Shown here: positions 1-40,145 of the stretch, piece after piece
Layout of the letters: each line of letters begins with the position of its first letter
How positions within the stretch are numbered: the first letter of the stretch is position 1
IMG/VR virus record: IMGVR_UViG_3300037310_000057
Span: 1 to 40,145 of that record
Reading direction: 5' to 3' (one strand)
Length of the DNA: 40,145 bases
DNA from: a virus
Lineage: Duplodnaviria > Caudoviricetes
The notes under the pieces: model-generated
The model's input: only the letters and a program-made list of their open reading frames with translations
Databases searched by the model: none
Told to the model about the DNA's origin: nothing
Position numbers and translations under genes: made by a program

Positions 1-127
1 GGGGGGGGGCGGGGAAACCCGCCCCCTTTTTCTTGCAGGAGTCCCATGCGTCAAATCGAATTTACCGGTCAGGGATCGAATACCATCCTGGGCAACTTTG
101 CGCCCGGCGATATGGCTCGCTGCAGCG
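1..127. repeat. Terminal direct repeat (copy 1) of a circular assembly
   Basis: 1-127 is identical to 40019-40145; 127 is a typical assembler k-mer overlap. Confidence 0.95.
3..32 (+). terminator. Rho-independent terminator-like hairpin after the major capsid gene (same sequence at about 40021-40050)
   Basis: GGGGGCGGG-GAAA-CCCGCCCCC followed by TTTTT, just downstream of the capsid stop at 39995 on the circle. Confidence 0.8.
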
Positions 128-231
128 ATGCGCTGGCCCGCCACCTGGTAGACGAGGCGAGAGTCGCGAAGTACGCGACCCGCGTCGCAGGGGAACTCAA
201 GGCGCCACGTCGGCGTAGGTCAGGCAAGTGA
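46..231 (+). CDS. Small head-associated hypothetical protein
   Basis: AGGAG RBS, ATG start, lies between the capsid and head-tail connector genes, overlaps the next start (GTGA). Confidence 0.75.
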   Translation: MRQIEFTGQGSNTILGNFAPGDMARCSDALARHLVDEARVAKYATRVAGELKAPRRRRSGK

Positions 232-839
232 GCCTGACCCTTGTAACCTGGCCGGTCGTTGAGCCGGTCACGCTTGCAGAGGCAAAAGCGCACTGCAAGG
301 AAGAACTCCCGGACAATGATGCGCTGCTCGCCGGCTATATTCTCGCCGCGCGCCAGCATGTCGAGAACGAGACTCAGCGCGCGATCATCACGCAGACCTT
401 CGACTACAAAGCCGCATCTACTGACGGCCTCTGGCCCGTTTACTGGGATGGGCAGTGTTACACGACAGGAATCAAGCTGCCGATGCCCCCGTTGCAGTCG
501 GTGACTTCGGTGAATTACGTCGATACGTCTGGCAATCCTCAATTGCTGGCGACCGATCAGTACCAGGTTGTCAAGACGAACGGCGACAGCCTTGAAGGAA
601 TCGTCGTACCGGCCTATGGGGTCGCGTGGCCGGGTCTGCGGCCGATCTTTGATGCGGTGACGGTGCGGTTTACATCCGGCTATGGCGGCTTGGAATCAGT
701 CCCGCACGCTATTCGTCAGGCGATTCTCATGCTTGTCGGGGAGTGGTTCGCGCATCGCGAGGCGGTGATAAGCGGGACGATCATTGCGGAGCTGCCGCTG
801 GCAGTGAGGGCGCTGCTCGCACCCTTCCGGGTGTACTGA
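228..839 (+). CDS. Head-tail connector protein (HK97 gp6-like)
   Basis: EPVTLAEAKAH...AARQHVE..TQRAIITQT and VPHAIRQAILMLVGEWFAHRE motifs; synteny. Confidence 0.9.
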   Translation: MSLTLVTWPVVEPVTLAEAKAHCKEELPDNDALLAGYILAARQHVENETQRAIITQTFDYKAASTDGLWPVYWDGQCYTTGIKLPMPPLQSVTSVNYVDTSGNPQLLATDQYQVVKTNGDSLEGIVVPAYGVAWPGLRPIFDAVTVRFTSGYGGLESVPHAIRQAILMLVGEWFAHREAVISGTIIAELPLAVRALLAPFRVY

Positions 840-1159
840 TGCGCGCGGGTCCTATGGATCGCCGCGTCACGCTTCAGACGCGGAGCCTGGCTGCGGCTAA
901 CGCCCGCGGCGAGAAGATCGCGAGCTTTGCGACTTTAGCAACCGTATGGGGCGAGAAGCGGGACCTTTCGGGGCGCGAGCTGTATGCGGCGTCTCAGTTG
1001 CACGCGGAAGCGAGGGTCTCATTCAGGATTCGTCATCGCGATAGCCTGACGACGATCAACCGGGTCGTCTATGACGGCCTCACCTACGACGTGCTGCACA
1101 TTGCCGAGATCGGCAAGCGGGACGGCTTGGAGCTTCTCTGCAAGCGAGTTGAGACGTGA
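839..1159 (+). CDS. Head-closure (head-tail adaptor) protein
   Basis: Start re-called at ATG 839 (TGATG overlap); MRAGPMDRRVTLQ, TVWGE, GRELYAA, FRIRHR motifs. Confidence 0.9.
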   Translation: MRAGPMDRRVTLQTRSLAAANARGEKIASFATLATVWGEKRDLSGRELYAASQLHAEARVSFRIRHRDSLTTINRVVYDGLTYDVLHIAEIGKRDGLELLCKRVET

Positions 1160-1722
1160 CGCAGGTTGTCGAGGTGCGCGGCTTGCGCGAGCTTCGCGAG
1201 GCCCTGCTGCGGAAGATTCCCGAGAACATGCAGGGCAAGGTGCTGCAGAAGGCTCTATCTGCCGGAACCGCGCCGGTTGTTCGTGACGCGCGGCAGCGCG
1301 CGCCGGTCAAGAGCGGCGTGCTGAAGCGGGCAATTCACGCGATGCGAAGCAAGCTCAACTCGAACGGCATCTTCGAGGAGCGCATCGTCAGAGTCCGCCA
1401 CGGGAAGAAACAGCAGAAGAACAATCGCGATGCATTTTACTGGCGATTCATCGAGTTCGGACGCGGTCGAGTTGTGGCCGGATCGAGATTCAGGCGTACG
1501 AAACTAGGCAAGCTTCGCAACTACGGCACAGATGCCCAGGTGCTTGGAACTCCGGAGAAGGGGTTTTTCGGCAAGTCCGTAGACCCGGCCGGCGAGCGGC
1601 CGTTTCTGCGGCCCGCGTTCGATGCCAACAAGTTCAAATCTCTGAACCTGATAACGGAACAGCTCCGCAAATCGCTTGAAGTGGCCGCAAGGAAGGCGAG
1701 ATGGCAGACCCCATCGAGGTAA
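1156..1722 (+). CDS. HK97 gp10-family neck/tail component
   Basis: RAPVKSGVLKRAI, AFYWRFIEFG, RPFLRPAFD motifs. Confidence 0.9.
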   Translation: MTQVVEVRGLRELREALLRKIPENMQGKVLQKALSAGTAPVVRDARQRAPVKSGVLKRAIHAMRSKLNSNGIFEERIVRVRHGKKQQKNNRDAFYWRFIEFGRGRVVAGSRFRRTKLGKLRNYGTDAQVLGTPEKGFFGKSVDPAGERPFLRPAFDANKFKSLNLITEQLRKSLEVAARKARWQTPSR

Positions 1723-2069
1723 TCCGCGCGGCGCTGGTCGCTGCAGCGCCTGTTACGACGATCGTCGGTGATCGCATCTCCGAGGCTCCGCGAGCGCAAG
1801 GTGAGGTGTTGCCGGCGGTCGTCCTGACGGTGGTCAGCAGGGTTGCTATCCAGCATTTGCAAGGTGACGCGAATCTCGACGAGGTTCGCGTTCAAGTGGA
1901 CAGCTTCGCGACCACCAAGACGGGAGCCGCGGCATTAGCTGCGGCAGTAAGGGCCGCGCTCATCGCGCCAGACAGGATTCTTCAAAACGAGATCGGCGAC
2001 TTCGATCAGGAAACCGAGACGCCCGTGGTCTCTCAAGACTTCACCATTTGGATTGATCCAACTGCCTAG
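1701..2069 (+). CDS. Tail terminator/completion protein (DUF3168-like)
   Basis: IVGDRI, LPAVV, VRVQVDSFA, A..LA.AVRAAL pattern; synteny. Confidence 0.8.
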   Translation: MADPIEVIRAALVAAAPVTTIVGDRISEAPRAQGEVLPAVVLTVVSRVAIQHLQGDANLDEVRVQVDSFATTKTGAAALAAAVRAALIAPDRILQNEIGDFDQETETPVVSQDFTIWIDPTA

Positions 2070-2083
2070 CGAGGATTTTCATT

Positions 2084-2719
2084 ATGGCTGCAATCAAAAG
2101 TCAGGGCGCGCTGCTCAGCGTGTCCACCGCGGAAGCGGCATCGGACACCATCACGGGGATCACGTCCGCGAATCCCGCAGTGGTGTCTTCAACTTCTCAC
2201 GGCATGGCAAACGGCACGATCGTGCGTATCTCTGGCGTCGTCGGCATGACGCAGGTCAATGATCGCGCTTTCGTGGTCGCAAACCAGTCTGCCAATGCCT
2301 TCGATCTGAAGGGCATCGATGCTACCGGGTACACGACCTACTCGTCTGGCGGCCTCGCCTACGCGCAGACCATGACAAGCGTCGGGCAGGTGTCGAGCGT
2401 GAGCGGGTTCGACGGGCAAGCCGACGAAATCGACGTGACGCATCTTCAGTCCACTGCCAAGGAGTTCCTGATCGGTTTGCAGGACTTCGGCAACGTCACG
2501 CTCGAGCTGCTGCTCGGCAGTGGCGATACCGGCCAGGCCAGGCTGCGCGCTCTCAAGGCATCAGCGGCCATCGGCCAGTTCTCGATTACCCTGTCGAATG
2601 GCGAGATTGCGGCGTTTCGCGCTCTGGTGCGCTCGTTCACGTTCACGAATCCGAGCAACGAAGCCGCGCGCGGTTCCGTGCAGCTCCGTGTGACCGGCGA
2701 GCCCGCCTGGTTCGCATGA
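2084..2719 (+). CDS. Major tail tube protein with an inserted small beta-barrel (FCCH-like) domain
   Basis: GAGGA RBS; EIDVTHLQSTAKEFLIGLQDFG tube motif; insert ITGITSANPAVV...HGMANG...GMTQVN. Confidence 0.88.
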   Translation: MAAIKSQGALLSVSTAEAASDTITGITSANPAVVSSTSHGMANGTIVRISGVVGMTQVNDRAFVVANQSANAFDLKGIDATGYTTYSSGGLAYAQTMTSVGQVSSVSGFDGQADEIDVTHLQSTAKEFLIGLQDFGNVTLELLLGSGDTGQARLRALKASAAIGQFSITLSNGEIAAFRALVRSFTFTNPSNEAARGSVQLRVTGEPAWFA

Positions 2720-3066
2720 ACCGCGATCAACTGTTGGCGGCGCGAACGCGCAGGGTCGAGGCGGTTGAGGTCGAGGGGATCGGGAAGGTCTATATCCGAG
2801 CGATCTCAGCGCGGGATGCACTGGCGCTCGAATCCGACATCGGCAAGATTGACAAGAACGGGGAAGCCGGCGGTCTTCCTCCTCTTGTGGCGTTGCAGCT
2901 TGCCTCGTTCATTTCGGATGTGGCCGGCAACGCGATCCTGAACAGGGATGACGCTGCGGCCCTGCTCGATATCTGGTCCGCGAATCAGGTGCGCGAGGTG
3001 ATTCGCGCTGGCGTGAAGCTCAACGCGCTGGGCGATGAGTCTGTGGAGGCGGCCGGGGGAAACTGA
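2716..3066 (+). CDS. Tail assembly chaperone (gpG-like)
   Basis: Follows the tube gene; MNRDQLLA...GKVYIRAISA pattern; ends at a slippery site. Confidence 0.85.
   Translation: MNRDQLLAARTRRVEAVEVEGIGKVYIRAISARDALALESDIGKIDKNGEAGGLPPLVALQLASFISDVAGNAILNRDDAAALLDIWSANQVREVIRAGVKLNALGDESVEAAGGN
3057..3063 (+). other. -1 programmed ribosomal frameshift slippery site G GGA AAC
   Basis: XXXYYYZ heptamer in the correct phase directly before the TGA; the -1 frame stays open to 3266. Confidence 0.85.
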
Positions 3067-3266
3067 AGTCCCAGCCGCTGCGACTGTTCCTGTTCAGTCT
3101 CGCAGAACGGCTGGGGAAGACGGTTTCCGAACTGATAGACCAGCTCGACACGGCAGAGCTCGCAGAGTGGATGGCGTTCGCCCGGCTCCGGTCTGATCCG
3201 CAGGCGTTTGACACGGTCGAGGACAAGCTCAGGTCCGCATTCGGCAGGAGATCCAGTGGCAGGTAG
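3060..3266 (+). CDS. gpT-like frameshift extension of the tail chaperone (gpGT = 2716..3266)
   Basis: My translation of the -1 frame reads KLKSQPLRLFLFSLAERLGKTVSELIDQLDTAELAEWMAFARL...SSGR*, typical of gpT; it has no start codon of its own. Confidence 0.8.
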   Translation, partial: KLKSQPLRLFLFSLAERLGKTVSELIDQLDTAELAEWMAFARLRSDPQAFDTVEDKLRSAFGRRSSGR

Positions 3267-5100
3267 TCTCGGCAGTCTCGTCATCTCGATGGCGTTGGAT
3301 ATGGCGCGATTCCAGGGCGATCTTGGGCGCGCTGCTGCCATCACCGAGCGGCGGATGAAGAATATCAAAGAAACCTCGCAGCGCGCGTTTACAGCCTTGA
3401 CGCTGGCTGCTACGGCTGCTGGCGGTGCTTTGGTGACCATGGTCTCGCGCAGCCTGAAAGCGGCCGATGACGTGCGCGAATTGGCGATGGCGCTTGGCAC
3501 GACGACCGAGGAGTTGAGCGGGCTGATCGAGGCGGCTTCGCGGAGCGGCTTGTCGCAGGATCAGATTGCTACCGGAATGAAGCGCCTCTCGGCCAACGCC
3601 ATCGATGCCGCGAAGGGCGTCGGCGAGGCGTCCAAAGCGTTCAAGGCGCTCGGGATCAGCGTCAAGCGGGAAGACGGCACTATCAAGTCGTCTGGCGAAC
3701 TGATTCGCGAGATGGCAGACAAGTTCTCTCAGGCTCCCGATGGAATTACCAAAACCGCGCTCGCGATGGCGGTGTTTGGCAAGGAAGGGGCGGCGTGGAT
3801 TCCGTTCCTGAACGAGGGCTCTGTAAAGATCGACGCCCTGATCGAGCGCCTTGCCCGAATGGGCGTCGTTATCTCAACCGAGACCGGCGTCGCGGCAGAC
3901 CAGTTCCTGGACAACCTCAAGGATTTGAAGGATCTCAGTTCCGGCTTTTCCCGCCTTCTGGCCGCGGAACTTGCGCCTAGCCTTGCGAACGTGACCGGCG
4001 AACTAGTCAGGGACGCGCAGGGATTTGACACTCTCAAAGCGTCGGCTGAGTTCTTCGCCGACTTCGTCCGCGTCATCGTCAGCGGGCTCCTTATCATCAA
4101 GCAAGTCCTCTCTGAGCTCGGCAAGTCCGTTGGCGGGCTTGCGGCCGCCTTTGCTGCGGCCGCCCGCGGGGATTTCCGGGAAGCTTGGGACATTCTCGGG
4201 CAGCTTTCAGAAGATGGCGCTATCGAGCAGGAAAAGTTTATCACTGGCCTGCTCGATGTATGGGATAAGACAGCGCAGCAGACCTCCTCTGCCGCGCCCC
4301 GACTCGGAGCAGAGCTGGCCGCCCCTGCTAAAGAAGCGGCGAAACTGACCAAGGAGGCGGTCAAGGAACTCGAGCGCTACCACAACCAGGCGCGCCAGAT
4401 GGTGATCGACGCCAATCGGCTTAAGGAGTCTCTCTACACCAGCTTCGATACCGATAACGCGCTCGGCGAGAACACGCTTGCGATTGGCGAAGCGATGGCG
4501 AAAATTCGCGCCGAGACGCTTGAGATTCCTCCCGCAGCCGAGCTTGCCGCTGACTCGCTGTCAGTCTTTGCGGAGCAGGGCGCGCGCAACCTTCAATCAG
4601 CATTTGCTGATTTCCTGTTCGATCCATTTGAGGACGGGCTCAAGGGGATGCTGCGCGGTTTCATCGACACGATCAGGCGCATGGTTGCCGAGGCGGCGGC
4701 GGCGAAGTTGCTAGAGGGCGTCAGCGGGTTTCTGGGTAGCGTGCTTGGGGGGCTGTTTGGCGCCGGTACCGCAGTCTCTGGCGCGTCCGGCTCTGGATTG
4801 TCATCCTCCCTTTCCGGATTCCGCGCGATGGGCGGCCCGGTTTCTGGTGGTCGGTCCTACGTGGTCGGCGAGAATGGCGCCGAAATATTCAGGCCCGGAA
4901 CATCAGGAATGATTTATCCCAACGGCGCAACCGGCCAAAACGTCAATGTGACCATCGGCGGGACCACGATCAACGCGCCGAATGCCGATGCGAGTGTTCT
5001 GCCGCGCCTGAGCGCCTTGATCGACCAGAAGGATGCCGCGCTTGAGGCCAAGATCATTGACGGCTTCCGTCGCAATCGTTACCGCCTGGCTGAGACCTGA
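3256..5100 (+). CDS. Tape measure protein
   Basis: GTG 3256 after AGGAG; Ala-rich helical sequence; N-term GSLVISMALD; C-term RAMGGPV...YVVGENGAEIF. Confidence 0.92.
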   Translation: MAGSLGSLVISMALDMARFQGDLGRAAAITERRMKNIKETSQRAFTALTLAATAAGGALVTMVSRSLKAADDVRELAMALGTTTEELSGLIEAASRSGLSQDQIATGMKRLSANAIDAAKGVGEASKAFKALGISVKREDGTIKSSGELIREMADKFSQAPDGITKTALAMAVFGKEGAAWIPFLNEGSVKIDALIERLARMGVVISTETGVAADQFLDNLKDLKDLSSGFSRLLAAELAPSLANVTGELVRDAQGFDTLKASAEFFADFVRVIVSGLLIIKQVLSELGKSVGGLAAAFAAAARGDFREAWDILGQLSEDGAIEQEKFITGLLDVWDKTAQQTSSAAPRLGAELAAPAKEAAKLTKEAVKELERYHNQARQMVIDANRLKESLYTSFDTDNALGENTLAIGEAMAKIRAETLEIPPAAELAADSLSVFAEQGARNLQSAFADFLFDPFEDGLKGMLRGFIDTIRRMVAEAAAAKLLEGVSGFLGSVLGGLFGAGTAVSGASGSGLSSSLSGFRAMGGPVSGGRSYVVGENGAEIFRPGTSGMIYPNGATGQNVNVTIGGTTINAPNADASVLPRLSALIDQKDAALEAKIIDGFRRNRYRLAET

Positions 5101-6710
5101 TGGACATCCTGATTCCGTCTTGGGTCAAGTCTGCGGGCGTCAGTCTTCGCTATCTCGATTCTACTGGCGTCAGCCAGTCCGACTTCGGCGGCCCCCCGCG
5201 TACCGCCTCTCTAGGCGGCGATCGACTTGGCGCAAGTCTGCAATTCACGCCAACCGCCACCTCCGCGACCGATTCTGCAATGGAGCGGCGCCGCGTCATG
5301 GCGATCCAGATGGCCCTGCGGGGCCGCCAGGGGCGCTTATGGATGGCTAATCCGGCCCGCCGTCTTGGCGGCACCTTCCCCGCTTCTGAACTTCTCACCA
5401 ATCCTTCGTGGGCTGATGGCCTCACCGGCTGGACCACGTCCGGTAGCGAGGCGGTTTTATCGCTTGCAGATCGTCGCCTGCGTTCGACCCGCGCTGCGGG
5501 TATTACCGCGCGCTCAATTCGTAACGGTACTTCCTTCGGCGTCACTCAGTACGTCCCGTACATCGTCCGCGCATTGGCAATTCAGGGGCGCGGCCCCATA
5601 GATACTGCCCTCCGCCTTGGCACCACAAACGGCAACAATGACATTTTCTCGCAAGTACATTCCTCGGCCGGTTTATTGACGGGGGTTGCGGTTCCGGTTG
5701 CGACAGGTTCCGCATATTTCAGCTTGCTGGATGGCGCGAACTCTCGACCCGCCGGGGATTACCAGCTCTTCGACTATGTGAGCGTGTCGCGCGGGGCATT
5801 GGTGGATACCGGCGTGAACGTGCTGACCTACAGCTCTGACCTGTCTAACTCGATCTGGACAAAAAACAACGTCTCAATCTCAGCGACGTCTGTAACACTG
5901 CCGGATGGCACGACCGGAACGGTGAACTCTATCAAGGAAGACTCTACTGCCGGCTCGCAGCACCGCCTGCAACAGGTATATACCTGCCCGAGCGCGGCGC
6001 ACGATCTGACATTTTCCGCGGCTTTCAAACTGACAGTGAATCGTTCATGGGTTGCGCTTCGCATGTTTGAGGCGACAGGCAGCACGCTGGCAACGGCGAA
6101 CTTCAATACCAATGGCCCATCATTGGGCACGGTCGAAGCCGGGGCTAATTGGGCGAATCCACGCGCCTCGATGAGAGCAATTGGCGATGGCTGGTATCGG
6201 TGCAGCATCACGGCGCAGAAGACGAACAGCGCAACGTCCATCGAGGCGCGCATCTACGTTTGCGAGGCCGACAATGACTTTATCTTCGACGGCGGGAATC
6301 AGGACTCGATCCGAGTGTGGCTGCCGACGCTTGCGCCGACGAGTGTGCCAACACGGCTGATCTCCACGTCCGCCCTTTCGCTGCCTACCGGTACCGCGCC
6401 AACCGGGACCCTGCTCTATCTATGCGGTTTGCCAGCAAGCACGAGCGACTTGCTTCTGCCCGGCGATGAGATCGAAGTCATATCGTCCTATGGAAGCGAA
6501 TACAAGTTTGTTACCGACACTCTCAGTTCCGACGACGGGGGGCTCGGCACGCTGCATATTTCGCCGCCTATCCGCGGAGTGGTGTCTAACGGCGCGGCAG
6601 TAGTCGTCAGCGAGCCCCTGGGATACTGGATGCCGACTGATGTACTCGGATTCGATCACGCGCCAGGGGTATTGACCCAGGCCTCCATTGAATTGCAGGA
6701 GGCCGCGTGA
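5100..6710 (+). CDS. Distal tail protein (Dit-like) with inserted carbohydrate-binding-like beta-sandwich domains
   Basis: Directly after the tape measure gene; Dit-like termini (LRGRQG; LLPGDEI...ISPPIRG...ASIELQEA) flank about 340 aa containing ELLTNPSW and NVLTYSSDLSNSIWTK...GDGWYRC modules. Confidence 0.7.
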   Translation: MDILIPSWVKSAGVSLRYLDSTGVSQSDFGGPPRTASLGGDRLGASLQFTPTATSATDSAMERRRVMAIQMALRGRQGRLWMANPARRLGGTFPASELLTNPSWADGLTGWTTSGSEAVLSLADRRLRSTRAAGITARSIRNGTSFGVTQYVPYIVRALAIQGRGPIDTALRLGTTNGNNDIFSQVHSSAGLLTGVAVPVATGSAYFSLLDGANSRPAGDYQLFDYVSVSRGALVDTGVNVLTYSSDLSNSIWTKNNVSISATSVTLPDGTTGTVNSIKEDSTAGSQHRLQQVYTCPSAAHDLTFSAAFKLTVNRSWVALRMFEATGSTLATANFNTNGPSLGTVEAGANWANPRASMRAIGDGWYRCSITAQKTNSATSIEARIYVCEADNDFIFDGGNQDSIRVWLPTLAPTSVPTRLISTSALSLPTGTAPTGTLLYLCGLPASTSDLLLPGDEIEVISSYGSEYKFVTDTLSSDDGGLGTLHISPPIRGVVSNGAAVVVSEPLGYWMPTDVLGFDHAPGVLTQASIELQEAA

Positions 6711-6919
6711 GCTACGTTGTTACGGTGTACGCGCGCAGTCCCGCTACATTGTGGAGCAAGGGCGAAACACGCAGGAACGACGTTTTTTGCATTGCCCGCT
6801 CACCGTCTTTCCCGTGGCGCTGGCTTGCTAATACGTGGGCGCGTAGCGCGACGCGCAGCATGTTGCCCGGCAGATGCTATTACGAAGTGACGATCGAGCC
6901 TGTCTCAATAGAAGGATAA
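6707..6919 (+). CDS. Hypothetical protein (70 aa)
   Basis: GGAGG RBS, GTGA overlap with the upstream stop. Confidence 0.55.
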   Translation: MSYVVTVYARSPATLWSKGETRRNDVFCIARSPSFPWRWLANTWARSATRSMLPGRCYYEVTIEPVSIEG

Positions 6920-6957
6920 ACCACCATCATGCGTATTATCACACTGAGGCAAGGGCC

Positions 6958-9384
6958 ATGAAGTTTGCCGCCCTCTTACTCGCGCTGAACCTCGGGCAAG
7001 CAAGTCCGAGTTATGATGGGGTTATTTACGTATCTGAATATCCGAATGGCGACAAGCCTTCGGGCGGTACCTGCCCGCCCGCGACTTGGACCGGGCTAAA
7101 TCTCGGGGACGGCGGCGGAACGATTTGCGATAACGGTTCCGGGGATCTGTCTTTTTCCGTCACTGGCACAAATTCAATCGACAATGCCCGCATCATTCAT
7201 AAGGACGCGGGAGCCGGCGAGGTTCAGATTGAGGGCCATATCACAGCTAGCTTTGGCGGTTCTACAGAAGCCAATGCGGCTATCGGGCTTGGCCTCCGCG
7301 AGTCAACTAATACCGGATCTTGGGTAGCTCAGTGCAAGTCTTTGCAGACCAGCTCAACTTCTATTCAGTGTCAGTATGGGTTAACTGGTTCAACAACCAA
7401 CGTTAACTGCCAAGCTTCCGGCGCGACCCGCCCTGAATGGGCGGCAGTCACTTACTATCCGACTAACAATAGATTCAAAGGCCACACATCCGCAGATGGC
7501 TCAACATGGACGGAATGTTTCTCGGTTGACTACACGCCGTCAGACGTAATCGCATTCTTTATTGGCGGCTCCAAGTCTACGACTATTTCGCTCACGGCGA
7601 CTATGGAGGACTTCGCGCTCCTTACAGAGATTGATGCTTACGATGAGGTGCCAGACGGCGGCGGTAATCCTCCTGTGCTGGTAAATCCGATTCCAGATCA
7701 GAACGCCGCGCAGACCGTCCCCTACACATTTAACTTCACTAGCTATTTTACCGGGGCGACTTCACACACCGTCAGCGGCCTGCCTGCGGCCGGTGGGCTA
7801 TCTGAATCTTCTGACGGAGTAATCAGCGGAACGCCCGACTCTGACGACGCGGCGGCTTCACCGTTTCAGGTGACTATGTGCGGGGTTAACGGCGATGGCT
7901 CGACTTGTGACATAGCGCAATTTTCGGTTGCCGCGGTTCCTGGGGACACATTCACGATTTCTTCAAGTGCAACCCCTGCAAATTACGTCTTTGACTGTGC
8001 GACTACAACCAATTGTGGGCCGGGAGATGTGATCCTTATCGGCTCCGGCACGCACGTTAATCGCACCATCAATTTCAAGAATCTGATAGGCACAGCCGGA
8101 AGCCCGATCACAATTCGTAACGATACAACCGCTGGATCCAGAGCGACGATTAGACTTCCCTCTGGCCGCCCTCGTTTCGGCTTCCAGTGTGACAACTGCG
8201 AGAATGTCATCATCACCGGGCTCGGTGGCTGGAGCGGGCAGCCAGCGGGCGAATGCGGAGTTGTTGACAGCCCGAACGGCACGCAAGACGGCGGCGAAGA
8301 CGCCGTGGACGAGCACCTGACCGGCTGTGGCATTTTGTTCGACGGACTGACTAACGGTATCGCACAGGATATGGTGTTTCTAGATGGCACAAAGAAAAAC
8401 ATAACGATCGAAGGCCTAGAGTTCTCAGGCGATTGGAGCGGGCCCGGGGACGGAGCATTTGTTGAGGGGCATGGGGTCAGCCTCAATGGGAAGTCTGTTT
8501 GCTTGGCTGATGCGCCCAATGAATACATTGAAAACATCACAGTTCGTAAGAACTATTTACACAACATTCACGATACCTCGATGTATCTCGGTTCTAACTA
8601 TAAGGCCACGTGTGACGGACTAGAGGATAATACGCTGCCGCTGAGAGATATCATCGTCGAATACAACGTGTGGGATACCATCGGAGAGGGCGGCGCAAAG
8701 ATCAAGCGCGTACTATCCTCCGACCCGACGGACGCCATCATTCGCTACAATCACGGCCGCAACGGCGGCGGCTCGGATGCGCCCCAATCCTCGGGCCACA
8801 ACAGCATTCTGTTCCAGTGCTTCGAGGCAAGCTGTACTGTTTATGGAAACGTGTTAGATACGACCGTCACTGACGGCAAGACAGGGCCTGGGCTGTCGTG
8901 CGCCATTCAGCATCGCCCGGTTGCGGACGGGACACAGGTCTGTCACTTCTACAACAATACGATTCGCAATACGAGCAATTATGGCGTTTCAGGTTCGCGT
9001 GCTGACAGCGGGTCCTACGGAACGACGGCTCAGATCGAGATGCGGGTCGAGTACAACACGATAGTCGATGCGGCCCGTGACACCGGTAATTGCGTGAATG
9101 TCGGTAGCGCCATTACCGGAGCCGGTTTCGTGAGAGACATGATATGTGCTGGCGCGGTCACGTCGATCAGCGCTGGTTCCAGCATTGTGCAGTCCGCCAA
9201 TCAGCAGGGCACGGTGGCCGCGCAAAACTTCGTCAACTCCGGCGCGAAGAACTTTCGCCTTACCTCATCCAGCCCGGCTCGCAATACCGGCGGGGTTGGC
9301 GGGTGCCCCGCTGATGACGCTGACAAGGAAACGCGCCCGAAGGGCGGGACGTGCGACAGGGGGGCCGATGAGTTTACGGAATAG
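6958..9384 (+). CDS. Putative exported Cys-rich multidomain protein: lectin-like beta-sandwich, Ig-like domain, right-handed beta-helix, choice-of-anchor-Q-like C-terminus
   Basis: Start re-called at ATG 6958; N-term MKFAALLLALNLGQA; Ig signature NPPVLVNPIPDQ...GLPA..GL....GVISGTP; beta-helix repeats (ENITVRKNYLHN, DIIVEYN, CHFYNNTI); NFRLTSSSPARNTG...RPKGGTCDRGADEF; 24 Cys. Confidence 0.75.
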   Translation: MKFAALLLALNLGQASPSYDGVIYVSEYPNGDKPSGGTCPPATWTGLNLGDGGGTICDNGSGDLSFSVTGTNSIDNARIIHKDAGAGEVQIEGHITASFGGSTEANAAIGLGLRESTNTGSWVAQCKSLQTSSTSIQCQYGLTGSTTNVNCQASGATRPEWAAVTYYPTNNRFKGHTSADGSTWTECFSVDYTPSDVIAFFIGGSKSTTISLTATMEDFALLTEIDAYDEVPDGGGNPPVLVNPIPDQNAAQTVPYTFNFTSYFTGATSHTVSGLPAAGGLSESSDGVISGTPDSDDAAASPFQVTMCGVNGDGSTCDIAQFSVAAVPGDTFTISSSATPANYVFDCATTTNCGPGDVILIGSGTHVNRTINFKNLIGTAGSPITIRNDTTAGSRATIRLPSGRPRFGFQCDNCENVIITGLGGWSGQPAGECGVVDSPNGTQDGGEDAVDEHLTGCGILFDGLTNGIAQDMVFLDGTKKNITIEGLEFSGDWSGPGDGAFVEGHGVSLNGKSVCLADAPNEYIENITVRKNYLHNIHDTSMYLGSNYKATCDGLEDNTLPLRDIIVEYNVWDTIGEGGAKIKRVLSSDPTDAIIRYNHGRNGGGSDAPQSSGHNSILFQCFEASCTVYGNVLDTTVTDGKTGPGLSCAIQHRPVADGTQVCHFYNNTIRNTSNYGVSGSRADSGSYGTTAQIEMRVEYNTIVDAARDTGNCVNVGSAITGAGFVRDMICAGAVTSISAGSSIVQSANQQGTVAAQNFVNSGAKNFRLTSSSPARNTGGVGGCPADDADKETRPKGGTCDRGADEFTE

Positions 9385-11098
9385 TCTGCGGGCTTTCGCT
9401 CTTTGTGGTGCGCTGTTAAGCGTACCGGCTCACGGCGCAATTGCGTTCCGAGATAAGGGTACACCAGACAACGACTTGGCAAGCAACTCTATCACCGTCC
9501 CCGTCCCGGCATCGGCCACGACGGGCGATGCCATGTTCATTCTTTATACGCTGTCGGCAGACGCCGCCGGGGAGGATGGTGATACGCCAACGGACTGGAT
9601 GTTGCTGGAATCAATCACCAACAACGGAACTGGCGAGTCCATTCAGCAAAAAGTGTATTGCAAAATCCATGACGGCAGTGAATCAAGTGTTGTCATAACC
9701 GCAACAGGCGCCGGCACCGGCGACGTTCATTCTGGCCGCATGATCGCATTCAGCGGGACACTCGACACTTGCACCGGGATCGTCGCGCACACCAATGAGC
9801 AGGGCAACTCAGCGGCCAGCAATATTGCACATCCGGGCCTGACTGTTTCCACGGCGAATACCCTCATCATCGCGGTCGGCGGCAAGCGGGCCTGCGAAGC
9901 GTGCGCGTGGTCAACGCTCAGCGGATTCACTGAGGAGTTTGATAACGTCACGACCTCAGGCGACGATCAAAGTTTCGTGCTGGACTACCAGATCCAGACT
10001 ACCGCAACCAATATCTCATCGGGTTCTTTCAGCGCGTCAGCAGGAGACGAAACGCAGATTTCCGTGGCGATCCTCTTGAGCATCAAAGAGGCCGCCAGCG
10101 CCCCTGTTTTTACCGTGGGTCCAAGCGAATCCCCGGCGACCAACGGCTTCACGATCAGCGGTACTATTACCGGCGCCGGTACTCTCACGGTTGAGGCGGT
10201 CGCCTGCAATCCTGGCGATGCGGCTCCGTCCAATGCCGAACTTGAGGCTGGTCAGTGCGGCGGTGGTAATGCTGCCCTGATGAACGCTTCCGAGGTATGG
10301 ACGAGTGGAGTCTCAAACGATTTCCTTCTGACTTCGGCTAACAAGCCGGTGCGGTTCGATGTCTACGTCGCTGGTACTAACGGGACGGACGATACCGCGG
10401 TTACGTCCCTGACGGATCAGGACCGCTCCATCCGTTCCGGTTATCTTTCCGTGGTCATAACTTCTCACTCGACGACCGGAATCTGCAACCTCGATTCTTA
10501 CTTCACGCCTGACTGCGCGGATGGAGACGTTTTCGAGTATGAGGACGATACCAACGAGAATGCTGATTGCAACGTCACGATAGAGGCGGACGGCGACGTT
10601 GTGTTGACCCCGGTCTCAGCCGGAGACTGTGGCGGCCCAGGCGACCGCCGCACCTTCGAGATCAGCTATCAGGACGTGTCCATCGCCACGGATGGCCTAT
10701 TCACCGCGCCGACAGTTGGCAACTTCACGACCGATGATACGATAGCGGTTAACAATTCCGCGCCTTACTACGTAGGAGAAAGCGAAGATTTCCTCTTTGA
10801 GAGAAATGCAAGTCTCGGTTCGGGAGTAGATTTCAAGCCCCGCTGGGAAGATGACGACGGCGATACTCCTATCGTTACCTTTCAGGACGCTCCTCCGGCT
10901 GGTCTGACAATGACATCAGGTGTGCTAACAGGCACGCCCACAACCTGCCAAAGCCTTCCCATTACCGAACGCGCCGCTGATAGTTTCGGCGATTTCAATG
11001 AGCAGGAAATTGAGATAGACATAGGCTTTGTGATTCCGAATGTGGTCGGATTGACCGAAGCTGCAGCGGTTTCGGCCATCGAAGCACCATGCCAATAA
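9368..11098 (+). CDS. Putative exported Cys-rich beta-sandwich/Ig-like protein ending in the N-terminal part of a PASTA domain
   Basis: Start re-called at ATG 9368; MSLRNSLRAFALCGALLSVPAHG|AIAF signal peptide; PPAGLTMTSGVLTGTPT Ig motif; C-term IPNVVGLTEAAAVSAIEAPCQ. Confidence 0.75.
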   Translation: MSLRNSLRAFALCGALLSVPAHGAIAFRDKGTPDNDLASNSITVPVPASATTGDAMFILYTLSADAAGEDGDTPTDWMLLESITNNGTGESIQQKVYCKIHDGSESSVVITATGAGTGDVHSGRMIAFSGTLDTCTGIVAHTNEQGNSAASNIAHPGLTVSTANTLIIAVGGKRACEACAWSTLSGFTEEFDNVTTSGDDQSFVLDYQIQTTATNISSGSFSASAGDETQISVAILLSIKEAASAPVFTVGPSESPATNGFTISGTITGAGTLTVEAVACNPGDAAPSNAELEAGQCGGGNAALMNASEVWTSGVSNDFLLTSANKPVRFDVYVAGTNGTDDTAVTSLTDQDRSIRSGYLSVVITSHSTTGICNLDSYFTPDCADGDVFEYEDDTNENADCNVTIEADGDVVLTPVSAGDCGGPGDRRTFEISYQDVSIATDGLFTAPTVGNFTTDDTIAVNNSAPYYVGESEDFLFERNASLGSGVDFKPRWEDDDGDTPIVTFQDAPPAGLTMTSGVLTGTPTTCQSLPITERAADSFGDFNEQEIEIDIGFVIPNVVGLTEAAAVSAIEAPCQ

Positions 11099-11853
11099 AT
11101 AAACTTTACGAACATAGCAATACGGTTCCGGTTGGCAATGTCATCAGGACCGAACCGGAAAGCGGAACCCTGGTCTCGCCAGACGCTATCGTCACGCTTT
11201 ACATTAGTCTTGGCCCTGGCGGCTGGTTCTACAATTCGGCCAATGCTGACGAAGCGCAAAAGACCCGTTACGCGATGTTTATTGCCGTTAGCATGGATTT
11301 CCCATCTGCTTTCGTTCGGGTCTGGTCCGGTTTCGGTCAGATCACGATCTTGGGGCAGGTCTATACCGGGCTCGGATACCTGGGGCGCGTTTCATCGGTG
11401 CCGGAGCGTTCTAACCTGACCTTCGAGCGCAAGACTTACCAGATCGCAGGCGCAGAAGTTGATCCGTCGCTGATCTCTGAGACCGATCTTGAAGGTTCAT
11501 TTGGGCGATCGGTGACCGAGTACCTGGGTTTTCTAGATGAAAGCGGCGCTTTGCTAGAAGACCCTGAAGTTCTTTTCGAGGGAGAGATCAGCAATATCCG
11601 GCGGATGGACGGCAAAGAATCGGCCATTGAAGTCAACGCCGAGAATCGCCTAACCATGCTTGAACGCGTGGATGGCTGGCGCTATACGCACGAGCACCAG
11701 CAGCAGTTCTACAATGTGAATCCTGAAGATATCGGATTCAATCAGGTCAAGGTGATGGCGACTCGCGAGATATTTTGGGGCGGGGCCAGGGTCGGCGGCA
11801 CTTACGAGGGCGGCGGCGGCGGTCGCCGCCGTGAGGGTGGGGGCCGCCGCTGA
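11089..11853 (+). CDS. Tail tip hub/minor tail protein with an N-terminal partial PASTA domain
   Basis: Core VRVWSGFG...YTGLGYLG...LFEGEI...IEVNAENRL...YTHEHQQQ...GFNQV...EIFWG; located before the NlpC-like and J-like genes; N-term EHSNTVPVGNVIRTEPESGTLVSPDAIVTLYISLGP. Confidence 0.8.
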   Translation: MPINKLYEHSNTVPVGNVIRTEPESGTLVSPDAIVTLYISLGPGGWFYNSANADEAQKTRYAMFIAVSMDFPSAFVRVWSGFGQITILGQVYTGLGYLGRVSSVPERSNLTFERKTYQIAGAEVDPSLISETDLEGSFGRSVTEYLGFLDESGALLEDPEVLFEGEISNIRRMDGKESAIEVNAENRLTMLERVDGWRYTHEHQQQFYNVNPEDIGFNQVKVMATREIFWGGARVGGTYEGGGGGRRREGGGRR

Positions 11854-12248
11854 TGCGTGATCCGCGCTGGCCGCAGCTCCTCGGCGACAAGGTAGAGGAG
11901 TGGCGGGGCCGCGCCTTTAGATGGGGCCGCGCCGACTGCTGGCAATTCGTCGGCGATGCCGTCGAGGCCATGACCGGCATCGATTACCGGGACAGATTCC
12001 CGAAGTACCGCTCGAAGCGTGAAGCGTTGGCGATCCTCGAGAGTACCGGAGACATGCTTGGACTCGCTGAGTCTGTATGGGGTCCGGCTAAACCTCCCGC
12101 GCACGCGCTTGAGGGCGATGTTGTGTTACTCAATCTCAGGCGCGGGCTGACAGCGGGGATCTGTCTCGGGCAGCAGTGTGCCGCAACGGGAACAAATGGA
12201 TTGGTGTTTGTATCCCGCGATGCGGCCGCGGCGGCCTGGAGTATCTGA
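11853..12248 (+). CDS. NlpC/P60-like tail assembly protein (DUF6950-like)
   Basis: FRWGRADCWQFVGDAVEAMTG, GDVVL, AGICLG, terminal AWSI. Confidence 0.82.
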   Translation: MRDPRWPQLLGDKVEEWRGRAFRWGRADCWQFVGDAVEAMTGIDYRDRFPKYRSKREALAILESTGDMLGLAESVWGPAKPPAHALEGDVVLLNLRRGLTAGICLGQQCAATGTNGLVFVSRDAAAAAWSI

Positions 12249-14803
12249 TGCCCCAGGCAATAGCTCCTGTTTTCATTGCTATAGGCGCAAGTGCTACAAC
12301 TGCGCTGGTGCTTGCACAGATAACAGTTACGATTCTTATTAACGTTGCGCTTGGCGCCTTGTCGAAGGCGCTTGCAAAGAATCCGAAGCAGCAGGCGCCG
12401 GCGATCAACGTCACGGTTCGTGATCAGGTCGAGAATCGCCGTCTCGTATTTGGTCGCAAGCGTTGCGGCGGCGCGATGGTGTTCGTGGATGCGACCGGCG
12501 AGAAAAACAACACTCTCTGGTATGTGATCGTCTATGCCGGGCACCAGGTTCAAAAACTCGGCGACGTATGGATCGACAAGATTCGCATCCCGAACAGCAA
12601 TATTGGAGGCGGCGCTGCAGAAGGCGGGGCGGTCACAACGGGCACCTTTGCGAACAAGCTATGGATTTACAAGTATCTTGGCACCTCGACTCAAATCGCC
12701 AATTCGCAGCTAAGGAACGCGACATCCCTGTGGACTAGCAATCATCGGCTGCGGGGGTGTGCATACATTGTTGTTAAGATGGAGCGCGACGATTCCGCAT
12801 ACCCGCAGGGTCCGCCAAATGACGTTACGTGCGAAGTTGACGGGATGCTGTGCTATGACCCGCGCTTAGATACCACAGCCGGCGGATCAGGATCGCATCG
12901 CAAGGAGGATCCTCGGACGTGGGCTTTTACGCGCAATCCGGCCCTTCACCTGTACTGGTACCTGACTGGCGGGAGCGTCCATAACAATCGCGACACGCGC
13001 AAGGTATTGTATGGACTTAGAGAAAACGCATCGCGCATTCCAGATTCCTACATCATTGCCGCCGCAAATAAGTGCGACGAGACGCTGTCCGGCAATGCCG
13101 CGCCTCCGTCTGGTAATCAGACGAGGTACTACTGCGACCTAGAGGTATCAACCGGAGAGACACGTCGCGAAATTATAGAATCAATTCTCGCAACCTTCGC
13201 GGCTACGCTGGTACCCACCCGCGGCGAGTACCGTCTCTATGCCGGTTCATACCAGGCGCCATCCCATGCATTCACCGAAAAAGACTTGTACGGGCAATTG
13301 GAGGTTGAGGATACCCACGACCACGACCGGCGCAGGAATGCTGTCGCTGGTGTTTATATCGACGCTAGCAACGAGTACATCGAGGCAACTACGATATTCC
13401 GTACCGATTCCGGTTACGAAACCCAAGACGGAAGTCGCCGTATAGAAACAGAGATAGACCTGCGCGGGGTGACAAATCAATATCAAGCCCAGCGTCTGTG
13501 CGAACTCAGGCTTCGCAAAACGAGAATGCAGCGATCAATCAAACTGATTGGCGCCCTGAACCTGATGAAGGTCTCCATTGGCGAGACGATATCGTTCAGC
13601 CACTCACGCTTCGGATGGAGCGGACGCGTGTTCCGTTGCATCGAGAAACAATTTGAGCCCCCGATTCCAGGCGGACATGCTGGCCAAGTCATTCTGACCT
13701 GCGAGGCCGATGATGCGGCGGTGTACAATGATTTGCTTACTAATGACTACACGACGGGAACCAGCTCTACTGACACGCTTGCAAAGGAACGCCCGGACGA
13801 GCCTTCCAATCTAAGCTCGCGTGGCATCGAGGGCGCAATCCGCTGGACTTGGGACCGCCCTGCTGTGCTGCTTCCTGGGACCACTTTTGAACTTCGCACC
13901 TCTGCAAGTTCTACGATGTCAACTCCGACTACGCAATATCAGGGGCCAGATCATTCGTTTGAACAGGCGCGCACAACCACGGCGCTGACCTATGCCCAAG
14001 TCCGCTCGGTGTTGCGCGGCGCGACGTCCGACTGGGTGCCCGAAACCAATGGAGTCCCCGGCAAGGCGGCCAATGTTGCGACGGCGTTGAATGCATCCGC
14101 AAGTCCTGGCAGCGTGCTGTCTGCGACCGGATCAGCAAGTCAGACCACGGGCAGCGTCACGGTCACAGCGACCGGCGGAACACCGCCCTATACCTATGCT
14201 TGGACTTGGGCTTCTGGCGGCGCGAGTATCACTATTACTTCTAACACTTCGGCCGCGACAACTTTCAGTGCCACAAGTCTCGCCAATGGGGAGACTCGAT
14301 CCGGGATAGCTCGATGTACTGTAACGGACAACGTGTCAGCGACCTATTCGGTTGATTCTGAGGTGACCATCAAACGACCCAGCGCCGATGTACAGGCGCC
14401 GCTCATATCAATAGATTCAAGCACAACCTCGCCAAATGACGCGATCTGCTCATTCAAGTTTGACAATGACGGACATTGGTACTCATCTCCGACCAGCGCA
14501 ACACCCTCGATTGACGAAGGCCTCTGGTGTGATCCGGTTGAATATGCCGGGGACTATCAAATTAATATTACTCGGACTGGTGGCAGCGAAACTAATTTCA
14601 CTGCCGGTCCGGCTCTCAATACCTGGCACGCGCTGTCGACGGACAGGACTTGGTCGCTATCGAATACAAACAATACCTCGACCGAGATCATGAAGTCCAT
14701 CGCTTTCAAGATTGATATACGCCGCGCGTCCGACTCGGTGATCGTCGCGACGAGTGTTAATAACTGGCTGATCTCAACTGTGAGCGGGGAGTACCTCCCT
14801 TAA
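12248..14803 (+). CDS. Tail tip attachment protein J-like / central fibre with FN3 and Ig-like C-terminal domains
   Basis: Start re-called at ATG 12248; RRLVFGRKR.GG, HRLRGCAY, YDPRLD, NPAL, VTNQYQAQRL motifs; ATGGTPPYTYAW Ig motif. Confidence 0.88.
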   Translation: MPQAIAPVFIAIGASATTALVLAQITVTILINVALGALSKALAKNPKQQAPAINVTVRDQVENRRLVFGRKRCGGAMVFVDATGEKNNTLWYVIVYAGHQVQKLGDVWIDKIRIPNSNIGGGAAEGGAVTTGTFANKLWIYKYLGTSTQIANSQLRNATSLWTSNHRLRGCAYIVVKMERDDSAYPQGPPNDVTCEVDGMLCYDPRLDTTAGGSGSHRKEDPRTWAFTRNPALHLYWYLTGGSVHNNRDTRKVLYGLRENASRIPDSYIIAAANKCDETLSGNAAPPSGNQTRYYCDLEVSTGETRREIIESILATFAATLVPTRGEYRLYAGSYQAPSHAFTEKDLYGQLEVEDTHDHDRRRNAVAGVYIDASNEYIEATTIFRTDSGYETQDGSRRIETEIDLRGVTNQYQAQRLCELRLRKTRMQRSIKLIGALNLMKVSIGETISFSHSRFGWSGRVFRCIEKQFEPPIPGGHAGQVILTCEADDAAVYNDLLTNDYTTGTSSTDTLAKERPDEPSNLSSRGIEGAIRWTWDRPAVLLPGTTFELRTSASSTMSTPTTQYQGPDHSFEQARTTTALTYAQVRSVLRGATSDWVPETNGVPGKAANVATALNASASPGSVLSATGSASQTTGSVTVTATGGTPPYTYAWTWASGGASITITSNTSAATTFSATSLANGETRSGIARCTVTDNVSATYSVDSEVTIKRPSADVQAPLISIDSSTTSPNDAICSFKFDNDGHWYSSPTSATPSIDEGLWCDPVEYAGDYQINITRTGGSETNFTAGPALNTWHALSTDRTWSLSNTNNTSTEIMKSIAFKIDIRRASDSVIVATSVNNWLISTVSGEYLP

Positions 14804-14851
14804 GAAATCTCATGATCTGCAAAATACTGATACCGTGAATGGAGAGTTTGT

Positions 14852-15127
14852 GTGACCGAGGAGGAGCGTTTGACAAGCCTCGAGCGTCAGGTCGGGGATC
14901 TGCGTGTGCTTGTCGCCAAACAGGAACAGGTTGCGGAGCATCTGCAAACATCAAATGAGCGTTTGCAGGGCGCCATCGAAAAACTCAGCGCCAACATTGA
15001 GACTCTGAACGGGGTCATCAACAAAGGGCGCGGCGCGGCAACTCTTGCGCTCGGGCTGGCGGCATTGTTCGGCGCGGGTTTGGCCGCGCTTGCTCTTGCG
15101 ATGCTGAAGAAGATGGGCCTCGCCTGA
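14852..15127 (+). CDS. Coiled-coil protein with a C-terminal TM helix (holin/antiholin-like, lysis cassette)
   Basis: GGAG RBS; heptad region followed by hydrophobic AATLALGLAALFGAGLAALALAML; immediately before the endolysin. Confidence 0.6.
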   Translation: MTEEERLTSLERQVGDLRVLVAKQEQVAEHLQTSNERLQGAIEKLSANIETLNGVINKGRGAATLALGLAALFGAGLAALALAMLKKMGLA

Positions 15128-15531
15128 TGCCGGTATTCAGCAGGCTTTCCAAAGGGAAACTTGAAACCTGCGACCCCCGATTACAAGACATCTTGAACGA
15201 AGCCATCAAGATCGTCGATATCACGGTCATTGAGGGGCACCGGGGAAAGATGAAGCAGGACGAAGCATTCGCGTCCGGCCGATCGCAACTGCCCTGGCCG
15301 CGCGGCAAACACAATGCCATGCCCTCCCGGGCCGTTGACATCGCGCCCTATTTCCCTGATGGGGGGATCGACTGGGCCGACCTCGTCGCATTTGGGCGAG
15401 TGATGGGGGTCATTCAGGCGATTGCACACTCAAAGGGCATCAAGCTGCGCTTTGGGATTGACTGGGACGGGGACATGAAATCGAAGGACGAAAAGTTTTT
15501 AGATGCGCCACATATAGAACTGGTGGACTAA
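15127..15531 (+). CDS. Endolysin, M15-family (L-Ala-D-Glu) peptidase
   Basis: EGHRG..KQ, KHNAMPSRAVDIAP, RFGIDWDGD, DAPHIEL motifs. Confidence 0.92.
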   Translation: MPVFSRLSKGKLETCDPRLQDILNEAIKIVDITVIEGHRGKMKQDEAFASGRSQLPWPRGKHNAMPSRAVDIAPYFPDGGIDWADLVAFGRVMGVIQAIAHSKGIKLRFGIDWDGDMKSKDEKFLDAPHIELVD

Positions 15532-15879
15532 ATGGACCTATTGAAAAGCATTCTCGAAGGCTTTGAATTGGCGTTGCAACATGGCGCCGCCTTGTCCGTG
15601 TTTCTCGGCCTGTTCATCTCAATTGCAGGCACGCAGTACGTCAAGAAGCTGGAAGCGTTCCCGTCGAAGTCGATATGGATTCGTTCCCTTGCATTGCCAT
15701 TAGGATTCTTCCCGACCTTTTTCACCTGGCCCATTCATGAAATGAGCGCGGTCAGGATTTTCCTGTCCCTTGCTGTCGGACTTGGCGCTCCATTCATCTA
15801 CTCGGGAGCGGTGGCTCTCATCAGGTACAAATGGCCGGCGTTCGCGGACAAGTTAAGCGCATCTCCGCCGGAGCCATGA
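15532..15879 (+). CDS. Putative holin (multi-TM membrane protein)
   Basis: Three hydrophobic segments; between the endolysin and spanins. Confidence 0.65.
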   Translation: MDLLKSILEGFELALQHGAALSVFLGLFISIAGTQYVKKLEAFPSKSIWIRSLALPLGFFPTFFTWPIHEMSAVRIFLSLAVGLGAPFIYSGAVALIRYKWPAFADKLSASPPEP

Positions 15880-15908
15880 CGCAAAATGTCTGAGCGCGTA
15901 AGCACCCT

Positions 15909-16514
15909 ATGAGCCCGCTGTCGATGTTCTCTGCGCCGCTAGCCTGGGTAAGGCTTGCGGCTGGTGTAGTCGTGCTCGGCGCGCTGATCTGGCTCGGCGT
16001 GATCGTCAATAGTTGGCACGAAGCATCGCTGCGGCTCGCCGTCGTCGAGCTAGAGCGCGATCAGGCGCTGGCCGACCTGTCCCTGCGCGATACGCAATAC
16101 CTCGAGGCCCAGGAGGCGTCGAATGGATACCAGTCCGAACTTCAGGCTCTCCGTGTTACTGCTTCTCGCGCCCGCGTTCCTATTGCTCGGTTGTGCCCAC
16201 GACCCGCCGCGGCCGACCGCCGATCGATATCCTCCGCCGGGACCGGATCTGATGCAGCCCCCGCCGCCGCCGGGGGAGTTCCGACGGAGGATGAAGTGCG
16301 CCGTGGACGAGACATCGGACCCGAGCTGTTCGAACTGGCGGACAGGGCCGACGAGCTGAGCGCACAGGTACGGGGACTGCAAGCCTACGCGCGAGCCTGC
16401 AGCGCGGCGCCAGACGAGATCGACCCTGCTCCAATCGTTACGCCAGATATGAGGACCCCGCGATCACCGAATCCGTGGGACGGGATGAACGAAATACCGA
16501 AGCGTCCGGCGTGA
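15909..16514 (+). CDS. Rz-like inner-membrane spanin
   Basis: N-terminal TM helix, coiled coil, C-term LADRADELSAQVRGLQAY..AC; contains a nested lipoprotein ORF. Confidence 0.85.
   Translation: MSPLSMFSAPLAWVRLAAGVVVLGALIWLGVIVNSWHEASLRLAVVELERDQALADLSLRDTQYLEAQEASNGYQSELQALRVTASRARVPIARLCPRPAAADRRSISSAGTGSDAAPAAAGGVPTEDEVRRGRDIGPELFELADRADELSAQVRGLQAYARACSAAPDEIDPAPIVTPDMRTPRSPNPWDGMNEIPKRPA
16123..16359 (+). CDS. Rz1-like outer-membrane lipoprotein spanin, nested in the +1 frame of Rz
   Basis: Hydrophobic signal with lipobox LLGC followed by a Pro-rich mature chain. Confidence 0.82.
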   Translation: MDTSPNFRLSVLLLLAPAFLLLGCAHDPPRPTADRYPPPGPDLMQPPPPPGEFRRRMKCAVDETSDPSCSNWRTGPTS

Positions 16515-17020
16515 CGACAATCGCATGGGACGGTCGCGCGCTGGCGTCTGATTCCAGAGCGACTTGGGACGGGCACGTTAAAAGCAATTGCGTGAAGATG
16601 TGGCGCGTCCAGTCGCGCGTCGATCCGGTCAAGGGCGAGTGTCTGCTCGGAATTGCCGGAGATTTGTATTCGGCGCTGCTGTTCAAAGACTGGCTGGAAC
16701 TTGGCGGTGAGCCGCATTTGGTCAAGCGCGGCGTAACTGGCGATGAATGCGATGGCGGCGGGGATTTCGATGCCCTGATCGTCCACCGGCGCGGCGTCTA
16801 CGGAGCCAATTTCCTGTGCAGGCTTGAGCCTATCGGTATGGACGAATGGGCGCATGGCAGTGGCCGCATGGCTGCGCTTGCAGCGATGGCGTGTGGTAAG
16901 TCTGCGATCGATGCGGTCAGGATTGCGGCGCGATTCGATGTTTACACGGGCGGGCGCGTGGTTTCGATGTCTCTGGATCAATCCAGCCCAAAGCGGGCGC
17001 GGAAGAAAGGAAAAACCTGA
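16511..17020 (+). CDS. Ntn-hydrolase (HslV/proteasome beta-subunit-like) protease
   Basis: Start re-called at GTG 16511 (GTGA overlap), giving M-TTIAWDG...ASDSR with an N-terminal Thr; GIAG, AHGSG...ALAAM...AVRIAARFDVYTGG motifs. Confidence 0.82.
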   Translation: MTTIAWDGRALASDSRATWDGHVKSNCVKMWRVQSRVDPVKGECLLGIAGDLYSALLFKDWLELGGEPHLVKRGVTGDECDGGGDFDALIVHRRGVYGANFLCRLEPIGMDEWAHGSGRMAALAAMACGKSAIDAVRIAARFDVYTGGRVVSMSLDQSSPKRARKKGKT

Positions 17021-17307
17021 TGACCGATGCGAAAGCAAGGGCGGTAGGCAAAAGCCTGGCAGATTTCAGGGCGGCCCACGACAAGAGTTTCATAGTACCT
17101 AAGAAAATCACCGAGGCGCTCGCGGTACTGGCGGACTGCTGGGAGTACGAGGCGGCGTTTATCAAGATCGCCGGCATCAGTCAGAGCGACTGCTCCGCCT
17201 ACCGCGAGAAGTTCGAGGACTTCATCGTAGTCGTCGGCGGCAAGACGCAGAAGCGCGTCTGGTGCGGCACGAAGAAGCTCGCAACCCAGCTCCGCGAGAT
17301 GGTCTGA
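17020..17307 (+). CDS. Hypothetical protein (95 aa)
   Basis: TGATG coupling on both sides; host-like codon usage. Confidence 0.8.
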   Translation: MTDAKARAVGKSLADFRAAHDKSFIVPKKITEALAVLADCWEYEAAFIKIAGISQSDCSAYREKFEDFIVVVGGKTQKRVWCGTKKLATQLREMV

Positions 17308-18392
17308 TGGACAAGCCGACTGGCAAGACAGTAACAGACTTTCGGGCGGCGCACAGCCTGAAGTACCGTGTCGAGCGGCTAGAGGCCGACCTCCGGCGAG
17401 CGCAGGCCCAGAGCGCCGACGCCGCCGCGATCAAGGCGATTATTGGCGCCACGGCCGAAAAGGCGGCGAACGCCAAGCCCCCGCCATGGGTGCAGCCGAA
17501 GGAGGCCGCCCCGTCATCGCCAGGTGTGCCGACCCTGTTCCTGTCAGATTTCCATTGGGGCGAAGTGGTCCATCCGTCCCAGATCAACGGTGTGAATACT
17601 TATAACCTGACGATCGCCCGGGCCCGGCTTGCTGACACGGTTAACGCGGCTGCGAAACTTGCAAAGGTCATCAGCCCGAAGATGGACTACCCAGGCATCG
17701 TCGTGCCTCTTGGCGGCGATATGGTGAGTGGAAATATTCACGAGGAGCTGTCGGCCACCAATGAGCTGAACACGATCCCGACCGTGCTGGACCTCTGGGG
17801 GTGCTTGGCCTCGGCGATCGAGTTCATGGCCGACACCTTCGGGCGCGTCTTCCTGCCGTGTGTCTCCGGGAACCACGGGCGTGACACGCGCAAGATCTGG
17901 GCGAAGGATCGGCATCACACGAGCTTCGACTGGATGCTCTATCAGATCCTTGCGAAGCACTTTGCCGGCGATAAACGCATCACCTTCCTGATCCCGGACG
18001 GCTCTGACGCGATCTACAGCATCTACAACACGCGCTACCTGCTCTCGCATGGTGACCAGTTCAGGGGCGGCGACGGTCTTATCGGCCCATTGGGCCCGTT
18101 GACGCGCGGCAATCATAAGAAACGGTCGCGCAACTCCCAGATTGACCTGACCTACGACGTGATGATCTGCGGACACTTCCATCAATACATGCACCTCTCG
18201 AACCTGATCGTGAATGGTTCGCTGAAGGGCATGGATGAATTCGCCTATGCGAACAACTTCGCCTTTGAGTATCCGCAGCAGGCGCTCTGGATCACGCACC
18301 CAGTCTACGGCCCGACCTTCCGAATGCCCGTCTACTCGGAGCGCGCGCAGAGACCGCAGGGCGGGGCGTGGGTCGCGGTTCCCGGCTTTTGA
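17307..18392 (+). CDS. Calcineurin-like metallophosphoesterase with an N-terminal coiled coil
   Basis: Start re-called at ATG 17307; SDFHWG, GGDMVSG, GNHGR, HGD, GHFH motifs all present. Confidence 0.9.
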   Translation: MDKPTGKTVTDFRAAHSLKYRVERLEADLRRAQAQSADAAAIKAIIGATAEKAANAKPPPWVQPKEAAPSSPGVPTLFLSDFHWGEVVHPSQINGVNTYNLTIARARLADTVNAAAKLAKVISPKMDYPGIVVPLGGDMVSGNIHEELSATNELNTIPTVLDLWGCLASAIEFMADTFGRVFLPCVSGNHGRDTRKIWAKDRHHTSFDWMLYQILAKHFAGDKRITFLIPDGSDAIYSIYNTRYLLSHGDQFRGGDGLIGPLGPLTRGNHKKRSRNSQIDLTYDVMICGHFHQYMHLSNLIVNGSLKGMDEFAYANNFAFEYPQQALWITHPVYGPTFRMPVYSERAQRPQGGAWVAVPGF

Positions 18393-18399
18393 GCGACTG

Positions 18400-18618
18400 A
18401 TGGCCGATCTCACCCCAGAACAGTTGGCAGCAATCGCCGATATTCGCAGGCGCGGGGCCGCCTTGCTGGCCATCTATAACCGGCTAGGCGCGGAACAGAC
18501 CCCGGCAACTTCCTCTGGCCAGGTGAACGATCCCCACTGGCTACAGCTCGCCCGCGATCAGTTGCGGCTCAGTGTCATGGCGGGGGTCAGGGCAATCGAA
18601 CAGCCGGAGGGGCTGTAA
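18400..18618 (+). CDS. Divergent Acb2-like (anti-CBASS sponge family) protein
   Basis: Start re-called at ATG 18400; DLTPEQL.....R..G and DPHWLQLARDQLRLSVMAGVRAIEQPEGL resemble the recalled Acb2 pattern RDLSQEEI...K..G / RWLAIGKT..Q.GMMA..RAIAQP..F. Confidence 0.65.
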   Translation: MADLTPEQLAAIADIRRRGAALLAIYNRLGAEQTPATSSGQVNDPHWLQLARDQLRLSVMAGVRAIEQPEGL

Positions 18619-18736
18619 GATTACCAAAGCCCTGCGGGATCAGCGGGAAACACTGATAGATGAAACAGGAGTAGAATTACAGTGTCGGTGCCGCTTGGGC
18701 TGCGGCGCAAAAGGACTGAGGGCGGGGTTGTTCCTA

Positions 18737-18774
18737 TCCAATATGTCCATAAAGGTCCAATATGTCCATAAAGG
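18737..18774. repeat. Perfect 19-bp tandem duplication TCCAATATGTCCATAAAGG x2
   Basis: Copies at 18737-18755 and 18756-18774. Confidence 0.95.
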
Positions 18775-19011
18775 CTGGCCCGGCCGAAGTCGTCCGTTTG
18801 CCGCCGATCACGGTACGGGCGCAGAGTTTCAACGGCAATCGCGGCGTGGATGGTGACACGCCCTGGACAGATCGGCCAACCGGCGTGCCGGGCGTTCCTC
18901 TGCGACGGTAGAGGCTGGCGGCGAATGTGGTCCTGTCGTGTGACCACCCAGGAAGGGCGACGGCCCTAGCCCGGTCAGAACGGGCCGATTGCCACTTAGT
19001 TGAAAAGCCGC

Positions 19012-19410
19012 TCAAGTAGGCACAACCGCTTCGGCCGCTTCACCCTGTAGGGCGGCGAACTCTCGATAGCCGCATCGGCACCTGTACTGCGAACCGAGCG
19101 CCGCACTACACCCCTCCGAGTGACGCGCGTAGCTCATCGCATATGCCAGCGTTTCCAGTATCACGTCCCGTTCGTGTTCTACCTGTCTGCGCTTGAGGGT
19201 TTCGGCGTCGAGTGCCTCTTGCAACTGGCCGAACTGTAAAATTGCATCCAGCCGCAGCTTTTGCTCGGCGTCCAGACGGGATCGCAAGGACTCGATCAGG
19301 TCGGCGGCTTCACCCAACAACCGCCCTAGCAGCACCGCGCCGAAACCCACTCGGCCCTCAACGTCTTCGTTCATCAGCCGCCCGACAATGTCGTCGCTCA
19401 TTTCGCTCAT
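19012..19410 (-). CDS. Hypothetical coiled-coil protein with a C-terminal Cys/His cluster
   Basis: AGGAG RBS; DDIVGRL...EAADLIESLR pattern common in early phage proteins; H..GC......CRCG. Confidence 0.7.
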   Translation of the reverse strand: MSEMSDDIVGRLMNEDVEGRVGFGAVLLGRLLGEAADLIESLRSRLDAEQKLRLDAILQFGQLQEALDAETLKRRQVEHERDVILETLAYAMSYARHSEGCSAALGSQYRCRCGYREFAALQGEAAEAVVPT

Positions 19411-19667
19411 ATGGGCTCCTTACGATTCACCGCTCGACACACGACTACTTGATCGTGTACTCTGATTGCTTCGACTAGCAGCCGTGTCTGCCCTGTGCGG
19501 CCGGCCATAATCGCCAACTCGTTGGCTCTGGCACAGCGGCACGCATAGTGCTCACACATGCCGTGAGGGATATGCCGAACGTCGTCCTCTTTAAAGATCA
19601 ACTCATCCAACCGCTCGTCGCTCACCTTGCTCTCTGTCGTCATGGGCAGCTTGGGGTACTCAGTCAC
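19407..19667 (-). CDS. Hypothetical protein
   Basis: AAGGAG RBS, GTG start, 4-bp overlap with the next gene. Confidence 0.65.
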   Translation of the reverse strand: MTEYPKLPMTTESKVSDERLDELIFKEDDVRHIPHGMCEHYACRCARANELAIMAGRTGQTRLLVEAIRVHDQVVVCRAVNRKEPI

Positions 19668-19723
19668 GATCGGGCTCCTTGTCGAGCGCCGCTATGAGCG
19701 CGTCGGCTAACATAATCGCGTCT

Positions 19724-20359
19724 TTATAGTGCTTCACCAATGATCTCGCGCTTGAGTGCGCCGTACTTCTCGTCATTACCAATCACATCACCGATGAGCG
19801 CAACAATCCACCAGCGCGAACCTTCCCACTTCAGCGGCATCAGCGTGGCGTGCAGCGTTCCTTTGGAGCACAATTTAAGCGGGCCGCCCGATGTGTGGAC
19901 GACACCAGGAGCTGCGGGCGTCATTTTTTTGCCACCGTTGCAGGCATTGCCTTTTTCATCTGAAAGCCAGAAAGCCAGTTTTGCGCCGCTTGCGGCAAGC
20001 GCATCGAGTCTCGCTCGTTGACTCTCTGTCCACTTGCTAGAGAAGTGGGCGATGGTTGCTGCCCAATAAGAACCGTTGTCGCCGTAGCCGGAGCCGTCGC
20101 CGTAGCCCTCGCCGTAGCCGTAGCCGTCGCCGGAGCCGTCGCCGTCGCCGTAGCCCTCGCCGTAGCCCTCGCCGGAGCCGGAGCCGTAGCCCTCGCCGGA
20201 GCCGGAGCCGTAGCCGGAGCCGGGGCCGTAGCCGTAGCCGGAGCCGGAGCCGTCGCCGTCGCCGTAGCCCTCGCCGTAGCCCTCGCCGGAGCCGGAGCCG
20301 TAGCCGGAGCTGTCAAGCGCTCCCCGCAAGATTGCTATTTCCAAGGCGCGCTCTCCCAA
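19724..20359 (-). CDS. Gly-rich (G-Y/S/D/E) repeat protein
   Basis: GYGSGSGEGYGDGDG repeats followed by a globular domain (LCSKGTLHA, WWIVAL); coupled to the upstream DUF6948-like gene; start uncertain (TTG 20344 possible). Confidence 0.75.
   Translation of the reverse strand: MGERALEIAILRGALDSSGYGSGSGEGYGEGYGDGDGSGSGYGYGPGSGYGSGSGEGYGSGSGEGYGEGYGDGDGSGDGYGYGEGYGDGSGYGDNGSYWAATIAHFSSKWTESQRARLDALAASGAKLAFWLSDEKGNACNGGKKMTPAAPGVVHTSGGPLKLCSKGTLHATLMPLKWEGSRWWIVALIGDVIGNDEKYGALKREIIGEAL
20078..20310. repeat. Hexamer tandem repeat tract (GCCGTA/GCCGGA/GCCGTC/GCCCTC units)
   Basis: Directly visible; encodes Gly-X dipeptides on the minus strand. Confidence 0.9.
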
Positions 20360-20616
20360 CGCTTCACCGCCGCGTCAGACACTTCCGCAACGCAGGTGAT
20401 GTTGCGTAACTCGATGTCAGCAGCGGGCCCAACACGCGACCCATCCTTCGGGCCGTCACTGGCGAGCCCAATAAACCCGCGCTGCTCAATCGGCCAGTAA
20501 AGGCAACACCGCGCCGCCCTCAGCTTGATCGTTGCGCCATTGGTGTCCTTGGCATAGCCAAAGAACACCCCGCGATATTCGGTCGTCACCAAGACCGCGC
20601 GCTCTTTCTTGCTCAT
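20335..20616 (-). CDS. DUF6948-like protein
   Basis: AAGGAG RBS; VLVTTEYRGVFFG...LRAAR..LYW...LASDGP; the family is typically followed by a Gly-rich ORF. Confidence 0.75.
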   Translation of the reverse strand: MSKKERAVLVTTEYRGVFFGYAKDTNGATIKLRAARCCLYWPIEQRGFIGLASDGPKDGSRVGPAADIELRNITCVAEVSDAAVKRWESAPWK

Positions 20617-20668
20617 GTCGTCTCCTTAGTTGAAATTCCCACCGGCATGTACGCCCCGTGTGATGCGC

Positions 20669-20848
20669 TCATGCGGGCCTCCTGGAAGAGGGTTTCCTTT
20701 TTTTCTTTTTCCCGGAACGCGCTTCGCGCTCCAAGCGTTCTTTGAACGCCAGATACAGATTCTCGACTGTTATCGAGTCGCAGTAGCCGTAGTAGAACAA
20801 AGGCACGTTTAGATCGTTCTGCATCTGCCAGATTGCCGCCTTCTTCAC
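20669..20848 (-). CDS. Small basic hypothetical protein (not in the ORF track)
   Basis: My translation: (VKKAAIWQ)MQNDLNVPLFYYGYCDSITVENLYLAFKERLEREARSGKKKKRKPSSRRPA*; GTGA overlap with the upstream stop; co-oriented with its neighbours. Confidence 0.55.
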   Translation of the reverse strand: MKKAAIWQMQNDLNVPLFYYGYCDSITVENLYLAFKERLEREARSGKKKKRKPSSRRPA

Positions 20849-21150
20849 GCCGCCCTCCTCGCTACCACCGAGCCCTGTTCAAACAACCGAATCCAGGTCA
20901 AGGCGCACAGATATAGAAACTCCTCGCTGTGCTCCCATCGCTTTTCCTTGTCCCGACTCTGCGTGTCCATTTCCCGATGACAACGCGGGCAGAGATGCGC
21001 CCCGACAATATCCCGCACCTTGATCCCCATGCCGCCGCCAAACGATCCGCGACGTACCCCCGTGTAATGGCAAAGCACCACGGAACCATCGGAACCGTCA
21101 GCGCCACAACGGACGCAGCTCTGCCCTTCGGCAAGGTCACGAAGGTTCAC
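20845..21150 (-). CDS. DUF1364/YbcO-like Zn-binding putative nuclease
   Basis: LRDLAEGQSCVRC, VVLCHY, GMGIK..D..GAHLCPRCHREMD; GTG start at 21150. Confidence 0.8.
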   Translation of the reverse strand: MNLRDLAEGQSCVRCGADGSDGSVVLCHYTGVRRGSFGGGMGIKVRDIVGAHLCPRCHREMDTQSRDKEKRWEHSEEFLYLCALTWIRLFEQGSVVARRAA

Positions 21151-21467
21151 CCCTGCCTCCGGTTCGCATTCTCGGAACGCCACACGTCCACGATCAGCGA
21201 GGCGGTGCTTCTGCGATTCTTGACCGTGTTGTATTCCTTGAGCGCCACGAAATGCGCCTCCATCGCGTCAAGATATTTCTGGTCGCATCCTGCCGCCGCA
21301 GTCCTGTCTCCTAACGATCCCTCGCCGTGCTTGATGAGCGCGTCTTTGATCGCCCTGGCTTTCAGTTCCGTGCGCTCCGCATCGGCCATAAGTTCGGCGG
21401 CCTTGTCATCGCTATCCGCCACGTAATGCACCGCCTCGTCCATGCGCTCGTCAGTGATGATTCTCAC
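21147..21467 (-). CDS. Hypothetical helical protein of the recombination module
   Basis: GGAG RBS, coupled overlaps; C-term IVDVWRSENANRR. Confidence 0.7.
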   Translation of the reverse strand: MRIITDERMDEAVHYVADSDDKAAELMADAERTELKARAIKDALIKHGEGSLGDRTAAAGCDQKYLDAMEAHFVALKEYNTVKNRRSTASLIVDVWRSENANRRQG

Positions 21468-21649
21468 GCCGCCCTTCTCCTTTTGTGTCGCCGCTTGCCA
21501 TACGCCAAGATCGCCGTTTTTGAAACCCCGTACTTCTTCGCAAGCACCGACGGTTTATACCGCTCGCAAGCCAACAGCCACATGCGGTAATCCTGGTAGC
21601 ACTGTTCCCCCCGATCGGGAGATAGGGCGCATTTTCTACCCACAATCAT
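21464..21649 (-). CDS. Small HTH DNA-binding protein
   Basis: GRKCALS...PSVLAKKYGVSKTAILAY. Confidence 0.65.
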   Translation of the reverse strand: MIVGRKCALSPDRGEQCYQDYRMWLLACERYKPSVLAKKYGVSKTAILAYGKRRHKRRRAA

Positions 21650-21968
21650 GCGGCACGCCTTTGCTCTTTCGGGTCTTTTTCTTCTTAGGCGCTGATACCA
21701 CGCGGTACCCGGCGCCCCGCAATGCGGCTTCGTGATTCAACCCGCCCCGGTAACTCCCCCGAAGTTCTAACCAATCCACAACATGCCCTTCTTTGTCAGC
21801 GGGGAAAATGTATGTTTCCGGTCCTGTGAACATGGCGTTGACCGCCGAGACGACCACATATTTGTGCGTTTTTACCTTGCCGTCCCACCCTTCACTCTCA
21901 ATCGGCGGATCAAGCTCATAGAGTAGCTTGCTGGTTCCGGCTTCTTTTAAAAGTGTTGCGGTTTTCAT
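21636..21968 (-). CDS. Hypothetical protein
   Basis: AAGGAGG RBS; ATGA overlap; YVVVSAV...ETYIFPAD. Confidence 0.75.
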   Translation of the reverse strand: MKTATLLKEAGTSKLLYELDPPIESEGWDGKVKTHKYVVVSAVNAMFTGPETYIFPADKEGHVVDWLELRGSYRGGLNHEAALRGAGYRVVSAPKKKKTRKSKGVPHDCG

Positions 21969-22600
21969 GCGGCCTCCTTGTTTTCCGTGATGATCTTGCG
22001 AAGGTCTGACCGCTGCTTGCTGGTCAATTTGTCGCTTACCGCCGTGTACAGTTCCGCCTCGGTTCGCAACTGATGGTGCATTTCCATGATGCCGTTCACG
22101 TCGGAATTGAGCAGCGCCGTCTTGAATGACTCGACGAAAGCGGCAACCCTGTCTGGATCGACGTTGCTTGTGTCGGGCCTGCCGGAGTTATCCCTCCAAC
22201 CGAGAGTATGGCTCGCCGCATTGCCGTCATCATCGTCGTCGCCGACAACACCCGACACCGACTGCAAGGCGTACCGCTTGGCGTAGGTTGTCGCCGAACC
22301 GTATCCTTGGGCGTCCTGTTTCGTGGCGGGCATGTTGAGCGGACCAAACTCCCAGAACTGCCCCGACTCGTGCATCAACACGGTCACGCACGACACGCCG
22401 CCTTCCACGGTAGTAACGTCCTGCGTTACGAAGATGCCGTGCTTGTTGAAGATCGGCAGCACCGCATTCCGCACGGCCGCGAGAGAGGCGAACCGCGACC
22501 TAAAATGGGGGTTGGTCGTATCGAAAGCGGGGTTCTTCATTTCCGCCTGGGCCTTTACCAGGGCCTTTGCAAGCTCTCCAATGTCCTGACTGCGATTCAT
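21965..22600 (-). CDS. erf: ERF-family single-strand annealing protein
   Basis: ELAKALVKAQ, NPHFRSRFASL, LMHESGQF, AQGYGSATTYAKRYAL..GV..DDDDDGN. Confidence 0.93.
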   Translation of the reverse strand: MNRSQDIGELAKALVKAQAEMKNPAFDTTNPHFRSRFASLAAVRNAVLPIFNKHGIFVTQDVTTVEGGVSCVTVLMHESGQFWEFGPLNMPATKQDAQGYGSATTYAKRYALQSVSGVVGDDDDDGNAASHTLGWRDNSGRPDTSNVDPDRVAAFVESFKTALLNSDVNGIMEMHHQLRTEAELYTAVSDKLTSKQRSDLRKIITENKEAA

Positions 22601-22656
22601 GTTCCTGCTCCTGTTTCAGTTGTTCCGCGTATTGCAAAGCCTGTAATGCATCATCG

Positions 22657-22800
22657 TCATCCATTGATGCGCCATCTGTATAAAGACCTCTCAAACCGCT
22701 CCCTTTTGCGCTTCGCCTTGATCCGCTCATAGGCCAGGTAGGCGGTGAGCAGCATCGCGAATATCCAGACGATGAGGGCCAACGCAATAAACTGATTCAT
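22657..22800 (-). CDS. Small single-TM membrane protein
   Basis: Start re-called at ATG 22800: MNQFIALALIVWIFAMLLTAYLAYERIKAKRKR. Confidence 0.6.
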   Translation of the reverse strand: MNQFIALALIVWIFAMLLTAYLAYERIKAKRKRERFERSLYRWRING

Positions 22801-23366
22801 GCTTTCACCAACTTGCCTCTGCTTGCCCTGTACGCAACGCCAGCCTTCAAGCCTTTCTTGCCGATCTGCCCCGTAGCAAACCCGACACACTTGCCGTTCT
22901 TGAACTCGGCCAGCGATATCCATGTGCCGTTTGCGCCGCTTGCCGTCGCTTCGGCTGACGACGACGCGATAACGGAATCCTTGCCAGTGGCGGCGAGTTT
23001 CGCGGAGTCGCCCGAGGCGGCTTGTACACCATCCCCGCTCTTGCAATTGTCAATGACCCACTTCACCGCGCGGGTCACGAACTCGCTCAGCTTCAATTCA
23101 GCGGTGATCGTGATGGACGCCGATGTGATCTTGGAATCATCGCCGTGCTTGGCCGTCTTGCCGGACTGTTCGACCACGGCAAACCGGGCCGTTGTCAGGT
23201 CGTAGTAGTTCAGAACGTCCAAGGGGTCCTGGCAGGCGTGGAAACCGGACGAGCAAATCTCCACATCGCCGTCGTGCGTGTAAGTCTTGCCCACTTCAAA
23301 CTGGAAGCCGCGACACCGAAAGTTCGCGTCGAGAGCCTTGAATGCCGTAATCGGTTTTTCGCTCAT
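22797..23366 (-). CDS. DUF7666-like phage protein
   Basis: AFKALDANFRCRGFQFEVGKTY, ICSSGFHAC..PLDVLNYY, C-term IGKKGLKAGVAY. Confidence 0.8.
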   Translation of the reverse strand: MSEKPITAFKALDANFRCRGFQFEVGKTYTHDGDVEICSSGFHACQDPLDVLNYYDLTTARFAVVEQSGKTAKHGDDSKITSASITITAELKLSEFVTRAVKWVIDNCKSGDGVQAASGDSAKLAATGKDSVIASSSAEATASGANGTWISLAEFKNGKCVGFATGQIGKKGLKAGVAYRASRGKLVKA

Positions 23367-23623
23367 GGCGCGTTTCCCCGCGCCTCAAAGGCCGGCACCG
23401 CGCATACTCCGCACAGCCCGTCTCCTGCGTTCGCTTCCATGTCGCGGCACGCGCGGCAGATTTCGATTTCGTCCAAGTCCCAGGAGCCGCACGTCGGACA
23501 CTCAAGCGTCACGGTGGTGCGCGTCTCGACCGCGCCCCATGCCTCGCTGCGCTCGGAGCCTTCGACGTATTCCGGCTCGATGAAGATTTCGTCACATTCG
23601 CCGCAGTGATAGCCGGGGATCAT
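23363..23623 (-). CDS. Zn-ribbon protein
   Basis: Four CxxC pairs; start re-called at ATG 23623. Confidence 0.7.
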   Translation of the reverse strand: MIPGYHCGECDEIFIEPEYVEGSERSEAWGAVETRTTVTLECPTCGSWDLDEIEICRACRDMEANAGDGLCGVCAVPAFEARGNAP

Positions 23624-23724
23624 GGCAGCGATTCCACAAGAGACAGCGCGACCCATACGCAAAGCGCGAGCATGAGCGCGAGCGCAATCAGGTGTTCACC
23701 AGGACCAGTGATAGGGTAAGTCAT
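23620..23724 (-). CDS. 34-aa membrane peptide (not in the ORF track)
   Basis: My translation: MTYPITGPGEHLIALALMLALCVWVALSLVESLP*; GGAGG RBS; ATGA overlaps on both sides. Confidence 0.55.
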   Translation of the reverse strand: MTYPITGPGEHLIALALMLALCVWVALSLVESLP

Positions 23725-24368
23725 ATTGGCAATCCTCCCCATTGTTCGGCCATCGCGGCGGCGATTCCGGGATAAGTCTCGGCGCGCATAGCAGCGCGCC
23801 GAGGCGACGGCCCGAGCCGGTTTTGCCCGCTGTCGGTCTGATTAGACCATCGTTCGCGGCCATTCACGATCCGGCCGGAAACGCGGCGCGTAGGCGCAAG
23901 CGACGGCAGATTGCGTAGCCACAGGCCGGTACGTTTGCTTGCGTCGTCGCCGAAATCATACGGCTGCACATACTGCGGGCGCGGCATGAATGGCAGCCGC
24001 GTATTAATGCAGCCTTGCGGATTCTCAAGGCAAGTCCTGGCGGCCGGCACATTCCAGCAGCGCTTGACAAAGATCAGCGCGGCTTCAGTTAGCGCGGCCC
24101 GTTCAGGTCTACGCATGTTCCAATGCAGGCCGCTAGACGCCAAGTAGCGGCAATCGGGATGCACGATGAACAGGTCTGGTTCGCGCCCGCTCTCCTCGCC
24201 GATCATGGCGAGCACGTCGAACGGGTCGCCTTGCCAGTGTCCGCCATTGGCGCCGAGCGTGGCGCCGTCATCGGCGGGTGCAAGATCAATGGACAGCGCC
24301 CAGTGCCCGCGCGCTTGGAACGCGCGGCGCAGCATCCCCGAGCGTTCGCAGCCTATGACTACGCGCAC
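23721..24368 (-). CDS. Phage DNA cytosine methyltransferase-like protein
   Basis: VVIGCERSG..RRAF..RGH...SIDL, HPDCRYL, LENPQG, VQPYDFG...SKRTGLWL..LP, TYPGIAAAMAEQWG. Confidence 0.78.
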   Translation of the reverse strand: MRVVIGCERSGMLRRAFQARGHWALSIDLAPADDGATLGANGGHWQGDPFDVLAMIGEESGREPDLFIVHPDCRYLASSGLHWNMRRPERAALTEAALIFVKRCWNVPAARTCLENPQGCINTRLPFMPRPQYVQPYDFGDDASKRTGLWLRNLPSLAPTRRVSGRIVNGRERWSNQTDSGQNRLGPSPRRAAMRAETYPGIAAAMAEQWGGLPI

Positions 24369-24388
24369 GGCCTAGAGCCCGCGGGCGC

Positions 24389-24658
24389 TCATGACTGCAC
24401 CCGTGCGAGCAGGGCGCGGGCCGCGCTGACAAGCTCGGTGGGCGCGTTCGCCATGGTGTAGCTATAGCCACCACTCTCCGCGACGGGACGGTCTATCAGT
24501 TGCTCGAATTGAGCAAGCGCCGCGATCAGGTCGGCGCGCTCCCGCTCAAGACGGCGAGCGTGTCGAAGCATGGCGAGATATTTCTCGTCCTGATTCTGTT
24601 CGTTTTTCATCGCGTTGAACAGATTAACTATGGTGTCAGTCATTGGCGTGTTGCTCAT
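24389..24658 (-). CDS. Hypothetical protein, paralog of 24972..25268
   Basis: AGGAG RBS; TPMTD...YLAMLRHARRLERERADLIAAL...ARALL. Confidence 0.8.
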   Translation of the reverse strand: MSNTPMTDTIVNLFNAMKNEQNQDEKYLAMLRHARRLERERADLIAALAQFEQLIDRPVAESGGYSYTMANAPTELVSAARALLARVQS

Positions 24659-24732
24659 GTCTCTCTCCTAGCGCGCGGCCGTGGCATCACGCTATTGCAG
24701 CGTATCGTAGTCACAGACGAAACTTTGGCCGT

Positions 24733-24945
24733 CTAAACCTGCTGGCTTATCGCAAGCACGTAAAAAAGTGGCTGCGCGCCGCCGCCTATACATGCTGGCC
24801 CAGGCCTTTCGGGATCACATGCGCGCCATTGCGCGATGACTTCGCGCGCAACGTCATATCCCTCATCCCGCGCGAATTGAGTGAGCGTGCCCGACCATAT
24901 GTCAGCGCCGCAATCATCTATCACCGCTATGCGTGGAATGTTCAT
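24733..24945 (-). CDS. Hypothetical protein
   Basis: AGGAG/GGAG RBS and ATG start; co-oriented with its neighbours. Confidence 0.65.
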   Translation of the reverse strand: MNIPRIAVIDDCGADIWSGTLTQFARDEGYDVAREVIAQWRACDPERPGPACIGGGAQPLFYVLAISQQV

Positions 24946-24971
24946 TGCTCCAATCTCCTATGGCTTGTGGA

Positions 24972-25268
24972 TTACTGCCACCATTCAAGCAGTGCACGGG
25001 CTTGTGAGAGCGGACCGCCAATTGACTCAATGTCATCTAGCGGCACGGCGAATACGTCAGCGGTCCCTTCCACGCGAGGATCAGGAATGCTATGAGCGTT
25101 TTGGGCAATGTTTGAAAGCAAGTCCGCGCACGCTTTCAACGCCGCGATCAATTCGGCGCGCTCCCGCTCAAGACGGCGAGCATGTTGAAGCATGGCGAGG
25201 TACTCTTCGCCTTCGCTTTGCCAACCCTTCATCGCGTTGAGGGTGTCAGTCAGTGGCGTAGCGCTCAT
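24972..25268 (-). CDS. Hypothetical protein; first gene of the leftward operon
   Basis: AGGAG RBS; TPLTD...YLAMLQHARRLERERAELIAAL...ARALL. Confidence 0.8.
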   Translation of the reverse strand: MSATPLTDTLNAMKGWQSEGEEYLAMLQHARRLERERAELIAALKACADLLSNIAQNAHSIPDPRVEGTADVFAVPLDDIESIGGPLSQARALLEWWQ

Positions 25269-25304
25269 GTCTCTCTCCTATGCCCGTGGCTGCCCAGTGA
25301 CATG

Positions 25305-25367
25305 AAGTTTAGCAAGCCTGTTGCAGATAGCAAGGGGGTTGCAAAATATATTTTAGGCGCGTATATA
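25305..25367. promoter_or_regulatory. Divergent early promoter region with two operator-like palindromes
   Basis: Rightward TTGCAA(25339-44)-17bp-TATATA(25362-67); leftward TTGCTA-16bp-TAAACT; repeats TAGCAAGcctGTTGCA (25310-25) and TAGCAAGgggGTTGCA (25328-43). Confidence 0.7.
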
Positions 25368-25375
25368 GGGGGGTC

Positions 25376-25531
25376 ATGGAAACCGAAGTCACCTATACTC
25401 AATTTTTGGCGGCAGCCCAAAAACGCCGCCAAAGGGCCAAAAAGCTACTTGCTCAAGGCAGGACTTCCAAGGAGGTTGCCAAACTGCTGGGCGTATCCCG
25501 TCAAAGGGTCGAGCAAATGGTGCGCCAGTGA
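25376..25531 (+). CDS. 51-aa Cro-position HTH regulator (not in the ORF track)
   Basis: My translation: METEVTYTQFLAAAQKRRQRAKKLLAQGRTSKEVAKLLGVSRQRVEQMVRQ*; clear HTH; GTGA overlap with the next gene. Confidence 0.85.
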   Translation: METEVTYTQFLAAAQKRRQRAKKLLAQGRTSKEVAKLLGVSRQRVEQMVRQ

Positions 25532-25782
25532 TTGGCTTGGTCCTCCGTGGCGACCATTGCCAATGCGGGGGATGCGGCCTGTATTTCAACAGCACCCTTG
25601 CCTTTGACAAGCACCGCACCGGCAGGCGCGGCATAGACCGCGGTTGCCGCAGCGCAACAGAGATGATCCAAATAGGAATGGTTCTCAAACCTAACGGCTT
25701 TTGGATCAGCGCCGCAGATTCAAGGCGCGGCGCAAAATCGAGCCTTGCCGTACTAGCCTCCGGCGGCGATCTGCCCGCCTAG
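25528..25782 (+). CDS. FDXHR-family putative zinc-binding protein
   Basis: CQCGGC..YFNS..AFDKHRTG...C. Confidence 0.78.
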   Translation: MIGLVLRGDHCQCGGCGLYFNSTLAFDKHRTGRRGIDRGCRSATEMIQIGMVLKPNGFWISAADSRRGAKSSLAVLASGGDLPA

Positions 25783-25914
25783 CATCACAGTTAGGCGTTA
25801 AAAGGGGTATCGCTTGGCCCATCCTGCCCTGATTAAGTCGCAAACTACCCTATTTAGCGTTTTTAGGCGGCCCCTCGGGGCGCCTTCCCGCTACTCCGCC
25901 TTGGGGCATTACGG

Positions 25915-26406
25915 TTGAGCCTTCCTTGGTTCCGCATGTACGCCCGCTTCGTGACTGATCCCGTAGTCGAGGAGCTGTCATTCGAGGACCAGCGGCACTA
26001 CGTCTTTTTGCTCTGCCTCAAATGCGACGGGCTACTCGACAAGGAGTTTCCTGATCCCGCAATGCGGGAACGAGCGATCGCTAGACGCCTGGGCTTGCAG
26101 GGCGAGGCGTTCCAGTTTGCCCATGACCGGCTTATAGCGTCCGGCCTGATAGATGCAGACTGGCATCCCAAGTCGTGGGATGACCTGCAATTCAAGTCGG
26201 ATAGCAGCCGAGACAGGCAGCGTAAATGGCGGGAACGTCACCGTAACGTCACCGTGACGGCGCAAGATGAAGATAAAGATGAAGATAAAGAGAATATAAA
26301 GAAAAAGAATTCAGAGGCGCAAAAAGCGCCTTCCAAAAACTCCAAAGCGGACCAGCTGCGTAGCCAGGTAGTCACGTTTACGGCATCCCACAAGGTTTCT
26401 CGATAG
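25915..26406 (+). CDS. Phage replication initiator (replisome organizer-like N-terminal domain), short
   Basis: LPWFRMY...DP, FLLCL, SWDDLQFKSDSSRDRQRKWRER, then NVTVT and DEDKDEDKE linker typical of lambda O-type proteins. Confidence 0.75.
   Translation: MSLPWFRMYARFVTDPVVEELSFEDQRHYVFLLCLKCDGLLDKEFPDPAMRERAIARRLGLQGEAFQFAHDRLIASGLIDADWHPKSWDDLQFKSDSSRDRQRKWRERHRNVTVTAQDEDKDEDKENIKKKNSEAQKAPSKNSKADQLRSQVVTFTASHKVSR
26236..26310. other. Candidate replication origin inside the initiator gene
   Basis: CGTCACCGT x2 (26236-26256), GATGAAGATAAA x2 and an adjacent A-rich tract, matching lambdoid ori placement. Confidence 0.4.
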
Positions 26407-26414
26407 GAGGCCCC

Positions 26415-26708
26415 ATGCGCGAAGTCACGATCCAAGTCTGCAAGCACGACCACGATGGGGTGCTAACCCTGCGCTGGCTGGGGCGTCACCTGTTCCCCGG
26501 CGAACTGGTAGAGGTCAGCGGGGCCGAAACCTGCGCGCTGGTCCTGACTGGGGAGCGCGCGGACTACGTCATGGACCTGTTGCGAACGGCTACGGACGAT
26601 CCGGCGTTTGAGAATTTCGGCGGCTGGAAAGCGCGTAACGAGGACCAAGGGGAACTGAGTCTCAACGATTACGCCGAGGACGCGCCCATTCGGGCGACGG
26701 CGGGCTGA
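26415..26708 (+). CDS. Hypothetical protein
   Basis: AGGAGG RBS, ATG start. Confidence 0.75.
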   Translation: MREVTIQVCKHDHDGVLTLRWLGRHLFPGELVEVSGAETCALVLTGERADYVMDLLRTATDDPAFENFGGWKARNEDQGELSLNDYAEDAPIRATAG

Positions 26709-26941
26709 TGGGAACCTTTGCGCCGGTTGATCCGCGACAGGAGGCGATCGACTGCCTGCGTAGTGACGGGCCGCTATCCGATCCGCGTTACCTGACGCCG
26801 AACAAGGCCGCAGAGGCCGAGAAGCGACTCAAGGAGCGGTGCCGGAAATGCTGGGCGCTGCGAAAGCATTTCCCGGCGTGGCTCGAATGGTGGATCGCGA
26901 AGTGGTCGGGTGAGGGCAAGTCGAAGGACTGGGCCGCATGA
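26708..26941 (+). CDS. Hypothetical protein
   Basis: Coupled overlaps on both sides. Confidence 0.65.
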   Translation: MGTFAPVDPRQEAIDCLRSDGPLSDPRYLTPNKAAEAEKRLKERCRKCWALRKHFPAWLEWWIAKWSGEGKSKDWAA

Positions 26942-27360
26942 GCGCAGCAATGGATTACTTGACGTTCATCGCCAACAAGACCCCGAAAGCCTTAGAGCGT
27001 GGGCTATCAAGGATTCCGAACATTTCGGAGTCCCTGTTTCCGTTTCAGCGCCATTGCGCTGAGTTCCTTTTGCGGGTCGGGTCGGGCGGGTTGTTTCTCG
27101 ATACCGGGCTCGGGAAAACCCTGGTTCAGTTGGAGTATGCCGAGCACGCCAGGAATGCTGACAACGGCAAGGCGCTGATTCTCTGGAGCAATCCAGGCGA
27201 TACGGTTCTTTCCCCATTTATGGGAATTGGGAGCGAGGGGTATCAATCAATCAGGGCCCGACGAAAGTTCATTGGCATCGAATTGAAGCGGGAATATTGG
27301 CGGCAGGCTTGCGAGAACCTGAAGGGAGCGGCAGGCCAGGCCGATATGTTTGCGGCATGA
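26938..27360 (+). pseudogene. In-frame deletion fusion of a SNF2-type helicase N-terminus and an N4/N6 DNA methyltransferase C-terminus
   Basis: LFPFQ...GLFLDTGLGKT...KALIL joins directly to WSNPGDTVLSPFMGIGSEGY...FIGIELK; the DExH helicase motifs and the SPP(F/Y) catalytic motif are absent. Confidence 0.8.
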
Positions 27361-27632
27361 CGCCCCGCTTCGAGGTCGGTGAGATTTGCATTTTGCAACA
27401 CGCCGCGCAGTACAACGGCCTGGAGGTGATGGTGGTCGGTGCGCTGTGCTGGCGCCCTATCTTGCGATTGAACGGAATCGTTGAGCGTTGCGAGTGTTAC
27501 GTCGTGGATTTATGTGGAGAGGGCCGCGCTGCAGCGCCATTCCAGTTACGCAAGCGCAGACCCCCGCGCGAGGACTTGGCGAAGGTGAGCTGGAGGTCGT
27601 GTCCGTGGAAACCGAGCGCGGTGAAGGCATGA
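27357..27632 (+). CDS. Hypothetical protein (SH3-like barrel pattern)
   Basis: Start re-called at ATG 27357; RFEVGEICIL...QLRKRRPP. Confidence 0.7.
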   Translation: MTPRFEVGEICILQHAAQYNGLEVMVVGALCWRPILRLNGIVERCECYVVDLCGEGRAAAPFQLRKRRPPREDLAKVSWRSCPWKPSAVKA

Positions 27633-27982
27633 GTACGCACGTCACGAAGGGCGAGTTGACGGATTCTGTAGGCCGGACGTTCAGCTATCACCAAGCCTCG
27701 ATATTCGACCTGCCTCCGGCCTTTCGAGCGTCCGATCCGATCACCTCCAAGATTGCTGGTCGCAAGCAGGAGCGAAGCAGCAGGTGCGCGCAGATGCGTC
27801 GTGACATCCTCGCCATTCTCGCCACGCGAGGGATGACCTCGGCCGAGCTTGAGCGGCTTCCGCAATGGACAGACGCAAAGCCGAGCACGGTCAGAAAGCG
27901 CGTCTCGGAACTTCTGCACCAGGGGAAGGTGCGGTCTATCGGCATCAAGGAAGGCGGGAATATCTGGGCGGCGGTGCCGTGA
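27629..27982 (+). CDS. Winged-HTH protein
   Basis: Start re-called at ATG 27629; FRASDPITS..A, GMTSAEL, STVRKRVSELLHQGKV. Confidence 0.75.
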   Translation: MSTHVTKGELTDSVGRTFSYHQASIFDLPPAFRASDPITSKIAGRKQERSSRCAQMRRDILAILATRGMTSAELERLPQWTDAKPSTVRKRVSELLHQGKVRSIGIKEGGNIWAAVP

Positions 27983-28284
27983 TGCCGCAATTCAGTCCAG
28001 TCTTCGACGTGTTTTTAGCCTTGCTTGCGATCCTCTGCATCGTGGCCGGGGCCGCCGTTCCCGCGCCTCCGACACTGCGGGCGTACCTGGTGATATTCGG
28101 GACGATTCTGCTTGGCTATCAACTGACGCGCATCTACATCGCGCTTCATCTGCTCGAGCGCCGCGCAACCCTGTTCGATCCCGAGCCGGGGGGCGGTAAG
28201 GAGGCCCGCGAAACCGACTGGCCGCAGGAAGTGAAGGACATGCCCGACTACGAGAACGTGAGGCCCATCAGGAGGGCGGCGTAA
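27982..28284 (+). CDS. Two-TM membrane protein
   Basis: Start re-called at ATG 27982; two hydrophobic segments. Confidence 0.65.
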   Translation: MPQFSPVFDVFLALLAILCIVAGAAVPAPPTLRAYLVIFGTILLGYQLTRIYIALHLLERRATLFDPEPGGGKEARETDWPQEVKDMPDYENVRPIRRAA

Positions 28285-28469
28285 TGACAACACTGGCAGA
28301 GCTGCGCGCCAAACTGGCAGATCAGGGCATCACGCTGACGGTCATCCGGGCATTTCACGCCACAGTCAGGAAGGGCATCGTTTACCGGCAGGACCCGCCA
28401 AAGAACACGATCCTGCGAAGCGGCATGACACTAACCCTCTGGATCAGTAAGGGGAAAAAACCGGGATGA
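28284..28469 (+). CDS. Stand-alone PASTA-like mini-protein
   Basis: LAELRAKLADQGITL......HATVRKGIVYRQDPPKNTILRSGMTLTLWISKG matches the PASTA consensus minus its first strand. Confidence 0.72.
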   Translation: MTTLAELRAKLADQGITLTVIRAFHATVRKGIVYRQDPPKNTILRSGMTLTLWISKGKKPG

Positions 28470-28639
28470 CACGCTGTATGTCGATCGATAAGCAGGTGAA
28501 GGTGATTAGCAAGGCCAAGCGTCTGGTGAATTATGGCTTCACTCGCGAGGGCGCGATTCTGGCCTGTCTGGAGTATTACCAGTGCGTTGCGGACAAGCCG
28601 AGAACGCTCAATCGGTTTTTACGATTGTGGGAAACGTGA
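28466..28639 (+). CDS. Small hypothetical protein (not in the ORF track)
   Basis: My translation: MTRCMSIDKQVKVISKAKRLVNYGFTREGAILACLEYYQ...LWET*; 4-bp overlaps with both neighbours. Confidence 0.55.
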   Translation: MTRCMSIDKQVKVISKAKRLVNYGFTREGAILACLEYYQCVADKPRTLNRFLRLWET

Positions 28640-28806
28640 AGAAGGGGAGGCCGCGCAAGTTGTCCTCCTATCGCGAGCGCGTGATGCTGGAGGAGGTCCG
28701 CATGTCGCGGTACTTTAGCCCCAAGAAAATCAGGGAGCGTTATGGATTGTCGCAGCAGGCATTCAGCAAGTATTTGGCACGCGCCTATGATGAAGGCCGC
28801 TTGTGA
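28636..28806 (+). CDS. Small HTH DNA-binding protein
   Basis: GTG 28636; GRPRKLS...SPKKIRERYGLSQQAFSKYL. Confidence 0.65.
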   Translation: MKKGRPRKLSSYRERVMLEEVRMSRYFSPKKIRERYGLSQQAFSKYLARAYDEGRL

Positions 28807-29228
28807 GGCGCCATCTTGAGGACGACGAGGCGATGGCGCTGATGCAGTGGGCGGCTGTCACGTTCTACGCCGGAGAGCCGATCGCGAATCACCTGGTCCA
28901 CGTTCCAAACGGCGGCAAGCGCAACGCACGGGAGGCCGGAAGATTACGGCGCATGGGTGTCAAGGCGGGATACCCGGACTACATCCTCGACATCATGCGG
29001 CCCGAAGAGGGCACGAACAGAATCCTTGGCGGCATGAGAATCGAACTCAAGGCGCAACGCGAAGTCGGATATGGGCCCAGAGCCACGGACCTTCAGCTTG
29101 AGCAGCTCAACCGCCTGTCGCTTCAGGGATACAGGGCTGTCGTGGCGTACGGCTGGGTGACCGCGGCCGGACTGATTTGCGAGTACCTGGGCATCCGATT
29201 CAACGCGCCATGCAGACCATCGAGCTGA
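28803..29228 (+). CDS. VRR-NUC family nuclease
   Basis: HVPNGGKRNAREAGRLRRMGVKAGYPD, IELKA, Q......L...GY..VVAYG. Confidence 0.88.
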   Translation: MRRHLEDDEAMALMQWAAVTFYAGEPIANHLVHVPNGGKRNAREAGRLRRMGVKAGYPDYILDIMRPEEGTNRILGGMRIELKAQREVGYGPRATDLQLEQLNRLSLQGYRAVVAYGWVTAAGLICEYLGIRFNAPCRPSS

Positions 29229-29515
29229 TCCGGCTGCGACTGCGTTCATGTTCATACACCTTCGATGAATTGGAGGCGTGGATGCGCCGGAGGCGACCAA
29301 GAGTGATGCGCGAGGCTTTGGGCGTCCTGCTACTCAAACTCAAGCGTCAAGGTCGGGTGCGGATCATCAACGGACGATGGGAGTATTGCCGCCCGATCAT
29401 TCTGAGGCTCGGGCCGAGACCTCCCGTCAATGTCCTGCCATTCAGGAAGCGGGTCAAACCCTTCCGGTATTCGAGCCAACCCCCGTTCGATGAAGACGAG
29501 GAGGAGATCGCGTGA
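29210..29515 (+). CDS. Basic hypothetical protein (winged-helix-like)
   Basis: ATG 29210; LLKLKRQGRVRIINGRW; coupled to the next gene. Confidence 0.6.
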   Translation: MQTIELIRLRLRSCSYTFDELEAWMRRRRPRVMREALGVLLLKLKRQGRVRIINGRWEYCRPIILRLGPRPPVNVLPFRKRVKPFRYSSQPPFDEDEEEIA

Positions 29516-30081
29516 CTCCCGAAATGCTCATCACGTTGACGGCCGGTCGCAGCATCCCGCCGTTTAGAGTGCCCGGTTCGGGTAGGCCCTATTGGACTGT
29601 TGCCGAAGCGGGCCACGCGTGCGCCCACCTCGAGCCCGAGATTCTGGCGGCGATGCTCTACAGCTTCGCCGGAGCCCCAGACACTTTCGCTGACGAGGAT
29701 TGTGTCCCGAAGACCCTGCGCTTGCGACTGTCTGCCTTTGGCCAAGCCATGCGGCCAGAGATGCGATGGGCCACGACGGTACCCCATACGGTCGGGCCGA
29801 GGGGGGAATACTTCGATGAACTGGCCCAGATAGCCTTGCTGGAAGAGCGTCAGCCGTGGCGGTTCCGAACTACGAACGGGGACGGCACCCTCCCTGCGGG
29901 CCGCCCGCCGACGATCAGTCCGTTCTATCTTGCAATCGCGCGAGTCAGCGAGGGAACATGGCGGAAGCACCTGCACGACCCCTATGCCGCGCTGCGCTGG
30001 CGATACATCACTTGGTTGAGCATCGGGAAGTCGCACATGCTCAGGTGGATGCGTCAGCGCGGCGCGTCCGTATGTGCTTGA
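29512..30081 (+). CDS. Putative late-gene regulator (Q antiterminator position)
   Basis: GAGGAG RBS; last early gene before a promoter-terminator pair; C-terminal HTH-like IARVSEGTWRKH; function inferred mainly from position. Confidence 0.5.
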   Translation: MTPEMLITLTAGRSIPPFRVPGSGRPYWTVAEAGHACAHLEPEILAAMLYSFAGAPDTFADEDCVPKTLRLRLSAFGQAMRPEMRWATTVPHTVGPRGEYFDELAQIALLEERQPWRFRTTNGDGTLPAGRPPTISPFYLAIARVSEGTWRKHLHDPYAALRWRYITWLSIGKSHMLRWMRQRGASVCA

Positions 30082-30086
30082 AGGTA

Positions 30087-30115
30087 TTGCAATCACCTCG
30101 GATATTCAGTATCTT
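30087..30115 (+). promoter_or_regulatory. Candidate late promoter (pR'-like)
   Basis: TTGCAA-17bp-TATCTT directly after the Q-position gene. Confidence 0.6.
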
Positions 30116-30154
30116 TTACTAACCTTGGGGAAACTCCCCCGAGAGGATTGAGAG

Positions 30155-30184
30155 AAGCCCGCCGCGAGCGGGCTTTTTTGTTTT
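30155..30184 (+). terminator. Rho-independent terminator (tR'-like)
   Basis: AAGCCCGC-cgcga-GCGGGCTT followed by TTTTGTTTT. Confidence 0.85.
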
Positions 30185-30192
30185 GCGCGCAG

Positions 30193-30294
30193 ACCAGGCG
30201 AGCGTTCCGCCACGCGGGCGGGCGGCCCCCGAGACCGTGAGGGCTGAACGGCAGGCGTCAGGACGACAATTCCTGCAATCCTGACCCGCCTGGT
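30193..30294 (+). ncRNA. Candidate structured RNA in the late leader
   Basis: Nested complementary pairs ACCAGGCG/CGCCTGGT, CGTTC/GAACG and GTCAGGA/TCCTGAC in a non-coding stretch. Confidence 0.4.
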
Positions 30295-30376
30295 TCTCCA
30301 TACCGAGCGTCGAGAGACGTCGCCGCTTCCCCTCCCTGAGCGGCGGCTGATCGCTGCATCCCCAGCGTGAGGCACT

Positions 30377-30414
30377 GGCCCCGGATCGGGAACGGTTCGG
30401 GGCCTTTCTGTTTT
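30377..30414 (+). terminator. Second terminator-like hairpin before the first late gene
   Basis: GGCCCCGGA...TTCGGGGCC followed by TTTCTGTTTT. Confidence 0.6.
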
Positions 30415-30432
30415 CGCAACCGAGGAGCCTGA

Positions 30433-32928
30433 GTGGCTGATAACACCACCATCAATGCGGGGTCGGGCGGCGACACGATCGCGACCGATGACATTGGCGG
30501 CGTCAAGTACCAGCGGGTGAAACTCTCGCTTGGGGCCGATGGGTCAGCCAGTGACGCGCCCATCGGCGGGGGCGTCGAGTCCGGGGCGCTGCGGGTTACG
30601 CTTGCCAGCAATTCGACGGGTGTAATTGCGGTCACTGACAACGCCGGTTCGTTAACGGTTGATGGCTCGGTCAGTATTGGCGCGGCGCTCCCGGCCGGCG
30701 ATAACAACATCGGCAACGTTGACATCGTCACGATGCCCGCTTTGTCCGCCGGTACTAACAACATCGGCGACGTTGACGTGTTGACGGTCCCGGCCCCGCT
30801 GTCCACGACGGGCGGAGGCACCGAGGCAACCGCGCTTCGTGTCACTTTAGCGAACGATTCGACCGGCCTTGTTTCGGTTGACGACAACGGCGGATCTCTG
30901 ACTGTTGACGGCTCTGTGAGCCTCGCCGGCGCCATCCCTGCCGGGTCGAACAACATCGGGGATGTTGATGTCCTGAGCCTGCCGGCCTTACCGGCTGGTT
31001 CAAACAACATCGGGGACGTGGATGTTCTCTCCGTGGTTCCCGGCACGGGCGCGACGAACCTTGGCAAAGCCGTCGATGCTGCTGCTGGCAGCACGGACAC
31101 CGGCGTTGCGCCGCTTGCGGTTCGGGACGATTCGTTATCCGCGCTGACCCCGGCTGAGGGCGACTACGTTCCCCTGCGGGTCAATTCGCAAGGCGCCTTG
31201 CACGTCACTGGTGGCGGCGGCGGGACGCAGTACAACATCGACGATGTTGCCTCTGCGACCGCAACCGGCAATGTCGCGCTGGTGGTCCGCAAAGATTCTG
31301 CGGCATCTCTGGCCGGCACGGATGGAGACATCAGCGCGCTGCAGGTAGACGCCAATGGCGCCTTGCGGGTGACGGGCGGCGGTGGCGGGACGGAGTACAC
31401 CGAAGACGCTGCGGCAGCCGCAGACCCGGTTGGTAACGCGCTCATCATGGTGCGCGATGACGCGCTTTCCGGGCAGACCAGCGCGGATGGCGATAACGTC
31501 GCGGCCCGAGGAACCGACAAGGGCGAGCTCTACGTCAAGCATGTAGACGCGATCCCGGTCACGGATAACGCCGGTTCGCTGACGGTAGACGGGACCGTTA
31601 CTGCGAACCTTGCGGCCGGCACGAACAACATTGGTGACGTGGATGTTTTGAGCGTTCCGGCGCCGCTTTCGACCAGCGGCGGAGGCACGGAAGCATCCGC
31701 GCTCCGGGTCACCATTGCCAACGATTCGACTGGCGTCGTCAGCATCGACGACAATGGTGCGTCGATCACCGTCGATGGAACGGTCGGGCTTGCGGCCGGA
31801 ACAAACAATATCGGCGACGTGGACGTGCTCACGTTGCCAAACGTGACCCTTGCCGCTGGTACAAACACCAACGAAGTGGTAGGCGACGCGGCGCACGATG
31901 CTGCGGTTGCAGGCAATCCGCTGCTGCAGGGCGGATATGCCAGCGCCGCCGCTCCTTCGGATGTCTCCGCCGATGGCGACGTTGTTCGCTCCTGGCACCT
32001 ACGCAACGGCGCACAAGCCACAGTTATCACGGCGGCCGGCGCTTTGGTCGGGGGTGACGCGACCAATGGGCTTGACGTAGACGTTACCAGGCTTCCATCG
32101 GGAACTGTGGCTGGAGCCGCGAGCCTGCCTGCCGGCACGAATAATATCGGTGACGTTGATGTACTAACGGTACCAGCGCCCCTTTCTACGACGGGCGGAG
32201 GCACCGAGGCAACCGCGCTTCGCGTCACTTTAGCCAGCGACTCTACCGGCCTTGTTTCGGTTGACGACAACGGCGGATCGCTGACTGTTGATGGAACCGT
32301 TACCGCAAACCTTGCGGCCGGTACTAACAACATAGGCGATGTTGATGTTCTATCCATAGCCGCCGGCGATAACAACATCGGCAACGTGGACATCGTCACG
32401 ATGCCCAACGTCACGCTTGCCGCCGGGACCAATACCAATGAGGTAGTTGGAGACGCCGCCCACGATGCTGCTGCGGCCGGGAATCCGGTTCTCATTGGCG
32501 CGCAGATGGAGACACCGGCCGACTCCGCCCCCGGGACCAGGGCGAGCGCGGACGGGGACGCCAACAAGATCGCGACTCTCGATGGCGCTGTATTTACGAT
32601 CCCTGGCAGTCCGCAGCAGTGGAGCGCCAGACTCACCGGGTCCATGACCGATACCACCGTGAAGTCCGCGCCTGGTGCGGGACTTTCCCTGTACATCACG
32701 TCTATCGTGTATTCCATCGGCGCGGCCACCGCTTCCTCGATCCTGCTCGAGGAAAGCACAACCACGGCCAAGTTTGGCCCGCACTACCTTGAAGCAATAA
32801 ACGGCCGCGGATTGGCAGTCACCTTTGCGGTGCCGATCAAGATCGCGGCGAACACGCTGTTGTCTGCTACTAACACGGGCTCGACGACAGCCACTCTGGA
32901 CGTGTACGGATTCACGGCTCCAGGCTGA
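30433..32928 (+). CDS. Large repeat-rich fibre-like virion protein
   Basis: GAGGAG RBS; 9 copies of AG(T/S/D)NNIG(D/N)VD(V/I) and 3 copies of VPAPLST.GGGTEA.ALRVT.A.DSTG.VS.DDNG; beta-rich C-terminal domain. Confidence 0.75.
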   Translation: MADNTTINAGSGGDTIATDDIGGVKYQRVKLSLGADGSASDAPIGGGVESGALRVTLASNSTGVIAVTDNAGSLTVDGSVSIGAALPAGDNNIGNVDIVTMPALSAGTNNIGDVDVLTVPAPLSTTGGGTEATALRVTLANDSTGLVSVDDNGGSLTVDGSVSLAGAIPAGSNNIGDVDVLSLPALPAGSNNIGDVDVLSVVPGTGATNLGKAVDAAAGSTDTGVAPLAVRDDSLSALTPAEGDYVPLRVNSQGALHVTGGGGGTQYNIDDVASATATGNVALVVRKDSAASLAGTDGDISALQVDANGALRVTGGGGGTEYTEDAAAAADPVGNALIMVRDDALSGQTSADGDNVAARGTDKGELYVKHVDAIPVTDNAGSLTVDGTVTANLAAGTNNIGDVDVLSVPAPLSTSGGGTEASALRVTIANDSTGVVSIDDNGASITVDGTVGLAAGTNNIGDVDVLTLPNVTLAAGTNTNEVVGDAAHDAAVAGNPLLQGGYASAAAPSDVSADGDVVRSWHLRNGAQATVITAAGALVGGDATNGLDVDVTRLPSGTVAGAASLPAGTNNIGDVDVLTVPAPLSTTGGGTEATALRVTLASDSTGLVSVDDNGGSLTVDGTVTANLAAGTNNIGDVDVLSIAAGDNNIGNVDIVTMPNVTLAAGTNTNEVVGDAAHDAAAAGNPVLIGAQMETPADSAPGTRASADGDANKIATLDGAVFTIPGSPQQWSARLTGSMTDTTVKSAPGAGLSLYITSIVYSIGAATASSILLEESTTTAKFGPHYLEAINGRGLAVTFAVPIKIAANTLLSATNTGSTTATLDVYGFTAPG

Positions 32929-33143
32929 TGACAGTTTGGGTGATTCAACGTGACGATGGGGTAGTCACGGACGGACCGCGCCGGGTGAATGGCGACGGCG
33001 ATGATCTGGAAATACTGCGTCGCAAGTACGAGGGAGCAAGCGTCAAGGGCTGGATAGTCGAATTGGGCGACTTGTCTTTTACGGCCCGCAAGGTCAGGGG
33101 AATGAATCCCAGGATGTGCGAGCGCAAGTTCTGGATTGAATAA
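32928..33143 (+). CDS. Hypothetical protein (possible fibre chaperone)
   Basis: TGATG/TAATG coupling on both sides. Confidence 0.7.
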   Translation: MTVWVIQRDDGVVTDGPRRVNGDGDDLEILRRKYEGASVKGWIVELGDLSFTARKVRGMNPRMCERKFWIE

Positions 33144-33865
33144 TGGCCGTTGCCCACGACGCCGCATCGGAATCTGCGGTCAGCACCAGCGCGAGCTCGT
33201 TCTCGTGGACGCATACGCCGAGCGGAACGCCTCGGGCTGCCGTAGTAGGCGTGCTGTCTATTCAGAGCACGGGAGACGATACTTCCGTCACCTATGGCGG
33301 TGTGTCTATGACCGCCGTTTCGTACACGGGCGCCGACACGGATACCGAGCCTGGTTTCATCCGGGTGTATTTCTTGGACAACGTCTCATCGGGCGCGCAG
33401 ACGATTCAGGTGAACCGGGTCAACGATTCCACGCAAATGATCGGGTTTGCGGCGACCGTGACAGCATCGGGCCCGTGCGAAGTGTACGAACCGGGGATAG
33501 TGACCCGCGGCGGCTCAAGCACAAATACAGGCGCCTCGACAAGCGGAACTGGGACCGGCGCAAGCGGCGAGAGCAGCGTAACAGACGGTTCGCCCGGGAC
33601 GGATAGCCAGCGTTACGGCTGGTTCTATACTGGCGGAGCCACGCCCCTCGGGGCTGGAACCAACAGCACAAGTCTCAACACGCATGACTTTACAGCGTTT
33701 GGCATCACGCATGTCCGAGAGACAACGGCGGGACAGGGAAGCAGGAGCGTAGGCGTCGCAACGGGCACGACGGATGATACTGCGGCCGTATTTCTTGCCA
33801 TTCGCGAAGTTCCTGCCGCGCCGCCTCCTGTTTCTGGCTGGTACGGCACCAACGCAGGCTGGTGA
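33143..33865 (+). CDS. Beta-sandwich putative virion decoration protein
   Basis: MAVAHDAAS, SFSWTHTPSG, SVTYGGVSMT; Ser/Thr/Gly-rich; Pro linker plus aromatic tail GWYGTNAGW. Confidence 0.7.
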   Translation: MAVAHDAASESAVSTSASSFSWTHTPSGTPRAAVVGVLSIQSTGDDTSVTYGGVSMTAVSYTGADTDTEPGFIRVYFLDNVSSGAQTIQVNRVNDSTQMIGFAATVTASGPCEVYEPGIVTRGGSSTNTGASTSGTGTGASGESSVTDGSPGTDSQRYGWFYTGGATPLGAGTNSTSLNTHDFTAFGITHVRETTAGQGSRSVGVATGTTDDTAAVFLAIREVPAAPPPVSGWYGTNAGW

Positions 33866-33868
33866 TTC

Positions 33869-34036
33869 ATGCTGCTTTTGCTTTTTTTGTCGGGAGGCGG
33901 AGGCGGACCGCCTATCGACGTAGGCGAATCTTCTGGCAAGCGGCTCATCACGGTGGATATTGCGGATCGCACCATATCGGTTAATACACCAGACCGGGTG
34001 ATCGTTGTGCAAACCAATAACCGGGTGATCGAATGA
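33869..34036 (+). CDS. 55-aa hypothetical protein with internal (D/N)R.I.V repeats (not in the ORF track)
   Basis: My translation: MLLLLFLSGGGGGPPIDVGESSGKRLITVDIADRTISVNTPDRVIVVQTNNRVIE*; ATGA overlap with the next gene. Confidence 0.65.
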   Translation: MLLLLFLSGGGGGPPIDVGESSGKRLITVDIADRTISVNTPDRVIVVQTNNRVIE

Positions 34037-34323
34037 GCGACCTGCAACTGCTCCCGCTGGGCGGCGAATTGCTCTATACGTTTGACTTCACGCTCGAAGT
34101 ACCGTCATTAGTTACCGTCACTGGTATTGACTATACGGTGCCCAGCGAATTGACACAGTTTGCAGATAACGACGATCTGGCAAACAAAAAGGGCACCATA
34201 GGGCTCAGGGCTCATGCAACCAATGGTAAGCATGGGCAGACAGCACAGGTGAAGGCAGTGGCCACCCTGTCCAATACAGAGAAGGTTCCCAAGTACCTGG
34301 CCATCAGGCTTACTGGCAGCTAA
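34033..34323 (+). CDS. Putative fibre adaptor protein (small Ig-like)
   Basis: LLYTFDF, G..G....V...ATLSN.E pattern of small adaptor proteins found before terminase genes. Confidence 0.55.
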   Translation: MSDLQLLPLGGELLYTFDFTLEVPSLVTVTGIDYTVPSELTQFADNDDLANKKGTIGLRAHATNGKHGQTAQVKAVATLSNTEKVPKYLAIRLTGS

Positions 34324-34727
34324 TGCCGGTATCTGCGCCGCATCCCTGTGGCAAGCCGGGATGCAAGACATTGATTGCGCGCGGAACACGCTACTGCAGA
34401 ACACATCAACGCGCCTCATGGCGCGCGATAGATGCCCAGCGTGGCAGCACGAGAGAGCGCGGGTATGCAGGAGCATGGCCCAGGCTTCGTGCTTCATGGC
34501 TTAGAGAACACCCACTGTGTGTGTTCTGTGAAGAGCGGGGCAAGCTCGTAGCAGCGAGTGTTGTAGATCACATTGCGCCCATCAGCGAGGCGCCCGAACG
34601 TCGTCTCGATCCATCGAACCTGCGTAGTCTCTGCAAGCTTTGTCATAACCGCCGCACCGCAACAGAGCAGGGCTTCGCACGATCAGGCGGGAGGGCGGAT
34701 ACAAAGTCGGTGCTGATTCGTAATTGA
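34323..34727 (+). CDS. HNH endonuclease (packaging-associated, HK97 gp74-like)
   Basis: PCGKPGC, RERGY...W, HPLCVFC, VVDHI.P, NLRSLCKLCHNRRT; adjacent to TerS. Confidence 0.93.
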   Translation: MPVSAPHPCGKPGCKTLIARGTRYCRTHQRASWRAIDAQRGSTRERGYAGAWPRLRASWLREHPLCVFCEERGKLVAASVVDHIAPISEAPERRLDPSNLRSLCKLCHNRRTATEQGFARSGGRADTKSVLIRN

Positions 34728-34765
34728 CCGAGCGACCCACCGTTTTTAGGTGTCCGCAAAATGGT
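34690..34765. other. Candidate cos packaging region
   Basis: HNH-TerS interval containing ACCG-AGCGACCCAC-CGTTTTT...CGCAAAAT, where HK97-like phages carry 3' cos ends; exact cut site not determinable. Confidence 0.5.
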
Positions 34766-34781
34766 ACTGAGGTAGTCCTAT

Positions 34782-35198
34782 ATGGCGGGTAGGCCGAGAA
34801 CGTCAGCGGCGATCCTCAAGCTGCGCGGGACCTTCATTCATGACCCCCAAAGAGCCCGTGAAGACGCGCCCGGGGCCGGCCCATTCGATCCTGAACCGCC
34901 CGATGGGCTGACCGGGCCAGAGATTGCTGCGTGGCGCGAAATCGTCGCGGCGCTTCCGCGAATTGCACTGACGGCAAGCGAGCGGCCGGGGCTCATTCAG
35001 GTCGCGCGGCTTTGGGCGACCCTGCGCCAGACGAATCCGGCCTCGCCTGATTTTGTGAAGCTGGACGCAGCCTTTTGCAGATGGTGCGTTCAGATGGGTA
35101 TGACATTGCAAGCGAGGGCAAAGCTAGGGACCAGTGGCAAGCAAGACGGCAAAGCAAACAAGTTCTCGGGGCTCAAGGGAGAGCCATCCGCGGGATGA
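34782..35198 (+). CDS. terS: Terminase small subunit (P27-like)
   Basis: GAGG RBS; MAGRPR....LKLRGT, PPDGL, QMGMTLQARAKL, NKFSGL. Confidence 0.85.
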   Translation: MAGRPRTSAAILKLRGTFIHDPQRAREDAPGAGPFDPEPPDGLTGPEIAAWREIVAALPRIALTASERPGLIQVARLWATLRQTNPASPDFVKLDAAFCRWCVQMGMTLQARAKLGTSGKQDGKANKFSGLKGEPSAG

Positions 35199-36870
35199 CT
35201 ACGTTTCGGTCGCGCTGGCCTACGCCCAGGACGCGGCCGAGGATCGAAAGGGTAAGAACTATGGGAAGTGGATCCGGCTGGCCGCAAAGCGATTCATCGC
35301 GGACCTGAAGGCAGCGCAACGTAAGCGACCGCCGTTCCTGTGGAGCCCGGAGCAGGCGAACCGCTACTGTTCTTTTATCGAGCTCCTGCCGCACGTCGAG
35401 GGCGACTGGGAATCGAAGTCGATCCGGCTTGAGCCCGCGCAGATTTTCTTTCTTTGTAACCTGTTCGGATTCCGCAGACTTGACGGCTCAAGGCGGTTTA
35501 CGACCGCGCTTTATGCGGTGGCGCGTAAGAACGCCAAATCGACGCTTGCCGCAGCGATTCTGCTGGCCTGTTTTTGCTTGGAGTCGGAAATGGGGCCGCA
35601 GGTGTTGTCTGCGGCGACTACTGGCGACCAGGCGCGGATTGTCTGGGGTATTGCGAAGCGGATGGTGGATCGTGAGTCGGCGCTCCGGCAGGAGTTCTCG
35701 CTCGAGGCTTTCGCGAATGCGATCGCACGGTATGAAGTCGGCGGGTCGTTCCGCCCGATCAATGCGAAAGCCTCGACCCAGGACGGCCTGAATCCCTCGG
35801 CGCTCTGTTTTGACGAGCTCCACGCGCACAAGACGCGCGATCTTTTCGACGTGCTGAGGTCTGCGGCCGGCTCGCGGAAGAATCCTCTGTTCCTGTATAC
35901 GACGACCGAGGGTTACGAAAACCCCGGCCCGTGGCAGGAAGTGCGGCGGTTTGCATGGCAGGTATTGGACGGCATCGTGAAGGCCGACCATTTCCTTGCG
36001 CTGTACTACGCGCTCGACGACGCGGACGACGACTTCGACGAGTCAACGTGGGGGAAAGCAAACCCGCTGCTCGGCGTCTCGGTCAGTCTCGAAAAGCTGC
36101 GCGAGTATGCGCAGGAAGCCAAGGCGCTACCCGGCTCGCTAGCAGAGTTCCGCATCAAGCGATTGAATCGTCCAGCGGCCTCGGCCGAGGCGTGGATTGA
36201 TCTTCGCAAGTGGAAACGATGCGGAGGGGAGGTGCCGCTAGAGGGCCTTCTCGACGCCCCCTGCTGGGCTGGATTGGACCTTGCGAGCACGACCGACCTC
36301 GCGGCGTGGCGGATCGTCTGGAAAAAGGACGACGTGTACTACACATGGGGGCGCTACTGGGTGCCTGCAGCTGCGGTCAGACAGCGCACGGAGCGCGGGT
36401 CGGTACCCTATGCGAGTTGGGTCGCGGAGGGCTGGATTACCGAGACATCGGGAGATGTCATCGACTACGCGGTCGTGAAGGCGCAGATCCTTGATGACGT
36501 GGCGCGATTCCGCCCCGAGGAGGTCGCCTACGATCGATGGAACGCCTCCCAGCTCGTGCTTGAGCTGCAGGACGGCGGAGTGCAGATGGTTGAATTCGCG
36601 CAGGGGCCGAAGTCTTACAACCCGGCCATGCAGGCCTTGGAGACGGCGTATGTCAGCGGAAAACTACGACACGGAGGCAATCCTGTCCTGACCTGGAACG
36701 CGGCGAATCTGGTGCCGCGTCGGGACGTAAACATGAACATGGCACCCGACCGCAAGCGATCCGCTGAGAAAATCGACGGCATGGTGGCCCTGCTGATGGC
36801 AATGGGCCGCGCCGCGTTGCATGGTGACGGCAACCTTGCAGACTTCCTAGAAAACCCGGTTGTCGCGTGA
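35134..36870 (+). CDS. terL: Terminase large subunit
   Basis: VARKNAKST Walker A, LCFDELH Walker B, WGKANP, GLDLAS..DL, YDRWNA, KIDGMVA. Confidence 0.96.
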   Translation: MASKTAKQTSSRGSRESHPRDDYVSVALAYAQDAAEDRKGKNYGKWIRLAAKRFIADLKAAQRKRPPFLWSPEQANRYCSFIELLPHVEGDWESKSIRLEPAQIFFLCNLFGFRRLDGSRRFTTALYAVARKNAKSTLAAAILLACFCLESEMGPQVLSAATTGDQARIVWGIAKRMVDRESALRQEFSLEAFANAIARYEVGGSFRPINAKASTQDGLNPSALCFDELHAHKTRDLFDVLRSAAGSRKNPLFLYTTTEGYENPGPWQEVRRFAWQVLDGIVKADHFLALYYALDDADDDFDESTWGKANPLLGVSVSLEKLREYAQEAKALPGSLAEFRIKRLNRPAASAEAWIDLRKWKRCGGEVPLEGLLDAPCWAGLDLASTTDLAAWRIVWKKDDVYYTWGRYWVPAAAVRQRTERGSVPYASWVAEGWITETSGDVIDYAVVKAQILDDVARFRPEEVAYDRWNASQLVLELQDGGVQMVEFAQGPKSYNPAMQALETAYVSGKLRHGGNPVLTWNAANLVPRRDVNMNMAPDRKRSAEKIDGMVALLMAMGRAALHGDGNLADFLENPVVA

Positions 36871-38105
36871 ACAAGACGCTGCGGGCGATGTTCTACTGGC
36901 TCGGCTGGGCCGGCGGACTGAGGTCGGATACCGGCCGCCAGATTGGCGCTCCTGGCGGGCAACTGGTCGAGGGCACATCGAATATCGGCCCAGACCTTGC
37001 GCTGCAGGTTTCGACGGTATGGGCTTGCGTGTCCCGCAGGGCGAGCACGGTAGCGTCGCTTCCGCTGTTCGTGTACCAGAACAGAAATGGTATGCGCGAT
37101 CTGGATCGTGGTTCGCGTGCGTGGCAGTTGCTGCACGACTCGCCGAATCGGCGCATGACGCCCTACGAGTTCTGGCAGACGATGATGTTGAATCACGATC
37201 TGCGCGGGAACGCTTACGCGAAGATCGATCGGGCGCCGAACGGCGAGGCGCTTTCGCTCTGGCCAATGCCGGCTGATCAAGTAGACGTTGAAGTCCTCGA
37301 GAACGGGGATGTTGTCTATTTGTACCGCATGAGCAAGGGCACTGCCGTGTTGGCCGAAGATAGCGTTCTGCACCTGAAGGATATGGGCAACGGCTCCATC
37401 GGCCTATCCCGCCTCGACTACATGCGCGGGACGACGACCGAGGCACAGAAGGCGCAGCAGGAAGCGAATCGCACCTTCGGGACCAGCGGAAAGCCGACCG
37501 GCGTACTGATGCTCGACAAGGTTCTGAAGAAAGAACAGCGCGAGCAGTTGCAGGCGCGGTTTTCGGAAATCGCGAACGGCTCAACGGCGCGTCTGTATGT
37601 GCTCGAAGCCGATATGAAGTATCAGCAGATCTCGCTGTCGCCAGAACAGCAGCAACTTTTGGAGTCTCGTAGATTTTCAGTGGAAGAAATCTGTCGCTGG
37701 TTCGATGTGCCTCCGGTGCTTGCACATCACTCAAACGTGACGACGTGGGGCTCCGGCATCGAACAGATTGTGGACGGTTTCCACAAGTTCACGATTCGGC
37801 CCCTGCTGGTGAGCATCGAACAGGCGCTGACGAAGCGGGTGATGACGCCGGCCCAGCGCGCCGCGCTGACTGTCGAGTTCAGTCTCGATGCGCTGCTCCG
37901 TGCGTCACTGAAGGATCGCATGGAGATCTACGCGAAGGCCGTGCAGAACGGCATCTATAACCGGAACGAGGCGCGGCAGTTGGAGAATGCGCCGCCGTAC
38001 AAGGGCGGGGACACGTTTACCGCGCAGACCAACCTTGCGCCCATTGAGATGCTCGGGAAGATTCAGGCGCCCGCACAGCAAAGCCCAGAGCCCGTCGCGC
38101 AGTAA
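36867..38105 (+). CDS. Portal protein, HK97 family
   Basis: VWACV..RASTVASLPL, PNRRMTPYEFW, RGNAYA, QLLESRRFSVEEICRWFDVPP, NRNEARQLEN. Confidence 0.96.
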   Translation: MNKTLRAMFYWLGWAGGLRSDTGRQIGAPGGQLVEGTSNIGPDLALQVSTVWACVSRRASTVASLPLFVYQNRNGMRDLDRGSRAWQLLHDSPNRRMTPYEFWQTMMLNHDLRGNAYAKIDRAPNGEALSLWPMPADQVDVEVLENGDVVYLYRMSKGTAVLAEDSVLHLKDMGNGSIGLSRLDYMRGTTTEAQKAQQEANRTFGTSGKPTGVLMLDKVLKKEQREQLQARFSEIANGSTARLYVLEADMKYQQISLSPEQQQLLESRRFSVEEICRWFDVPPVLAHHSNVTTWGSGIEQIVDGFHKFTIRPLLVSIEQALTKRVMTPAQRAALTVEFSLDALLRASLKDRMEIYAKAVQNGIYNRNEARQLENAPPYKGGDTFTAQTNLAPIEMLGKIQAPAQQSPEPVAQ

Positions 38106-38117
38106 GGAGCGACATAT

Positions 38118-38810
38118 ATGCTTGTTCGCAAAACCATCAACGTCTGCGATGCCGATCTGAAGATTGACGGCGAGTCCGGCAAGTTTGCCGGGTATGCGAG
38201 CGTCTTCGGCGGCGTGGATTCCTACGGTGACACCATCGCGAAAGGCGCATTCGAGGCGACGCTGAAGGCGAATGGAAAGCCGAAGATGTTCTACAACCAC
38301 GACTGGGACATGCCCATAGGCAAGTACCAGGTCGCGCGCGAGGATGACAAGGGGCTGTACGTCGAGGGCGAGTTCACGCCCGGAATGCAGCGTTCGGCTG
38401 AAGTTCGCGCTGCCATGAAACACGGGACTATTGATGGCCTGTCAATTGGCGGCTTCCTGAAGCGCGGCGACTATGAAGAGACCGAGAACGGTAGGCTCAT
38501 CAAGCAATGGTCAACACTCGTTGAAGTGTCGCCGGTAGTTTTCCCAGCCGATTCTGCGGCCCGCGTCGAGTCGGGCAGCGTCAAGGTCATGGATCTCGAA
38601 GCGGCTCTGGCCGATGTCGAGACCGTCAGAGAGTTCGAGCGCCTCCTGCGCGACGCAGGGGGCTTTTCCAAGGCGATGGCTGCAAAGCTGGTCGCCAGGG
38701 CCAAGGTCATCTTTTCCGAGCGGGAGCCCGGTGAGACGGCGGAGGCTAGAGCAAAACGCGCTTGCATCGAGCGTATCGCGGCATTGGCCGGCGTGCAGAT
38801 GTTCGCGTAA
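38118..38810 (+). CDS. Prohead protease, HK97 family
   Basis: FAGYASVF..VDSYGD.I..GAF, YNHD, GLSIG, LVEVSPVVFPA. Confidence 0.95.
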   Translation: MLVRKTINVCDADLKIDGESGKFAGYASVFGGVDSYGDTIAKGAFEATLKANGKPKMFYNHDWDMPIGKYQVAREDDKGLYVEGEFTPGMQRSAEVRAAMKHGTIDGLSIGGFLKRGDYEETENGRLIKQWSTLVEVSPVVFPADSAARVESGSVKVMDLEAALADVETVREFERLLRDAGGFSKAMAAKLVARAKVIFSEREPGETAEARAKRACIERIAALAGVQMFA

Positions 38811-38837
38811 ACCTCACCAACTCAACGGAGAATCTCA

Positions 38838-39995
38838 ATGTCTGATGAAGCGATGATGAAGACGCTCGAATCTATCGAGCGCGCCCTTGCTGCTGCTGCC
38901 GAGAAGGCAGAGAAGCAGCAGCAGGAGTCCGGTCGTATTTCGACCGAAGTGAAGGCCGAGCTCGACAAGCTTGGGGAAAAGCAGCACGAACTCGCAGAAC
39001 GGCTGCGCGAGATCGAGCAGCGTGGCGGCGGCGAAGGCGAAGGCCAGAAGCCGTCCGAGGGCTGGGGCGAACAGCTCGTCAAGAGCGACAGCTACAAGGC
39101 ATTCGCCTCGGGGCAGTCCTCGAAGTGCCGGATCGAAGTGAAGAACACTATCACGGGTGACGACGCTACGGTCGCGCCGGATCGTCGTCCCGGCATCGTG
39201 CCCGGCTCGTTCCAGCCGCTCCTGATCGAGTCGCTCTACCCGAGCGTTCCGACCTCGAGCAACGCCATCGAGTACACGAAGGAAGCCTCCTTCACGAACT
39301 CGGCGGCGGAGGCTGCGGAAGGCGCGGCGAAGGCCGAGTCCGCGATCACGTTCTCGCTGGTCAACATGCCGGTGAGCACGGTCGCGCACTGGCTGAAAAT
39401 CAGCCGGCAGCTTGCCTCTGACAACTCGGCGCTTGCTGCCTATGTCAACCAGCGACTGGTGTATGGCGTGAACAAGCGCGTTGACACACAGCTCGTTTCT
39501 GGCAACGGCACGGCGCCGAACATCAGCGGCTTCCTGGACACGGGCAACTTCACCGCGCACGGCTACGCTGACGCGGCGCTGGGCTCGACCCTGAAGAAGC
39601 TGGTCCTGATTCGCAAGATCATGGGCGATCTCGAGGCGGCCGGCTACCCGCCGGATGCCATTGTGCTGAATCCGGCAGACTGGGCGCAGGTCGAGGTGGA
39701 CCTGCTCACGTCGGCCGCTAACGCGAACCGCGTGCAGTACGACCAGGCCGGGCGTCCGGTGCTGTTCGGCGTGCGTGTGGTGTCGTCGGTCGGCATGACG
39801 GCCGACAACATCGCGGTCGGGGCGTTCCGGCAGCACGGCACGATCTACAACCGCGAGGGTGTGGTGGTCGATATGTCCGAGTCTGACAGCGACAACTTCA
39901 CGAAGAACCTCGTGACGATCCGCGCCGAGCGTCGGCTCGCGTTGACATCCGAGGTACCCGCAGCGATCCGCGCTGGCGATCTGACCCCGGCCTGA
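38838..39995 (+). CDS. Major capsid protein, HK97 fold
   Basis: N-terminal delta coiled coil; AEGAAKAES, VAHWLKISRQL, GNGTAPNISG, FTKNLVTIRAERRLAL. Confidence 0.96.
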   Translation: MSDEAMMKTLESIERALAAAAEKAEKQQQESGRISTEVKAELDKLGEKQHELAERLREIEQRGGGEGEGQKPSEGWGEQLVKSDSYKAFASGQSSKCRIEVKNTITGDDATVAPDRRPGIVPGSFQPLLIESLYPSVPTSSNAIEYTKEASFTNSAAEAAEGAAKAESAITFSLVNMPVSTVAHWLKISRQLASDNSALAAYVNQRLVYGVNKRVDTQLVSGNGTAPNISGFLDTGNFTAHGYADAALGSTLKKLVLIRKIMGDLEAAGYPPDAIVLNPADWAQVEVDLLTSAANANRVQYDQAGRPVLFGVRVVSSVGMTADNIAVGAFRQHGTIYNREGVVVDMSESDSDNFTKNLVTIRAERRLALTSEVPAAIRAGDLTPA

Positions 39996-40018
39996 TCCGT
40001 CTGGGTGATGGTGGAACT

Positions 40019-40145
40019 GGGGGGGGGCGGGGAAACCCGCCCCCTTTTTCTTGCAGGAGTCCCATGCGTCAAATCGAATTTACCGGTCAGGGATCGAATA
40101 CCATCCTGGGCAACTTTGCGCCCGGCGATATGGCTCGCTGCAGCG
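40019..40145. repeat. Terminal direct repeat (copy 2) of a circular assembly
   Basis: Identical to 1-127. Confidence 0.95.

What the first reader, a model, noticed from the sequence alone, without database searches (positions are those of the whole stretch)
11030..11217. PASTA domain split across two adjacent genes (exported protein C-terminus and tail hub N-terminus)
Seen: ORF 9368-11098 ends VIPNVVGLTEAAAVSAIEAPCQ*, the first strand and helix of PASTA. The overlapping hub ORF, in the -1 frame, starts MPINKLYEHSNTVPVGNVIRTEPESGTLVSPDAIVTLYISLGP, the remaining strands. Joined, they give a PASTA of nearly normal length. There is no XXXYYYZ slippery heptamer before the stop. The terminal Cys makes the upstream Cys count even, hinting that the stop is real. 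Inference: the halves may re-form one domain in trans as a fold-complementation 'plug and socket' that docks the exported protein on the tail tip. Alternatives are a non-canonical frameshift, a gene-fission or insertion scar, or a 1-bp assembly error.
Basis: partly seen in the sequence, partly recalled or inferred. Interest (0 to 1): 0.85.

Follow-up and report, generated by a model that had tools for sequence, protein, structure and literature searches.

The report
Split PASTA domain links phage proteins
An uncultured phage and several relatives keep one small protein domain (PASTA) cut in two, half at the end of a protein with an export signal and half at the start of a tail-tip protein, and the halves likely re-join as a plug and socket that attaches the exported protein to the virus particle when the cell bursts.

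Summary
The split is real and conserved; docking is inferred. In a 40-kb siphophage, ORF 9368-11098 ends in PASTA positions 3-20 and tail hub 11089-11853 begins with positions 30-63. A second assembly of the probable source run is identical. Two other metagenome loci show the same split; in one, the other reading frame and an in-frame stop before the hub ATG exclude frameshifting. Two more pairs are likely from shared contig lengths. 9 of 81 hubs start with the strand half; 16 of 42 upstream homologues end in the helix half plus Cys. Both halves are conserved. The closest homologue carries the domain uncut. Upstream proteins have signal-peptide-like starts and even cysteine counts, and the terminal Cys co-occurs with a partner Cys (7 of 7 versus 0 of 34). 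Best reading (0.55): fold complementation docks a periplasm-folded, cadherin-like appendage on the hub at lysis. Binding is untested (complex prediction unavailable), and partners of 12 helix-half proteins are unknown.

The parts
5100..6710 (+). Distal tail protein (Dit) with inserted domain; upstream boundary of the cassette
   Evidence: PHROG 1302 distal tail protein E 2.3e-9; homologues in 8 loci
6958..9384 (+). First exported protein (808 aa from the likely start): signal-peptide-like start, 24 Cys, Ig-like domain, C-terminal choice-of-anchor Q; no PASTA half
   Evidence: He_PIG E 0.0013; NF041518 E 1.3e-7
9368..11098 (+). Second exported protein (576 aa): all-beta Ig/cadherin-like array ending in the PASTA helix half
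   Evidence: AlphaFold2 mean pLDDT 78.7; Foldseek hits to cadherin and SraP arrays, local only, TM about 0.15; 41 homologues
9368..9436 (+). Sec-type signal peptide (predicted, aa 1-23, by eye and a simple hydropathy rule)
   Evidence: 35 of 41 homologues pass the same rule, 0 of 81 hubs
10946..10948 (+). Cys527 in GTPTxC of the last Ig-like domain; predicted disulfide partner of Cys575
   Evidence: co-occurrence 7 of 7 versus 0 of 34 among 41 parsed of 47 junctions
11030..11095 (+). PASTA N-terminal half ('plug': first strand and helix) with terminal Cys575 at 11090-11092
   Evidence: PF03793 positions 3-20; helix 564-572 at pLDDT 82-89 per ten-residue block; P, G, two A and C invariant in 17 of 17 selected rows
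11089..11853 (+). Tail-tip hub protein (254 aa, no Cys, no signal peptide), start overlapping the upstream stop by 10 nt
   Evidence: PHROG 2048 tail protein E 4e-40; about 34% identity to 9g/JenK1 tail proteins; Foldseek hits to T5, JBD30, Chi, lambda tail-tip chains from a low-confidence model
11107..11217 (+). PASTA C-terminal half ('socket': remaining strands) at the hub N-terminus
   Evidence: PF03793 positions 30-63; three strands at pLDDT 65-84; 56% identity to the uncut domain of P0084
11853..12248 (+). DUF6950 / NlpC-P60-like tail assembly protein
   Evidence: PF22262 E 5e-32
12248..14803 (+). Central tail fibre (J-like)
   Evidence: PHROG 5616 and 31
15909..16514 (+). Rz-like spanin, pointing to a host with an outer membrane and periplasm
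   Evidence: PHROG 2466 E 9e-6

Best explanation
One PASTA domain is encoded as two pieces on two adjacent, separately started genes, and the pieces likely re-form the domain in trans, which would dock an exported, disulfide-folded appendage onto the tail hub when lysis mixes periplasm and cytoplasm. Shown: the split, its conservation, the absence of a frameshift route in L006, and a natural uncut version. Strongly inferred: the upstream protein is exported by Sec and oxidised (signal-peptide-like start, even Cys), and Cys575 staples the helix half to the preceding domain. Inferred, untested: the hub is built into the tail in the cytoplasm with an open PASTA sheet on its N-terminus; after holin, endolysin and spanin action the helix half of the exported protein completes the fold; the first exported protein (6958-9384) may ride on the second as the variable head.
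For: (1) Same split point in 3 of 3 loci with DNA where a half-PASTA hub was seen: window, L005 (hub 71% identical), L006 (58%); P0088/P0005 and P0089/P0006 share single-contig lengths of 47,306 and 12,759 nt, so two more pairs are likely. (2) 7 of 7 loci whose hub lacks PASTA have Dit 205-334 nt before the hub and no ORF of 150 aa or more between. (3) Purifying selection: in 12 proteins with an intact PASTA and a terminal half, the terminal half is 67% identical pairwise against 45% for the same part of the intact copy; in 17 half-ending rows 66% against 61% for the core and 41% for the Ig domain; hub half 62% against hub core 70%; window versus L005 has 8 synonymous/8 non-synonymous and 8/4 changed codons in the two halves. 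(4) P0084, sister of the window protein on the core tree, holds both halves in one chain with the same Cys pair. (5) Cys pair present together in 7, absent together in 34, never alone; absent in the two uncut copies in proteins without a signal peptide in L014. (6) Even Cys counts after residue 25 in 15 of 16 half-ending and 21 of 22 other proteins. (7) 8 of 9 half hubs have no Cys, so any contact is non-covalent. (8) C-terminal modules are scattered over the core tree (helix half: at least 4 + 2 forced changes), as expected of exchangeable docking ends.
Against: P0110 ends in the half but has no signal peptide as called. The 7 Cys-pair proteins and 8 of the 9 half hubs are kin, so counts overstate independent events. 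Hub starts come from gene calls, not proteomics. The helix half is modelled confidently without its partner, which also fits a self-contained cap. No cultured phage carries the upstream gene, so there is no virion proteome.
Confidence: 0.55

Rival explanations
1. Fission scar with independent halves: the helix half is a disulfide-stapled cap of a protein that works in the host envelope or outside the cell, and the strand half is a tolerated or separately useful appendage of the hub.
For: A disulfide can hold the helix half without a partner. 61 of 81 hubs lack any PASTA and 5 have a full PASTA-like domain, so the hub N-terminus tolerates additions. No partner seen for 12 helix-half proteins.
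Against: The orphan half is better conserved than the same part of an intact copy; core-facing hydrophobic positions persist in both halves; the halves stay adjacent through two junction geometries.
Confidence: 0.22
2. The halves do complement, but not only with each other: the helix half is a general plug for a strand half on other virion proteins, or the hub half is capped in the cytoplasm by another helix donor such as the small PASTA-like ORF at 28284-28469.
For: The exported family also sits in podovirus-like and T4-like loci with other C-terminal modules; the genome has a 61-aa PASTA-like ORF without first strand or signal peptide.
Against: In 3 of 3 loci with DNA the two halves are neighbours. 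The 28284 ORF has no match in the other loci held, which are too short to cover that region, so this is untested.
Confidence: 0.15
3. Recoding (frameshift, readthrough or bypass) makes a fused exported-protein-hub chain with an intact PASTA.
For: In the window and L005 the hub frame is open upstream of its start (from 11014 and 5050) and the overlap is the same 10 nt.
Against: No slippery heptamer in 3 of 3 loci; in L006 the hub is in the +1 frame and a TAG lies two codons before its ATG; no stable RNA structure; a fused hub would carry a signal peptide. A search for hubs over 460 aa gave 1 hit, a PASTA-only match (weak evidence).
Confidence: 0.06
4. One-base assembly or sequencing error in a fused gene.
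For: The window junction is A+T-rich.
Against: Identical in a second assembly at depth 27.7; same split in L005 and L006; 8 other hubs called with the same short start; 15 other proteins stop at the same Cys.
Confidence: 0.01

Closest known systems
PASTA domain (Pfam PF03793; S. aureus PrkC/Stk1 ectodomain, PDB 3py9, 3m9g)
   Same: Both halves match complementary parts of the model; the hub profile matches the 3py9/3m9g repeats; the hub model gives a weak Foldseek hit to 3py9 (E 0.043).
   Different: Known PASTA domains are single-chain repeats on kinases and penicillin-binding proteins (recalled). Here the domain is cut inside, between helix and second strand, on two genes whose products are predicted to lie in different compartments.
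Siphophage tail-tip hub proteins (9g/JenK1 tail protein, PHROG 2048; JBD30, Chi, T5, lambda L chains)
   Same: Position between Dit and an NlpC/P60-like gene plus central fibre; sequence and fold matches.
   Different: None of the 105 matching phage records covers 80% of the query; the 20 listed start at residue 54-57, so they lack the PASTA half.
Donor-strand complementation in chaperone-usher pili (recalled, not from a call)
   Same: An incomplete fold on one chain is completed by an element from another; the working principle proposed here.
   Different: Ig fold and a donated strand there; PASTA fold and a donated strand-plus-helix here; no chaperone or usher; not homologous.
Signal-peptide-bearing, even-cysteine tail modules noted earlier in this scan (30 findings; unchecked AI notes)
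   Same: Exported, cysteine-paired proteins encoded in tail modules.
   Different: The eight notes shown name no attachment mechanism; no finding holds 'PASTA phage split' together.

Membership tests
PASTA domain PF03793 | Profile match above the curated cut-off (23.2 bits) | tested here: met
   Hub half 32.4 bits; helix half alone 13.3 bits, below cut-off as expected for 18 positions
PASTA domain PF03793 | Helix and strands in one polypeptide | tested here: not met
   Stop at 11096-11098 and separate start at 11089; same in L005 and L006
PASTA domain PF03793 | The two parts assemble into the PASTA fold | not tested
PASTA domain PF03793 | Binding of muropeptides or beta-lactams (recalled; shown for some members only) | not testable with these tools
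   needs a binding assay
Siphophage tail-tip hub | Sequence or fold match to hub proteins and position after Dit, before the central fibre | tested here: met
   (model pLDDT only 50)
Siphophage tail-tip hub | Present in the virion tail tip | not testable with these tools
   uncultured phage
Sec-exported disulfide-bonded protein | N-terminal basic-hydrophobic-AxA signal and even Cys in the mature part | tested here: met
   35 of 41 homologues by a simple rule (no SignalP on hand); even counts in 36 of 38; even-Cys bias in exported proteins per PMC7678975 passages
Programmed -1 ribosomal frameshift | XXXYYYZ slippery site and conserved frame relation | tested here: not met
   0 of 3 loci have the heptamer; frames -1, -1, +1; in-frame TAG in L006
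Chaperone-usher donor-strand complementation | Incomplete Ig fold completed by a donor strand, with chaperone and usher genes | tested here: not met
   The split fold is PASTA; no such hits among 28 proteins scanned. Works-like analogy only.

The most novel reading that the evidence does not exclude
A family of tailed phages finishes its particles only at lysis: appendages are folded and oxidised in the periplasm and then click onto the tail through a PASTA domain split between the two compartments, one of several swappable C-terminal docking ends of a widespread exported-appendage family.
Probability: 0.5. Interest if true: 0.92.

Novelty: categorically new. Interest (0 to 1): 0.8.

Why it matters
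Tailed-phage particles are held to assemble in the cytoplasm (established knowledge), yet many uncultured phages put export signals on tail-module proteins, and how such proteins could reach the virion is open. This locus gives a concrete, small, testable attachment site: a 22-residue plug and a 43-residue socket. If they bind, it shows post-lysis completion of virions, a structural role for PASTA unrelated to cell-wall sensing, and a natural split-domain tag pair.

Tried and rejected
Structure comparison of the hub model by the wide aligner: machine busy, not run. No RNA holder listed. Run X2 covers only 9000-10092, not the junction. GTDB genomes: no relative of hub or upstream protein. IMG/VR pattern scans for the terminal half and the hub half: 0 matches; the two matches are chance, in frames with stops; one search gave only loci already held. 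Cultured phages: no match to the upstream protein. ESM Atlas: no usable feature hit, structure hits all TM under 0.5. Representative search: no fused exported-protein-hub among the best 150 of 2950 hits; long hits were PASTA-repeat matches by their matched stretch, and 6 hubs inspected had other extensions. Pfam does not detect the uncut PASTA of P0084 or 4 of the 5 full-PASTA-like hubs; their assignment rests on BLAST and motif reading. The one-clade test for the 9 half hubs did not finish. One search was an uninformative pattern. Slippage, RNA structure and assembly error were rejected as above.

Full report
Setting. The window is a whole virus record with direct terminal repeats and HK97-like head genes, a lambda-like tail tube, tape measure, Dit, hub, DUF6950 and a J-like central fibre. 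Endolysin and an Rz-like spanin point to a host with an outer membrane. Between Dit and hub lie two long ORFs, 6958-9384 and 9368-11098, both starting with signal-peptide-like segments and rich in cysteine. The probable source run is a freshwater metagenome.

Observation. The last 22 residues of ORF 9368-11098 match PASTA model positions 3-20 and hub residues 7-40 match positions 30-63. The ORFs overlap by 10 nt. A 27.9-kb contig from the probable source run, depth 27.7, is identical over 9000-13000; this is a second assembly of probably the same reads.

Conservation of the split. Of 81 hub proteins (leaving out one PASTA-only hit), 61 have no N-terminal extension, 9 including the window's start with the strand half, 5 carry a full PASTA-like domain and 6 are truncated. 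The half hubs all begin 5-8 residues before the YEHS-like motif. The metagenome scan gave 4 loci, 2 with a half hub. In L005 the upstream signal-peptide protein ends in the helix half plus Cys-Pro and the hub starts at a GTG with the same 10-nt overlap. In L006 the upstream ORF ends in the helix half plus Cys-Asn-Pro, there is a 7-nt gap, the hub is in the +1 frame and a TAG stands two codons before its ATG, so a fused product cannot arise by a simple shift. Of 42 upstream-family proteins (self included), 16 end in the helix half: 4 directly after an Ig-like domain and 12 after a further intact PASTA-like domain. P0088/P0005 and P0089/P0006 are singletons on contigs of equal length, so probably two more adjacent pairs; their DNA was not seen. 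All 7 loci with a PASTA-less hub have Dit 205-334 nt upstream and no ORF of 150 aa or more between.

Selection and cysteines. The terminal half is better conserved than the same part of the intact PASTA in the same 12 proteins (67% against 45%) and as well as the protein core; the hub half is nearly as conserved as the hub core (62% against 70%). Cys counts after residue 25 are even in 36 of 38 full-length proteins counted, the bias reported for exported proteins of Gram-negative bacteria (PMC7678975, passages read). The Cys of GTPTxC and the Cys at the end of the next PASTA helix are both present in 7 and both absent in 34 of 41 junctions parsed (6 of 47 not parsed). In the 12 proteins with an extra PASTA, a Cys 56-58 residues from the end takes the partner's place. 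Uncut Ig-PASTA units in proteins without a signal peptide in a T4-like locus lack both Cys. I infer an intramolecular disulfide that holds the helix half in place. The hub has no Cys to bond with.

An uncut version. P0084, 69% identical over residues 300-576 and sister to the window protein, aligns to the upstream protein up to its last Cys (49% over 132 aa) and, nine residues later, to the hub half (56% over 36 aa, E 4e-10), then continues into another domain. So the two halves are parts of one domain in a close relative. The direction, fission or re-fusion, is not resolved. On a tree of 75 hub cores without the extension, 8 half hubs form one clade (100/99) while the L006-type hub P0008 lies apart, weakly beside the full-PASTA hubs (85/84); with its different junction this allows a second origin or a module swap, but the formal test did not finish. 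C-terminal module types are scattered on the tree of 40 upstream cores, and the family also occurs in podovirus-like and T4-like loci.

Models. The upstream protein is an all-beta Ig/cadherin-like array with a terminal helix (pLDDT 78.7). The hub model is weak (pLDDT 50) but matches tail-tip hubs, and its first 40 residues form three strands. No model of the pair could be obtained.

Mechanism. Best reading (0.55): the two genes are translationally coupled (inferred from overlap or 7-nt gap); one product goes through Sec and folds with disulfides in the periplasm; the hub is built into the tail with an open PASTA sheet; at lysis the compartments mix and the helix half completes the domain, giving the virion an adhesin-like arm. 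Against it: no binding data; no partner found for the 12 'intact + half' proteins even on four long contigs; P0110 lacks a signal peptide as called; counts are among kin. Rivals: independent halves (0.22), complementation with other partners (0.15), recoding (0.06), error (0.01).

Literature. Nine searches of the held library gave no paper on a split PASTA domain, on PASTA in a tail hub, or on exported tail proteins joining the virion at lysis; I saw listings and abstract openings only, apart from the passages of PMC7678975, and no supplements. The library lacks most subscription papers, so absence is limited evidence. Earlier notes of this scan list 30 findings of signal-peptide tail modules (8 shown), none on a split PASTA; they are unchecked leads, not support. 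Pilus donor-strand complementation and the usual roles of PASTA are recalled, not from a call.

Verdict. A real, conserved, selected split of a domain between a predicted exported protein and a tail hub; no precedent found; docking role plausible and cheap to test. Interest 0.8.

Noticed in passing
window 28284-28469 (+): A second, stand-alone PASTA-like ORF (61 aa, model positions 10-64, E 4e-10), basic, without first strand or signal peptide, outside the tail module.
   Followed up: partly
window 30433-32928 (+): 831-aa protein with many repeats of a GxNNIGDVDVL-like unit, no Pfam hit, PHROG 9224 of unknown function, outside the tail module.
   Followed up: no
window 6958-9384 (+); L005 1449-3425; L012 5206-7998; L013 5566-7629: The exported gene comes as a pair: a variable signal-peptide protein precedes the Ig-PASTA protein in siphovirus- and podovirus-like loci.
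   Followed up: partly
P0085, P0093, P0103, P0106, P0117, P0121, P0123 C-termini; L013 7626-9977: Other recurring C-terminal ends of the same exported family: a basic RxLGxGxG-like tail, a WVDYIP-repeat domain and a WVSY-RVW domain; candidates for alternative docking modules.
   Followed up: partly
L014 1693-7218 and 7230-11570: T4-like locus (next to a gp8-like gene) with two giant proteins without signal peptide that hold the same Ig-PASTA unit uncut and without the Cys pair.
   Followed up: partly
P0010, P0013, P0014, P0015, P0018: A clade of hubs with a full PASTA-like N-terminal domain; gene context not seen.
   Followed up: partly
window 26938-27360 (+): ORF that reads like the two ends of a helicase/methyltransferase gene with the middle missing (by eye).
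   Followed up: no
window 16475-17020 (+): HslV-family peptidase-like gene right after the lysis genes (PHROG 1040).
   Followed up: no
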